Shown piece after piece: positions 1 through 56,403 of a stretch of 56,403 bases of DNA; position 1 is the first letter of the stretch, and every line of letters starts with the position of its first letter. A model generated the notes under the pieces. It ran no database searches and was not told where the DNA came from. It saw only the letters and a list, made by a program, of their open reading frames with translations. Source of the DNA: Bdellovibrionota bacterium (GTDB taxonomy: Bacteria; Bdellovibrionota_C; UBA2361; JBGSMV01); contig JBGSMV010000044.1 of NCBI GenBank assembly GCA_041739995.1, positions 1 through 56,403 on the forward strand, in the 5' to 3' direction. The position numbers and the translations under genes were made by a program.

Positions 1-252
1 CGGAGCTTGTGGTCGAGCTTCAGAGACGTTGATTGCTCGTCCGTCTTCTTCAAGTCCGTTTAGCTGCGAGATTGCTGCTTGAGCTTCATCGTCAGTCGAC
101 ATTTCGACGAATCCAAAGCCCTTGCTACGACCGCTGTCGCGATCGATAATCACTTTAGCGGATTCAACATTGCCTGCTCCTGCGAAAATATCGCGAAGCC
201 GGTCATCATTCACACTGTACGGCAGGTTGCCGACATACAGTTTCTTACCCAT
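1..252 (-). CDS. RRM (RNP-1) RNA-binding protein, 3' end runs off the window
   Basis: Not in the ORF track. Manual translation: MGKKLYVGNLPYSVNDDRLRDIFAGAGNVESAKVIIDRDSGRSKGFGFVEM..., with RNP2 (LYVGNL) and RNP1 (KGFGFVEM). GGAGG lies just upstream of the ATG. Confidence 0.95.
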   Translation of the reverse strand, partial: MGKKLYVGNLPYSVNDDRLRDIFAGAGNVESAKVIIDRDSGRSKGFGFVEMSTDDEAQAAISQLNGLEEDGRAINVSEARPQAP

Positions 253-448
253 GGTCCCTCCTAGGGGGTCGTTCAATTAACCGCAAAGAGGACATGAGCG
301 GAACTGCTCTAGGACTCTGACGCGGACTTAACAAGGAAAGTATAGCGCAAGACGTTAGCCAAGAAAACTAACTTCTTGAAAATACCAGCTTTTTAAGTGT
401 TTCCAGGAATTTGCCAGGGTATCTTGGCTTGATTTCGGCCCTTTAGGA

Positions 449-1957
449 CTAAGAAATGGCTTCTGGGCCGAGGCATTGGCCCATTACCTTGCGGATGGCG
501 TTGAACAGCAACGAGGAGTCGTGCCCAGGATTTTCGACCAGAGCAGGGTCTACTTCTAGATACAGAACCCCGGGATGAGCTTCGTTGAGCACCGATCCGA
601 AGAGGCACATTGCCTCGGAGCCATCAGGTTGGAGCACCTGCTGCTTAAGCATCACGTGCGTATTCAGTGTGCCAGACACAGGGTTGTTTTCTCCTTCCCT
701 ATACGAATTATATGACTCCAAGGCCCGATCTCCTACCCGCAGCGCTGGACGCAATGCTCCGGAGTCTCTTTTGAAGAGGTAAAGACACCCGCGCACAAAT
801 CCAAGCTGTGGTATTGCCGAGTCGACGAGCACTCTCAGTGCATCAACCGAAATGTTTCCTGGCGATATGAGTTGGTAGACTCGATCGAGCGTGAGGCGAT
901 GTGATGGCTCACAGCGTTTCAGGTAAGGATTCACCGCGGCCAGTCGCCCCTGTTCCTCGGTCAAAGTGCCTGGCTCGGGAGGCTTTTCAAAGAAAGGAGT
1001 ATCTATCGAGTGCGAGATGGATTGTTGAAGAGTATTAAAAGAACTCTGAATGGCTGGTCTGATAAGTGCTGAAATGTTTATCCCTAAACTTCCTTCTAGC
1101 GCGTGCTCCACCTCTGCCCATTGTTCTAAAGCTTTGGGGTAGTGTTGTGGGTCGTTCGCTTTCGCGAAGAGTTCGGACACATTCAAAACCTCGGCCAGAG
1201 AAAGTCTTTCCTCTGGGCCCGCGCCTTTAGGCCCAGGTTTTGCCGCATTTTCATGCCCTTCGATTTTAGGGCTGAGCACTCGGCGTAGTTCAGGACGAAG
1301 GTTCCAGTCGGCGGCGAAGCGCATGCCCACCTCAGCCGGCGAAAGTCCAAGAAGTTTCTTCAGTTCGACTTCAAGAGAGACTCCTCGGGATCTCTGGTGG
1401 AGCAGCGCTCGGGCATAAATCTCAGGATAGTTCCAGGCAAGAAGGCTATGTCCGAGTTGTCGTAGTGTTGCTGTCGAAAATGCCAGCTCGGGAGAGATCT
1501 CTGCGCTGGGGGCCAGGGCTTCGGCGGTTCTCGAGCTAATGATGGTGTGTTGAAAGCGAAGCAGCTGAGCGGGAGTAGCGTCCTTCAGTCGATGAACTGA
1601 GATTTGACGATCGCCTGGAGCGAAGAGCTTCTGAAGCTTCTCTTCCTCTAAGGTTTTGAGCTGCTCTAGGGGATCTACGCCTTGGTGTATTTCCTCCGCC
1701 AAAGACTTCATGTGCTTTGCTACATGCACGAAGAGACCGGGGTCACTCTTTACCGCATCCCACACAGATTCTGGCTTTTTGCGAAACTCTCCTGAGGAAA
1801 GACTTTCCTTCACCGCCTTTAAGACCTGCGGGTTAATCGGGAGTCCACCGCGCGCGAGATGATCAATCGAATCGTCGGCCTTGCGATTCTGCGAACGGCC
1901 GACCATGGATTTAATCTTTCGGTCCGGTCGCGGTGGTTGGTACGAGAACGAAGTCAT
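449..1957 (-). CDS. HDOD-domain signal transduction protein with a C-terminal GAF-like region
   Basis: 502 aa. LP...V, DPGL, H...S...AE.LA, AF....L..LG..LL and 'LGLSPAEVGMRFAADWNL' follow the HDOD pattern with the HD residues degenerate. C-terminal RGCLYL...L.P.LR.G is GAF-like. Confidence 0.7.
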   Translation of the reverse strand: MTSFSYQPPRPDRKIKSMVGRSQNRKADDSIDHLARGGLPINPQVLKAVKESLSSGEFRKKPESVWDAVKSDPGLFVHVAKHMKSLAEEIHQGVDPLEQLKTLEEEKLQKLFAPGDRQISVHRLKDATPAQLLRFQHTIISSRTAEALAPSAEISPELAFSTATLRQLGHSLLAWNYPEIYARALLHQRSRGVSLEVELKKLLGLSPAEVGMRFAADWNLRPELRRVLSPKIEGHENAAKPGPKGAGPEERLSLAEVLNVSELFAKANDPQHYPKALEQWAEVEHALEGSLGINISALIRPAIQSSFNTLQQSISHSIDTPFFEKPPEPGTLTEEQGRLAAVNPYLKRCEPSHRLTLDRVYQLISPGNISVDALRVLVDSAIPQLGFVRGCLYLFKRDSGALRPALRVGDRALESYNSYREGENNPVSGTLNTHVMLKQQVLQPDGSEAMCLFGSVLNEAHPGVLYLEVDPALVENPGHDSSLLFNAIRKVMGQCLGPEAIS

Positions 1958-2006
1958 TTTAGTTACGCTTGTAGTCGCATGCAGATTTCCTAGTCTTCAT
2001 ATTGGG

Positions 2007-2033
2007 TTATCGGCAGAATCTGCTTGAATTTTG
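2007..2033 (-). promoter_or_regulatory. Sigma28 (FliA)-type promoter for the HDOD gene
   Basis: Minus strand CAAA-N15-GCCGATAA (consensus TAAA-N15-GCCGATAA), 50 nt upstream of the ATG at 1957. Confidence 0.7.
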
Positions 2034-2139
2034 AGGCCATAGTCCGGTTATCAACAGAACGGGGTTATCCGCTGGAACGCAAAAGATCCAAGAGTTTCAA
2101 GCTACTTACTGATTGCACCCTAAGCGAGGGGGTGTTGAG

Positions 2140-3579
2140 ATGGTGCTTATGATTCGATTTTTACTGGTGATTTTTGGGGTGATCGGTGGCCTGTTCGGGG
2201 CGGTGTGGTTCGTTCAAACCCCCGTCTTTACCTGGCTGACCGATACGGAGGCACCCGTGATCTCGGTAACCAGTGGGGTAAGTGGGCTGGGTGTGAATAT
2301 ACGCCCATTCGCGGTCAAGGTCAGCGAGGAAGGAAGTGGAGTGAAGAGTCTGGTCGCGCTGTTGCGCGCACCAGGAAAAGAGAAGGCCTGCGAGGTGAAG
2401 CGCGGAGCTGAGACGAAAGAGCTCGCCGCGTTTTCTGTCGCTTGCGATCCGGTGGCCGGCGGATTCTCTGCCGGTTCGGCAACCGTTTCGCTGCAGGCCA
2501 CCGATGCTAGTTTTTGGTCCAATTTTGCTGAGAAGGAGTTTGCCGTCGATCTCGATTTCACGGCTCCTCAAATCGAAATCCTGACACTGCAACATGTGGT
2601 GCACGCCGGCGGATCTGAGCTGGTGCTTTTCCATGTGCTCGATGACCAGTCCGTTACCGCAGAGGTTCGGGTGGGCCCCTTCAAGTTCTCTGCATCGCCG
2701 GCCCGTGCTCTGGATCCCTCTTTTCCTGAGCAGTCAAAGACATTCGTAAGCGTCTTCGCTCTTCCGCTTGATTGGGATCCAAAGTCGTCACCGGCTGAAG
2801 CCCGTCCGCGCATTCGAGTTACCGACAAGTCCGGAAATTGGGGCGAAACTGAACTCGGATTTCGCTCCCAGCCGAGCGAACGCAGGGACGATCGGATCGA
2901 GATTTCAGAAGAGTTTATCGAGCTTAAGGTTCAACCTTTGGTGAGGAACTACGAGCTTTTCGTGAAGCGCTCTCGAAATGCTCAGCTTGAAGAGCGCATG
3001 AGCGCGATTCCGCCGCCGGATGAACAGGCGGCGAGGTTCAAAATTGTGAATGGGGACTATCGCGGGATGCTCGATCGCGAGTTGGCGGCTTTGTTCTCGC
3101 GAGTTACTCATGAACGTATGTGGCAGGGTGTGTTCATTCGACCAATGGCGGCAAAGTTGTCATCAAATTTCGGTGATAGACGCACGTATGTGCTTGGAGA
3201 TGAGGAAATTGGAACTTCTACCCACAACGGCTTTGACATGGCCTCCACTGAACGCGATATCGTGCGTGCCTCGAATGAGGGGATTGTGCGCCTCGCCGAT
3301 GATTTTGGAATCTATGGCAATACGATCGTTGTTGATCACGGACTTGGCGTATCGACGCTCTACTCGCACCTTTCTGTCATTCAGGTGAAAGTGGGCGACC
3401 GGGTGTTAAAAGGAGATATTATCGGTCGTACTGGAGTTACGGGGTTTGCGGGCGGGGATCACTTACATTTTGAGTTGAGAGTGGGTGAGGTTCCGGTAAG
3501 CCCGATTGAATGGTGGGATCCGAAGTGGTACGCCGACAATGTTGAGCTAAAGGTTTCTTCCGCTAAGGCGCGGCTCTAG
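2140..3579 (+). CDS. M23 family metallopeptidase with an N-terminal membrane anchor
   Basis: HNGFD (HxxxD), YGNTIVVDHG, YSHLS, GDHLHF (HxH) and an N-terminal hydrophobic helix. Start set at ATG 2140 after a G-rich RBS; the track ORF begins at 2113. Confidence 0.93.
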   Translation: MVLMIRFLLVIFGVIGGLFGAVWFVQTPVFTWLTDTEAPVISVTSGVSGLGVNIRPFAVKVSEEGSGVKSLVALLRAPGKEKACEVKRGAETKELAAFSVACDPVAGGFSAGSATVSLQATDASFWSNFAEKEFAVDLDFTAPQIEILTLQHVVHAGGSELVLFHVLDDQSVTAEVRVGPFKFSASPARALDPSFPEQSKTFVSVFALPLDWDPKSSPAEARPRIRVTDKSGNWGETELGFRSQPSERRDDRIEISEEFIELKVQPLVRNYELFVKRSRNAQLEERMSAIPPPDEQAARFKIVNGDYRGMLDRELAALFSRVTHERMWQGVFIRPMAAKLSSNFGDRRTYVLGDEEIGTSTHNGFDMASTERDIVRASNEGIVRLADDFGIYGNTIVVDHGLGVSTLYSHLSVIQVKVGDRVLKGDIIGRTGVTGFAGGDHLHFELRVGEVPVSPIEWWDPKWYADNVELKVSSAKARL

Positions 3580-3829
3580 TGTCCTGACTTACAAGTTCAT
3601 GCCTGTATCTTCCTCGCTGTTCTCGCGGAACCCATTGTGTAATTTATTAAAAATATTCACAAAGAGCTCAGCGAGCCCAGTGAGAGCTATTCATTGAACT
3701 CTTAACTCAGGACGCCAGACCGTTTCTTTGCGCAACCTCTTCTGAAGTGCGCTTTCCGCGCAGTGGGTTGAAAGTCTTAGTCTTTTGAACGTTCCTTAGG
3801 TGCACAGAGAGGGATATACTGCCCGGCCC

Positions 3830-5284
3830 ATGACACCACAGCCTGAACCAGATCCACGGCCTTTGAAGCCCTCTCAGGCAAACTTCCCTGAGGCAAATCC
3901 TCCTCCGGTGCATCCTGATTTTAAGGGAGTAATACCTGGCGAGCAGCCTTATAAATTTTCTGTGGCATTTTCGGAAAACTGCGATCGGCTTTTCAGAGGG
4001 GAGCCCCCGAGTGTTTCAGAGCAGGCGATAACAGTAAGAGCGTGGCAGGCTAAACGGTTACGCTTTCTACTTGATGAGAACGCTCCCACGCAGGCTCGAG
4101 AACTTCTCGTGTTGGGTACTTCTGAGTATGTGCCCAAAGAAAGACAGCCCCCGAAAGAGATTCAACTTCCGTTTCTTGTGGCAGTTCCCCCTAGCCCCAC
4201 ATGTCCCACGGGAGCGCTGTGCTGTGGTCTCTATTCGCCTGGCAAAGATAGCTTTTCGATCGGCCTCTCCTCTCAGGCGTCCGAGTCTCCGGTGAAGTTC
4301 GCTGCTCTGCCCTGCTCCCTCCGCCTTGTGCAGGGACTTCAGTGGGTCAAGCTGGTGGAAAGATTGACGGGGAGTTCAGATATTATTCGCGCGGACGCGT
4401 GGACATTCCTTGATAGTGGGGTTGTTTCGCCTTTGCTTGGGCGCGCTACCGGAGAGGAAGTCCTCGCCGAAGTTCGTTCGGCACCGCTTGAAGGGGTACT
4501 TGAATCGCTGAAGATATGCAGAGCGCTTGGAATTTCACTTTCTGGCCCCGACCTCCATCGTGGCATGTCGCATGGCGCGTTACCAATCTCAGAAGATACC
4601 AGAGCGGTATTTGAGCAATACGAATACGCAAGAAACGAGCATAGAACGCTCTCTCCGGAAATTCTCCAGGCGGAGATTGCCTTGAAGTCTCGCAAATGGC
4701 TCGGTCTGCGCTATCGTCATTCGATTGAAGCGCTACGTTGCGAGCAACCTACGTTGGGACAGAATATTCGATTATGCGCTGAGGGTGTGCGCAAGTTTCA
4801 GGAAGTAGACGGAGAGAATGGATCTTCGTTTACGCGCATTCGTAGTGCGATTTCTGGGTGCTCGCATTCCTTTCAGGCTATTTCTAGAAGCTCTTATCTC
4901 AAGGGTATCAATGAGGGAATGTGGGAGCGTCTCCGGACGATAGGGCCCCTATTCGCAAATGTAGATACGCAGCTCTATCAACTGGCCTCACCTTCGGATG
5001 GGAATTTCTCCCGTCGCGAAATTTTGTCATCGATGAACGCTCTGTTGTTGTTGGATTCAAGCGTTCTTCAGCTTGCCCGTGAATTGCGACCCCTATTTCG
5101 CGCGGCCTATTGCGACGTGGAGCATGAGTCCGGCGCGGACCGTCTTGAAGAATGCTACGAGTATGCCGCGAGGGCGCTTGTGTGCACGAGACGGGAGCTC
5201 GATCGCTGCTTCCCTGGTTGGTTGCAGTACGGTAGTCCTCTCAGCGCTGGATCTCTGGAAGATTCAGATCCAACTATAGTTTGA
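3830..5284 (+). CDS. Hypothetical protein
   Basis: Long ORF (494 aa from GTG 3800; ATG at 3830) with a Pro-rich N-terminus and helical-looking C-terminus. No motif recognised. Confidence 0.7.
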   Translation: MTPQPEPDPRPLKPSQANFPEANPPPVHPDFKGVIPGEQPYKFSVAFSENCDRLFRGEPPSVSEQAITVRAWQAKRLRFLLDENAPTQARELLVLGTSEYVPKERQPPKEIQLPFLVAVPPSPTCPTGALCCGLYSPGKDSFSIGLSSQASESPVKFAALPCSLRLVQGLQWVKLVERLTGSSDIIRADAWTFLDSGVVSPLLGRATGEEVLAEVRSAPLEGVLESLKICRALGISLSGPDLHRGMSHGALPISEDTRAVFEQYEYARNEHRTLSPEILQAEIALKSRKWLGLRYRHSIEALRCEQPTLGQNIRLCAEGVRKFQEVDGENGSSFTRIRSAISGCSHSFQAISRSSYLKGINEGMWERLRTIGPLFANVDTQLYQLASPSDGNFSRREILSSMNALLLLDSSVLQLARELRPLFRAAYCDVEHESGADRLEECYEYAARALVCTRRELDRCFPGWLQYGSPLSAGSLEDSDPTIV

Positions 5285-5799
5285 GCCTGGCGGGAGAAGC
5301 TCGTCATGCGAGGGCAGGAGCCTTACGCTTAAGGAGTTGCAAGAAGCCGGTCGGCCGTCTCGCAAAACATCGCTTTTAAGGCCTGCCGTTTTTCGAGCGC
5401 GTCGAAAATGCGTCGTTCTTCCATACCGTTAACTCCACAGCTGCTGCTGGCTCTCGGACCAACAGCCTTAGATTCAGAGGGATACTTCACCCATCGCTCA
5501 AGTTGAGGAACCCAACTATCGAAATTCTCTTTAATTCTGATGAAGTTGTTTAAGCAACGCCGCAAGGGAGGTGGCAGCTGCCAGAAAGGCCAAGGAAGGG
5601 CATAGGCTATGCAAAGTATTTTCAATTACTTGCAAAAATAATCCCGCCGACTTGTCCTCGGTAGCCTTGGCGGAAGAGGAAGCCTCCTCGAATTGGATGG
5701 CAGCACAGGCACATGCGAGCGAAGGTGGACCCTGATAAACAGTGCGGTGTCACAGACTCCTACGTAAATTGCTGAGCCGCTCAGTGCTCGCATTCGGCA

Positions 5800-6018
5800 A
5801 TGCCAGCGCTACATCTTAAGCGCCAGATCGTTCAGCGCCTGATGAATCGAGACGAACTCAATTACATGCCGACAAAACCAGTAGACTCCAGAGACAATCC
5901 CGCCCCGCCACCGCCACCGCCGAAAAAGCTTCCACCACCGGAACGGTCAGAGGAAGCCCCTCCCCCAAAACCCGTCCCCACAGAGGGAAAGGGTGAGAAG
6001 GTGGACACCGAGGCTTAA
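5800..6018 (+). CDS. Small proline-rich protein ending GKGEKVDTEA
   Basis: 72-aa ORF (alternative ATG 5866). The terminal G-x-x-VD-x-x-A motif resembles the ends of YjfB-like small proteins. No clear RBS. Confidence 0.45.
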   Translation: MPALHLKRQIVQRLMNRDELNYMPTKPVDSRDNPAPPPPPPKKLPPPERSEEAPPPKPVPTEGKGEKVDTEA

Positions 6019-6188
6019 GCAATCTTCGCACGCAGTCACTTCGTAGCCGACTCTCGAGATATGCGGTTATCAAGCAGCGCAATCGAGATCGTGCGAGTTC
6101 TTCCCGAGCATTGATCTTACCCAAAGATTCCGGCAGCAAACCACCTTCGGCGTTTTGATACTCCGCTAAATTTACCGGATATTATTCT

Positions 6189-6215
6189 TAAGATCCGAGG
6201 CTTCGTCGCCGATTC
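6189..6215 (+). promoter_or_regulatory. Sigma28-type promoter candidate
   Basis: TAAG-N15-GCCGATTC, about 100 nt upstream of ATG 6317. Confidence 0.55.
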
Positions 6216-6316
6216 CTACCCTGCTTACCGTGTGTGTGCGGAAAGTCGTCGCTTGAAACCTTCGTTGGTTGGTGGAAGCGATGGTTCTGAAGTTACCAAC
6301 AGAGGAAGTTGTTGCA

Positions 6317-6475
6317 ATGGATGCAGTATCGCAAGGAACCGGGAACCTCAGCGCCGCGTTGAAGAAGAAAGAAGTGAATCAGGACGGAGCGGTGAAGGCC
6401 AAGCTTATCGAAGCTGCCACTCAAGACACCCCAAAACCAGCAGCCGCTTCTCGCGCCTCGCTGGCAATAGCGTAA
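6317..6475 (+). CDS. YjfB-like (putative motility) microprotein, 52 aa
   Basis: MDAVSQGTGNLSAALKKKEVNQDGAVKAKLIEAATQDTPKPAAASRASLAIA. AGAGGA RBS at 6301-6306. The LKK...Q......LIE pattern resembles YjfB. Confidence 0.55.
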   Translation: MDAVSQGTGNLSAALKKKEVNQDGAVKAKLIEAATQDTPKPAAASRASLAIA

Positions 6476-6705
6476 AGGTATTAAGGAGTTCATTCGCAAG
6501 TTCTCTTGGCAATCTACCAGGACTTGCAATGAACTCCTTAATCACGCGCGAGAAAAGCTTCACCACTGACTCAGCGGGGCACTGCTCATCGGATCCTCCC
6601 CCGAGACCTCGGCGTTATCAATGAACAGCAGCAATCATAGGGCACGCACGCCGATATCCGTTTACCGAAGAGTACATGTGAGACCATCTTCGGTCTTCCA
6701 TATAT

Positions 6706-8505
6706 CTAGAATATATCCCAGCGATATTTGCCATCAGCGAGGATGCTCTTCGCAAGCGCTCGCAAAGAATCATCCTCATTCCTTTCCAGTCGCCTAAGAT
6801 TCGAATTCATGCGTCGTTTGGCCTGCTGCGTAAAAAGCTTCGCGATGTGAAGCTCATCTTGGCAGGCAGCCTCGCCACGCTTTTCAATCATCTGAGATAC
6901 GCGTGAAACTACACATAGGCCGACGAAGAGATCGATGGCGATATCGGAAACGCGCTTTGTAATCAGCTGATTTCCAATGACGTCTTTCCCAAGGCGCTTT
7001 AAGATCTCATTCGAGGCTTTTGAAAGCCGCAGCACATAGAGCTCAAATATCTCAGTTTGCGCGCGCAGTGCAGGGTGAGCCGACTCAATTCGTTGACGAC
7101 CGACCGAGGTCATCTGCGTGAGACGTTTTTGGGCATAGCGTGATAGCACCCCAAACCCCTTAATCGGATCATTAAAAATGCTTCCGGCCGACTTCCCTAC
7201 TCCTTTTAGATACTCACCGGCATCTTTGAGGCCAGAGAGCGCAACGTAAAGGCGCAAGATTTCGTTCGTGCCCTCGTAAATTCTATTGATTCGGCAATCA
7301 CGGACAATGCGCTCGTAGGGATACTCGCGCATAAAGCCATTTCCTCCAGCGATCTGTAGCGCCTCGTCAGCCACCATCCACATCGACTCTGAAGCAAAAA
7401 TCTTAGAGATGGCGGCTTCAACTGAAAAGTCTTCGAGCCCGCGATCGATGTAGTGCGCCACCATGTTGACCACGCTCTCAGTGGCAAAACACGCCACGGT
7501 CATATTGGCGATCTTTTCCTGTATCAGCTCAAATTCAGCAATGCTACGCCCGAACTGTTTGCGCTCGAGCGCCTGTTTGGAGGCCAATGCGATGCAGCGG
7601 CGCATGGCGCCCACGCACCCTCCCCCTAAGCCAGTTCTCCCATTGTTGAGGATGTTCATGGCGACCTTGAAGCCCTTGCCTGGCTCGCCAAGAACGTTCT
7701 CTGCGGGAACGTTTACCCCATCGAAGCGAACAGAAGTCGTTGCCGAGGCTCGGATTCCCATTTTGTCTTCTTTGGGCCCGGTGGAAACGCCTGCAAAGCT
7801 TCGCTCTACAATGAATGCCGTGATTTTGCCCTGCTCGCCCTCGGTGCGCGCGAAAACAGTGAACAGCTCCGCAAAGGCACCATTGGTTATCCAGATTTTT
7901 TCGCCCGTCAAGGTCCAGGAGCCATCAGCGTTCTTGGTGGCGTTGGTCTTAATCGAGGCCGCGTCCGAGCCAGAGCTCGGTTCGGTAAGACAGAAGGCGG
8001 CGATCATTTCTCCGCTGGCGAGCTTTCGAAGGTAGCGTTCTTTCTGAGAATCAGTACCGAAAAGCACCAGCCCCTTCATTCCTATTGAGCTGTGGGCGCC
8101 GACGGTAAGCGACGTTGAAGCATCCCACTGGCTGGTCTGTTGGAGTACTCGCGAATAGCAAACATTAGAGAATCCAAGTCCGTCGTACTCTTGAGGAATG
8201 ATAAGGCCGAAGAGCCCCATTTCTCGTAAGCTTTGAAGGTACTCTTCTGGCTGCGCCCCTTCCCTATCATAGGTGCGGTACTGCTCATCTTTACCGGACA
8301 TGAATTTATCGATGGAGTCGAGTACCATTGAAAGGCTTTCTGCTTCCTCGGTGTCTAACTCGGGGTACGGAAAAAGATTAGCTTCTTGAATGCTTCCGAG
8401 AAAAAAGCCTTCAGCGACGCTCACCTCGAGTAGAGGGTTAAAGCTTTTACTCTTAGGTGCGGCGTTTTTTCCGGGCTGCGCTGAGTCTGTTGGCTTCTTG
8501 GTCAT
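6706..8505 (-). CDS. Acyl-CoA dehydrogenase (ACAD9/VLCAD-like)
   Basis: AFCLTEPSSGSD, GEKIWITNG, EDKMGIRAS, ILNNGR, RKQFG, LQIAGGNGF, RIYEGTNEI, plus a C-terminal extension. Confidence 0.96.
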   Translation of the reverse strand: MTKKPTDSAQPGKNAAPKSKSFNPLLEVSVAEGFFLGSIQEANLFPYPELDTEEAESLSMVLDSIDKFMSGKDEQYRTYDREGAQPEEYLQSLREMGLFGLIIPQEYDGLGFSNVCYSRVLQQTSQWDASTSLTVGAHSSIGMKGLVLFGTDSQKERYLRKLASGEMIAAFCLTEPSSGSDAASIKTNATKNADGSWTLTGEKIWITNGAFAELFTVFARTEGEQGKITAFIVERSFAGVSTGPKEDKMGIRASATTSVRFDGVNVPAENVLGEPGKGFKVAMNILNNGRTGLGGGCVGAMRRCIALASKQALERKQFGRSIAEFELIQEKIANMTVACFATESVVNMVAHYIDRGLEDFSVEAAISKIFASESMWMVADEALQIAGGNGFMREYPYERIVRDCRINRIYEGTNEILRLYVALSGLKDAGEYLKGVGKSAGSIFNDPIKGFGVLSRYAQKRLTQMTSVGRQRIESAHPALRAQTEIFELYVLRLSKASNEILKRLGKDVIGNQLITKRVSDIAIDLFVGLCVVSRVSQMIEKRGEAACQDELHIAKLFTQQAKRRMNSNLRRLERNEDDSLRALAKSILADGKYRWDIF

Positions 8506-8567
8506 GATAATGGGCTCCCTACTCTTTTATGTATTCTATCAGGGAGCGACCGAAGCGGCGATAGACT

Positions 8568-9590
8568 TCAATTCGGGAAGAAGGCTGCAATCACTTCCGG
8601 CTCTAGCGGCAATTCCTGCGCCCTGGCCTGCTGCACGAGGGTCCATAGCAGTCGGTATGACGCACGGTCATGCAGAGTATCTTGGTGCCGAATGGGACCC
8701 CACGACGCTTCATGCCCCTGAAGAAGTACTGCCTGAGCGAGTGCGAGACTTTCAAAGTCAGGGGCGAAGGCACGTACGATCGGGGCAATTTGGTCGGGGT
8801 GAATACTCCACATACGCTGAAAGCCGAAGCTGGTGTAGGCGCGCCGCGCGTCGGCGAAGACGACTTCCATTGAACGAACATCGACACAGATGTTGTGACT
8901 AGCAACTTTGCCCGAGCGACAGGCCGCTTGAACGAGCGCTACCTTTGCAGCTACCAGCAAATGATGCTCGAACTGCAAAGGAGAGCGCATGGCGTCTGCG
9001 GGGATAATTCCCGCATGCTCACTGATAAAGTCCAGCAAACCAAAGTCGAGCACCTCAACGCTTGGATGCTCCGCGATTTCGCCGACGAGGTGCAGCGCGG
9101 AGGGGGTTTCGATCAGGACGTGCAGCGGCATGGGCGTGTCGCGCCCTGCTTGTCGACAGTGCCAATCCACCGCACGAGCGACGCGGTGTAGGTCTTCTAG
9201 GCGGCGCAGTTTAGGGACGGTGATATAGGAGAGAGCCTTTGCAGCGATGGGCATTGCCACCTGGAGATCTTTTTCCCATTGGGAGGACTCGGCATCGTGG
9301 ATTCTAAGTCCTAAAGCGGCTCGTTTGGGCGCCCCTGAGCGACGTAGTAGGTCGCTGGCACGATCTGAGAGGATTTCGGCCATGCGCTTGGCGTGAGCCT
9401 GCTCGTTGCCAATCGCCGCACCGTCTTCCAGGTCGGCGGTTACATCAAAAGTGTAGGTGCCTGCATCTTGTATAGAGAAGGCCTTTTCTAAAAAACGCTC
9501 GGAACCGGCAAAGTGTTCGCAGGCAGGTAGAAACACTCGCCTCGGGCTCCCTGGATTTAGTGTGAGGCTAGGATGCATTTTATTCGTCAC
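8568..9590 (-). CDS. HpcH/HpaI aldolase / CitE-like CoA-ester lyase
   Basis: DLEDGA, LRI, VPK, LIETP, LDFGLLDF and WSIHPDQI motifs of the CitE superfamily. Confidence 0.9.
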   Translation of the reverse strand: MTNKMHPSLTLNPGSPRRVFLPACEHFAGSERFLEKAFSIQDAGTYTFDVTADLEDGAAIGNEQAHAKRMAEILSDRASDLLRRSGAPKRAALGLRIHDAESSQWEKDLQVAMPIAAKALSYITVPKLRRLEDLHRVARAVDWHCRQAGRDTPMPLHVLIETPSALHLVGEIAEHPSVEVLDFGLLDFISEHAGIIPADAMRSPLQFEHHLLVAAKVALVQAACRSGKVASHNICVDVRSMEVVFADARRAYTSFGFQRMWSIHPDQIAPIVRAFAPDFESLALAQAVLLQGHEASWGPIRHQDTLHDRASYRLLWTLVQQARAQELPLEPEVIAAFFPN

Positions 9591-9692
9591 AGTATCGCCC
9601 AGATACTTCAGATCTGCGTCAAAGCGAAAGCCTCAGAACGACAAAAATCTGTTCTTTTGTTGGGTTGCCTCACTTGTAGTCGAGATGAGAGG

Positions 9693-11648
9693 ATGTTTCA
9701 AAGTGCCCCTAGACTGACTAGTCCAGCCATGATTTCACAACGTTTATATCGTTTCGTTCCTCGCTCAGCTCTGCGCCTTTTTTTGGTTGCGGTGCTCTGC
9801 GCTGGCATATTCGCCTCTGGACGCAACGTTCTCGCTGAACCCGAGGCTATAGAGCCGGATGAGGTGTTGCCCAACGCGGTAGAGCGTGGAATTGATTCGC
9901 TCGATGGGGACGATTCAGTTCTCATTGACCCGAATGGTATCGTGGCCAACGCGGAACCAGAAACGCATGAGCATGCTTCTGAATCGCGATTTCCGGAGGC
10001 TGAAGGAAAAACGATTCGATCGATTGATATTCGGGTGTTCGACGTTTTTGAGGATCCTGACCTCGCCATTTATCGAGCCGCCAATTCACTGAAGGTGAAT
10101 ACTAAGCGAGAGGTGGTGAGTCGCGAGCTGCTCCTTGTAGACGGAGATCCGTACAGGGATTTCCTTGCGATGGAGAGTGAGCGCAGGCTGAGAAACCTTA
10201 GATATCTGCGTAAAGTCAGCATCAGCCCGGTTATTGATGGGGACTTCGTAGATATCATCGTGTCGGTTCAGGATGTGTGGACTCTCCTCCCGCAATTTAG
10301 TTTTAACTCATCCGCTGGGCGTCAAACAATTTCTGGCGCTTTGGTTGAGACCAATTTTATGGGGCTTGGGAAGCGCATAGAGGTAGGTTACGAGAGCGAT
10401 GATTCTCGCGAGATATTACAGACGGTTTATGACGACAACCGACTCTTTGGTTCTCCTCTCCGTTTTGTTGGCGCACTGTTTCAGAGAAACGACGGACACG
10501 AAGGTGTCGTTTACCTCGGCCTCCCCTTTCGCTCATTGGTCGACCCCAAGTCCTGGTACGTTTCGTCTCGCATCTCCGACACGATCGGTCGTTTGTTTGA
10601 AAACGGGGACGAGGAATACATTTTTCGTCAAAACAACGATGACGTTGAAGCGCGCCACACCTGGGCCACGGGAGATCCTGAGCACGACCTCGATCGAAAA
10701 GGTTTAGGCTACCGCTATCAGAAGGACTATTTCGATGTCGCAAGCCTTCAGGACTATCAAGATCTAGATCTTGACCCGAGCGAAGTGAGCAACGATCCGG
10801 CCCGACTACCTGAGAATCGTACCTTTTCCGGGCCGGTATTTGCCTATGAGCATATTGAGCCGCAATTTATCTCCATGAACTATATCGATCGGTTCGAGCG
10901 GGTCGAGGATTTTAACCTTGGTGACCGTTACGATTTTAGTCTCATGCTCTCGCCCGAGTTCCTTGGTAGTCGTCTAAACACGGTGCTGATCTCGCTCAAT
11001 CGAAGTCTGGGGCATCGGTTTAGCGCGGGGTCCTTCCTTCGTGGAGAGGTGGGCTTTGCGTCGCGTTATGAGGAGGATGACTTCCAGAATACGCTGAGTC
11101 GATTCGAGCTGAAGTACTTTAGGGTGCTCGGCGACACGTATATCGGGGACACGTTTCTGGGCAAGCACACCCTCGCCGCCTCCTATTTCCTTGATTACGG
11201 CGCTGAGCTCGACGGTGACCGGCAGTTCACTTTGGGCGGTGACAATGCACTTAGAGGATATAAGGCGCGTGCCTTCGTGGGCGACAAGCGCATGGCGCTA
11301 AATCTCGAAGATCGCGTGCATCTTATGGATGATGTGTTTCGAATCATGAGCGTCGGGGCCGCAGCATTTGCGGATGTGGGCGGCGCCACTTACAGCGGAC
11401 TTGAGCAAATAGTAACTGAAGACCTGTACGGCGACGTGGGGATTGGGCTCCGGTTGGGCTTTCCGCGGTCGAGCGGTGGCGGTGTGGTACGCATTGATTT
11501 TGCCGTTCCATTCCGTGAAGCAGGCGATGGAACAAATGCTTACGAGGTTCGGGTAGTGTTCGCAGCAGGACAGCTCTTCAATTCCAAGCTGCGCAGCGAG
11601 AGCCTGGGCCCTGAAAAAGCCAATATCGAGATTGGAACCGATCATTAG
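9693..11648 (+). CDS. Omp85/BamA-TamA family outer-membrane protein (POTRA plus beta-barrel)
   Basis: Signal-like N-terminus, POTRA-like segment (T...V..RELL...GD......ESERRLR), ETNFMGLGK, LRGY, FADVG, VGIGLR, RIDFAVP. Start uncertain (9573/9693/9729). Confidence 0.88.
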   Translation: MFQSAPRLTSPAMISQRLYRFVPRSALRLFLVAVLCAGIFASGRNVLAEPEAIEPDEVLPNAVERGIDSLDGDDSVLIDPNGIVANAEPETHEHASESRFPEAEGKTIRSIDIRVFDVFEDPDLAIYRAANSLKVNTKREVVSRELLLVDGDPYRDFLAMESERRLRNLRYLRKVSISPVIDGDFVDIIVSVQDVWTLLPQFSFNSSAGRQTISGALVETNFMGLGKRIEVGYESDDSREILQTVYDDNRLFGSPLRFVGALFQRNDGHEGVVYLGLPFRSLVDPKSWYVSSRISDTIGRLFENGDEEYIFRQNNDDVEARHTWATGDPEHDLDRKGLGYRYQKDYFDVASLQDYQDLDLDPSEVSNDPARLPENRTFSGPVFAYEHIEPQFISMNYIDRFERVEDFNLGDRYDFSLMLSPEFLGSRLNTVLISLNRSLGHRFSAGSFLRGEVGFASRYEEDDFQNTLSRFELKYFRVLGDTYIGDTFLGKHTLAASYFLDYGAELDGDRQFTLGGDNALRGYKARAFVGDKRMALNLEDRVHLMDDVFRIMSVGAAAFADVGGATYSGLEQIVTEDLYGDVGIGLRLGFPRSSGGGVVRIDFAVPFREAGDGTNAYEVRVVFAAGQLFNSKLRSESLGPEKANIEIGTDH

Positions 11649-11860
11649 GCCCTTGGTTACTCCTTCTTAAATCAAAAATAAAACAAAGTTCTCTGTTCGC
11701 TTGCGCGTGGTTCGATCTCAGATGAGCGGCGACTATAGTTGTACGATCTACAGTGGGAGAAAGCGGAACTGTGGAGTACTTGGAGAACTAAGACTTGAAG
11801 GGATGTTGCGGCATGAACACTCGGGGTTCTGTGCTGTCATGGCAGTTTGAATGCTGCACC

Positions 11861-11886
11861 CAAAGAAAAAACGCCACATGTGGCGC
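11861..11886 (-). terminator. Rho-independent terminator closing the basic-microprotein unit
   Basis: Minus strand CGCCA-CATG-TGGCG hairpin followed by TTTTTTCTTT. Confidence 0.75.
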
Positions 11887-11924
11887 TTGATATCGTAGTC
11901 TTTCTAATTACTTAGAAGCTGTAC

Positions 11925-12100
11925 CGCATGACTACCTTACCGCTGAGTTACCAAACTGCGTAGCGACGATGAGGTAGCCATGCTGCACCGGTTTCTGCGC
12001 GAGGCTAAAATCAAAAGACGCCGAATCAAGAGACACTGAGTCAAAAGATACAGAGTCAAAAAAGACAGGGTCAAAAGACCTCGCCTCGGCAGAAACCTCA
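11925..12100 (-). ncRNA. Structured 3' trailer / candidate ncRNA downstream of the basic microprotein
   Basis: Stem 12083-12097 pairs with 11990-12005 (15 bp, one bulge) and encloses a repeat array. A second 12-bp stem GCATGGCTACCT/AGGTAGTCATGC needs a G-U pair that works only on the minus strand. Confidence 0.45.
12011..12080. repeat. Five degenerate tandem copies of a 15-bp unit (core TCAAAAGAC)
   Basis: TCAA cores start at 12011, 12026, 12041, 12056 and 12071, an exact 15-bp period. Confidence 0.9.
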
Positions 12101-12110
12101 AAACAACAGC

Positions 12111-12206
12111 TTACTTCTTACGGCGAGCTGGAGCTTTCTTTGCAGTCGTCTTCTTTGCAGGTGAACGACGGGTGGTCTTCTTTGTAGCTTTCTTCTTAGC
12201 AGCCAT
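12111..12206 (-). CDS. 31-aa Lys/Arg/Ala-rich histone-H1-like microprotein
   Basis: Not in the ORF track. MAAKKKATKKTTRRSPAKKTTAKKAPARRKK*. AGGAG RBS upstream. 15 of 31 residues are K/R, none acidic. Confidence 0.85.
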   Translation of the reverse strand: MAAKKKATKKTTRRSPAKKTTAKKAPARRKK

Positions 12207-12435
12207 TTTCTTTCTCCTGTACCGCACTGCCTTGTCGATTCTGTGACTGCCAATCCCGAGAGCCAACCTCAAGGGTTAGTCTCAGAATCAAAGCGAGCCT
12301 TCAAAAACTCACAAAGTCAATGCAATTACAAATGCAGTGTGGCTCAATGCCGAAGCCTCATTGCCCCGATATTAAACCCACTATTTGTTATCAGATTCCG
12401 CAATCGCCTCAGAGAATCCTCGCTTTGACCGGTGA
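12207..12435 (-). promoter_or_regulatory. Long structured 5' leader of the basic microprotein
   Basis: Perfect 10-bp inverted repeat 12419-12428 / 12288-12297 closes a multibranch domain containing a cUUCGg tetraloop. Alternative hairpins at 12237-12289. Confidence 0.55.
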
Positions 12436-12441
12436 CGAATG

Positions 12442-12469
12442 AGTTAAAGCCCCCACTCGCACATGTCAA
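12442..12469 (-). promoter_or_regulatory. Sigma70-type promoter
   Basis: Minus strand TTGACA-N16-TTAACT, immediately upstream of the structured leader. Confidence 0.6.
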
Positions 12470-12856
12470 AAACAAGCAAAAACCTCGGTTTTTACGGGTT
12501 CTTTCGTCGATACCGCATGACGAAAGAACTCAGCTTAAGCACCATTCAAATCTAAACAGTGCTTATCTCGAACGCATCAGCGAAACGAGCGGCGCATGAC
12601 AAAGTCTCTCCAAAGACAAAGCCAATGTGGCCAAGTCAGTAAGGAACTCATCAAGCAATCCACAAGTGTTGCTCGCGGAGCGCTGGCATTTATGAAATTC
12701 ATAAATGCTGTTCCACAGAGTGCCACTGGATTCTGGAGTTGGCAAGAATAATTCTTACATTGCTATTGCGCTGTGACATCGGATCGGATCCCGACACATT
12801 GGCGGGGTCGAAGCATGCATCGTGTGACTTCGATGCAATGGGAAGCGTCGATTACT

Positions 12857-14104
12857 CTAGTCGAGCTTGCACCACTGTCCCTGTGTAATGATCGCACGCT
12901 CTCCCCCGTCATGAAGTGTAGCAATTACATTAACTTGCTCGGACGAGATCATCATGTCGGTATGCACCGAACTCTCGTTGCATCCAAGTTCACGGAGTTC
13001 GTCCGCCGTAAGTGACTCAGAATCTCTGATGCAAAACTTATAGGCGGAGCCGACAGCAATGTGACATGCAGCATTCTCATCAAAAAGAATCTCCTCAAAC
13101 ACCAGCCCGCTTTGAAACACCGGGGAGTCGATGCCTACCAGGGCAACTTCCCCGAGGCGCCGACCTCCTTCGTCACTGTCAATGTAGGTTCCGAATGTCT
13201 TGCCACCCTCGTCAGCAGTGAAGTCGGCAATGAGACCGTTCTCAAATGTAAGAGATAGCCCTTTGACTAGGGCGCCATTAATGAAGAATGGCCTGGTGGT
13301 GCGAACTTTCCCCGATGTTTTGCGCCAGTCCGGGGTGGTGAAACACTCTTCGGTAGGTAAGTTGGGCTCGAACTCAGCACCATGCGGGCCACGGTCACTT
13401 CCGCCTTTAAATACCGCCCTTTTCGACAAGCCAACGCTAAGTTCAGTGCCCGGACCGATGAACCTTAAGGACTCGATTCCCATGTTGGTGAGTGTTCGCG
13501 CCCGCATTTGAAGATGTTCGTTGTGCAGTCTCCATGCCTCTAAAAACCCTGGTTGGTCTACTCGACAGATTTTAAAAATCTGATCCCAAAGGAGCTCTTT
13601 GGCTTGCTCAGGATTCGATTTTGGGAAGACTCTCTGTGCCCAGGCCGGTGTTGCGCCCGCGGCGACAGTCCAATGGACGAGGGATTTGTCGATGCCCTGG
13701 TCGTAAAATGATTTTACGCGATTGTACTGGGCGATGCGCCCGGCATTAATCAGCGCGGGGTCAAGACCGTGCATGAGTGCGGGGTCTTCGGGCCCTACTA
13801 TCTTTAGGTTGGCTCCGCGCTCATCTACGAGCTCTTGGTACTTCATCGCCAGGAAAGGAGGAGCATACCCCATTTGCTCCATGGAGGAGTGCTGGACTCG
13901 AAGTCTTGCCAGACGAGGTTCAGCAAGATCGATAGCCACATACCGTGCGCCGTGCGTATAGGCAGCCTTGGCCACCCTATAGGCGAGATCTCTGTGGACC
14001 ACCTCGGCAGAGATGTTGACTATCTGTCCTGGTTGTACATTAAGCCCGTGAGCCACGATGAGCTCAGCGTATCGATCGAGAAGGATGTCGAATGTTTCTG
14101 CCAT
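12857..14104 (-). CDS. M29 family aminopeptidase (AmpS/PepS type)
   Basis: GLNVQPGQ, PNLPTEECFTTP, LGEVALV, LFDENAACHIAVGSAY, NESSVHTDMM. Start set at ATG 14104 (MAETF); the track ORF extends to 14287. Confidence 0.95.
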   Translation of the reverse strand: MAETFDILLDRYAELIVAHGLNVQPGQIVNISAEVVHRDLAYRVAKAAYTHGARYVAIDLAEPRLARLRVQHSSMEQMGYAPPFLAMKYQELVDERGANLKIVGPEDPALMHGLDPALINAGRIAQYNRVKSFYDQGIDKSLVHWTVAAGATPAWAQRVFPKSNPEQAKELLWDQIFKICRVDQPGFLEAWRLHNEHLQMRARTLTNMGIESLRFIGPGTELSVGLSKRAVFKGGSDRGPHGAEFEPNLPTEECFTTPDWRKTSGKVRTTRPFFINGALVKGLSLTFENGLIADFTADEGGKTFGTYIDSDEGGRRLGEVALVGIDSPVFQSGLVFEEILFDENAACHIAVGSAYKFCIRDSESLTADELRELGCNESSVHTDMMISSEQVNVIATLHDGGERAIITQGQWCKLD

Positions 14105-14340
14105 ACTGATGTTTGTAGCGTGCCCGTGGAGGGTGCGAAAGGTCCTCCACCCTTGTCTCGGCCTCTCATCAATCTGGTCCCTTGCAGTACGTGCGGCCAG
14201 CTTGCTCTCGTTTGCGAGGGTACACGGCGCCCTGATTCCTTGCTTGAGGTCGCTAATTTGATGCGGTGCGGTCAGTAGCGAGTACATTTAGCGAGAGAAC
14301 GCCTTTGCTTATGGGTGAGCCCGATTCAGCCTATAAAGGC

Positions 14341-16719
14341 CTATCGTCGCATTCGCAGGCGCTGCGAGATGGACGAGCACAAGGTCTCAAATCTCTTCTG
14401 ATTCAATGCACGACGCGAGACTCCTGAGCTGCGTGGGTTTGCAATTCGACGCTTGCCGGTGGCCCCAGCGACAGAAACTGCCAGCTCCCTTACCCGAAAC
14501 GAAGCAAAACGTGATGAGAGACGCCCGCGCAGGGTGGCGGTGTGTCCGGGAACGATGGTTACCTGGGGTGCCGCGGCGCACAGCTGGCCATCGAGCCGTA
14601 GGGACGCAACCGCTGAGCCCGTGCCGCTGAAGTCCGATGGGCGAATCTTTATCGCGATGCGTTCTCCAGGAGTCAGTACCTTTTGCTTTGAGCCCGAGGA
14701 AGAGAGTCCCCATACTCGTACTGAATCCACTTTGAGGCTTCCGTCCGGAGCGCCACCGCCCGAACCGCACAGAGGGACGTATTGCAACGCCAGACCGTCT
14801 GTGGCTTTACGATCATTGAACGAGTAAGTCGCGAGACTCTGTTCTGTCCTGCCTTGAATCCCTACGGTCACATTAGCCTTGATGATGTTTTCAATGGCGC
14901 CGCTAGAGTACGACACCCACTGCTTCGCCGTACCGTCGGCATACAGGGTCAGACGAGCCTCTACATGTCCAAGACCTGGGTTGGTGTAAAGCGAGCTGTT
15001 CCAATAGAAGGTTGCTTGTTCCGAGGAGAGCTGCACCCTTACGCTCGACACCAAGTCGGTATGCAGTACCGCAATCGAACGGACGGGAGCTTTAGACGAG
15101 TTCTGCCAATCCATGCTCGAAGGTGCTGCCCCAAAGTACAGTACGCCATTTGGGGAAACCACTACGCTTTGCATAGCAACGCCATCGAACGTGAAGGGAA
15201 ACGGCAAGGAGACTGTTTTGAAGTTGAATTCGTCGACCCGTTCCATCAATAGAATGCCCGAGTCCGCAGACCGGTCTATCGCGTCTCCTTGTTGCGCGAT
15301 TCCATAAGGACAAGGAGCTGGAGCCGGGGCATCCGGAGGAAGAGGTACGGCGTCATTGGCTAGCAGTCGTCCGACGTTCAGGGCGCGCGCAGTTCGTACG
15401 ACTCCTTGTAGAGTTCCGAACGAGACGCCCGTGTCATAGAGGCGCTGAATTGCTTGACTCGCACTCAGCGCTGGTTCATAGGCGAGTAGCAGTGCCAAGG
15501 CTCCCGCTACATGCGGGGTTGCCATGGAGGTTCCCGAATAGCTGGCGTAACCGCCGCCGGGGACCGTGCTCAAGATACCTACGCCAGGAGCCGCGATGTC
15601 CACCGTAGAAGCGCCGTAGTTCGAGAAGCTTGCGAGGTTACGTTGACGATCGGTAGCCGCTACAGAGACGAGCGTTGAAGCTTCGTAATTAGCCGGATAA
15701 GAACCTGAGTGGTCATTATCATTGCTCTCATTGCCCGCAGCAGCCACGAAGATGATGCCCTCACTGGCTGCGCGGTCGATGGCTTCCTTAAGCGCTTGTG
15801 AAAACCCAGGACCACCCCATGAGTTATTTGAAACGCGAATGTTTACCCCGCGGCGCTTCATCATCACCATGTAATCAATTGCACGAATCGCTCCGGCTAT
15901 GCTGCCCGAACCGTTTGAACTAAGGAATTTAAGTCCCATGATTCGAACGTCCCAGTTTACCCCCACTACGCCGTTTGCATTGTTACCGCGTGCCCCGATG
16001 GTTCCGGACACGTGGGTGCCATGGCTATTGTCGTCCATGGGGTTTCCGCTGTTGGTGATGGCGTTATAGCCATGCACGTCGTCGATGACGCCATTGCCGT
16101 CGTCGTCAATATTGTTATTTGGAATTTCGCCAGGGTTAACCCAGGCATTTGCGGCAAGGTCAGGGTGAGTGTAGTCGAGCCCGGTATCAACTACGGCTAC
16201 TACCACTTGAGATGAGCCAGTGTGGCGGTCCCAGGCACGCGGCGCGTCAATACCGGCAGAATCAATCAGGCCCCATAGTTCGCCAAGGCGAGGGTCATTG
16301 GGTGTGGTGGCAAAGTGAGATACGAGCTGATTCTGTTCGCAGGCAGCGGCCACACCGCTGGTGATTAGGGACTGACAGACCCGGTCTGAGTCATCATAGG
16401 GAGCTGACGCTTGGGCGAGAGTGACCATGCCCGCGTCGGGAGTAACCAAAAGCTTGGACCCGTTCGACAGTGGAGCTTTTACGGTTAGGCCGTGCGGTGC
16501 CAAGAAGTGATTGGCCACGTCGCCTGCACCGGCAGTGCTCGCCGCTATCGCCGGAGTGATAATGTACTCATTGGGAACGACCAGGCGCTGGGCGTTCGCT
16601 TCCGCAGCAATACTTGAGGCAAGCACAAGACAGGCGAGCGTGGCAAACAGGAAAGGCTGGATTTTAGATAGGCCACACCTAGCGAAGAATTTTCCAAGCT
16701 CTAGAACGCTTCTTTGCAT
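14341..16719 (-). CDS. Secreted S8 (subtilisin-like) serine protease with C-terminal extension
   Basis: Catalytic triad VVDTG, HGTHVSG, GTSMATPHV. Oxyanion AAAGNE. Signal peptide. GGGGAG RBS upstream of ATG 16719. Confidence 0.96.
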   Translation of the reverse strand: MQRSVLELGKFFARCGLSKIQPFLFATLACLVLASSIAAEANAQRLVVPNEYIITPAIAASTAGAGDVANHFLAPHGLTVKAPLSNGSKLLVTPDAGMVTLAQASAPYDDSDRVCQSLITSGVAAACEQNQLVSHFATTPNDPRLGELWGLIDSAGIDAPRAWDRHTGSSQVVVAVVDTGLDYTHPDLAANAWVNPGEIPNNNIDDDGNGVIDDVHGYNAITNSGNPMDDNSHGTHVSGTIGARGNNANGVVGVNWDVRIMGLKFLSSNGSGSIAGAIRAIDYMVMMKRRGVNIRVSNNSWGGPGFSQALKEAIDRAASEGIIFVAAAGNESNDNDHSGSYPANYEASTLVSVAATDRQRNLASFSNYGASTVDIAAPGVGILSTVPGGGYASYSGTSMATPHVAGALALLLAYEPALSASQAIQRLYDTGVSFGTLQGVVRTARALNVGRLLANDAVPLPPDAPAPAPCPYGIAQQGDAIDRSADSGILLMERVDEFNFKTVSLPFPFTFDGVAMQSVVVSPNGVLYFGAAPSSMDWQNSSKAPVRSIAVLHTDLVSSVRVQLSSEQATFYWNSSLYTNPGLGHVEARLTLYADGTAKQWVSYSSGAIENIIKANVTVGIQGRTEQSLATYSFNDRKATDGLALQYVPLCGSGGGAPDGSLKVDSVRVWGLSSSGSKQKVLTPGERIAIKIRPSDFSGTGSAVASLRLDGQLCAAAPQVTIVPGHTATLRGRLSSRFASFRVRELAVSVAGATGKRRIANPRSSGVSRRALNQKRFETLCSSISQRLRMRR

Positions 16720-16950
16720 AACCACCAAACTCCCCTCTGCGAGAAAAACCTGAGAAGAACCTAAGAAAAATCTTAGTGCGCGTGAACAGGCATCAACCGT
16801 CAGGAATAAGTTTCGGGGAGTGGGCGCGAAACCATGATAATTCGGAGCGAAAAAGCCTTAAGCAAAGGCAATAGCTGCCAACTTGCGGATTCGCTGAGGG
16901 AATTTTTTGAGTAATGCGGAGGTTAGCGGCTGCTCAAAGCAGCCACCATG

Positions 16951-17865
16951 CTAGGAAGATTTCGCAGTGAGAAGCTCGGTGTCGAGTTCTCCGCTCTTGA
17001 TAAAGCGGGCCAGATTTTGCGCAAGCAGTCGACAATGTTGATTGACTTGCGCGCTTGGCGCTGCCGGGACCACCTTCGCGGGACTTGCGCCCTGACCAAC
17101 TCGTCCCTGTCCACTTCCTGCCTGTCCAATTCCTGCCTGTCCAATTGAGGCGCTAGGCGCTTGTTTCTGATGCCTTGGGTGTGGCCGAGTAGACACGGTA
17201 AAAACCCAACCGACCTTTCCTGGGGAGCGTCGCACTTCGAACAGAAACGAATCATTGGTGGAAAGCGCATTTGATATCAGTAAGGACTCGTCATTAGTAC
17301 GTGGAAGGCCGGCAGAACGCTGGGGAGACTTAACGGCGCTTCCCTTTGAAGGCGCGGCCTTGGAGGAAGGGCTGAGCTGAGTAGTCCCGCCGTCTGCATA
17401 TAAGGGCTGTGTGCGGTACGAGCTGGTGAACCTTAGGAAGAAAACCTTGGCCCGCTCCCATCCATACGTTGCATCTGGAAAGGAAAGCTCAAAGCTAGTT
17501 GGCTGCGCGGTCACCGCTTTTCGCGCTTCTGCCTCGGAGCTTTCAACTTCTATCACCGTTCCGTCCGCCTTTACGAAGCGGCGCGTGGCGAGACTGGAGT
17601 CATGACTGGATGAAGAATCTGCGCCTAAGAGGTTTGAGCCCAAGGACGCGCGGCTTGAAGAATCCAGATGTGGAGAGTGAGAACTGCTGCTGCAACCAGT
17701 CAAAGCTGCAGACAAAACAGCGCATGCACACATACACAAAAGCGGCCCGGAGGTTCGTCTAAGGAAAGGAGCTCGCGGGTAGCCTAGGAGCGTATGGCCC
17801 AGCTGCAGAGGGCGGTCATAAAACCGCTGCTCGCTACCGTTTCTGCCAAGCAGAGTTACGCGCAT
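16951..17865 (-). CDS. Hypothetical lipoprotein
   Basis: Hydrophobic stretch ending in a LTGC lipobox followed by a Ser run. Low-complexity GQAG repeats near the C-terminus. Confidence 0.65.
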   Translation of the reverse strand: MRVTLLGRNGSEQRFYDRPLQLGHTLLGYPRAPFLRRTSGPLLCMCACAVLSAALTGCSSSSHSPHLDSSSRASLGSNLLGADSSSSHDSSLATRRFVKADGTVIEVESSEAEARKAVTAQPTSFELSFPDATYGWERAKVFFLRFTSSYRTQPLYADGGTTQLSPSSKAAPSKGSAVKSPQRSAGLPRTNDESLLISNALSTNDSFLFEVRRSPGKVGWVFTVSTRPHPRHQKQAPSASIGQAGIGQAGSGQGRVGQGASPAKVVPAAPSAQVNQHCRLLAQNLARFIKSGELDTELLTAKSS

Positions 17866-17904
17866 GGCGCTCGTTTATGTGCTCAAATGTTTCAGTGCTA
17901 GGCC

Positions 17905-18324
17905 TTAGCTGAAGGAACTGCCGCAACCGCAAGTTCGCTTGGCGTTTGGGTTGACGAACTTAAAGCCCGTACCGTTAAGCCCAGAGACATAGTCTATTGT
18001 GGTACCACGGAGATATCCGGCGCTGATTGAGTCTACGAAAATCCTTACGTCAGCGAACTCAATAACCGCATCGTCCATACGAGGTTCTTTCTCGAAGTCG
18101 AGGCTATATTGGTACCCGGAGCATCCACCGCCCACGACCGAAACTCGCAGTCCGTCTCCAGCCTCACCCTCTTGTGAAATGGCGTTTTTAATCGCCTCGA
18201 CCGCAGGAGGAGTAATGCGAATTGGATTTTCGTCGGTTGGGGTCCAATCATCACCGCCGTCTACGCTAGGAATGGAGGTAGCGGCCTTGCCGGATCCAGA
18301 AGAACAAGAAGATTGATTATCCAT
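17905..18324 (-). CDS. HesB/IscA family A-type Fe-S carrier (ErpA/IscA-like)
   Basis: GGGCSGYQY, GTTIDY, NPNAKRTCGCGSSF. Confidence 0.97.
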   Translation of the reverse strand: MDNQSSCSSGSGKAATSIPSVDGGDDWTPTDENPIRITPPAVEAIKNAISQEGEAGDGLRVSVVGGGCSGYQYSLDFEKEPRMDDAVIEFADVRIFVDSISAGYLRGTTIDYVSGLNGTGFKFVNPNAKRTCGCGSSFS

Positions 18325-18379
18325 AGCAGCGATACCTTTCCGAAAAGAAAAACGGCCTTAATAAAATCAACTGATTACA

Positions 18380-18408
18380 ATTTTACGCTGAGCTCATGCC
18401 TCTGTCAA
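18380..18408 (-). promoter_or_regulatory. Near-consensus sigma70 promoter for the IscA/ErpA gene
   Basis: Minus strand TTGACA-N17-TAAAAT, 56 nt upstream of ATG 18324. Confidence 0.8.
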
Positions 18409-18564
18409 TTGTCGTAGGTGAGTGGCTCTATGAAGCTTTCAAAAGCTCATGGAAATAGACGCAGTTACGAGGCGCGAGTGGTATTGAGGTTTGTAAGTAG
18501 AGCAATCTTATTCCCTCCAAAAACAGTCCCGCCTGGCGGTCCACCCAGAGTGTCGAATCCGGTG

Positions 18565-18798
18565 TTACTTAGTTTTAATCCTTCCCGCAGCACTCTTCAG
18601 CGACGAGGCCACAGATGGTCCTGGTAAAGTGAGCGAGTAACGAGCCACTACGTTGGAACCAGGAAGCACGTCCCGAAGGAGCACGACGTTGCGTCTGCCG
18701 CGGATAGTTCTCTTTTTTGCCCTCTTCTGCCCGGGCTCTTTCACGGAAATGTTGACGACATACGTGGCACCACTAAGTGCGGGCACGATTATGCGCAC
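18565..18798 (-). CDS. Small basic hypothetical protein or gene remnant
   Basis: 77-aa ORF with a beta-strand-like pattern. The frame stays open about 35 codons further upstream without a start codon, so it may be a 3' remnant. Confidence 0.3.
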   Translation of the reverse strand: MRIIVPALSGATYVVNISVKEPGQKRAKKRTIRGRRNVVLLRDVLPGSNVVARYSLTLPGPSVASSLKSAAGRIKTK

Positions 18799-18977
18799 GC
18801 CAGCTCGTGCCTGCTTAAGGCGGGGCTTAGGCGGAATGGATTGAAGAGGGCTCTTCGTTGCAGTCAGCCACTGCCATACCTGTGCGGCTCTAAAGGAGAA
18901 AGCCTACGGGAGAAGTTACGCCACTACACGGCGCCTTGCTGTGGAGGCAAGTCCTCAGCGCGCCCCGAGAGCAGATC

Positions 18978-19892
18978 TCACTCTCGAAAAATAGCCATGA
19001 CCTGTTTTAGAAGTTTAACGCCGTCCGCTTTGGGTCTCTGGAAGGCATTGCGCCCCATGATACTCCCGAATGCTCCACCGGCTGCGAGTCCACGCACGTC
19101 TTCAAGCACTGCTTCGTCTGACTTGGCTTCTCCGCCTGAGAAAATCACGACGCGCTTCCCGTTGAAGCAGCTCTGCACCACTAGCTTGATTCGATCGGCA
19201 AGGGTGTCGACCTTTATCTTTTGCTTCTCGAACACTTTGCGCGCTGAATCTTGAGCAACGTGCGCGGTCGGAGGTTTGACCTTCACGATATTGGCTCCCA
19301 ATTGGCAAGCCAGATGAGCACTGTAAGAGATAGTGTCGATTGCGGTTTCATCGTCTTTACCCAGCGCTTCGCCACGCGCATATGCCCAGATAATAACGGG
19401 AAGTCCGTAAGACTTGGCTTCTTCGCCCATATTGCGAATTTCTTCATACATGGACTTTCGCATTGAGGTGCCAGGATAAATAGTAAATCCAATGGCGGTC
19501 GCTCCCAAACGCAATGCGTCCCTAACCGATCCGGTAATGCTTTGATCGGGATTCTTAGAGTTATACAGAGAATCATTGCTGTTCATTTTTACGATTAGCG
19601 GGATTCTCCCCACAAAATCAGGGTAGCCAGCGGCCAGTTGAGGAAGCGGCGCCGCGTAGGCATTGCACCCACTCTCAAGAGCGAGTTCAAAGTGGTAGTT
19701 CGGATCCATCGACGGGGGATTTGGAGAAAAGCTACGAATCGGTCCGTGTTCGAAGCCTTGATCGACGGGCAAAATTACCAGTTTGCCAGTTCCGGCGAGT
19801 GTCCCGGTCATCAATAGGCGATGCATGTTGCTTAATACGCCGTAGTTTTCTGTGCGGTACCACGAAAGTATCTCTCGAACTCGTTCACTCAT
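18978..19892 (-). CDS. fbaB: Class I (DhnA-type) fructose-bisphosphate aldolase
   Basis: ILPVDQGFEHGP, ALRLGA, Schiff-base region NIVKVK, FSGG, IMGRNAFQR. Confidence 0.95.
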   Translation of the reverse strand: MSERVREILSWYRTENYGVLSNMHRLLMTGTLAGTGKLVILPVDQGFEHGPIRSFSPNPPSMDPNYHFELALESGCNAYAAPLPQLAAGYPDFVGRIPLIVKMNSNDSLYNSKNPDQSITGSVRDALRLGATAIGFTIYPGTSMRKSMYEEIRNMGEEAKSYGLPVIIWAYARGEALGKDDETAIDTISYSAHLACQLGANIVKVKPPTAHVAQDSARKVFEKQKIKVDTLADRIKLVVQSCFNGKRVVIFSGGEAKSDEAVLEDVRGLAAGGAFGSIMGRNAFQRPKADGVKLLKQVMAIFRE

Positions 19893-20350
19893 AGCAGCTC
19901 CCTATCTCGCCTATTTATGATCTTTAAAAACATTAGCTCTGAAATTCAAATCCCTGAATTCGGCGCTCTGTAGAGCACCGTTGGAATTCAGGCCTGGAGC
20001 AATACCACACTCACCTCATAATTCGAAGGGCCTTGTTAGTAGCCATCCCCTCGCTTCCTGAGCCTAGGAGCTTGTGACATAGGCACAGACTCCTAGGAAG
20101 GAAGTCTTGAGTCTCTTACCGGTGCGGACGCGCGGCGTCCAGAAAATGCGGAAATTTCGTAGTGGCCTGAGCTTAAGAAGTCAAAAAAATAGCGCTTTCT
20201 AGGATATTGACCGAACGCAAGTGCCCCCGCTCCTCATGTTTCCCCGCAATCACGACGAATTATTTCTCATAGGGGAAGCGTACTCATTTTGCGCTCACCC
20301 CTAGAAGTACAGGCCAGAAGGACGGCCTCAGCAGTAAAGGAAGTTTCACC

Positions 20351-21451
20351 GTGGTTGCAGTATTCGAAGTGGTGCTTCGTAGTTTGAAAAGAGGTCGATT
20401 AGTCGACGCACTCCAACGCTGCGCTTCTGCAGCCGGCTCCTTCGGTCAGACCACCGCCGCTCTGCTCCTTGTTTGCACATGCACACTCCAACTTAGCGCC
20501 GACAGTGCGCTTGCTCAATCAGCGTCTAACCGACAAGACGTAGTCAGTGAACCAGAATCGATAGTCCGCGCTTCCGTTGATGCAGGGGCGATTGCACAAG
20601 AGCGCGCCTCCATCAAGTCCGGAGCCGGAAAGGTGCTCCATACGAAACTCAAGTTTGTTGATGAGGACTCCGCGTTGACTTTAGTGTCAGATGCGCAGTT
20701 TTCAGCCATAGGCGATCGCCTAATCACTGAAATAAGCAGAGTGCATGGTCATTACGAAAACTTGTTCGGACAAGTTCCGAGCTTTGCCGTTACTCTGCGA
20801 TTAATGGAGGAAGAAGAGTTCTTCCTGAGCACCGGCGCACCTCGCTGGACGAATGCCCTTTTCTACCGGGGCCAAATTCTTATTCCATTGGTGGCTGGAG
20901 CAACCCAGGAGTTCAGCGCGATCGCTCGCTCAGTAAGACACGAATACACTCACGCGGTCATTCACGCGCTTAGTGAGGGAAAAACTCCGGGGTGGATTGA
21001 TGAAGGAATGGCTCAACTTGCTGAAGGTCGAGAGAACCCAGCTCTTCGGAGAGCCCTACTTAACTATTTACAAGATAGCCGCCCGGTTCCATTTCGATTG
21101 ATGCAAAGTGGCTTCACTCGACTTGAGGCCGAGATGGTTGCGCCAGCTTACGCTCAGTCCCTGATTGCTTCTGAAGCCCTTTTAGAAACTTTCGGATTTG
21201 AGCGACTCAGCGATTACTTCACCGCATTGCGGCAAGGAGAAGATCATCCTCGTGCTTTCTCCAAGGCGTTTGGTATCACTGAAGCCGTCTTTGAGGCCCG
21301 TTTAGAAAAGAAACTTGTTCAATGGGTCAATCGACATGCGCGCCAGAAGGGGCACATGAACGATGAGCGCTTAATCGAGACACAGCGCAAACCCAATGCC
21401 CTTACTCCCGTCTGGGAAGAAGCTCCTCGCGAAGTGAGAGCAAGTCGCTGA
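20351..21451 (+). CDS. Zincin metallopeptidase (peptidase MA-like domain)
   Basis: HEYTH...PGWIDEGMA, plus AYAQS. Signal-like N-terminus. Confidence 0.85.
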   Translation: MVAVFEVVLRSLKRGRLVDALQRCASAAGSFGQTTAALLLVCTCTLQLSADSALAQSASNRQDVVSEPESIVRASVDAGAIAQERASIKSGAGKVLHTKLKFVDEDSALTLVSDAQFSAIGDRLITEISRVHGHYENLFGQVPSFAVTLRLMEEEEFFLSTGAPRWTNALFYRGQILIPLVAGATQEFSAIARSVRHEYTHAVIHALSEGKTPGWIDEGMAQLAEGRENPALRRALLNYLQDSRPVPFRLMQSGFTRLEAEMVAPAYAQSLIASEALLETFGFERLSDYFTALRQGEDHPRAFSKAFGITEAVFEARLEKKLVQWVNRHARQKGHMNDERLIETQRKPNALTPVWEEAPREVRASR

Positions 21452-21472
21452 GCTTAGAGCCAGTCGCCGACC

Positions 21473-22720
21473 TCAAAGCACATCACCCATCGCGCCAGCG
21501 TATCCGGTTAGTTCTGCGTACCCGAGCACCTGCTGGTCTTCATCCGAAATAGCACCCTCCCAGTACGAGAGCTTCTTTGGCGAAGTGGTGCGGTCTTTCG
21601 ACTCTGAGTGCGGAAAGTTTGCCTCCGTGTTCCAGTGCAACTCTTGATTGGAGGCTCTGGGGTTGAGCGTCACATCAAGACTCTCTGAGGGCACTTTAAC
21701 TCGCCAGCGCGCAGGGTATTTCGCGGCGCTTTGGGGGCTAGTCCAAGTTCTAAGAACTTCAATTGAAAACTGCTCGCGGGTCAGCGTCTTCACCGTGTTG
21801 CCCTCGATTACGGATGCAGAGGCAAAATCAACTGCGCCTGACGAGTCTCTGACGTTAAAGAGCATGAAGTGCCTACCATCTTTATGAGACAGGCTAAACC
21901 AGTCCCATCCGACTTGATTGGGCTGCAGCGCGTTGGACATGAACTCGTGGTCCATCCAGACGATACCAGAGACCTGTGTGGGGACCTCCTCTTTTAGAAT
22001 TGTGCCAGTAACCTGCATGCCAGGCATTGAATAGTAGTGGGAAGCGCAATCCGCACAGTCCTCTGCACCCGTCTTTGCACTGTAGCCCCCTTCCCCATGA
22101 AGCCGTGGCGGAGTGGCTTTAGCGACCAGCTTTACCTGGGTGTGGGAGTTCGCTGCTTTAGTGCTGGAAGATGAACCACTTCTGTCGAGTGAAAACTCCA
22201 GCACTATTGCGTCCCCAACCATTTCTGCGCGCCAGTCTCGATTCCAAACTGAGAGTCGATTCGTAGCTGCACCCGCAATTCCTACAGTGCTACGAGAAAG
22301 GTACTGGTCGAAACTAAATCTGTTAGTCGCATGATCAGAAAGTGCGGCGTGTGCCAAGTAAGTTTGCTGAGGGGCCGCGTCAGGATTAAGTGACGCGCGG
22401 CGAAAAAAAGTGAGCTGAAAGCCTAGAGGAGACGGATCTTTAAAAACTGTTTGTCCATCTAGAAATAAGTGGCCAGTAAAATACCACCACTCAGTTTGAA
22501 AATCCGGGTGTGCTCCATGATCTTCCGGAAAAGACAGGGGGCGAGAGATCGAGGCGCTTGAAAATGCGTGAGGGGCAGTTGTGCGTGGTGAGGGTAGCGC
22601 TTGCGCCGCGGCAGGCTTTGAAGTACCGCACAGTGAAGCGGCACACAGTAGAGTGGAAAGCAGAACTGAGAAGTACGTTGAGCGAGAGAATAGAGGAATC
22701 GAAAATGAACGCATACTCAT
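21473..22720 (-). CDS. AttH/CrtC-like lipocalin-domain secreted protein
   Basis: FPEDHGAHPDFQTEWWYFTG, GFQLTFFR, SHYYS, WMDHEF, GWDWF, YWEGA, GYAELTGY. Confidence 0.93.
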   Translation of the reverse strand: MSMRSFSIPLFSRSTYFSVLLSTLLCAASLCGTSKPAAAQALPSPRTTAPHAFSSASISRPLSFPEDHGAHPDFQTEWWYFTGHLFLDGQTVFKDPSPLGFQLTFFRRASLNPDAAPQQTYLAHAALSDHATNRFSFDQYLSRSTVGIAGAATNRLSVWNRDWRAEMVGDAIVLEFSLDRSGSSSSTKAANSHTQVKLVAKATPPRLHGEGGYSAKTGAEDCADCASHYYSMPGMQVTGTILKEEVPTQVSGIVWMDHEFMSNALQPNQVGWDWFSLSHKDGRHFMLFNVRDSSGAVDFASASVIEGNTVKTLTREQFSIEVLRTWTSPQSAAKYPARWRVKVPSESLDVTLNPRASNQELHWNTEANFPHSESKDRTTSPKKLSYWEGAISDEDQQVLGYAELTGYAGAMGDVL

Positions 22721-22848
22721 AGGCTACCTTGATTGAACCAGAGGTTCCCATATCGCCAGGGTGAACGCGAGTCTTAAGCAGAAGCCAATCGAGAGTCGAG
22801 AAAAGTTCTAATTTTTCAGAGGTTTTTTGCGCGCAGTAAACAGCGCTG

Positions 22849-23979
22849 CTAAGAGCGCTGTCTGAGGCCCAGGGTGTTCAGAGAGAAACCAGTGCTTAGA
22901 GATACGCTATGCTGAACGGCACACGGGAATGAATCGCCTAATTGTTCTTGTAAAGATTCGGTGACGTCATGGAGCGTTCGCGTATCCCAGGCCCCGCCTT
23001 CGGAACAAAGCGCAGGATCGAGGGCGCCAAATTCAAAAGCGAGCGCAAGATAGTGTGCCACCGTTTCGTGGCCAGCCTCGTGCGCTCGTGCAAGGTGCAG
23101 GGCTACGTCGAAGGGGCTTGCAAGGCAGTAGTCAGGTAAATTTTCAATTTGGCTCTCTTCGCCGCGGGCACGGCGTTCTGCACATAGGCGTAGAGCCTTC
23201 ATGTACATTTTCCCATCCAGTGTGCTGCCCTTCGCCAGCAAATGGGCGGTCGGTCGTATGATTCCGGCGAAGGTATCCTGGAGTGCTTCGCGAGTGCAGA
23301 TGAGCTGGCCGCCGATGAGTGCGGCTTGGTTGATAGTAAAATCTCTTGTCTGCAGATACTGATCGACAGAGAGACAGACCTCTACCCCAAAGCCGTGCGA
23401 AAAATCATCGGGCATATGTTCTTGAGCGAGGCGATCATCCGTATCTCTTGTAGTGAGATCGTCTCCGCCGCCGAATCGCACGAGATCTAAATCCCTGGGA
23501 CGAAGTGCGCGCACGTCGTGTCCAAGAATAGCTTCGACGGCGAGTCTCGCGGCACCCCCTTTAAGTCCATAGGGCGCGAAGAGCCGAGGCAGTCCAAATA
23601 CCCGAGGAGCTCGACAGCTGACTACTGTCGCGTCAACTCGGAGGATCTTGGTGGTCGTATTCAGTTGAAACAGCGCATCGCGAATTTCTCGCTCAGAATT
23701 GAATGAAAGTGATTTAGAGGTTTGAGGGGTAACGCTAAAATCCCGGGCCATGCGCTTAATGCGTCCGAGCAAAGTCTCTGCGCGTCGGTTGGAGCGAGAT
23801 TTTTGGATGTGTTTTAGGTCGTGCAGGCTCCATGCGGCGGAGTCTGGTGTGTGGGCGGGCACTGAGCGGTGAGATGCCTTTTGGGGTGAGGCCCTCGGCA
23901 GCTTTCTTCCTGGAAAACCCATGAACAACCTTCTTAACCCACGCAGATGAGACGGCACTCTTCGAACAGAGAGCACCAT
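22849..23979 (-). CDS. Divergent class II (CCA-adding/poly(A) polymerase-head-like) nucleotidyltransferase
   Basis: LKGGAAR...PRDLDL (motif A, DxD) and TRDFTIN (motif B). No EDxxR motif; DGKMYMKALR occupies that position. Confidence 0.7.
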   Translation of the reverse strand: MVLSVRRVPSHLRGLRRLFMGFPGRKLPRASPQKASHRSVPAHTPDSAAWSLHDLKHIQKSRSNRRAETLLGRIKRMARDFSVTPQTSKSLSFNSEREIRDALFQLNTTTKILRVDATVVSCRAPRVFGLPRLFAPYGLKGGAARLAVEAILGHDVRALRPRDLDLVRFGGGDDLTTRDTDDRLAQEHMPDDFSHGFGVEVCLSVDQYLQTRDFTINQAALIGGQLICTREALQDTFAGIIRPTAHLLAKGSTLDGKMYMKALRLCAERRARGEESQIENLPDYCLASPFDVALHLARAHEAGHETVAHYLALAFEFGALDPALCSEGGAWDTRTLHDVTESLQEQLGDSFPCAVQHSVSLSTGFSLNTLGLRQRS

Positions 23980-24145
23980 GCGTTTGTTATGAGAGGAGCA
24001 GGCTAAAAGGTGACCATCGCGTATATCTACCTGGTATTCCTATCTAAATTCTCACCCCAAGTTCTCTGAGGGAATGGGAGGGGAATCAGGCCGGCTAAGC
24101 GACTAAGGGTCTAAGCTTATTCAGATATGATAGACCCGCAGAACG

Positions 24146-26695
24146 CTAATCATCGCTGAGGCGAGCCGACCGAGCAGCGCGCTGCAAATGAGCCATGTGC
24201 CAGAGCAAGGGCGGCAGGCAGGCCACAAAGAGGGCGGCGATGGGGACCCAGAGTGCCTGCCAAGGGACGAAGAAAAACAAAGTCCAACCAAACGACAGCG
24301 GGTTGATGACGTGAACCAAAAGTGAGGCTAGGAGCAGGCCGATGGGGACTCCGAGTACGATACTTGGAAACAACAATGCCAGCGCCTCGACTAGTACCGC
24401 CAGGACAAGAGTGCTCTGTGTCGCACCCATGACCTGCAACGTTCTCCAGTCCCGCCTTCTGTCCCAGTGTAGTTGACCGAGAGTTACCGCAAAACCTAAG
24501 GCGCACACAATCAAAACAATAATCCTTAGTGCGCCGGTTATCGCAAAGGTGCGATCAAAGGTTTCGAATATTTCGGCTCTTAGCGCTGCTTGATCTCGGA
24601 TATGAGTGCGCTCCACGCCTGGTAGAGTGTAGAGCTGAGGTTCTGCATCTTGGTACTGCAGTTCGTCATTCAGCAGTAGCGATACGTTTGTGGGTACTCT
24701 CGCCCCAAAAAGATTTGAGAAGGCCTCGAAGGCTAACAAAACATTGCCGCGCTCCGAACTAAACTCTTTGTATACTCCAGAGATCGTAACCTGAGTCGAA
24801 CCAGAGGGATTCTCAGTAGAGGTCTTGAGTGTTATGACGCTTCCTGGGGAGACGCCGAGTCGGTGCGCCAAACTCTCGCTTACCAGAGCACTTCGCCCCG
24901 CCGAGAAGTTTGCAACATCCAGTTGACCACTGAGCACCCGATAAGGCAGCGCCGCGGGGTCGAGCGGAATGTCTGTTCCAAATATCGGTACCGTTAGACA
25001 TCGTAAAGTCTTAGTGTCGCACACCGTTGCTTCCTGCGTAGAGAAGCGAGTCACCTGCCAGAGCGCCTGAGATGCAAGGAGAGCGTCATAAAAACTTGCC
25101 TGCAGTGGTTGGCCGCTATGCTTGGACGAAATGAACACATCCGCCGCAACGCTGTAGTTCACCCACTCTTCCAGGCTATGCCTAAAGCTTGCGATCATGA
25201 CGCCAAGTCCAATCAGCAAGCTCAGTCCGCAGGCAGATGTGGCGATAGCCACCCCACAGGCACGAGCGCTGCCCAAAACACCAGACAGGCCCGCCAAAAG
25301 CGCTGGAGTGATATGCGTGCCAGATAGTCGCCGCGACAACGCAGCCACTGCTTGCAGAGTCGGTGCAGCCAACGCAACGGGAATGCATATTAAAAAGAAC
25401 GCAGCTACATGCCCGAACAACGCTTCTCTTAGTAGGTGTGCCAAGATAAGCGCACCCGCAGTAAGGAGCGCGAGCACCAGTGAGGCGCCAAGCAGCCCGA
25501 AAGTGGGCAGCGGAGCTGCCACTACCGTCGAACGAGTGCCAATATGGGCGACGACTTTTCTTGTGGAGAGCGCGGGGCCTACGCTTCCCACTATGGCTAT
25601 CGAGACGCCTACTAGAAGTGAAAAAAAGTAGAGCATGGGAACGCTCGAGAGTCCGAGTTCCTGAGTAGAGTCGCGCACCTGATAGAGCGAACGAGCAGTG
25701 GAAAGAAAAAGCTCAGAAATAAATTCGCTTAAAGGATACCCAAGCGAAAGTCCGAGAACGCTGCCCAGCAGCCCGAGTGCGAGCGCCTCGCAAATCACCA
25801 AGGCCATGAGCGAGGATTTTGGCAGGCCTAAGGTATGGAGTACCCCCAGCTGCGGCAAGAGTGCGCGAACACCCAACTGAAACCCGTTATAGACGGTGAA
25901 AGCACAGACTGCCAGAGACATGAGCACCATGATGCTGATGTTGAGCTGAAAAGCGCCAAGAAGATTCTGTGCTCGGTCCCGGCGGGACAAGTCTGTAGAG
26001 ACTAGCCACTTTCCGTCGGACACCTCCGCTACCGCAAGTGTCGCCTGTTCTTCTTGCTCTGATTTCAGGGAAATGCCAGAGAAACTAAACCCCTCGCCTT
26101 CCCATGCTTGTAATGTGGCGAGATCTAGAATTGCCACTCGGGAGCCCAGTTGTCTTCCGAGCGAAAGCTCAGCGGGGAGTTCTCGCAGTTGAAGGCAGTG
26201 CGTGCGACTTTCAACAATCGGGCAGAAATCGCTGTTGTTTCTTTCTCGCTCAAAGAAGAGATCTGCGACCCATAGCACCGGCAAGCCAGAGGCCTCAGTG
26301 TCTGGAGCAAGCAGTGAAACGCCTTCAGCCTCGGCATGCGCCAAGAGGTCGAGCGCCACTATGGAGAAACGTTCGCCCGATGGTGTGTGGGCACTTCGCT
26401 CGGCGAATACCTCAAGCTCAAGGTGTGGTGACAGCAAGGGTAGCCAGTGGCGGACGTCTTCAGGATTGAGCGCACCGGAACGAGCGCGGATTTCCATGGG
26501 AGCAGCAAAAAGTTCGGCAGTGAGTTGGAAGGAGCGAATGCTGGCCGATGCGGCAAACACAATCGCAAGAAAAACTGAAACCCCGAGTGCCACGGACAGC
26601 AACAAGAGCGCTATGCGTCGCCAATCATCCACGCAGCGGCGCACAATTATCCAGGAGAAGAGTTTCGGGAGCAGGTGCGACGACATCGATATCAC
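24146..26695 (-). CDS. ABC transporter permease, duplicated FtsX/MacB type (AttF/G-like)
   Basis: 849 aa with two MacB-PCD plus FtsX repeats (SVALGVSV...; ETFDRTFAIT; VINPLSFGWT). Overlaps the ATPase gene by 4 nt. Confidence 0.9.
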   Translation of the reverse strand: MISMSSHLLPKLFSWIIVRRCVDDWRRIALLLLSVALGVSVFLAIVFAASASIRSFQLTAELFAAPMEIRARSGALNPEDVRHWLPLLSPHLELEVFAERSAHTPSGERFSIVALDLLAHAEAEGVSLLAPDTEASGLPVLWVADLFFERERNNSDFCPIVESRTHCLQLRELPAELSLGRQLGSRVAILDLATLQAWEGEGFSFSGISLKSEQEEQATLAVAEVSDGKWLVSTDLSRRDRAQNLLGAFQLNISIMVLMSLAVCAFTVYNGFQLGVRALLPQLGVLHTLGLPKSSLMALVICEALALGLLGSVLGLSLGYPLSEFISELFLSTARSLYQVRDSTQELGLSSVPMLYFFSLLVGVSIAIVGSVGPALSTRKVVAHIGTRSTVVAAPLPTFGLLGASLVLALLTAGALILAHLLREALFGHVAAFFLICIPVALAAPTLQAVAALSRRLSGTHITPALLAGLSGVLGSARACGVAIATSACGLSLLIGLGVMIASFRHSLEEWVNYSVAADVFISSKHSGQPLQASFYDALLASQALWQVTRFSTQEATVCDTKTLRCLTVPIFGTDIPLDPAALPYRVLSGQLDVANFSAGRSALVSESLAHRLGVSPGSVITLKTSTENPSGSTQVTISGVYKEFSSERGNVLLAFEAFSNLFGARVPTNVSLLLNDELQYQDAEPQLYTLPGVERTHIRDQAALRAEIFETFDRTFAITGALRIIVLIVCALGFAVTLGQLHWDRRRDWRTLQVMGATQSTLVLAVLVEALALLFPSIVLGVPIGLLLASLLVHVINPLSFGWTLFFFVPWQALWVPIAALFVACLPPLLWHMAHLQRAARSARLSDD

Positions 26696-27372
26696 CTACT
26701 CGATAGCGTGCCATCATTGACATGCAGGGTTCTATGACAGCGCCCGGCTGCGCGCTCACTGTGAGTGGCCATAAGCACCGCAGCTCCCTGACCTGCAGCG
26801 CTGCACAGCAGATCAAGCACCGTATCTCCAGAAGCAGAATCAAGGTTTCCCGTGGGCTCGTCTGCCAAAATCAACTTTGGTCTATGCGCAAGAGCCCGGG
26901 CGATGGCGACCCTTTGCATCTCTCCACCTGAGAGCATATGGGGTCGATGCTCGGCGCGATGGCTGAGTCCAACGTCGTGGAGTAGAGACTCTGCGCGCGC
27001 GGAAGCTTCAGCCCAGGAGCTTCCATTCAGCAGTAACGTCATGGAGATATTTTCGCGGGCACTTAAATGCGAGAGTAAATTGAAGTACTGAAATACAAAG
27101 CCTATCTGGGATCGTCTTAGCCGCGTAACTGCAGCAGAGTTAGAGAAATCAACCGAGATGCTATCTAGTATGACCTGCCCCGAATCTGGGCGATCGGTGA
27201 GGCCAGCGATATTAAGCAGAGTGCTCTTCCCGCTTCCAGAAGGGCCGCATAGAGAGACTAGTTCACCCGCTTTGAGCAGGAGGCTGGCCGCATTCAATGC
27301 CTGCACAGTGGTTGATCCTGAAAGAAACGCTCGAGATACCTCGCGCAGTTCAAGCACAGGCAAACTGTTCAT
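26692..27372 (-). CDS. ABC transporter ATP-binding protein (LolD/AttE-like)
   Basis: [38 protein letters not shown]. Confidence 0.96.
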
Positions 27373-27902
27373 CGTGACAGTCCTTCAGCGTCTAGCTTGT
27401 TGCGCAGTGCTTCGAGGGTGCTGGAATCAGGCATGGAAATGCTGAATAGCCGCGGCGAGGATTTTACGTACTCGGTAAGCTCGCGGGCACTACCTTCAGG
27501 GGTGATTTCAACACTAAGGGTCAGAGTGAGGTCCAGTTGTGCTGCGTACTGAGGGACTCGGTCCGGCCATTCCACCAGTCGTATCGTCGAGGGCGATGCC
27601 GCGAAGCTTAGTTCCTCCGGTAGCGAGGAAAGGCGGTAGAGATCCCAATGCTCTAACGTAACGCCAGAAGCCAGCGGGTACTCGTGACAAAGCGCGAAGG
27701 TAGGTGAAGAAACAGGAGCGAGCGCAGACAGGTGGGCGGCAAGCAGTCGAACAAACGTGGTCTTTCCTGCCGCAAGTTCGCCGCACAAGCCCATTTGCAT
27801 GCCTCCGTCTAGTGAAGCGGAGACAATAGAGGCGAGCTTCTTGAGGTCTGCAAGCCCGCTAAGATATCCGGAGATCGAGTATGTTGGCGACGGGGAAGTC
27901 AT
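27369..27902 (-). CDS. tsaE: tRNA t6A37 biosynthesis ATPase
   Basis: GELAAGKTT, VSSPTF, HWDLYRL, LVEWP; adjacent to nnr. Confidence 0.93.
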   Translation of the reverse strand: MTSPSPTYSISGYLSGLADLKKLASIVSASLDGGMQMGLCGELAAGKTTFVRLLAAHLSALAPVSSPTFALCHEYPLASGVTLEHWDLYRLSSLPEELSFAASPSTIRLVEWPDRVPQYAAQLDLTLTLSVEITPEGSARELTEYVKSSPRLFSISMPDSSTLEALRNKLDAEGLSR

Positions 27903-27959
27903 GTGCGGCTTAATAGGAAAACGGTAATAGAGTAAAGATAATAGAGTGACGCGTCACCA

Positions 27960-29867
27960 TTATCCAGGACTATGGTCGGCAGAGCTATGGTCCACGGCAC
28001 TATGGACCACAGGGTGCCCCGTGGCGTTTTCTGAGCGTATCGCGCTGATGGCGCTGGGAATCGCAGCCACAATGTCACTGGACACTATCGGAGCGTCTCT
28101 CAGTGCGGACGCGTGTTGGGCAGCAAGTTCGCCGGCCCTGGCATGAATAAGTACTCCACCGCAGGCGGCATTGTACGGGGACAATCCCTGAGCAAGCAGG
28201 GCAGCGATAATTCCTGTAAGCACATCGCCACTACCTCCGGTGGCAAGCCACGGAGTTCCGCTGAGATTGACCGCACCATGCAAGCGGCTTTCAGGAGCAG
28301 CAGTTGCAATGATGGTCGAAGCCCCTTTGAGGACCACCGTGCAGCGAAAGTGCTGCGCAAGGCGGCTTGCGGCGCTGTAGCGACAGGCCTCAACCTCCCC
28401 AGCGGAAATACCGAGCAACCTTCCCATCTCACCGGGGTGCGGAGTAAGGACTGCTTTAGGGAGAACGAGAGCGCCACCAGATTGGGAGAGTTTCGCCAAG
28501 AGAGACAGTCCGTCAGCGTCAATAACCAGCGGCCCCTCGCGCACTCGTTCTGACTCAAGAAGCTCCTCGAAAAATGCGAGCGCTTCGCGCGTGGTCCCTA
28601 CTCCTGGTCCCACTGCTACTACGGCAGGTTGCCGTGTGACCCAAGCGAGTGAAGGCGCGACCCAGCTGGACGACGGGTCCCCGCTCAGTGGGATGTGCAT
28701 GATTTCTGGAGGACACCACACGTTTGGTGACTCCCTTCGAGAAGTCATGGCAACTAGCGGTGCTCCAGAGCGCAAAGCGGCCCAGGCGGAAAGGATTGGT
28801 GCCCCAGGCATGGCTTCTGAGCCCCCGACGACCGCAACACGCGCGTAACGACCCTTGTGAACGTTGCGGGAACGCGGCTCAGGCAAATGGGAGGAGGCGT
28901 CCGCCACGAGTAATCGAAACGGAATAAGTTTGAGTGCTTCTTCTGCCTGTGCAGAGATTCCAATCGGGAGCACTGCAATCTGCCCGAGATAGTCAATGGC
29001 GGGGTGTTGTACCATGCCGCGCTTAAGACACTCGATTGCAATGGTACGATCAGCCTGCACCGCAAAGCTTGGCACTCCGCCCTCGCTTGCATCTAGGCCA
29101 GACGGAGCATCCACTGCAACGACCAATTGAGAGGGAGATTTGCTGCGAGCTGTATTAATGCACTCGATTGCGGTGGCGACGCTGCCTCGTGGGCTGCCTT
29201 GATGCCCGGTGCCTAGCAAGGCATCTAACACGATCGATGAGCCTAAAAGCAGCTCTTCGAGCTGTTGCTCCGTGATGGTGGGAAGAGAAAGCACCTCGTC
29301 TGGTAAGCTCTCAGTACTTTGGGAGGAGCTTTCGGCGGAGTTCTCGGAGGAGTCTGAGTCGGAGAGACGAAAACAAGAAAGTGTAGAGCCCTTTCCCGAG
29401 CGAGGTTTTTTTGGCGCATCCAAACACAAGCTGCTTAGTTGCTTGAGGCACCCAGGACTATATCGGGACGCGGTTACGAGAACGATGTCGATGTGATAGC
29501 CCTGTTGCGCCAAGAGTCGCGCGACGACGATGCCGTCACCGCCGTTATTTCCACTGCCGCACACGATTGCGATCGGAGAAGTTTTCTGTGATCCCAAATC
29601 GGCCAAAGCTTGAGCGATTCCCGCACCTGCTCGTTCCATCAACTCGAGCGCAGGGACGCCACCGGATATAGCCTCCTTGTCCAAGACGCCCATTTCAAAT
29701 GCGCTGGGTAAATATAGATTCTTAGTGCAGCTCGCTAGGAGTTCTGGGCCAAGAGCTAGGAACTTAAGACCAGGTTCCTTTGTGACAGCTTTTTTCGCTC
29801 GACGAGTGGGTGGCGCTGGCTTGTTCGCTGCGTCGGATTTTGACTTAGGCGATTTTGACTTAGGCAT
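27960..29867 (-). CDS. nnr: Bifunctional NAD(P)H-hydrate epimerase/dehydratase
   Basis: LMERAG, GSGNNGGDG, DALLGTG, AVDAPSG (YjeF_N); HKG, GPGVG, VIDADG, LTPHPGE, VLKG, ATGGSGDVLTG (YjeF_C). Confidence 0.95.
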   Translation of the reverse strand: MPKSKSPKSKSDAANKPAPPTRRAKKAVTKEPGLKFLALGPELLASCTKNLYLPSAFEMGVLDKEAISGGVPALELMERAGAGIAQALADLGSQKTSPIAIVCGSGNNGGDGIVVARLLAQQGYHIDIVLVTASRYSPGCLKQLSSLCLDAPKKPRSGKGSTLSCFRLSDSDSSENSAESSSQSTESLPDEVLSLPTITEQQLEELLLGSSIVLDALLGTGHQGSPRGSVATAIECINTARSKSPSQLVVAVDAPSGLDASEGGVPSFAVQADRTIAIECLKRGMVQHPAIDYLGQIAVLPIGISAQAEEALKLIPFRLLVADASSHLPEPRSRNVHKGRYARVAVVGGSEAMPGAPILSAWAALRSGAPLVAMTSRRESPNVWCPPEIMHIPLSGDPSSSWVAPSLAWVTRQPAVVAVGPGVGTTREALAFFEELLESERVREGPLVIDADGLSLLAKLSQSGGALVLPKAVLTPHPGEMGRLLGISAGEVEACRYSAASRLAQHFRCTVVLKGASTIIATAAPESRLHGAVNLSGTPWLATGGSGDVLTGIIAALLAQGLSPYNAACGGVLIHARAGELAAQHASALRDAPIVSSDIVAAIPSAISAIRSENATGHPVVHSAVDHSSADHSPG

Positions 29868-29900
29868 GGTCGGGACCCCACATTCAAGGACAATTCAATT

Positions 29901-29974
29901 TTTAACGCGGAGGTGGCGGGGGACACGGAGGGTGGTCGAGAATTCTCCGTGCCCTCAGCGTCCTCCGTGTTAAA
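29901..29974. repeat. REP-like extended palindrome between glmM and nnr
   Basis: TTTAACGCGGAGG...CACGGAG / CTCCGTG...CCTCCGTGTTAAA. Each arm carries two copies of C(A/G)CGGAG. Confidence 0.75.
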
Positions 29975-30035
29975 TCAAAATCAAAGGCCAGCCACAATAG
30001 CCAGAACGGTACACCACCAACACAACACTGACGCG

Positions 30036-31418
30036 TCAAACCGTACCGAGCTCCCGCTCAATCACCGAGGCAACATCTTGGGCATGACGCTTACAGTCAT
30101 CCTCACTTTCGCACTCCACCATTACTCTGACTTTGTTCTCGGTACCAGAATACCTGACTAAGAGCCGCCCTTGGGTAGAGAGTTCTCGCTCTTTGCTGGT
30201 AATCACTTGATGAATGGGATCAATACTATCCAGCGGCGGTTTTCTTGCGACGTTAATGTTGATCAGTTTCTGAGGAAACTTTACAAATTTCGAGTTGAGT
30301 ACTGAGAGAGGCTTACCGCTACGCAGCACGGCCGCGATAACCATTAATGAGGTAAGCAGACCGTCTCCGGTGCTCATGTGGTCTATGAAAATCGTGTGTC
30401 CGGATTGTTCTCCTCCAATCTGGGCTCCGATCTCAAGCATGCGTTCGAGCACATAGCGGTCCCCCACGTTCGCGCGATCCACTCGAATCCCGTGCGGCTC
30501 AAGTACCCGCTCTAAGCCAAGATTGGACATGACGGTAGCTACTACGACTGAATTTTTAAGCAGGCCGCGTTCTTTAAGGTCGATAGCACAAAGTGCCAGT
30601 ACCATGTCGCCGTCTAGAATATTGCCTTTCTCGTCCACGACGATGACGCGGTCAGCATCTCCATCGAGAGAGAAGCCGATGTTTAGGTTCTGTTCCCCAA
30701 TTAGCTTTCTTACTATCTCTGGATAGAGGCTTCCGAAGCCAGCATTAATGTTGCGCCCATTTGGGCTCACACCGCGCGCCACTACGTCAGCGCCAAGTTC
30801 CGTGTACATTTGGGGACCTACCACGTAGGCGGCGCCGTTGGCGCAATCAAGCCCGATTCGTAACCCCTCTAGGGTAAGTTCTCTAGGAAACGTGTTTTTA
30901 AGGAACACGGTGTAGCGACCTATCGCGTCTACGATACGAGTAGCTTTACCGATGGACGTCGGTCCGGCATTTGCTTTTGTGAGATCTTCCCCGGCTGGGC
31001 TGGAAGGATCGAGCTGAGCTTCAATCTCAAGCTCTACGCTGTCAGGAAGTTTTAGGCCGTCGGCGGCGAAAATTTTAATGCCGTTATCTTCAAAGGCATT
31101 ATGCGATGCGGAAATCATAATGCCGGCGCTCGCACGCATGCTTTTGGTGAGGTAGGCAACGCCAGGCGTGGGCACTGGCCCAACTAACAGCACGTCGGCA
31201 CCCATGCAGGTCAAGCCAGCGGCGAGACTTGTTTCAATCATGTACCCAGAAAGACGAGTGTCTTTGCCGATGAGAATTTTATGCTTACCCTTCTGCTTAA
31301 GGAACGTGCGCGCAACGGCCTTGCCGAGACGAACAAGTGTCTCGGGATCGAGCGGAGGCACGGAAGCGACTCCTCGAATCCCATCAGTTCCAAAATAACG
31401 ACGCTTCGTTTCAGCCAT
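30036..31418 (-). CDS. glmM: Phosphoglucosamine mutase
   Basis: YFGTDGIRG, GKDTRLSGYM, ISASHN, DGDADR, GGEQSGH, RYSGTE. Confidence 0.97.
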   Translation of the reverse strand: MAETKRRYFGTDGIRGVASVPPLDPETLVRLGKAVARTFLKQKGKHKILIGKDTRLSGYMIETSLAAGLTCMGADVLLVGPVPTPGVAYLTKSMRASAGIMISASHNAFEDNGIKIFAADGLKLPDSVELEIEAQLDPSSPAGEDLTKANAGPTSIGKATRIVDAIGRYTVFLKNTFPRELTLEGLRIGLDCANGAAYVVGPQMYTELGADVVARGVSPNGRNINAGFGSLYPEIVRKLIGEQNLNIGFSLDGDADRVIVVDEKGNILDGDMVLALCAIDLKERGLLKNSVVVATVMSNLGLERVLEPHGIRVDRANVGDRYVLERMLEIGAQIGGEQSGHTIFIDHMSTGDGLLTSLMVIAAVLRSGKPLSVLNSKFVKFPQKLININVARKPPLDSIDPIHQVITSKERELSTQGRLLVRYSGTENKVRVMVECESEDDCKRHAQDVASVIERELGTV

Positions 31419-31445
31419 ACGACATTCTCACTGCTTCAAAAGTTT

Positions 31446-32417
31446 CTAAGTGCGGGTCTTGGAAGAGCCCTTCGCTGCCCCTGATTTGTTTTGCTTAGAG
31501 AGAGGCACTAACGTTATCAGTGCAGGTTCAATGCGCTTGATGGTGACTCCTGCAGGAAGATCGAAAGAGACTTTAAGCTCTCGCTGCACGGGTGCTTCTC
31601 CTTCAGCTTCTGGAGGAATAGTCACCGAGGCATTAAGTCGGGCAGCATCAATAGTCGATACGATCCGCTCTGGACCTGCCACTTCCAAGAGAACGGAGCC
31701 AGGGCGAGCTTCATACATTTCAGCTGCGGGGCCGCGCACTACAAGTGCAATGTTTCTCAAAGTCAGCTCGCGTTGCACGACTTCAACTTCTACGTGTACC
31801 TCGATGGACGGACTGCGAGACTCGATTTGCGGACCTGGAACGCGCACGCTGAGTGTTCTTGAGGTGCTCTCTTTAAGATCTCGAAGGTCGAGAGGAATAG
31901 TTTCAACAGAGACCACTTCGCGCAGCTCGCCCTCGGGCCCATACAGCACTACTTTCTCTGGCTGAATTTTCAGGGAATGAATCTGCAGTCCCTTTGCGAG
32001 CTGGCCAATGTGAGGAACAATTACTGGGACGGTTCTCTCAACCAGGCGATCGAGCTTAAATTCAAATTCAGTTGGATTGATGCTGAGGATTTCAACATCT
32101 CCAGGAAGCCTAAGGTCTTCTTTGCGCAGCGGAGCCAAGAACCGGCTTTGCACCCCTTCGGGGACTTCTACTCGAAACACCGGTGGCGATGAAATAAGCC
32201 GAGACAGCGACATCGAGGGTCCGCGCAAGGCAATCTCAGCTTGACGAGTGGAGGGCGAAACTATCGCAAGATCACGCGGCAGTTTTTCTACTTGAATAGG
32301 AGCAATCAGTTGAATAACGCTGGTGTCGCTCTGTTCGTCGACGAAGAAATAGTGAACGAAAATGGAAAGCACTGAGGCCAGCACGAGTGACAGAAGTCGA
32401 AGGGGGAGGTTTTTCAT
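31446..32417 (-). CDS. cdaR: YbbR-repeat protein, CdaR-like regulator of diadenylate cyclase
   Basis: N-terminal TM helix and three YbbR-like repeats, located between cdaA and glmM. Overlaps cdaA by 4 nt. Confidence 0.85.
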   Translation of the reverse strand: MKNLPLRLLSLVLASVLSIFVHYFFVDEQSDTSVIQLIAPIQVEKLPRDLAIVSPSTRQAEIALRGPSMSLSRLISSPPVFRVEVPEGVQSRFLAPLRKEDLRLPGDVEILSINPTEFEFKLDRLVERTVPVIVPHIGQLAKGLQIHSLKIQPEKVVLYGPEGELREVVSVETIPLDLRDLKESTSRTLSVRVPGPQIESRSPSIEVHVEVEVVQRELTLRNIALVVRGPAAEMYEARPGSVLLEVAGPERIVSTIDAARLNASVTIPPEAEGEAPVQRELKVSFDLPAGVTIKRIEPALITLVPLSKQNKSGAAKGSSKTRT

Positions 32418-33235
32418 GCGGGGCGACCTCCTTTTGGCTCAGTTTTATCGGCTGTCGCATGATCGCCATTAGAAAGGCAGCGGTGCAGCTCGTCGCGCAG
32501 CTCGGCCGGTGTGAGATTGCGAGTGAGACGGCCTTCAACCGCAAGTGAAAGAGAGCCATTCTCTTCAGATATTACCACTGAGAGCGCGTCGCTACGCTCG
32601 GAGATGCCGAGTGCTGCGCGGTGGCGGGTTCCAAGGCTGGGGTCTAGGTCTGGATTAAAACTGAGCGGAAGCACACAGCCGGCTGCCTTGATGCGATTTC
32701 CCTTTATCACTACAGCGCCGTCGTGAAGTGGTGAGCCTTTCATGAAAATTGCTGCCAGGAGTTTTCTGTTTAGGAGCGCATCGAGAGAGACGGCATCTTC
32801 TATCAAATCATCGAGTCCTACGGAGCGCTGAATCACCAGCAAAGCCCCTACTCGTTCTTCAGAAAGAGTGCGGGACAGGATCGTAATATCTTCAAGCATC
32901 TTGTCGCTTGCAGTGCGCTCTTCTTTCACGAAGAAACGCTGTAGGCCCACCTTGGTTAAGGTACGGCGAATTTCATCCTGAAAAACCACCACGATTACAA
33001 GAATGATGGAGCTAAGGAAGTTCCCGAGAATCCAACTAAGAGTTTGCAGGCCGACTTGTTTGGCGACCAGGTAGACGCAAGTTACTACTACCAAGCCCCA
33101 CAACATGGGCAGCGCTCTGGTACCGCGAATAACAAGCAAGCCACGGTAGATAAGGAATGCGACAATGAGTACGTCAAGGAGCGAGAGCACCCAGTAGGAG
33201 TCAAACTCTAAAAACTGCGCTACCCACTGAAGCAT
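32414..33235 (-). CDS. cdaA: Diadenylate cyclase (c-di-AMP synthase)
   Basis: Three TM helices, FQDEIRR, PLHDGA, LGTRHRAA, ISEENG. Confidence 0.96.
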   Translation of the reverse strand: MLQWVAQFLEFDSYWVLSLLDVLIVAFLIYRGLLVIRGTRALPMLWGLVVVTCVYLVAKQVGLQTLSWILGNFLSSIILVIVVVFQDEIRRTLTKVGLQRFFVKEERTASDKMLEDITILSRTLSEERVGALLVIQRSVGLDDLIEDAVSLDALLNRKLLAAIFMKGSPLHDGAVVIKGNRIKAAGCVLPLSFNPDLDPSLGTRHRAALGISERSDALSVVISEENGSLSLAVEGRLTRNLTPAELRDELHRCLSNGDHATADKTEPKGGRPA

Positions 33236-33254
33236 CGGTTTCCTAAGCAAACGC

Positions 33255-33287
33255 TTAAGGCACGAACGCTGCAGTTCGTGCCCTTAA
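33255..33287 (-). terminator. Hairpin downstream of ftsH (possible terminator or stabiliser)
   Basis: GGCACGAAC / GTTCGTGCC 9-bp stem flanked by TTAAG/CTTAA. Weak U-tract. Confidence 0.4.
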
Positions 33288-33343
33288 AACGACAGACCTA
33301 AACCACAGGCCTTTTCCTAAAACGGGACTCCTGAGCGACTACA

Positions 33344-35254
<1,911 letters not shown>

Positions 35255-35421
35255 AATCCAGATCCTCTAATATTTTCTACAAGATACCTACCGAGAAGTG
35301 CATGAGGCCGCAAGCGCTACGACCCCTAGATACTCATAATAAGATTAGTAATCCTCAAGAAAAGCGCAAAATTCTTTGGCGGTTTTAGAGTACAGCGGAA
35401 AACCAGGTCAGAGGACCGACT

Positions 35422-36513
35422 TTAGGGAGCGATTGGGCAGACCGTAAGTGCTCCTGCCGAGCGACGAACTTCAGTTGCGCCAGGTAGTTGAGCCGCCACC
35501 TGAAGCCCCTTCCAGACCCTCAGAACCTCCAAGGCCTTCTCCCTTCCGAGACGGTATTTGAGGTGGGGGTGCATGCAGCGCTCTACTACACGCCACTGCA
35601 ACCCCAACGGGACTTTCAGAAGTTCTTCTCGCATCCGCTTTAACCAGGCGGCTGAGAGATAAGGCTCACCGGAACAGCCCTCCAAGATCTGGTCTGCGAG
35701 CGAAGCGAACGTGTCGCTATCGTCGGCCAACGCCAATGCGCGCTCGAAAAGGCTTCTCCAGGAACTCGTCCCGAATTCCTTTTCAAGCAAGGGCATGAGC
35801 GAATGTCTGACTCTGTTTCGTGTATAGGATCGGTCATCGTTGGTCTCATCGTGGAAGAACTTGAGGGAGCGCACTTCCAGAAATTCAAGAAGTTCTTCAT
35901 GGCGAATCTCTAGAAGAGGACGCACCACGCAGCGTTCAAAGTCGACTCTAAGAATCGAGCGCGGTTCCTTATTAGCAAGCAGACGCATCAACAGAGTCTC
36001 AACGACGTCGTCAGCATGATGGGCCGTGACGATGCAGGTCGCTGAATGCTCAGAACGCAGCTTATTGAAAAAACGGTAGCGCGAGGCCCTGCCCCACTGT
36101 TCGACATTCTCGCCAGTGACTGGGGCATCCAACGTCTCAACGAATAGCGGTAAGCCGTAAGTTGCGCACAGCTGTCGACAAAACTCTTCGTCTCGATCGC
36201 TCGACTCTCGAAGTTTGTGGTTTACATGTGCGACTAGAAGGGCACATTCAAATTTTCGGGAGTCGTGGGGCCTCCGGGAGTCACGGAGCAGAAGCAGTAA
36301 ATGCAAAAGCGCCACGCTGTCTGCCCCACCCGAGAGCGCTACTACGACTGTGGGAACGGGACTAATGACTGGAGTGCTCGCGGAAGTTCCAGTGCTGGGT
36401 TCGCCGGCGCTGGAGTTATTGTTCGAGGTCAGAAGTTCCGACACGCCAGCTTGCAGGGCTAACCCCACCCGAGCGGCGAGCTCGCTTTCCCCTGTTTCAT
36501 TAATCGCCATCAC
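35422..36513 (-). CDS. tilS: tRNA(Ile)-lysidine synthetase (short form)
   Basis: SGGADS PP-loop, HVNHKLR, TAHHADD, RPLL, DETN, RNRVRH; upstream of ftsH. Confidence 0.93.
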   Translation of the reverse strand: MMAINETGESELAARVGLALQAGVSELLTSNNNSSAGEPSTGTSASTPVISPVPTVVVALSGGADSVALLHLLLLLRDSRRPHDSRKFECALLVAHVNHKLRESSDRDEEFCRQLCATYGLPLFVETLDAPVTGENVEQWGRASRYRFFNKLRSEHSATCIVTAHHADDVVETLLMRLLANKEPRSILRVDFERCVVRPLLEIRHEELLEFLEVRSLKFFHDETNDDRSYTRNRVRHSLMPLLEKEFGTSSWRSLFERALALADDSDTFASLADQILEGCSGEPYLSAAWLKRMREELLKVPLGLQWRVVERCMHPHLKYRLGREKALEVLRVWKGLQVAAQLPGATEVRRSAGALTVCPIAP

Positions 36514-36583
36514 GCTCTTTTAATAGCACAAATGTCGCGCGCGAGTAATATGCCCTCGGTGCTCAAATGCAGTAGGCCCCATA

Positions 36584-36613
36584 TTAAAGCGGACCCCGCA
36601 AGCAGGGTCCGCT
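36584..36613 (-). terminator. Terminator-like hairpin after the Hsp20 cluster
   Basis: AGCGGACCC / GGGTCCGCT stem followed by a short T/A tract on the minus strand. Confidence 0.6.
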
Positions 36614-36649
36614 CGAGTGACGGGAGTCATCCCAGTGTTGGGTTGCTCT

Positions 36650-37168
36650 CTATCCGTGAATGGCAATCTTCTTTGATTTAGCCTGAGCCGCTGGGGTTTT
36701 TGCCAGGGCCACCGAAAGAACGCCATTTTTGAAGACCGCATCCACCTTGTCAGTGTCGACTTCGCAGGTAAGTGGAATCGAGCGTTGAAACGACCCATAA
36801 GATCGCTCCATGGTGTAGACGTGCGGTGAACTCTCGGACTCGCGCTCTTCGCGCTTCTCACCTCTAATGGTGAGCGCTTCAGGGGTGAGTGTCAGTTCGA
36901 CATCCTTTTGCTCAAGTCCAGGCAGTTCCGCGGAGACCATAATTTGGTCCGAGGATTCGCTGACGCTTATCTTTGGCATGAAGCCCTTTGAGCCGAATGC
37001 TCCGTCGCCGCCCCAACCAGAGAGGAAGTCATCGAATACTGAGTTTAGCTGGCGCTGCAGCTGAGACAGCGGGTGCGCATCTCCGTCACGCGGGGAGCGC
37101 TTGCCCCAATTTCCCAAAGACCAATTGCCATGCGCCAGATCCTTAATCGACTCTTTCCATGTGCTCAT
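36650..37168 (-). CDS. Hsp20/alpha-crystallin small heat shock protein
   Basis: AELPG, LTIRGEK, ERSYGSFQRSI, FKNGVL. AGGAGG RBS. Confidence 0.96.
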   Translation of the reverse strand: MSTWKESIKDLAHGNWSLGNWGKRSPRDGDAHPLSQLQRQLNSVFDDFLSGWGGDGAFGSKGFMPKISVSESSDQIMVSAELPGLEQKDVELTLTPEALTIRGEKREERESESSPHVYTMERSYGSFQRSIPLTCEVDTDKVDAVFKNGVLSVALAKTPAAQAKSKKIAIHG

Positions 37169-37196
37169 AGTAATTTCCTCCTTCTGAGTTTCGTAA

Positions 37197-37631
37197 CTAT
37201 GTTCTTACCTTAATCGGAATTTTTCTCGCCTTTTGCTTTTCCGATTTTGGAATGTTGAGTGTCAGTACCCCGTTTCGCAGCTGCGCTTCGATCTTTTGAG
37301 GATCGAAAGCGTCGGACAGCGTAAAGCTCCTACGATATTGCTGCTTAGTGCCCGAGTTACACGAGCATTCACAGAAAATCGGCCGAAGCTTACTCGCTTG
37401 CTCCGAGGATATGTCCCCAGTTACCGTGAGCGTACTTTTCTCGAAATGAATGTCGAGACCCGACTGCTCTACCCCTGCAAGATCCATTTCGAGTGTAAGC
37501 GCGTCCTCGTGCTCTATAATATCAACTCGAGGTAGTCGACTTACGGAGCGATCTTCTAGGGTCGTCCCTTGGTTCGGAACAAAGCCCTGGTTACGTGTTG
37601 GGGTCGACGCGTTGCAATTTTCCTGTGTCAT
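37197..37631 (-). CDS. Hsp20/alpha-crystallin small heat shock protein
   Basis: PRVDIIE, YRRSFTL, IEAQLRNGVLTLNIPK. GGAGG RBS. Confidence 0.95.
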   Translation of the reverse strand: MTQENCNASTPTRNQGFVPNQGTTLEDRSVSRLPRVDIIEHEDALTLEMDLAGVEQSGLDIHFEKSTLTVTGDISSEQASKLRPIFCECSCNSGTKQQYRRSFTLSDAFDPQKIEAQLRNGVLTLNIPKSEKQKARKIPIKVRT

Positions 37632-37659
37632 AACTCTTGTCCTCCAAGGAAAAATATTT

Positions 37660-38130
37660 CTATCGAATGGAAATTTTCTTTGGCTTATCCGCGGCCGCTC
37701 TTGGAAGAGTCACTCGCAGAACGCCATTTCGATACTCAGCACTTACCGCCTCGGATTCTACCGGAAACGGAAGCTCTATCGTTCGAGAGAAGGTTCCAAA
37801 TTCCCGCTCCCTGCGAAGATAGCGGCCTTTTTCAAGAGCCGCAGATTTCTCGGGGTCGACTTTTCGTTCGCCCTTCATGGTGAGAGTGTTGCCTACCACT
37901 GAAAGATCGACTTGCTCAGCAGTAACGTCTGGCAGCTCTGCGCGCACTATTGCTTCATTATCATTGGCGAAGACGTCAACCAGCGGAAAACTTGATCCGC
38001 TCTCGCTGAACGCTCCGTCAAACAAGCGATTGAGCTCCTGTTGAATGCCGCGCATGCCAAATGCTGGTCCAAGCAGGGAAGTTCCAAAGATGGGATCTCT
38101 TTCCATTGCTGCGAATCTGGTCATGAACAT
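37660..38130 (-). CDS. Hsp20/alpha-crystallin small heat shock protein
   Basis: AELP, LTMKGER, REREFGTFSRTIELP, YRNGVL. AGGAGG RBS. Confidence 0.96.
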   Translation of the reverse strand: MFMTRFAAMERDPIFGTSLLGPAFGMRGIQQELNRLFDGAFSESGSSFPLVDVFANDNEAIVRAELPDVTAEQVDLSVVGNTLTMKGERKVDPEKSAALEKGRYLRREREFGTFSRTIELPFPVESEAVSAEYRNGVLRVTLPRAAADKPKKISIR

Positions 38131-38355
38131 ACACGCCTCCTATGACGCTGAGTTGGAGTCCTCTTTCGTTGGCCAGTACATGACTGGCTACGAAGGATAG
38201 TTCTCCACTACAGCGCTAAACTCTATAAATTTAGCTGTTATGGTGTTCGGCAAACTCTCTTGTTTGCCTCACTACTCAGGTAATCATTACTCGGAAAAAT
38301 TCAAGGGAAAGCGAAAAAAATCACACGAACGTGAAAATGTTCGCGGCTAGTCCTC

Positions 38356-38934
38356 TCAAGCAAGATAGTAAAGGGCGATTCCCATCCCTAGAGAGGTTAG
38401 AAAAAACCCAAGAATCATTACGTAACCGTCCTTAGCGCTTAGGCCAATGGACATGACGGCAATCGCCAACGCCGGAAAAGCTGAGGCGAGAGGCACAACT
38501 TCTAAGGGCGGGATGAGGAGGGCTAAAAGAATGCATAAGCTCGCTATAATTTTAACGCCGTGACCAGAAACCAATTGTTCAAGGCGGGGTTTTAAGAATA
38601 AATCTATCTTCTTTGTATAGGGCTCGACTTTCTTACGCGCAGATTCAAACTTCTCTTTCTTAATGCCACGCTCTCTCAAAAACTTAGGAACCCAAGGAGA
38701 CTTACGGCCGAACAGCATCTGTACGGCAATAAGAATGATAAGCAGAGCTGTGATACTCGGTACGCCTGGAATTCCGCCTGTGGGCAGAATTATTATCAGC
38801 GAAGTCGCTAGCAGTAGGGGCCCGTACCCTCTGTGCTCCAATGCATTGACCACATCGCCGGCGGTAAGCGTGTCGTCATCCGTAGCACGATGAATTTTTC
38901 TTAACACTTCTGTCAGGTCTATGGAGTCCCCCAT
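38356..38934 (-). CDS. ExoD family exopolysaccharide synthesis membrane protein
   Basis: RGYGPLLL, P.GGIPG, QMLFGRKSPWVP, KPRL, PPLEVVP, KDG. Confidence 0.9.
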   Translation of the reverse strand: MGDSIDLTEVLRKIHRATDDDTLTAGDVVNALEHRGYGPLLLATSLIIILPTGGIPGVPSITALLIILIAVQMLFGRKSPWVPKFLRERGIKKEKFESARKKVEPYTKKIDLFLKPRLEQLVSGHGVKIIASLCILLALLIPPLEVVPLASAFPALAIAVMSIGLSAKDGYVMILGFFLTSLGMGIALYYLA

Positions 38935-39074
38935 ATGCCACCGCAATAAAAGAAATCTCCTGATGCCCTAGGTCGAAGCAGGGAAGCTTAAGGCATGACC
39001 GCATTTTGTGGTTATCCGAACTAACCATGCTCGTCACCCTAACACAAACCAGCCTGTTCCCATCCGCTTGTAGA

Positions 39075-39286
39075 TCAAATAAGGAGTCCCTCGCTTTCCG
39101 AGGCGACTTCTTTGAACAAAGCAGAAAATTCTTTCCGCACCGAAGCACGATCGCTCAATTTACCCAGACGCTTTGATATCAGACCTGTATCTAAAGTTAC
39201 TATCTTGCCGAGCCTGACGAGCGTAGGTTTTTGGCAGCTTTGCCCAGTCATGGAAGCGGTACTGAGACGACATCAAAGGGTGTCAT
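39075..39286 (-). pseudogene. MazF/PemK-type toxin remnant (internal deletion and frameshifts)
   Basis: ATG 39286 gives MTPFDVVSVP (PemK-type FDVV.VPFP start). Other frames give HDW and KPTLVRLGKIVTLDTGLISKRLGKLS (PemK C-terminus). The central KxRP segment is missing. Confidence 0.7.
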
Positions 39287-39500
39287 ACACGTCATCTTGA
39301 GTATTGTTCCAATCCTTAAACAACTGATTGGCGGCGCTTAGAAGACACTGCCCTTCCTCTTGGCCAGAGAAATAGCGACTCAATGCTTCAATCAATATGT
39401 GCTTTTATGTGACTCTCCGTTGAGCTGAGTGCACGAGCAAAAGCTCTAGAAGTTTTGGCTCATCTGAGAAGTCGATATTAAGCTTAAGAGATTTTTTCAC
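39273..39500 (-). pseudogene. Antitoxin-like gene (RHH-like N-terminus, acidic DW....DD.YD.L tail) with an in-frame stop
   Basis: GTG 39500: MKKSLKLNIDFSDEPKLLELLLVHSAQRRVT*KHILIEALSRYF...FKDWNNTQDDVYDTL*. TAA at 39405-39407. Overlaps the toxin start by 14 nt. Confidence 0.7.
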
Positions 39501-39692
39501 ATTGGTAGCTTACTGCAAAGGCAGCAAACAACTCATGTCCTTTACATGGTCCTTACGACAAGCCCAACGGCCTTAACTAGCGAACGATTTTAGGGCGTAA
39601 TCTGTAGCGCGAAGAAGTAAAGGCGCAGAGATGTAACAGCAAGGGTCTGGTTCGTCGCCACGACTAGGGTGCGTCATCCAGGTCCTGAGCCA

Positions 39693-40103
39693 TCAACCCG
39701 TCTTGCGGAAGCGATCAATGCTGAGCGCCCCTGCCCCGCTATACAGCAACGAAAGAGCTGCGCCGAGAAGAAGGATGTCCTTGTTGAAAGGTCTCTGCTC
39801 TCGAATTCCGACGGCCATGATGAACGAGGCTAGCATGAGACTACAGAGTATGGCGGCGAGCGTCGTCCAGCTCCCCAGGATCAGCATGGTGCCTACGCCT
39901 ACTTCAATATAAGGGAGAAGAATTCCGTACAGAGTGGCGAGCGGCTCTGGAATTATCTTGTACTGCTGTACAATCGCAATAAAAGCATCTGCGTCTTTGA
40001 TCTTCATTAATCCAGCCAGGACGAAGTAGAGTCCCAGTGGTACTCGCACAAAGAGGCCAGCGTACAAGGCGTTGCCCATTGGTTCGTGAAACTTCATGGC
40101 CAT
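39693..40103 (-). CDS. DoxX/MauE family membrane protein
   Basis: R..LGLYFVLAGLMK, LPYIEVGVG, GAGALSID. Confidence 0.88.
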   Translation of the reverse strand: MAMKFHEPMGNALYAGLFVRVPLGLYFVLAGLMKIKDADAFIAIVQQYKIIPEPLATLYGILLPYIEVGVGTMLILGSWTTLAAILCSLMLASFIMAVGIREQRPFNKDILLLGAALSLLYSGAGALSIDRFRKTG

Positions 40104-40298
40104 GGCACACCTACTTTGATCAATCAGAAAAACAACAAATTCTAAAGGCGCCCTCCGGAGAGGGCCGTTTGGCCTATGTTAAGGTAAGAGGGTATAGGTC
40201 GACAATTCCCGATTCTTCCCTCGAGGTCGCTTGTAGTGTAGTCGGGAGCTAAGCCATTCGATGATCGTGAGAGGCGTTTCTGAGCATGTAAAGGCCTA

Positions 40299-41729
40299 AT
40301 GAGTAGGTACAATCGAGTTCTGCATATATTTAGGCGAGACCTTCGTCTCGAGGATAATACCGCATTGAGCCATGCCAGTGCCGATGCACAGGCCGTATTG
40401 TGTTGTTTCTTCGTGGACCCGCGCCAGGTCGAGCCTCATCCCTTCCGGGGCACAAATTCACTGCAGTTCATGCTGGAGGCGCTTAAAGAACTATCGACTT
40501 CAATCGAAGAGCGCGGGGGAGAGTTCTGTCTGCTTTACGGGGAGCCAAAAGAGGTACTACGAAAGCTGATTCCGCAAGAAGGTATCGAAGCGATCTATTT
40601 TAATCGCGACTATACACCTTTTGCTAGGAACCGAGACCGCAGAGTGAACGAAGTCTGTGCCGAGCTGGGCTGCGCCGTTCATCAGTTTGGAGACGCCTTG
40701 CTGCAAGAGCCGGAGGCCGTGCAGCGCAAGAGCGGAGGACCTTACAGCGTATATACCCCTTTCGCAAAGTGCGCGGCTCAGTCGGAAGTAAGCCGACCAA
40801 GCCTGATGCGAGTCGAAAACTTGGTGAAACCGAACAGCGACATTGGGTGTGGCGATGTTATGCCCAACATTTCCGAATCATGGGACATGCTTTCGCAGGC
40901 ACTTGGAAAACCTAATCCGTTGCTGTTCGCGCGTGGTGGACGTTCACATGCGCTCGCGACGCTCGAACGCATCGGAGACTTCGAGCAATATCACACGCAG
41001 CGCGATAATCCTTCAGAGGCCGCGACCACGGGGCTCTCTGCTCATCATAAATTTGGTACCATCTCGGTGCGAGAATCATACTGGAAGATTGCCGACAACT
41101 TTAATGCCGAACACACGTTGATTCGCGAACTGTACTGGAGGGATTTCTTTACGCACATCGCTTTTCATTTTCCAAAAGTGTTCTCCGGCGCCTTCCATTC
41201 TAAGTACGACAGCCTGGAGTGGGAAAATAACGAAGAGCTCTTCTCGGCCTGGTGTGCGGGACAGACGGGATTTCCTATTGTAGACGCGGGAATGCGGCAA
41301 CTCAATGTTACTGGATTCATGCACAATCGGGTGCGCATGATCGTGGCATCGTTTCTCACCAAGGATCTGCTAATTGATTGGCGCTGGGGTGAGCGCTACT
41401 TCGCCACTAAGCTCGTAGACTACGACCCCGCGGTGAATAATGGAGGCTGGCAGTGGGCAGCATCTACCGGCTGTGACGCCCAACCATATTTCCGTATTTT
41501 TAATCCGTGGTTGCAGCAGAAACGTTTCGATGAGGATGCAAAATACGTAAAACGTTGGATTCCTGAGCTGAAAGAGCAGCCTGCTCAAAGACTTCATAAG
41601 CTACACGAATCTCCGCTTTTAGGTTCCCTCTACCCTACCCCCATAGTTGAGCATGCAGAGCAGAAGGCAAGGGCCATAAGACTGTTCTCGCTCGATGCGA
41701 ATAGTGCCGAGTCTGATGAAGCCTCTTAG
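40299..41729 (+). CDS. phrB: Deoxyribodipyrimidine (CPD) photolyase
   Basis: FRRDLRLEDN, ELYWRDF, GQTGFPIVDAGMRQL, MHNRVRM, DYDPAVNNGGWQW, PYFRIFNP. Confidence 0.95.
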   Translation: MSRYNRVLHIFRRDLRLEDNTALSHASADAQAVLCCFFVDPRQVEPHPFRGTNSLQFMLEALKELSTSIEERGGEFCLLYGEPKEVLRKLIPQEGIEAIYFNRDYTPFARNRDRRVNEVCAELGCAVHQFGDALLQEPEAVQRKSGGPYSVYTPFAKCAAQSEVSRPSLMRVENLVKPNSDIGCGDVMPNISESWDMLSQALGKPNPLLFARGGRSHALATLERIGDFEQYHTQRDNPSEAATTGLSAHHKFGTISVRESYWKIADNFNAEHTLIRELYWRDFFTHIAFHFPKVFSGAFHSKYDSLEWENNEELFSAWCAGQTGFPIVDAGMRQLNVTGFMHNRVRMIVASFLTKDLLIDWRWGERYFATKLVDYDPAVNNGGWQWAASTGCDAQPYFRIFNPWLQQKRFDEDAKYVKRWIPELKEQPAQRLHKLHESPLLGSLYPTPIVEHAEQKARAIRLFSLDANSAESDEAS

Positions 41730-42496
41730 GCCTCGCCCATAAAGCGCTGATAGAGAGTGTCAAACGCGAGGCGCACGTCTTTTCTGTCGAGGTACAGAAT
41801 CAGTTCCGTTGCAGTGGACGCAATTTCGATGATGTTAATGCCCTGCACGGCGACTTGCTGCAGAACGAGATACAGAAAGCCTGGGGTGCGGATGTAGTGC
41901 TTCGGAAAAGCTACAGTGAGAGCGCCTACCGAAGCGTGGCGCGCCACTAATGGCACCGTCAAAATTGATTCCACTGAGGCAAGCGCTTCGAAGTCGAAGA
42001 TCAGAGTAATTTGGGTCAAGCCTTCGGTGAGCGTAAAGTAATGTCGCTGCTTCTCGAGTTTAGAATACAGGGCGTGTGCTTGGCGCTGCGCTTCTCGTGT
42101 CTTTTCGACAGTCACCACACAAAGTCCGCTATGGACGCTAAGCTTATCAAGGTGAAAGCGTTCCTCCTTGGGCCTAAAGCTTTTGGGAAGGTCCCTCTGG
42201 TGCCGAGACAGGGCCATGGTGATGGCTGAGGCCTGCACTTTGCGACCAATGCGAGCGCGAAGAATGGGCGTCAGAAACCGGGCAAGTTGGGAAAGATTAA
42301 ACAGCCGGTGATGAAGTCCGAGTTGTAGGTGCGGGTTTGAGTTGAGAACTTCAGACAGCGCGAGCGAAACCTTAGCGCCTGAGCCCACTGGTTCAGTGCG
42401 TTCTGCAAGGGAATGCTTTGAAGGGTGCTTCTTTCCCAGTGGAATGTCCTTTGCAGCCTTTGGCGGTCTTGCCACTTCATTAGCCTCTACATCCAC
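41726..42496 (-). CDS. ACT-domain protein (aspartokinase-regulatory-like) with a helical N-terminal domain
   Basis: NLSQLARFL...AITMALSR N-terminal region; C-terminal TPGFLY......GINIIEIASTATEL ACT pattern. No kinase domain. Confidence 0.7.
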   Translation of the reverse strand: MDVEANEVARPPKAAKDIPLGKKHPSKHSLAERTEPVGSGAKVSLALSEVLNSNPHLQLGLHHRLFNLSQLARFLTPILRARIGRKVQASAITMALSRHQRDLPKSFRPKEERFHLDKLSVHSGLCVVTVEKTREAQRQAHALYSKLEKQRHYFTLTEGLTQITLIFDFEALASVESILTVPLVARHASVGALTVAFPKHYIRTPGFLYLVLQQVAVQGINIIEIASTATELILYLDRKDVRLAFDTLYQRFMGEA

Positions 42497-42666
42497 CCTT
42501 TATTCTCCCCCAAGCGCCCGATCGTCGGTCTGACTAGCTTAAGGAGGTGTGGGACTGTGACGTCTGGAGTTTGCCAGGATAGTGGGCCAGCAACAAGCAT
42601 ATCGAGTCACCTCACCCCCTGATAAACGACCAAAGAGAGTAGCTAAATTGAGGTGGCGTGTAGGGA

Positions 42667-43698
42667 GTGGTCCGACTAGATTATGAGGTGATTGTGAGCA
42701 GAGAGGAGCTTGTGAGCGAGATTCAGACAGTAGATAGAGAAGTGCTTCAACATGCCGCCAAGGCTTTTGGTGCCATCCGTGCAGAAGTGCACCGCGTCAT
42801 CATCGGGCAGGAATATTTAATTGAGCGACTTTTGGTCGCTCTGTTGTGTGACGGCCATGTTTTACTAGAGGGCGTTCCCGGCTTGGCTAAGACCCGCACC
42901 CTCATGGCATTGACGACCGTGCTTGATGCAAGCATGTCGCGGGTTCAATTCACCCCGGACCTTTTGCCATCAGACGTGATCGGCACTGAGGTATATCGCC
43001 CGCAGTCAGGCGATTTCGTCATTCGCAAGGGACCGGTTTTTACCAATCTCCTGCTGGCGGATGAAATTAATCGAGCGCCTGCAAAAGTTCAGTCGGCGTT
43101 GTTGCAAGCCATGCAGGAGCGAGAGGTTACGATTGGAGATGAAACTTTTCCGTTGCCGCGTCCTTTTCTAGTACTCGCCACTCAGAACCCCATCGAGCAA
43201 GAAGGTACCTACCCCCTACCCGAAGCCCAGCTCGATAGATTTCTCATGAAGCTCACCGTGGGCTATCCGCGCGAAGAAGAAGAGCTAGAGATTCTAAAAC
43301 TTGCCGATTCTGAGGCGCGTGCCCCTGTGAAGATCGAAAGAACCCTGACCCTTCCTCAACTTGAACAACTTCGTGCCCAGGCGCTAGACCTCTACGTCGA
43401 ACCGCGGGTGGATAAGTATATCGTTTCCCTGGTTCAGGCTACGCGACACGCCGATCAGTTTGGACTTAAAGGGATGATTGAGTGGGGTGCTTCCCCAAGG
43501 GCGAGTCTTGCGCTCAAGGCTTGTGCTCGTGCGCTCACCTTTGTGCGAGGACGCGGATTCGTTACTCCTGATGAAGTGAAAGAAGTCGCCGCGGATGTGC
43601 TACGGCATCGTATTTTGACTTCGTTCGAAGCCGAAGCGCGTGGTCTTCGCAGTGACGATATAGTGAGGCAGTTACTGAAGAACGTCACAGTACCTTGA
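42667..43698 (+). CDS. moxR: MoxR family AAA+ ATPase
   Basis: EGVPGLAKT, RVQFTPDLLPSD, DEINRAPAKVQSALL, ATQNPIEQEGTYPLPEAQLDRF, GASPRA. The true start may be GTG 42694 or 42712. Confidence 0.96.
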   Translation: MVRLDYEVIVSREELVSEIQTVDREVLQHAAKAFGAIRAEVHRVIIGQEYLIERLLVALLCDGHVLLEGVPGLAKTRTLMALTTVLDASMSRVQFTPDLLPSDVIGTEVYRPQSGDFVIRKGPVFTNLLLADEINRAPAKVQSALLQAMQEREVTIGDETFPLPRPFLVLATQNPIEQEGTYPLPEAQLDRFLMKLTVGYPREEEELEILKLADSEARAPVKIERTLTLPQLEQLRAQALDLYVEPRVDKYIVSLVQATRHADQFGLKGMIEWGASPRASLALKACARALTFVRGRGFVTPDEVKEVAADVLRHRILTSFEAEARGLRSDDIVRQLLKNVTVP

Positions 43699-43766
43699 GG
43701 AATAGGCCCAGACGAAATTATTCATGAAGGTTTATCTCTCAGCGTGCGTCGAGGAAACTAGGCGAT

Positions 43767-44777
43767 ATGGTTAAGGCAGAGTCTCGTGTTACGGAAATTT
43801 TGAGCGCAGACTTGCTCGCGGAACTAAAGCGCTTGGAGCTTCGCACTCGGCGAACTCTTTCCGCCGATATCATGGGGAATTATCGCTCTGCTTTCCGTGG
43901 CTCTGGCTTGGTGTTCTCGGATGTTAGAGAATATGCGCCCGGAGATGAAATCAGATCGATTCACTGGAAAGCAACGGCGCGTGGCCAGAAGGTATACGTC
44001 AAATCCTACCATGAGGATCGCAGTATCGAAGTGATGGTATGCGTAGACATTTCTGCCTCTACCGGGTTTGCGGCGGTTCCTCACGAGAAGGCAACTTCGA
44101 AGTCCCTGCACAGAAAGGCTTTTGAGATTGCGGCAAGCGTGGCGCTCCTCGCTCAGCAGAGCGGTGATGCGGTGGGATTGATGTTGTTTGGGGAATCGGT
44201 GAAACAATACGAGCGACCGCGCTCTGGTCGAAGGGCGGTTGAGCATTTGCTGTTGTCTCTGCTCCGCGGAGTTTCACTCGACGGCGGAACCGATTTGGCG
44301 GGAGCCATAGAGCATGTGCTCAAATATCAGCGTCGGCGCTCAGTGGTGTTCGTGATCTCTGATTTTTTCGCGCCTGATTTCGAGCGACAGCTATCCCATT
44401 TGTCGCGACGTCATGAAGTGGTGATGGTTTATCTTGAGGCCATAGCGAGGGCTGACTTCGCGCCTGGTTCCGAAAGGCCTGACGGCAAGGTGCCGTTGCG
44501 TGCGCTGCCTCGTATGGGACTTGTTGCGGTGCGAGACCCAGAGACTGGTGCAAGGACCGTAGTCGATACCAGCAGTAAATCGGTTATGCAGGCCTTGGAA
44601 GCTAGACTGCAAAAGCACTGGGCTACTTTGAGTGCGCTGGCCCGTTCCCAACAGGTGGATCTTGTCAGAGTTCAGGACGAGCGAGTGCTGCATCCTCTGG
44701 TTGAGTTAATGCATAGAAGGCAATCTCAGCGTGGAGGAGATCGAAGCCACATAGTGGATGCGAGACCTTCGCCATAG
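43767..44777 (+). CDS. DUF58 (vWA-like) protein
   Basis: GNYRSAFRGSGLVFSDVREYAPGDEIRSIHWKATAR, VDISAS, VISDF. Confidence 0.93.
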   Translation: MVKAESRVTEILSADLLAELKRLELRTRRTLSADIMGNYRSAFRGSGLVFSDVREYAPGDEIRSIHWKATARGQKVYVKSYHEDRSIEVMVCVDISASTGFAAVPHEKATSKSLHRKAFEIAASVALLAQQSGDAVGLMLFGESVKQYERPRSGRRAVEHLLLSLLRGVSLDGGTDLAGAIEHVLKYQRRRSVVFVISDFFAPDFERQLSHLSRRHEVVMVYLEAIARADFAPGSERPDGKVPLRALPRMGLVAVRDPETGARTVVDTSSKSVMQALEARLQKHWATLSALARSQQVDLVRVQDERVLHPLVELMHRRQSQRGGDRSHIVDARPSP

Positions 44778-44909
44778 AATCTTGGTGGCGATTTTTCGCT
44801 CTGTTCCTCTGGGAGAGCCAAACAAGGCTGAGGGTGAAACCTCACGTGCCTGAGTCCTAAGATTCTGGAAGGCCTTAGGTGTGAAAGAGAACGAAACTGT
44901 TATTGAAGT

Positions 44910-45467
44910 ATGGCGACTGTTGCAGACATTCCACAAGAAATACCTCAGCCGTTTGATATAGCGCCGCTGCCGTACATCCCGTCCGGTCCAGGCTTGCTTG
45001 AGTGGTTGCTGTTCGCCCTGCTTTGCGGAGTCGGTGTCGCGGTGGTGTGGCTGCGCTCTAGACCTGTCCGCGTGGTACGTAAGTCACCCCTGGTTGGTCA
45101 ACAGGTGCTTCATGCTGTGAAGAATGTACGCACCCTGTTGGAGGGCCCCTCCCCGCGGCCGGCGTTTGTAAAGCAGTTACTCGGAGAACTCAGTGTTCTC
45201 TCCCGGCGTTCAATTTGGGACTTGGATCCCAGTCGGGAGGAGTTGGTGAGGATTGAGACTATGACTCAATCAGAGATATCCCAGGTGCTTGAAGAATACT
45301 CACAGATTCCAAGTGCAAGCCTTCTTCGTGCCCTACTGCTAGTAGAATCTTATAAGTACTGTCCCGACCGAATAATTCAAACTGAGCTTTCGCGCATTCG
45401 TGTGCGAGTAGATGAGCTTGAGACAGCAGCGGAGTCATATTACCGCTCGATGGAGGAAGGCTCATAG
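44910..45467 (+). CDS. Single-TM hypothetical protein of the MoxR/Bat operon
   Basis: DIAPL followed by a TM helix, at the usual position between DUF58 and BatA. Confidence 0.7.
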   Translation: MATVADIPQEIPQPFDIAPLPYIPSGPGLLEWLLFALLCGVGVAVVWLRSRPVRVVRKSPLVGQQVLHAVKNVRTLLEGPSPRPAFVKQLLGELSVLSRRSIWDLDPSREELVRIETMTQSEISQVLEEYSQIPSASLLRALLLVESYKYCPDRIIQTELSRIRVRVDELETAAESYYRSMEEGS

Positions 45468-45473
45468 CATCGT

Positions 45474-46490
45474 ATGGATTTACTCTATCCCTTCACTACG
45501 ATGAGTTTTCATACGCCGCTGGTGCTACTGGTTCCCGCGCTGATTCTTTTTTTGCTGACAGTTCAACGTCGCGTAAAAACGGGAGCCGTATTCCCAAGTG
45601 TTGCGGTGCTCGAAGGGCTGCCACAGTCGTGGCGACAGCGCCTCAGAACGCCAACCTTAATGTTGTTGATGGCTGCGACCGTAGTGTCTTGGTGCGTTGC
45701 CGCAGCGCGGCCGCAGCGCGTAAGTCTCATTTCATCACCGAATCAAAGTCGTAACATCGTGCTCGCGATTGACGTCTCGCCAAGCATGGGGGCCAGAGAC
45801 TTCTCCGGGATGTTAGGAAGCGTATCCAGGCTTCGTGCAGTGCAGAGCGTAGTGGGAAAGTTTGTTGAAGCCCGCAAAGGCGATCGCTTAGGGCTGGTGG
45901 TGTTCGGTGGTGGTGCTTTCTTGCAAAGCCCATTGACCACAGACCACGAAATGATCAGCAAACTTGTCGAGCGCTTACAGGTTGGAATGGCGGGTGAAGG
46001 TACTGCCATCGGGGACGGGCTCGGTGTAGCGCTTAAGCGTGCCAAAGCTCTGCCTGCCAAGAGTACTTCCGTGATTCTGCTCACCGACGGAGTGAGCAAT
46101 TCCGGTCAGGTGAATCCACTGAAAGCCGCCAAGGTCGCACGCGACCTTGGGATTAAGGTCCATACCGTGGGTATTGGTTCTGAACGTGCCGTCACTGTTG
46201 TGCAACCAGGCAATATTTTTTCGAATTTGGTGCAGAGACAAGTTGAGTTCGATGAAGAGACTTTGAAAGAAATTGCTTCGCTCACAGGAGGTGCATATTT
46301 TAGCGCTTCAGATATTGAGGGTCTCGAAGGAGTTTACGATCAGATTGACCTACTCGAACGCACTGCTGACGAGGATAACGAACAGGTTCTTGTCGACGAG
46401 CTGTTCCCGATCTACGCGATTTGGGGCGCCCTCTTTTACGGGCTCTATCTGTTGATGTCGCTGACCGTTTTCATGCGAGTGCCAGAATGA
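45474..46490 (+). CDS. batA: BatA-like vWA domain protein
   Basis: AAARPQ, DVSPSM MIDAS, DRLGLVVF, PLTTD, TAIGDGL, LLTDG, TGGAYF. Confidence 0.9.
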   Translation: MDLLYPFTTMSFHTPLVLLVPALILFLLTVQRRVKTGAVFPSVAVLEGLPQSWRQRLRTPTLMLLMAATVVSWCVAAARPQRVSLISSPNQSRNIVLAIDVSPSMGARDFSGMLGSVSRLRAVQSVVGKFVEARKGDRLGLVVFGGGAFLQSPLTTDHEMISKLVERLQVGMAGEGTAIGDGLGVALKRAKALPAKSTSVILLTDGVSNSGQVNPLKAAKVARDLGIKVHTVGIGSERAVTVVQPGNIFSNLVQRQVEFDEETLKEIASLTGGAYFSASDIEGLEGVYDQIDLLERTADEDNEQVLVDELFPIYAIWGALFYGLYLLMSLTVFMRVPE

Positions 46491-48541
46491 GCGAAGATTT
46501 TGGCCTAGTCTATTTGGAGAGCGCTGTATTTCTTCTCGCGCTGATTCCTATGGGCATACTCGTCTTTCGACGACTCCAGACCCGTTCGCAGCGCGCTGCG
46601 TTGCTTGAGCGCCAAGCGGTGCTTCCGCCACAGGCAGCAAATGTTTCGCACTTTAATGACTTTCGATGGCGAGCTGCCATTCTTCTACTGGTGTTGCTTC
46701 TTTCAGGGATAGCAGCGCTTCGCCCCTATTTAGGTTTCGAGGATATCGAACTTTCAATTCCTGGTAGGGAAATCGCGGTAGTGGTCGACGTCAGCAACAG
46801 TATGTTGACTACGGATGTTAGTCCGTCCCGCATTGGGCTCGTCAGGCGAAAACTAGAGGATCTACTACGACTGCTGAAGAAGGAAGGGCGGCGGGATAGA
46901 ATCAGTCTGACGGTGTTCGCGGGTAGCGCGCAGTTGTTCGCTCCGCTCACTGCCGATCACGTAGTCATGCGTTCATTTATCAAAGCGCTGTCTCCTGACC
47001 TTGTCGTGCAGGGAGGATCGAACCTGATGGGCGGCATTTCGGAAGCGTTGGAGTCTTTCGGCGAAATGTCGAGTCAGCCCAGATTGATGCTTGTCTTCTC
47101 TGATGGGGGTGAGGACGCACTAGATACCGACGACCTGCAAGCGTCTTTTGCGGGAACACCGATACGGACTGTTTTTCTCGGATTGGGCACCTTAGAAGGC
47201 GCGCGCGTCATCTTGCCGACGGGACAGCCTGTTGTCTCTAATAGCGGGAGCGTGGTGGTTTCTCGATTGAATGAGGAGCTACTTCGGCAGGCGGCGGAAG
47301 CTTCAAATGGTAGCTATTTAAGGGTGCGGCCAGACGACGGGGATCTTCTGCGGGCGTTACAGATTTTGCGTGAATCCGAACAGATGTTTGCGGACGGCGG
47401 GACTGCGCCTTCGTCTGTGCGTGTGTTTGGCGAACTCGGCCCGCTACTATTAAAAATAGTGCTCATAGTGCTGTTGGTCAGCGTTGGCTTCGGCTATCGC
47501 AGAGTTATCTTTCCTGTAGTTCTAATGTGCGCTCTAGCGACCGGAGCGCCACGAATTGCCTTTGCTCAAGCGAGCCCCGCCCTTTCAGATACCACACCTC
47601 CAGATCTTGAGACCAAGAGTGGCGCCGCAACGGGCAATGCGGCCTGGCGTGCCTATGATGAGGAGCGATACGGCGAGGCGGAAGCCTTGTTCGAGGAGCT
47701 GATTGAAGTTCACCGTGATATGGATTCAAGGGTGCTGCAGGGCTTGGGAAGTGCTCAGTTTAAGCAGCAGAAATTCTCGGAGGCTGAGCGCAGCTTTTCT
47801 CGGGCAGTAGAGCAGGCCGAAACAAGCGATCGTGCCTTTGACGGACATTATAACCGAGGGAATGCGCTGCTTGCTCTCGGGAAGTTTGACGAGGCAATAG
47901 CAGAATACGACAGAGCCTTGGGAGTATTTCCTGAAGAGCCTCGTGCGACCCACAACAAGCAAGTAGCTCAGAAACTTAAAAAACAAGACCCTCCACCTCA
48001 GTCACAATCACAGACTTCTTCGTCCGCATCTTTAGATCAAAACAGTTCTGCCAATAGTTCTTCGAACGAGAGCGCGGAGGGCTCGCAGAATAGCTCGGGA
48101 TCAGAGAGCAGCAAGCAAGCCAGTGGCGCTCAAGAGAGCGCTAACGAAGATTCTCAAAGTTCAATGAGTCCAGGTTCTGATAACTCTTCCTCGGAGGGTC
48201 GCTCTCCTGGAAGTTCTCAGAGCGATAGCTCGAACAGCAGCACCCAAGGTGCTTCAGAAAATTCTCAGTCAGCCAGTGCTCCTGCACCTAGTTCTATGGG
48301 AGCGAGTTCGTCGTCGGCAGCTGAAGGGAGCGAGCAGAGTGCTTCGGGGAGAAGCGGCAGTTCGTATAGCTCAGGCAGCGCGAACGAAGAATTCCGAGGT
48401 TCTGAGGAGCTTCCCAAACACGATCCGGAGGCCCTTCGTCGACGCGAAGCTGAAGAGTGGCTTGAAACCTTACCGGATAGCCCCATGCTTTCACCGCGTG
48501 ACAGTCGACGGCCCCAGCGCCAAGGGAGTTACACATGGTGA
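46487..48541 (+). CDS. BatB-BatC fusion: vWA plus TPR protein with a Ser-rich tail
   Basis: DVSNSM..DVSPSR MIDAS, FSDG, TPRs (YNRGNAL..LGKFDEAI.EY), Ser-rich linker, terminal W. ATGA overlap with batA. Confidence 0.88.
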   Translation: MSEDFGLVYLESAVFLLALIPMGILVFRRLQTRSQRAALLERQAVLPPQAANVSHFNDFRWRAAILLLVLLLSGIAALRPYLGFEDIELSIPGREIAVVVDVSNSMLTTDVSPSRIGLVRRKLEDLLRLLKKEGRRDRISLTVFAGSAQLFAPLTADHVVMRSFIKALSPDLVVQGGSNLMGGISEALESFGEMSSQPRLMLVFSDGGEDALDTDDLQASFAGTPIRTVFLGLGTLEGARVILPTGQPVVSNSGSVVVSRLNEELLRQAAEASNGSYLRVRPDDGDLLRALQILRESEQMFADGGTAPSSVRVFGELGPLLLKIVLIVLLVSVGFGYRRVIFPVVLMCALATGAPRIAFAQASPALSDTTPPDLETKSGAATGNAAWRAYDEERYGEAEALFEELIEVHRDMDSRVLQGLGSAQFKQQKFSEAERSFSRAVEQAETSDRAFDGHYNRGNALLALGKFDEAIAEYDRALGVFPEEPRATHNKQVAQKLKKQDPPPQSQSQTSSSASLDQNSSANSSSNESAEGSQNSSGSESSKQASGAQESANEDSQSSMSPGSDNSSSEGRSPGSSQSDSSNSSTQGASENSQSASAPAPSSMGASSSSAAEGSEQSASGRSGSSYSSGSANEEFRGSEELPKHDPEALRRREAEEWLETLPDSPMLSPRDSRRPQRQGSYTW

Positions 48542-50382
48542 GCGTGCGGAAGGAGGCTATTTCTCGTTCGGCGAATCGCACCGTGTTTGAAGTGCGTTCG
48601 CTCGCGTGTTTCTTAGCGATGCTGCTAGTCGTACTCTCGCACTTAGGATTCACTACCCTCTCACATGCCGACGAGCCGCAGTTACTTTTGGCGGTCAGTC
48701 CAAAGCAGGGCTCGATTGACGATGTGTTTACCCTTAACGTGATAGTTGAGGGACTCGGGACCGAAGGGTTTCCGGTGTTGCAGGGTGGGAATGATTTTAG
48801 GCTTACGCTTAATGGCTCTCAGGTAGAGATGGTAAGCGGCGCGCACGAGCCGCGGTTTCGCACTGTTTATCGTTACCAAATGTTCCCAAAGCGTACTGGC
48901 GTGTTGGACACGCCTAGTGCTGAGCTTCGTCGTGGTGCTTTGCACCTCACTGCGCCTTCTCAAAAGTTGAAGGTGGTGCCCTCCAGCAGCAAAGTAGCTG
49001 CGCGCTCGGAAGATGTGTTCGTTTTGCAGTCGCTTGGCAGTGAGGAGGTGTTTGTCGGACAGCAGGCCGGGCTGATGATAGAGCTTTTCTCTAAGCGAGA
49101 AGTATACCGCCCGCAGTTCGTTGACCTCACATTGGATAATTTCATTGTGCAGAACCTGCCCCAAGAGGAAGCATTTGAGCGCTCCATCGAGGGCTCGCGT
49201 TACCAAGTACTGCGGGCGCGAAAGGCACTCTACCCTCTGCGGGAGGGAAATCTTTCGCTACCCTCGGTCGATATGAAGGTTTCGGTAATGATCCAGAGGA
49301 GGGTCAAGATGCCAGCCTTCGGTGGGTTTTTTAATTTTGAATCAATCGAACGCGTTCCAGAAGAGCGAGTCTTACAGTCCAACCCGCTGACTTTGAAGGT
49401 CTCCCCTCTTCCGCCATTACCGCGTGATTTCTCTAATTGGGGTCAAAAAGCGCCGCTGGTGGGTATTACTGATATTCGAGGGAGTCTGGACCGAGAGCTG
49501 CTCCGTACCGGTGAGACTGCGACTCTTACCGTTACGCTCGCCAGCACTGGTAATATTCTTGGAATTAAGGAGCTCCCGCTGACCTCCACAGAGAGTTTGC
49601 GCATCTATCATGAGCAAACAGAAGAGCAAACTCGTGAGTATCTGGGGCAGTTAATTACGACCAAGCGCTTCGCCGTGTCGATTGTTCCCCTGCTACCTGG
49701 CCGACATAAGATTCCAACACTCGCGCTAGATTTTTTTGATCCTGAGTCGCGCAGCTACAGAAAGGCGGTTTTGGAACCCATGGTACTGAATGCGCACGGG
49801 AGGCCTTTGGTGGCGGAGGTGACGTCTGCTGAAACTCAGACGGGAGGCAGCGAGAATTCTTTCTCCAACAATATGAGCGCTTCGTCTGTTGCGGGAGCGG
49901 ATGCTAATAGCCGCGCACCGCTGCTCCGTTCTCCGACGGTGATTGACCGTTTGTGGTCGATTGTGAGTCCTGCCACCTTGCTCATGGCGTGTTTTGGGTT
50001 AGCGGCCCTTATTCTTTTCATTTGGCGCATTGTTCAACCAAAGCCAGAAGGCTCTCAATGGACGGGGCCAACCGATCTTCTGGTACCTGCATTTTTGAAA
50101 GCTGCGTCCGCTTGTGCGGGAGTGGAGTGGAGCGAAGGAGACGAGATTCCTTTCGAGGCCCTCCGCAATGCGCTTCGAAAGAGCACGCTGCTTGAGCGCG
50201 CGGTCATTTTTGAGCTTTGCGCCGTGCTTGATAAACTAGAACGCCTCGGAATCACGGAGCTCGACGAGGCTTCGCATCCAGAAGAGCCCTCGAAGGAAAT
50301 TAAATTGGGAAATATCTCAGAGGGCTTGATCAAGCGCATGGAAGCACTTGTTCCAGCACTTCGCTCGCCGGCGCCGTCCTGA
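48535..50382 (+). CDS. batD: BatD family protein
   Basis: Signal/TM, repeated beta-sandwich segments (LYPLREG, SNPLTLKV.PLP, FFDP....Y), C-terminal TM; operon position. Confidence 0.85.
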   Translation: MVSVRKEAISRSANRTVFEVRSLACFLAMLLVVLSHLGFTTLSHADEPQLLLAVSPKQGSIDDVFTLNVIVEGLGTEGFPVLQGGNDFRLTLNGSQVEMVSGAHEPRFRTVYRYQMFPKRTGVLDTPSAELRRGALHLTAPSQKLKVVPSSSKVAARSEDVFVLQSLGSEEVFVGQQAGLMIELFSKREVYRPQFVDLTLDNFIVQNLPQEEAFERSIEGSRYQVLRARKALYPLREGNLSLPSVDMKVSVMIQRRVKMPAFGGFFNFESIERVPEERVLQSNPLTLKVSPLPPLPRDFSNWGQKAPLVGITDIRGSLDRELLRTGETATLTVTLASTGNILGIKELPLTSTESLRIYHEQTEEQTREYLGQLITTKRFAVSIVPLLPGRHKIPTLALDFFDPESRSYRKAVLEPMVLNAHGRPLVAEVTSAETQTGGSENSFSNNMSASSVAGADANSRAPLLRSPTVIDRLWSIVSPATLLMACFGLAALILFIWRIVQPKPEGSQWTGPTDLLVPAFLKAASACAGVEWSEGDEIPFEALRNALRKSTLLERAVIFELCAVLDKLERLGITELDEASHPEEPSKEIKLGNISEGLIKRMEALVPALRSPAPS

Positions 50383-50464
50383 TCTAAGTGATCGCTTGCA
50401 CGAGAAAGGCTTCGAAGGAGAACCGCATGGTGAAAAGCTCGAGAGCTACAAGTCTAATTGGCCG

Positions 50465-51007
50465 TTAGTTACGTGAAGGCTTGCGACAGTACGCTTTTAG
50501 GACTGCTACTAGGGATCCTAAAAGGCCAAGTATGGATAACCCTGCACCAGGTACGGCAATATAAATCAGCGCTTCCTTTGCAGCGCTTGTGCTTCCTAGG
50601 CCAGGCGCTGCAAAAGCGGCAAGCAACCAAAAGACACTATAAAGTAAAGCGCCAAGCCCTAAGGCTGTTGAGGAAAGTGTTTCGAGGCGGCCTGCATTTC
50701 CAAGAAGGATTAAAAGGAGTGAAACACTTAATGCGACCGCACCGATTGCTCCGCCATGCAAATGCGCTCGTTTCATATAAGACCAGGACTTAGCGAGAAC
50801 TGCCTCCTTCTTGTCCAGATCACCTTTGTAAACTGTATCGATAACCAGATCGGCTCGATAATTTAAACTGTCTTTAATAGTCCCTTCAATTGAACCAAAG
50901 AGTCCGCCTAACCCAAATCCAAATAAAATTGAAATCAATGCAAATAGGACTCCCGGAAGAAATGGTTTTAATAGAGAGGGAGGAATCACACCGGAGTAGG
51001 CAGCCAA
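50465..51007 (-). CDS. Hypothetical four-TM membrane protein
   Basis: TTG start with AGGAG RBS, hydrophobic helices, conserved-looking RAHLHGGAIG. Confidence 0.75.
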   Translation of the reverse strand: MAAYSGVIPPSLLKPFLPGVLFALISILFGFGLGGLFGSIEGTIKDSLNYRADLVIDTVYKGDLDKKEAVLAKSWSYMKRAHLHGGAIGAVALSVSLLLILLGNAGRLETLSSTALGLGALLYSVFWLLAAFAAPGLGSTSAAKEALIYIAVPGAGLSILGLLGSLVAVLKAYCRKPSRN

Positions 51008-51123
51008 AGTTGGATCTCCTAAAATGAAAATTACTTCGATTTATTGAGCTGACCGAAGCCTCCCATTTTTTGCATCTCGAAGCGAGATCACGTGTTAATA
51101 GAAAGTCATACTTGAACTTTACA

Positions 51124-51295
51124 TTATACTACTATCGGAAATTCGGCATTGAGCGCTACGACTTCCATTCTGATTAGCGCACGGAGACTTTGCAGATCGG
51201 GAACGCCGGGAATCTGCCTTCCGTTAATCATAAAGGTTGGTGTTGCATTTAAGCCAAACGACTTACCAACGCTAACGTCCTTCATCACCGAATTA
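51124..51295 (-). pseudogene. C-terminal fragment of a DsbA/thioredoxin-fold protein
   Basis: GLNATPTFMINGRQIPG cis-Pro loop motif. No CxxC-bearing N-terminus. Confidence 0.7.
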
Positions 51296-51302
51296 AGAGG
51301 CC

Positions 51303-51436
51303 ACATTGCTTCAGCATCATTACGGTCATTCTTCTGTGACTTCAAAAATGGCTTTACGAACGCAGCAGGGAGGAGATGAACCTTGTGACCTTCCCGCTCA
51401 AACAGTCGTCCCCAGTAGTGAGAACCAGCGCTACTA
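51303..51436 (-). mobile_element. IS110 family transposase internal fragment
   Basis: Manual translation SAGSHYWGRLFEREGHKVHLLPAAFVKPFLKSQKNDRNDAEA matches the IS110 N-terminal DEDD region (H.W.R.....GH.V.L.P...VKPF....KND..DAEA). Confidence 0.85.
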
Positions 51437-52332
51437 CAAAAATACGACGGCGCCCGATGAGCGGAGGAAAGTGGTGAGTTTTCTTATTGAAGATAAGAAG
51501 CTATCTGAGCGTCGGGCATCGCGTTTGGTGAAAGTGTCGCGAACTGTTCTGCGGTATGAGAAACGAGAAGACGGAGACGGCGAGTTGCGCGAAGAAAATT
51601 CGGCGCATGTCGTTTCGGTACCGCACGGACGGTTATCGGATGATTTACCGTCGGCTTCGTCTTGCTGATTGGGTCGTAAACCATAAGCGAGTAGAGCGTA
51701 TATATCGTGAAGAAAAGCTGGCAATTCGCAAGCGGCGACGAAAGAAGCTCCCGGCGCACCAGCGCGTGAAATTGCCAGTTCCGGTGGCACCAAACGAGCT
51801 GTGGTCACTTGATTTCATCAGTGACGCGACTACGCGGGGAAGAGTGATTCGAGGTTTTGTGAGCGTGGATGATTTTTCTCGCAAGTTGTTGACGCTCCAT
51901 ATGCGGCATTCGATTTCTGGGAGGAAGGTCGCCGAACTACTTGATCAGGTTGCCACGTTTCGGGGCTATCCGAAGTACGTGCGTGTCGATAATGGTCCCG
52001 AGTTTCGCGGCAAAGACTTCCATGAGTGGGCGGCCAGTCACGGCGTGCAGATTGTTTTCATCGAGCCAGGAAAGCCACAGCAAAATGCCTTCGTTGAATC
52101 GTTGAACTCGATAATTCAGCGCGAGTTTTTGAACCTGCAACTATTTGCTGCTGAGGCGGATGCGAACCAAAAGGCTGCGGTGTTCTTGAAAGAATACAAT
52201 ACCGAGCGACCTCACGGCTCGCTCGGTTCGCCGGGGGTAACCCCGGCCATGTTCGAAGAAGGATACAGAAATCAGGTAATTAACCAGGAGAAGACTCTAA
52301 TTCAAAGTGGTACTAATAAAGGGGGCTGACCA
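51437..52332 (+). mobile_element. IS3 family element remnant: orfB transposase with a frameshift, orfA missing, right end present
   Basis: SERRA...VSR...RY in one frame, shifting near 51591 into GYR...RL...NHKRVERIYREE, WSLDF, DNGPEF, PGKPQQNAFVES, YNTERPH. Ends TGGTACTAATAAAGGGGGCTGACCA, like an IS3-family right end. Confidence 0.9.
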
Positions 52333-52663
52333 GGGGACAGATTACTCTCAACGTCTCAGGGCGTTGTTAAAGGCAGTAAATCGAGGCGAGTGCGAGGCTA
52401 ACGTTCAAAGATACGGTGAGCTAGAAGTTGCAGAACTTACTTTTGGCCCTAAGGAGAAGAGAGACTCCATTTTCATCTCCAATCCCATGGATAGAATTCC
52501 AAGAGTAAGGACGAACTTCGAAGGTGATCAAGTGGAGGTGCCTACATGGTTTGTGCATTTTGGTAATGACACGTTCCCTATGCGAAACTTGTCCGAACAC
52601 GTTCTTCGCAAAACTGATAAAGGGCAGAAGAGTGCGAAGTCGCCTCAAGTCGCTGAATCCTGA
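52333..52663 (+). pseudogene. Probable 3' remnant of an unknown gene interrupted by the IS3 element
   Basis: Open frame of about 110 codons beginning at the IS end; the track start codon lies inside the IS terminus. Confidence 0.4.
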
Positions 52664-52750
52664 TTTATCAATTCAGGAGAGTCGCTCACTTAGTCGGCTT
52701 TATCACTCATTGGGCGCCACGGTTTTAATCAGACAGAAACAAAACAGAAC

Positions 52751-53470
52751 TTACCTCAAAAATGAGTTGTCGAACTCTTCTTGAGGGTCGTCATGCGCCA
52801 TCGGATGACTCCATGCGATTGGTGACATGCGAAAGGGAGAAGGTAAATCCATATCTACTTCCCGACCAGCCCCAAGCATTAAGTTCACAAGCGGCTTAAG
52901 GATTCCTCGGTCGGCGTTCCTGATGCGAGACATGTAATCCACGCGCTCAGAGATAACCATGTCGGGAGCTCCAAGCTCTCGCATTTGCGAGTAAAGAAGA
53001 GAGCGTCCCGTACGTCCATTGCCATCACGAAAAGGATGAATGCGCTCAAACTTTCCATGGAAATGTGCGATAGCTACATAGCCGGTGATATCCCGTCCAG
53101 AATCTGGATCAATCACCTCGTGGCGCAGAATCCAATCCGTCTGCTTGAACAATAATTTTAGTTCGGCCTCAATACGATTACTTACCGCTCCTTCGTGGTC
53201 CCCAAACTTCACTCCCACACCAGGCTCTCTAAATTGCCCAGCCCAGGGATGAATCTTTCTGAAAATTATCTGGTGATTGCCTGCTACTTTCTCAATACTG
53301 GGCTCAGTGAGGCATTTCTGTGAGTCGTAGACGCCACGGGCCTCGATAGATCCGAGCTCGACCGCGAGGGCGTAATCCTTCTTAGAACGAATGCCCGGAA
53401 GAAGGCCTAACTTCCTGATATGAAGGAGAGAAGCGTCCTTCGGATCTGGTACTAAGTCGGTCTTGCTCAC
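52751..53470 (-). CDS. Fic family protein (canonical AMPylation motif)
   Basis: IHPFRDGNGRTGR, plus H..IF...HPWAGQFR typical of class I Fic proteins. Confidence 0.92.
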   Translation of the reverse strand: MSKTDLVPDPKDASLLHIRKLGLLPGIRSKKDYALAVELGSIEARGVYDSQKCLTEPSIEKVAGNHQIIFRKIHPWAGQFREPGVGVKFGDHEGAVSNRIEAELKLLFKQTDWILRHEVIDPDSGRDITGYVAIAHFHGKFERIHPFRDGNGRTGRSLLYSQMRELGAPDMVISERVDYMSRIRNADRGILKPLVNLMLGAGREVDMDLPSPFRMSPIAWSHPMAHDDPQEEFDNSFLR

Positions 53471-53546
53471 GCTTCAGGTATCCAAACCATTGGTGTAAAT
53501 CGAGCCCATTTGCTACAATGGTGGTACTCGTTTAGGCGACCTTGTT

Positions 53547-53837
53547 ATGGCAAACGGCACGTTAGATGTATCACCAAAAAATTCGCCCTTCGCTCCAAGA
53601 GCGGGAGGTGGACGGCTGCCTATGAAAGGAGAAGGTCACAGCACTCGTGGACCTACCGATCCGGATATCCTCGCGAGACAAATTGAGGGAAGCAACCGCA
53701 TTGAGGGAATCGAACCGTCCGGTGAAATTCGAGAACATTTACCATCAACTCTGCCTAAAGGCCCATCTAAAGGGCATGGCGGATCACCATTCGACTCCCT
53801 CTCGACTCCTCAGAGACCTCTGAAAGCGACCGCCTAA
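53547..53837 (+). CDS. Candidate FicA/VbhA-like antitoxin
   Basis: QIEGSNRIEG contains the (S/T)xxxE(G/N) inhibitory motif. Divergent from fic. Alternative ATG at 53622. Confidence 0.6.
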   Translation: MANGTLDVSPKNSPFAPRAGGGRLPMKGEGHSTRGPTDPDILARQIEGSNRIEGIEPSGEIREHLPSTLPKGPSKGHGGSPFDSLSTPQRPLKATA

Positions 53838-54217
53838 GTTTGGCGTCTCGCGCGCTGAGCACCTGGATATTTCTTGCGTATAGACGAGCGCCTCAGCTAC
53901 GAGATCATTCGGTTCAGCATGAGCGTCCACTGATCTTCCCCCAAACAGGCATCATCCAGCCCCACATGATTAGGAGTGGGAAGATCCCTCGCCCTAGATT
54001 CAATCGCACTCATGCAGAAATCTTTCGCGCCACTGCGCCTCCCCCAAGCTTCGAGCATTTGCCAGCTAATAAACTCATCCCGACGACTGATGAACACTCT
54101 CGTATCTACTCGCTGCAATCCCCGAGGTCCAGGTACCACCTTCTTTTCAAGTGGGGCATACAAGTAATCTTCTGAAATCTAAGCGATTTTTATGCCCCAA
54201 TGACCCAATTAACCACA

Positions 54218-54250
54218 AATGGTCCGAGTTTTAGCTAAACTCGGATCATT
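54218..54250. other. Strong hairpin / palindrome
   Basis: AATGGTCCGAGTTT ... AAACTCGGATCATT, 14-bp stem with one G-T. Confidence 0.6.
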
Positions 54251-54369
54251 GGAGATTCTAATATGTCCTATTCGCACTATTCACCACGCCACAACAGCGT
54301 AAGCCTTTGAAAGTACTTGGACGGTGCGCCAAAGAGGACACTGAAGGTAACCTAAAAGAAGGTGGTACT

Positions 54370-54685
54370 TTTTAGAGTGGGCCTCACCTGCAGTCTGCAC
54401 AGTGAGGACAAGTCCGGGGCTTTGAGTATCCGAACCAAGGGCTGCTTGCACGGCACTCGCTGCCGCCTTAAAGAGGGTATCAAGCAGGCTTCGGTCATAG
54501 CGGAAGAAGACTCTCAGCCGTTTGGGGAGGGTGAAACCGCAGTGTCGGACTTCGGCGAGCTCAGTCGAGCCGTGCGGAACTCTTTCAAGCACTGAGTCGT
54601 AGATGTGCTCACCAAACTTCACTGCTCGTTTAGCGTTGCAAGACGGGCACAAGCCTCGTTTCTTGAACGAGAATGCTACCAAGAG
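54370..54685 (-). mobile_element. IS91 family (rolling-circle) transposase fragment, zinc-binding region
   Basis: VAFS(F)KKRGLCPSC...VPH..RH..FTLPKRLR...PG....VQT.G. The first Cys is replaced by Phe, and the fragment is truncated before the HUH motif. Confidence 0.85.
54548..54571. repeat. 24-bp REP-like in-frame insertion (GACTTCGGCGAGCTCAGTCGAGCC)
   Basis: Adds GSTELAEV in the middle of the VPH|RH motif. Imperfect palindrome (GACT...AGTC). Confidence 0.7.
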
Positions 54686-55315
54686 CGAGTGCTTGTAGGT
54701 ATCGCAGGGGAATGCTGATTGCTGGTTGGAAAACCAATTGACCTCATGGTGTGATTGAGAAAAGGAGAGGTTGAAGAGCCATCAGGATAAATTGCATGAA
54801 GTTGGAAGCAGGCGACGGGGTTATTGTGCTTGGCAACGCCTGTGGTTTGAGACGCAGAGCCGAGGACGGGTTGCACGGCGCAGCTGCCGCCTGAAAGAGA
54901 ACGTTATTAAGGCCTCGGTCGTTCCTAAAACACTCCATGAGCCGCATTGGGAGCGTAACGTCGCAAGGTCGGTATCCGCTCAAGCAACGGCATTTTAGAG
55001 GTGTTCGCCAAACTTCACGTCGCATGCCGGATAAAGTCCTCGCTTTTTAAAGGAAATAGTTTATAGCAACGCGTGCTTGCAGGTGTCGCGGTAAGCTGGT
55101 GCCGCACTATGCGTCAGCAGTTCAGATACTCTTCGAATGTGCTTAAAAACTCGTCGTGAAACCCGCCATAGGATTCTCGAATGCGCCCTCTCGGCCTTAG
55201 CCCCGGTACAGGTGGGGAAGTTCTATGGGGCCCAGAATACGGGTATTGATTTACTCACAGTTGAATTCTTAAAGGGGGCTAGGAAAAAGCACTCCGGGAA
55301 GTTACTTTCCTTTCC

Positions 55316-56005
55316 GTGCTCTTACTCATTTCCACTATTATCGTTTTCGTTTGCATCGTAGGAGCGCTGGCTTTTTCGCTACGGAAGGAGGCCGAACTTG
55401 CTGAGCGCTCTCGAATGTTTAGCAGTGAACACTCTGACGGGGGGCAGCCTCCCCTCTTGCAAATAGTTCGAGCTGAGCGTGATGACACGGGCACTTTGGC
55501 GGGCGGGGTTTACGTTCTGCTGCTTCTGCTCGTATTAGGCCTAATCGGCGGCCTTGCAGTCCTCTTGGTGCCATCCGACCCTAGTAAGAGTATGCGACCG
55601 GGAAATTTACTGATGTTGGTCCTATTTAGTACTGTTATTCCTTTACTCTACAGCAATGCTAGGAGGTCATTCGCGCTCAGTCGTCTAGTTGCTCAGCTTC
55701 CCCAATACCCCTCTCTTCGACTGTACCGGGACCGCATCGCTATTCCTGCAAATTTTGTCATTGACCCCCAGCCTCTCTTCATCGCACTCAACTCACCTGA
55801 AGTGATTTGCCTCTTGAGACACATCAAAGGATGGCACTTGGGCCTTGCTAACGTTAGGCCCCCAATACCACTACTCCGGTTGGACTGCGGATCTAATATG
55901 AACATCTCGATTGTCGCTAATTACCTTGACGGTAGAGAGCAGGAGGTTGTTGCGCTTTTGCGCGATCTAGGGGTACCCGAAGATACTGCTAAGCATGAGC
56001 GCTGA
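55316..56005 (+). CDS. Hypothetical membrane protein
   Basis: 229-aa ORF with three hydrophobic segments and a soluble C-terminus. Confidence 0.65.
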   Translation: MLLLISTIIVFVCIVGALAFSLRKEAELAERSRMFSSEHSDGGQPPLLQIVRAERDDTGTLAGGVYVLLLLLVLGLIGGLAVLLVPSDPSKSMRPGNLLMLVLFSTVIPLLYSNARRSFALSRLVAQLPQYPSLRLYRDRIAIPANFVIDPQPLFIALNSPEVICLLRHIKGWHLGLANVRPPIPLLRLDCGSNMNISIVANYLDGREQEVVALLRDLGVPEDTAKHER

Positions 56006-56067
56006 TTAATTGATCTTCCCCCGATTTTATTGCCCCTTTAAGGTGTTCCTAGGCCTCTTAAAGAGCG

Positions 56068-56403
56068 TCATTGAAAACCAACCAGGGCATGCAGTCTGGG
56101 GCCAAAGACGAAGAGTCCAACGAAGATCGCCCCGATTACACTAATCAAAACCGCTCCGGCGGCTACATCCTTTGATTTCTCAACAAGTGGGTGAGATTCG
56201 GGAGAAACGACGTCACAGAGTATTTCGAATGCGGTGTTCAGAGCTTCGGTAACCCCAACCGCCCTGATCGCTAATGCAATGAGGGCCCACTCAACGGCTG
56301 ATACCCCAAAGCCTAGACCCGCAATCACTACGGCCAGCGAAACTGCTGCATGAACCCACGCATTGTGCTGCGAATGGAGCATGCGCCTCACTCCGCACAG
56401 CGC
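56068..56403 (-). CDS. dgkA: Diacylglycerol/undecaprenol kinase (DgkA family), 5' end outside the window
   Basis: HNAWVH, EALNTAFE, KSKDVAAGAVL. The frame is open to the window edge. Confidence 0.9.
   Translation of the reverse strand, partial: ALCGVRRMLHSQHNAWVHAAVSLAVVIAGLGFGVSAVEWALIALAIRAVGVTEALNTAFEILCDVVSPESHPLVEKSKDVAAGAVLISVIGAIFVGLFVFGPRLHALVGFQ

Follow-up and report, generated by a model that had tools for sequence, protein, structure and literature searches.

A gap without an annotated gene, in a 56,403-nt stretch of DNA from a Bdellovibrionota bacterium (the whole of which is called the window here), raises three questions: whether it holds a gene for a very small basic peptide, from where this gene is transcribed and what its product does. 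The open reading frame (ORF) in question has 31 codons and lies at 12206-12111 on the minus strand. The gap is flanked by an M29 aminopeptidase gene on the same strand upstream and by a convergent gene of the Omp85 family downstream. The features of the region are the following.

9573-11648, plus strand: Omp85-family protein, convergent downstream neighbour (PF01103; an Omp85-family gene follows in 10 of 57 loci)
11861-11888, minus strand: intrinsic terminator-like hairpin and U-tract (terminator scan)
11890-12110, minus strand: 3' trailer, in which one long hairpin (12097-11990) encloses degenerate 15-nt tandem repeats and is followed by another (folding; genus-specific)
12111-12206, minus strand: ORF of the 31-aa Lys/Ala/Thr/Arg peptide, histone-H1-tail/Hc2-like (ORF call, codon pattern, orthologues)
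12207-12435, minus strand: proximal part of the 5' leader, which has long G.U-rich hairpins and the ribosome-binding site at its end (z -4.08 sense, -1.81 antisense)
12214-12218, minus strand: Shine-Dalgarno AGGAG, 7 nt 5' of the ATG (sequence; matches relatives at the DNA level)
12436-12710, minus strand: distal part of the predicted 5' leader, made up of successive hairpins that begin about 3 nt past the predicted +1 (folding z -4.93 sense, -3.54 antisense)
12442-12469, minus strand: TTGACA-N16-TTAACT, the promoter of a preliminary description (weak, non-conserved; secondary promoter at most)
12717-12760, minus strand: sigma70-type promoter-like motif with A/T-rich upstream element, TTGCCA (12745-12740), 17-bp spacer ending in TGG, and CACTCT (12722-12717) (conservation; predicted +1 about 12710)
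12857-14287, minus strand: M29 aminopeptidase, the commonest syntenic upstream neighbour (PF02073, E 7e-126; 22 of 57 loci)

A conserved gene for a 31-residue basic peptide

Lys and Arg make up 15 of the 31 residues of the peptide, Asp and Glu are absent, and its Lys/Ala/Thr/Arg composition places it in the class of histone H1 tails and Hc2-like proteins. The preliminary description of this locus had already reported the basic peptide, the AGGAG ribosome-binding site (RBS) and an intrinsic terminator; all three were recovered at 12206-12111, 12218-12214 and 11888-11869 (stem, with U-tract), respectively, on the minus strand. The ORF, the RBS, the folding of the RNA and the terminator are real. 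Searches of Pfam, NCBIfam and PDB gave no match to the peptide. The Atlas returned 30 matches, all of them to unnamed clusters (best 0.93) and with a recognition value below the informative level; the nearest named cluster is HC2 (0.86), which is a lead only.

A DNA search of 61 genomes resulted in 20 relatives, almost all of which matched at the RBS and ORF alone; in most matches the RBS and start were the sole part resembling the relatives at the DNA level. A pattern of RBS plus start matched 56 of the 91 genomes of the order, with 3 matches in the reversed control. From these searches 53 distinct K-rich starts were extracted. Forty-three, including that of the window, open ORFs of 21-53 aa that encode no acidic residue, and the remaining 10 belong to longer proteins, some of which are of the HU family and have K-rich N-terminal tails. 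The average composition of 56 orthologues (21-117 aa, most of them 21-34 aa) is 46% K, 23% A and 13.5% T, with D and E at 0.1% each. Their ends are conserved, with MA(A/T)KKK at the N-terminus and a K/R run at the C-terminus.

Thirteen orthologues of 25 aa, picked for equal length from one genus, have 4 variable sites at the first codon position, none at the second and 9 at the third, while there is wide divergence between their leaders. The codon variation thus preserves the peptide, and the RBS, ATG and stop are conserved amid diverging flanks. Among 57 loci an M29 peptidase gene lies upstream in 22, and the convergent gene encodes an M12B reprolysin-like protein in 28 and an Omp85 protein in 10; this convergent orientation of the downstream gene is shared by the window and most of these loci. 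Throughout the order, the peptide gene has kept its place in the chromosome. Peptidase genes (M29, M12B and S8 subtilase) ring the peptide locus. The S8 subtilase gene, two genes upstream of the peptide gene in the window (14341-16728, minus strand), looks by eye like the gene that immediately precedes the peptide gene in loci L077-L079 and L222.

Seven stand-alone peptides were searched for in a catalogue of 15 billion proteins and none was present, whereas 7 of 8 control sequences were found; the control that was missing represents an alternative start of a gene present in the catalogue. The gene is therefore skipped by gene callers. It is a real and widespread stand-alone gene for a peptide that has 31 residues in the window.

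Promoter and extent of the transcript

The preliminary description placed the promoter at TTGACA-N16-TTAACT. The TTGACA is present at 12469-12464, but the proposed -10 element TTAACT has no A at its second position, a promoter scan did not list the pair, and of 31 orthologous leaders, counting that of the window, only 3 contain TTGACA. The conserved motif lies elsewhere: 117-618 nt upstream of the ATG the orthologues share ATCAAA-N7-8-TTGCnA-N14-TG(G/T)-CAnnnT. The earlier promoter is therefore probably wrong, although a second, internal start alongside the motif at 12745-12717 is also conceivable.

The window version of the shared motif, TTGCCA-N14-TGG-CACTCT (12745-12717), has one copy in the 3.8-Mb genome and none in the reversed control; its last 10 bases are identical in L002, a locus of the same genus. 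Across the order the motif gave 67 matches in 54 of 91 genomes, against 37 matches in the reversed control, and 47 of the 67 lie upstream of a peptide gene. This last count is partly circular, as 31 of the matches precede ORFs that were already known. The other 36 served as a blind test: 16 lead to a Lys/Ala/Thr-rich ORF (13 found by script, 3 by inspection), all of them with an ATCAAA-like or A-tract element, and the remaining 20 are within chance level.

The motif has TTG at -35, a 17-bp spacer and a -10 element whose second and sixth positions are A and T. It fits an extended -10 promoter of the sigma70 type in which -12 is C, and we take it as a putative promoter. Several tRNA genes of the same genome have TTGAnn-N17-TAnnnT. 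A sigma54 reading of TTGC..TGGCA was rejected by eye, since compared with the sigma54 consensus the order and spacing of the elements are unfit on either strand. A class-wide promoter pattern with a fixed spacer gave one poor match in 33 genomes outside the order; this is a weak negative, as the pattern also missed the window copy. Looser promoter patterns, counted genome-wide against the reversed sequence, gave no information. A looser copy of the motif at L224 precedes a 116-aa ORF whose product resembles an RRM RNA-binding protein; this copy is either due to chance or marks a second member of the regulon.

The 270 nt between the two promoter candidates (12710-12440) fold with -98 kcal/mol in the sense and -75 kcal/mol in the antisense direction (z -4.93 versus -3.54); this preference for the sense strand is as expected if the segment is transcribed. 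On the basis of this folding and of the conserved motif, the unit of about 575 nt given previously is revised to a predicted unit of about 850 nt with a leader of about 504 nt. The RNA run X5 contains one contig of 196 nt that covers 12175-12370 with 1 difference. Within 11300-13200 there is no cover outside about 12127-12370, and the ends of the flanking genes are uncovered. The same run also holds many contigs from other organisms over the ORF start. The contig is a weak hint of expression, which may reflect DNA carry-over and is neutral between the two promoters.

Long forms and similarity to Hc2-type proteins

The conserved motif precedes ORFs of 21, 25, 31, 39, 63, 72, 80, 87, 117, 159 and 182 aa. 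Relatives at the same chromosomal position have 21 to 159 residues, and those behind the motif up to 182. The range of 150-240 aa is represented in the order by two loci (159 and 182 aa) plus a partly masked frame of 163 aa (L048). The window shares its M29 neighbour with forms of 63, 95 (L019) and 159 aa (L216).

The 182-aa form (L220) reaches 62.4 bits on the HC2 model PF07382 (cut-off 40), and the forms of 80 and 87 aa reach 37.1 and 36.1 bits. Only one of the 7 long forms tested passes this cut-off, and such scores of low-complexity K/A proteins can come from composition alone. The NCBIfam cut-offs were passed by none of 6 long forms, with L220 at 74.3 of 80 and 46.6 of 135. Within 1.8 kb of L220 there is no synteny match, and its tie to the locus is the promoter motif only. 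PF07382 has no match in the whole genome of the window, and by score the window peptide itself is not a member of this family.

A K/A segment like the peptide is also the N-terminal tail of the HU-family proteins L006, L022 and L037, and the SWIB protein L092 carries a similar one. In the genome of the window one of four HU/IHF-family proteins (L253) has such a tail. In genus g11 we observed hypothetical proteins of 110 aa (L058, L063 and L064) with a similar K-rich N-terminal tail and a conserved C-terminal domain, for which Pfam and NCBIfam gave no convincing match; these are possible further candidates for nucleoid proteins.

In this length series the window peptide is one of the short forms of a locus whose long forms resemble Hc2/BpH1. 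Chlamydial Hc2/HctB, Bordetella BpH1 and the Burkholderia H1-like proteins (PF07382, NF038052, NF038053) are likewise stand-alone, K/A-rich proteins without a folded domain. According to PMC2848022, the length of Hc2 varies with the number of repeats, as it does among the relatives of the peptide locus; the orthologues have Lys/Ala-rich short repeats, almost no acidic residues and length polymorphism. The described Hc2-type members in the same source have 149-237 aa, whereas the forms of the peptide locus mostly have 21-34 aa, and the 31-aa window peptide falls far short of the Hc2-type length of about 150-240 aa. Unlike the Hc2-type genes, the peptide gene has a long folded leader and an order-specific promoter motif, and the window peptide matches no model.

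The peptide also resembles in composition the K/A/P-rich tails of AlgP/PhaF and of mycobacterial MDP1/HupB, with the difference that here the tail is a gene of its own without a globular domain. In vitro, DNA is bound by peptides with the KPAA repeat of AlgP (PMC9239181), and the MDP1 tail is required for DNA compaction (PMC5974015). Another small basic peptide, albeit alike by description only, is ScvA of Coxiella. It is described as DNA-binding, and a role in chromatin condensation has been speculated (PMC4766238, PMC13568565). ScvA is tied to a developmental form, while no such link is known for the peptide gene.

Proposed function of the peptide

Positional homology with the Hc2-like long forms, the presence of similar tails on chromatin proteins and the published behaviour of such tails make it probable, in our judgement, that the peptide coats and compacts DNA in the way of histone-H1-tail-like proteins. 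Its gene is likely transcribed from the conserved promoter-like motif about 500 bases upstream. RNA polymerase with sigma70 would start near 12710. The 5'-terminal hairpin and the hairpin-rich untranslated regions (UTRs) would shield the mRNA from nucleases and, with the RBS open, allow abundant synthesis of the peptide. The unfolded peptide, with 15 K/R and no acidic residue, would neutralise phosphate backbones without sequence specificity, and may bridge or condense the nucleoid alongside the HU/IHF proteins of the genome, one of which bears a similar tail in cis. The UTRs would then be mRNA architecture and not a separate conserved non-coding RNA. The H1/Hc2-like binding that was proposed at the outset finds comparative support in the long forms that score on HC2 and in the similar HU and SWIB tails; the window peptide itself hits no model.

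A polycation of this kind would bind RNA, ribosomes or polyphosphate equally well. The peptide could be a ribosome- or RNA-associated protein that sits in an rRNA pocket or acts as a general RNA chaperone, like bTHX, bS22 and eL41, which are small basic ribosomal proteins similar to it in size and charge. The size of most orthologues (21-34 aa), the strong RBS and the conserved N-terminal MA(A/T)KKK and C-terminal K/R run agree with this. However, bTHX, bS22 and eL41 have fixed sequences without repeats and are covered by library models, and the peptide matches none of these, be it in Pfam, NCBIfam or PDB. Moreover an rRNA pocket could hardly tolerate the expansion by repeats from 21 to 182 aa, and the known fusion partners are HU and SWIB domains. 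The genome also has a separate basic ORF of 44 aa (G000:C41:53888, plus strand) that resembles bTHX. We consider a ribosomal role unlikely.

Folding of the leader and trailer

The preliminary description saw the peptide as embedded in structured RNA, and suggested post-transcriptional control of the peptide or, alternatively, a dual-function RNA whose peptide binds its own transcript. The structure was borne out: the segment 12435-11861 has a folding z of -5.05, and 0 of 100 shuffles were as stable. The signal resides in the proximal leader (z -4.08) and the trailer (z -7.02), and the ORF is without it (z +0.75).

The folding extends to the relatives. The last 200 nt of the orthologous leaders have a median z of -3.95, with 39 of 56 at or below -3; the control, 70 of the 363 ORF-free upstream regions of the genome, has a median of -0.43, with 8 of 70 at or below -3. 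The controls may include untranscribed DNA, and about 24 of the orthologues come from one genus. In 44 of 51 loci a helix is predicted to begin no more than 8 nt from the presumed 5' end, a count made without a control. The leaders vary in length from 82 to 583 nt. The distal and proximal leaders of the window have no sequence match to those of orthologues, the same genus included, and across 42 orthologous loci the window UTRs have no alignable sequence (best E 0.17). Leader folding is thus conserved as a property and not as a sequence.

The situation is different within genus g11, where the leaders align and covary. In 23 leaders of this genus two proximal stems, next to the RBS, have two-sided changes in 7 of 14 pairs, and 91.6% of the cells pair; 0 of 500 shuffles reach the covariation score, which is to be read with the structure being derived from the same alignment of related sequences. 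The covariation asked for at the start was therefore found in genus g11, but the UTRs of the window align with no orthologue. Loci of this genus (L003, L007, L043, L045-L049, L056, L057, L071 and others) also have a conserved hairpin near the predicted start (GCTCACTGAC ... GTGAGTGAGC). Together with further invariant leader motifs it is a candidate for a genus-level RNA motif without an Rfam match. No consistently conserved upstream ORFs were found in the leaders.

Rfam 15 gave no match in the window (best E 0.094, far below threshold). Such a scan had been proposed as a check, and it also returned no match in 20 loci of the order and only two tRNAs in 20 other loci. A tRNA/tmRNA search of the window found none.

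The trailer of about 250 nt is folded in both loci of genus g1, in which it is unrelated in sequence, and is absent from most orthologues; the long trailer thus appears to be specific to this genus. In 41 of 43 loci no more than 98 nt separate the stop from the first hairpin with a U-tract; for the window, the call at 47 nt is a false one. Two candidate explanations were rejected: the 15-nt repeats of the trailer are no special signal, since period-15 arrays are the commonest class in the genome (162 arrays), and an origin of the UTRs from REP or MITE elements does not fit their occurrence as a single copy per genome. Genome-wide, tandem duplications as short as 12-16 nt abound, with their peak at period 15 (for example 12011-12070, 17055-17156 and upstream of tRNA-Glu on contig C34), which may reflect a lineage-specific duplication mechanism.

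The region from the Shine-Dalgarno sequence to the ATG has an unpaired probability of 0.65 in orthologues versus 0.39 in controls, with 24 of 56 versus 1 of 80 at 0.7 or above and the window at 0.56. The RBS is thus predicted to be exposed rather than sequestered, an openness that partly reflects A-rich composition.

A dual-function or autoregulated RNA, in which the folded UTRs play a role of their own or the peptide binds its leader and so limits its own synthesis, would account for the conserved folding of leaders across the order, for the invariant motifs and covarying stems beside the RBS in genus g11 and for the long folded trailers of both g1 loci. It also has a precedent in chlamydial HctA, whose translation is controlled by the sRNA IhtA (PMC3469542 and PMC4355289). 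On the other hand, the UTRs are unalignable, the leaders are inconstant in length, terminator-like hairpins come early after the stop in most loci, Rfam knows neither the window nor the 40 related loci apart from the two tRNAs, and the RBS is predicted to be open. On this evidence the dual-function claim was set aside as quite unlikely; a long-lived and well-translated mRNA seems to fit better than a conserved non-coding RNA or a switch, although some post-transcriptional control through the leader is conceivable.

Possible granule binding and coding status

The peptide might instead bind polyphosphate or other polyanion granules, or tether them to DNA, like the tails of AlgP and PhaF. It shares its composition class with the KPAA tail of AlgP, a protein that localises to polyphosphate granules and needs this tail for granule spacing (PMC9239181). 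The peptide has no granule-targeting domain, however, and its neighbours are peptidase and Omp85 genes without any polyphosphate or PHA genes, which makes this very unlikely. That the ORF is an untranslated chance A-rich frame or a lysine-sensing attenuator leader is hardly credible: it is absent from protein catalogues, but its codons vary in a peptide-preserving manner, the RBS, ATG and stop have been retained amid flanks that differ, and with a convergent downstream gene in the window and most loci there is nothing to attenuate.

Occurrence in other phyla

The DNA-compacting peptide favoured above may have counterparts outside the order. A pattern of RBS plus MA(A/T)KKK(A/T)(A/T)KK, which selects for these features and was run without a control pattern, was scanned over GTDB and gave at least 120 stretches with at least 122 ORFs; among the matches listed, 86 have at most 60 aa with D/E at or below 5%. 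According to the titles of the 80 stretches listed with one, these short ORFs occur in Acidobacteriota (down to 13 aa), Alphaproteobacteria, Gemmatimonadota, Dormiibacterota, Eisenbacteria, Bdellovibrionota, Myxococcota, Planctomycetota and Patescibacteria. About 14 other listed ORFs continue by eye into a SWIB domain, which was confirmed for L092. One locus (L107) has the promoter motif of the order and a leader of the g11 type. Across the phyla the similarity may be due to convergence, to which low-complexity sequences are prone, or to common descent. Among the carriers is a cultured bacterium, Vineibacter terrae (L159).

Among the matches listed, 61 loci, nearly all from outside the order, have a median leader z of -1.2. 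Since leaders are weakly folded in other phyla, the peptide does not depend on a long folded leader. The Acidobacteriota loci have TTGAC-N18-CAATAT about 70-115 nt upstream of ORFs of 13-17 aa. In several of them (L086, L131, L132, L138, L160, L163 and others) we observed a near-invariant ORF of 13 aa with a conserved upstream region of about 110 nt and a promoter-like motif TTGACA-N17-CAATAT. Tandem double K-rich ORFs occur in L097 (20 aa plus an open 50 aa) and L099 (22 plus 24 aa). A 24-aa ORF identical to one in L099 (Dormiibacterota) is present in L150, recorded as a Micrarchaeaceae archaeon, which is probably a mis-binned contig.

A more far-reaching view, which we put forward as tentative, is that free histone H1 tails of 13-35 residues are overlooked abundant chromatin proteins in many phyla. 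They would be skipped by gene callers and lost in tryptic proteomics, and would act in trans as detached tails of HU and SWIB proteins; in the order the leader of 100-600 nt might bind the peptide or a regulator and so set its dose.

Significance

Full-text literature searches yielded no paper on this peptide family, its locus or its promoter motif, although supplements of small-protein catalogues may list such peptides. Judged by its relatives, the peptide appears to be a new minimal variant of the bacterial H1-like proteins, whose function we infer. One promoter motif and one neighbourhood link peptides of 21 aa to proteins of the size of Hc2, a connection that sequence search could not provide for low-complexity peptides. 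The motif also finds the peptide gene in unannotated genomes. Synthetic peptides with the lengths that occur in nature (13, 25, 31, 80 and 182 aa) make it possible to test how short an H1-like protein can be. If the peptide is a nucleoid protein, then a widespread class is missing from current inventories of chromatin proteins in bacteria.
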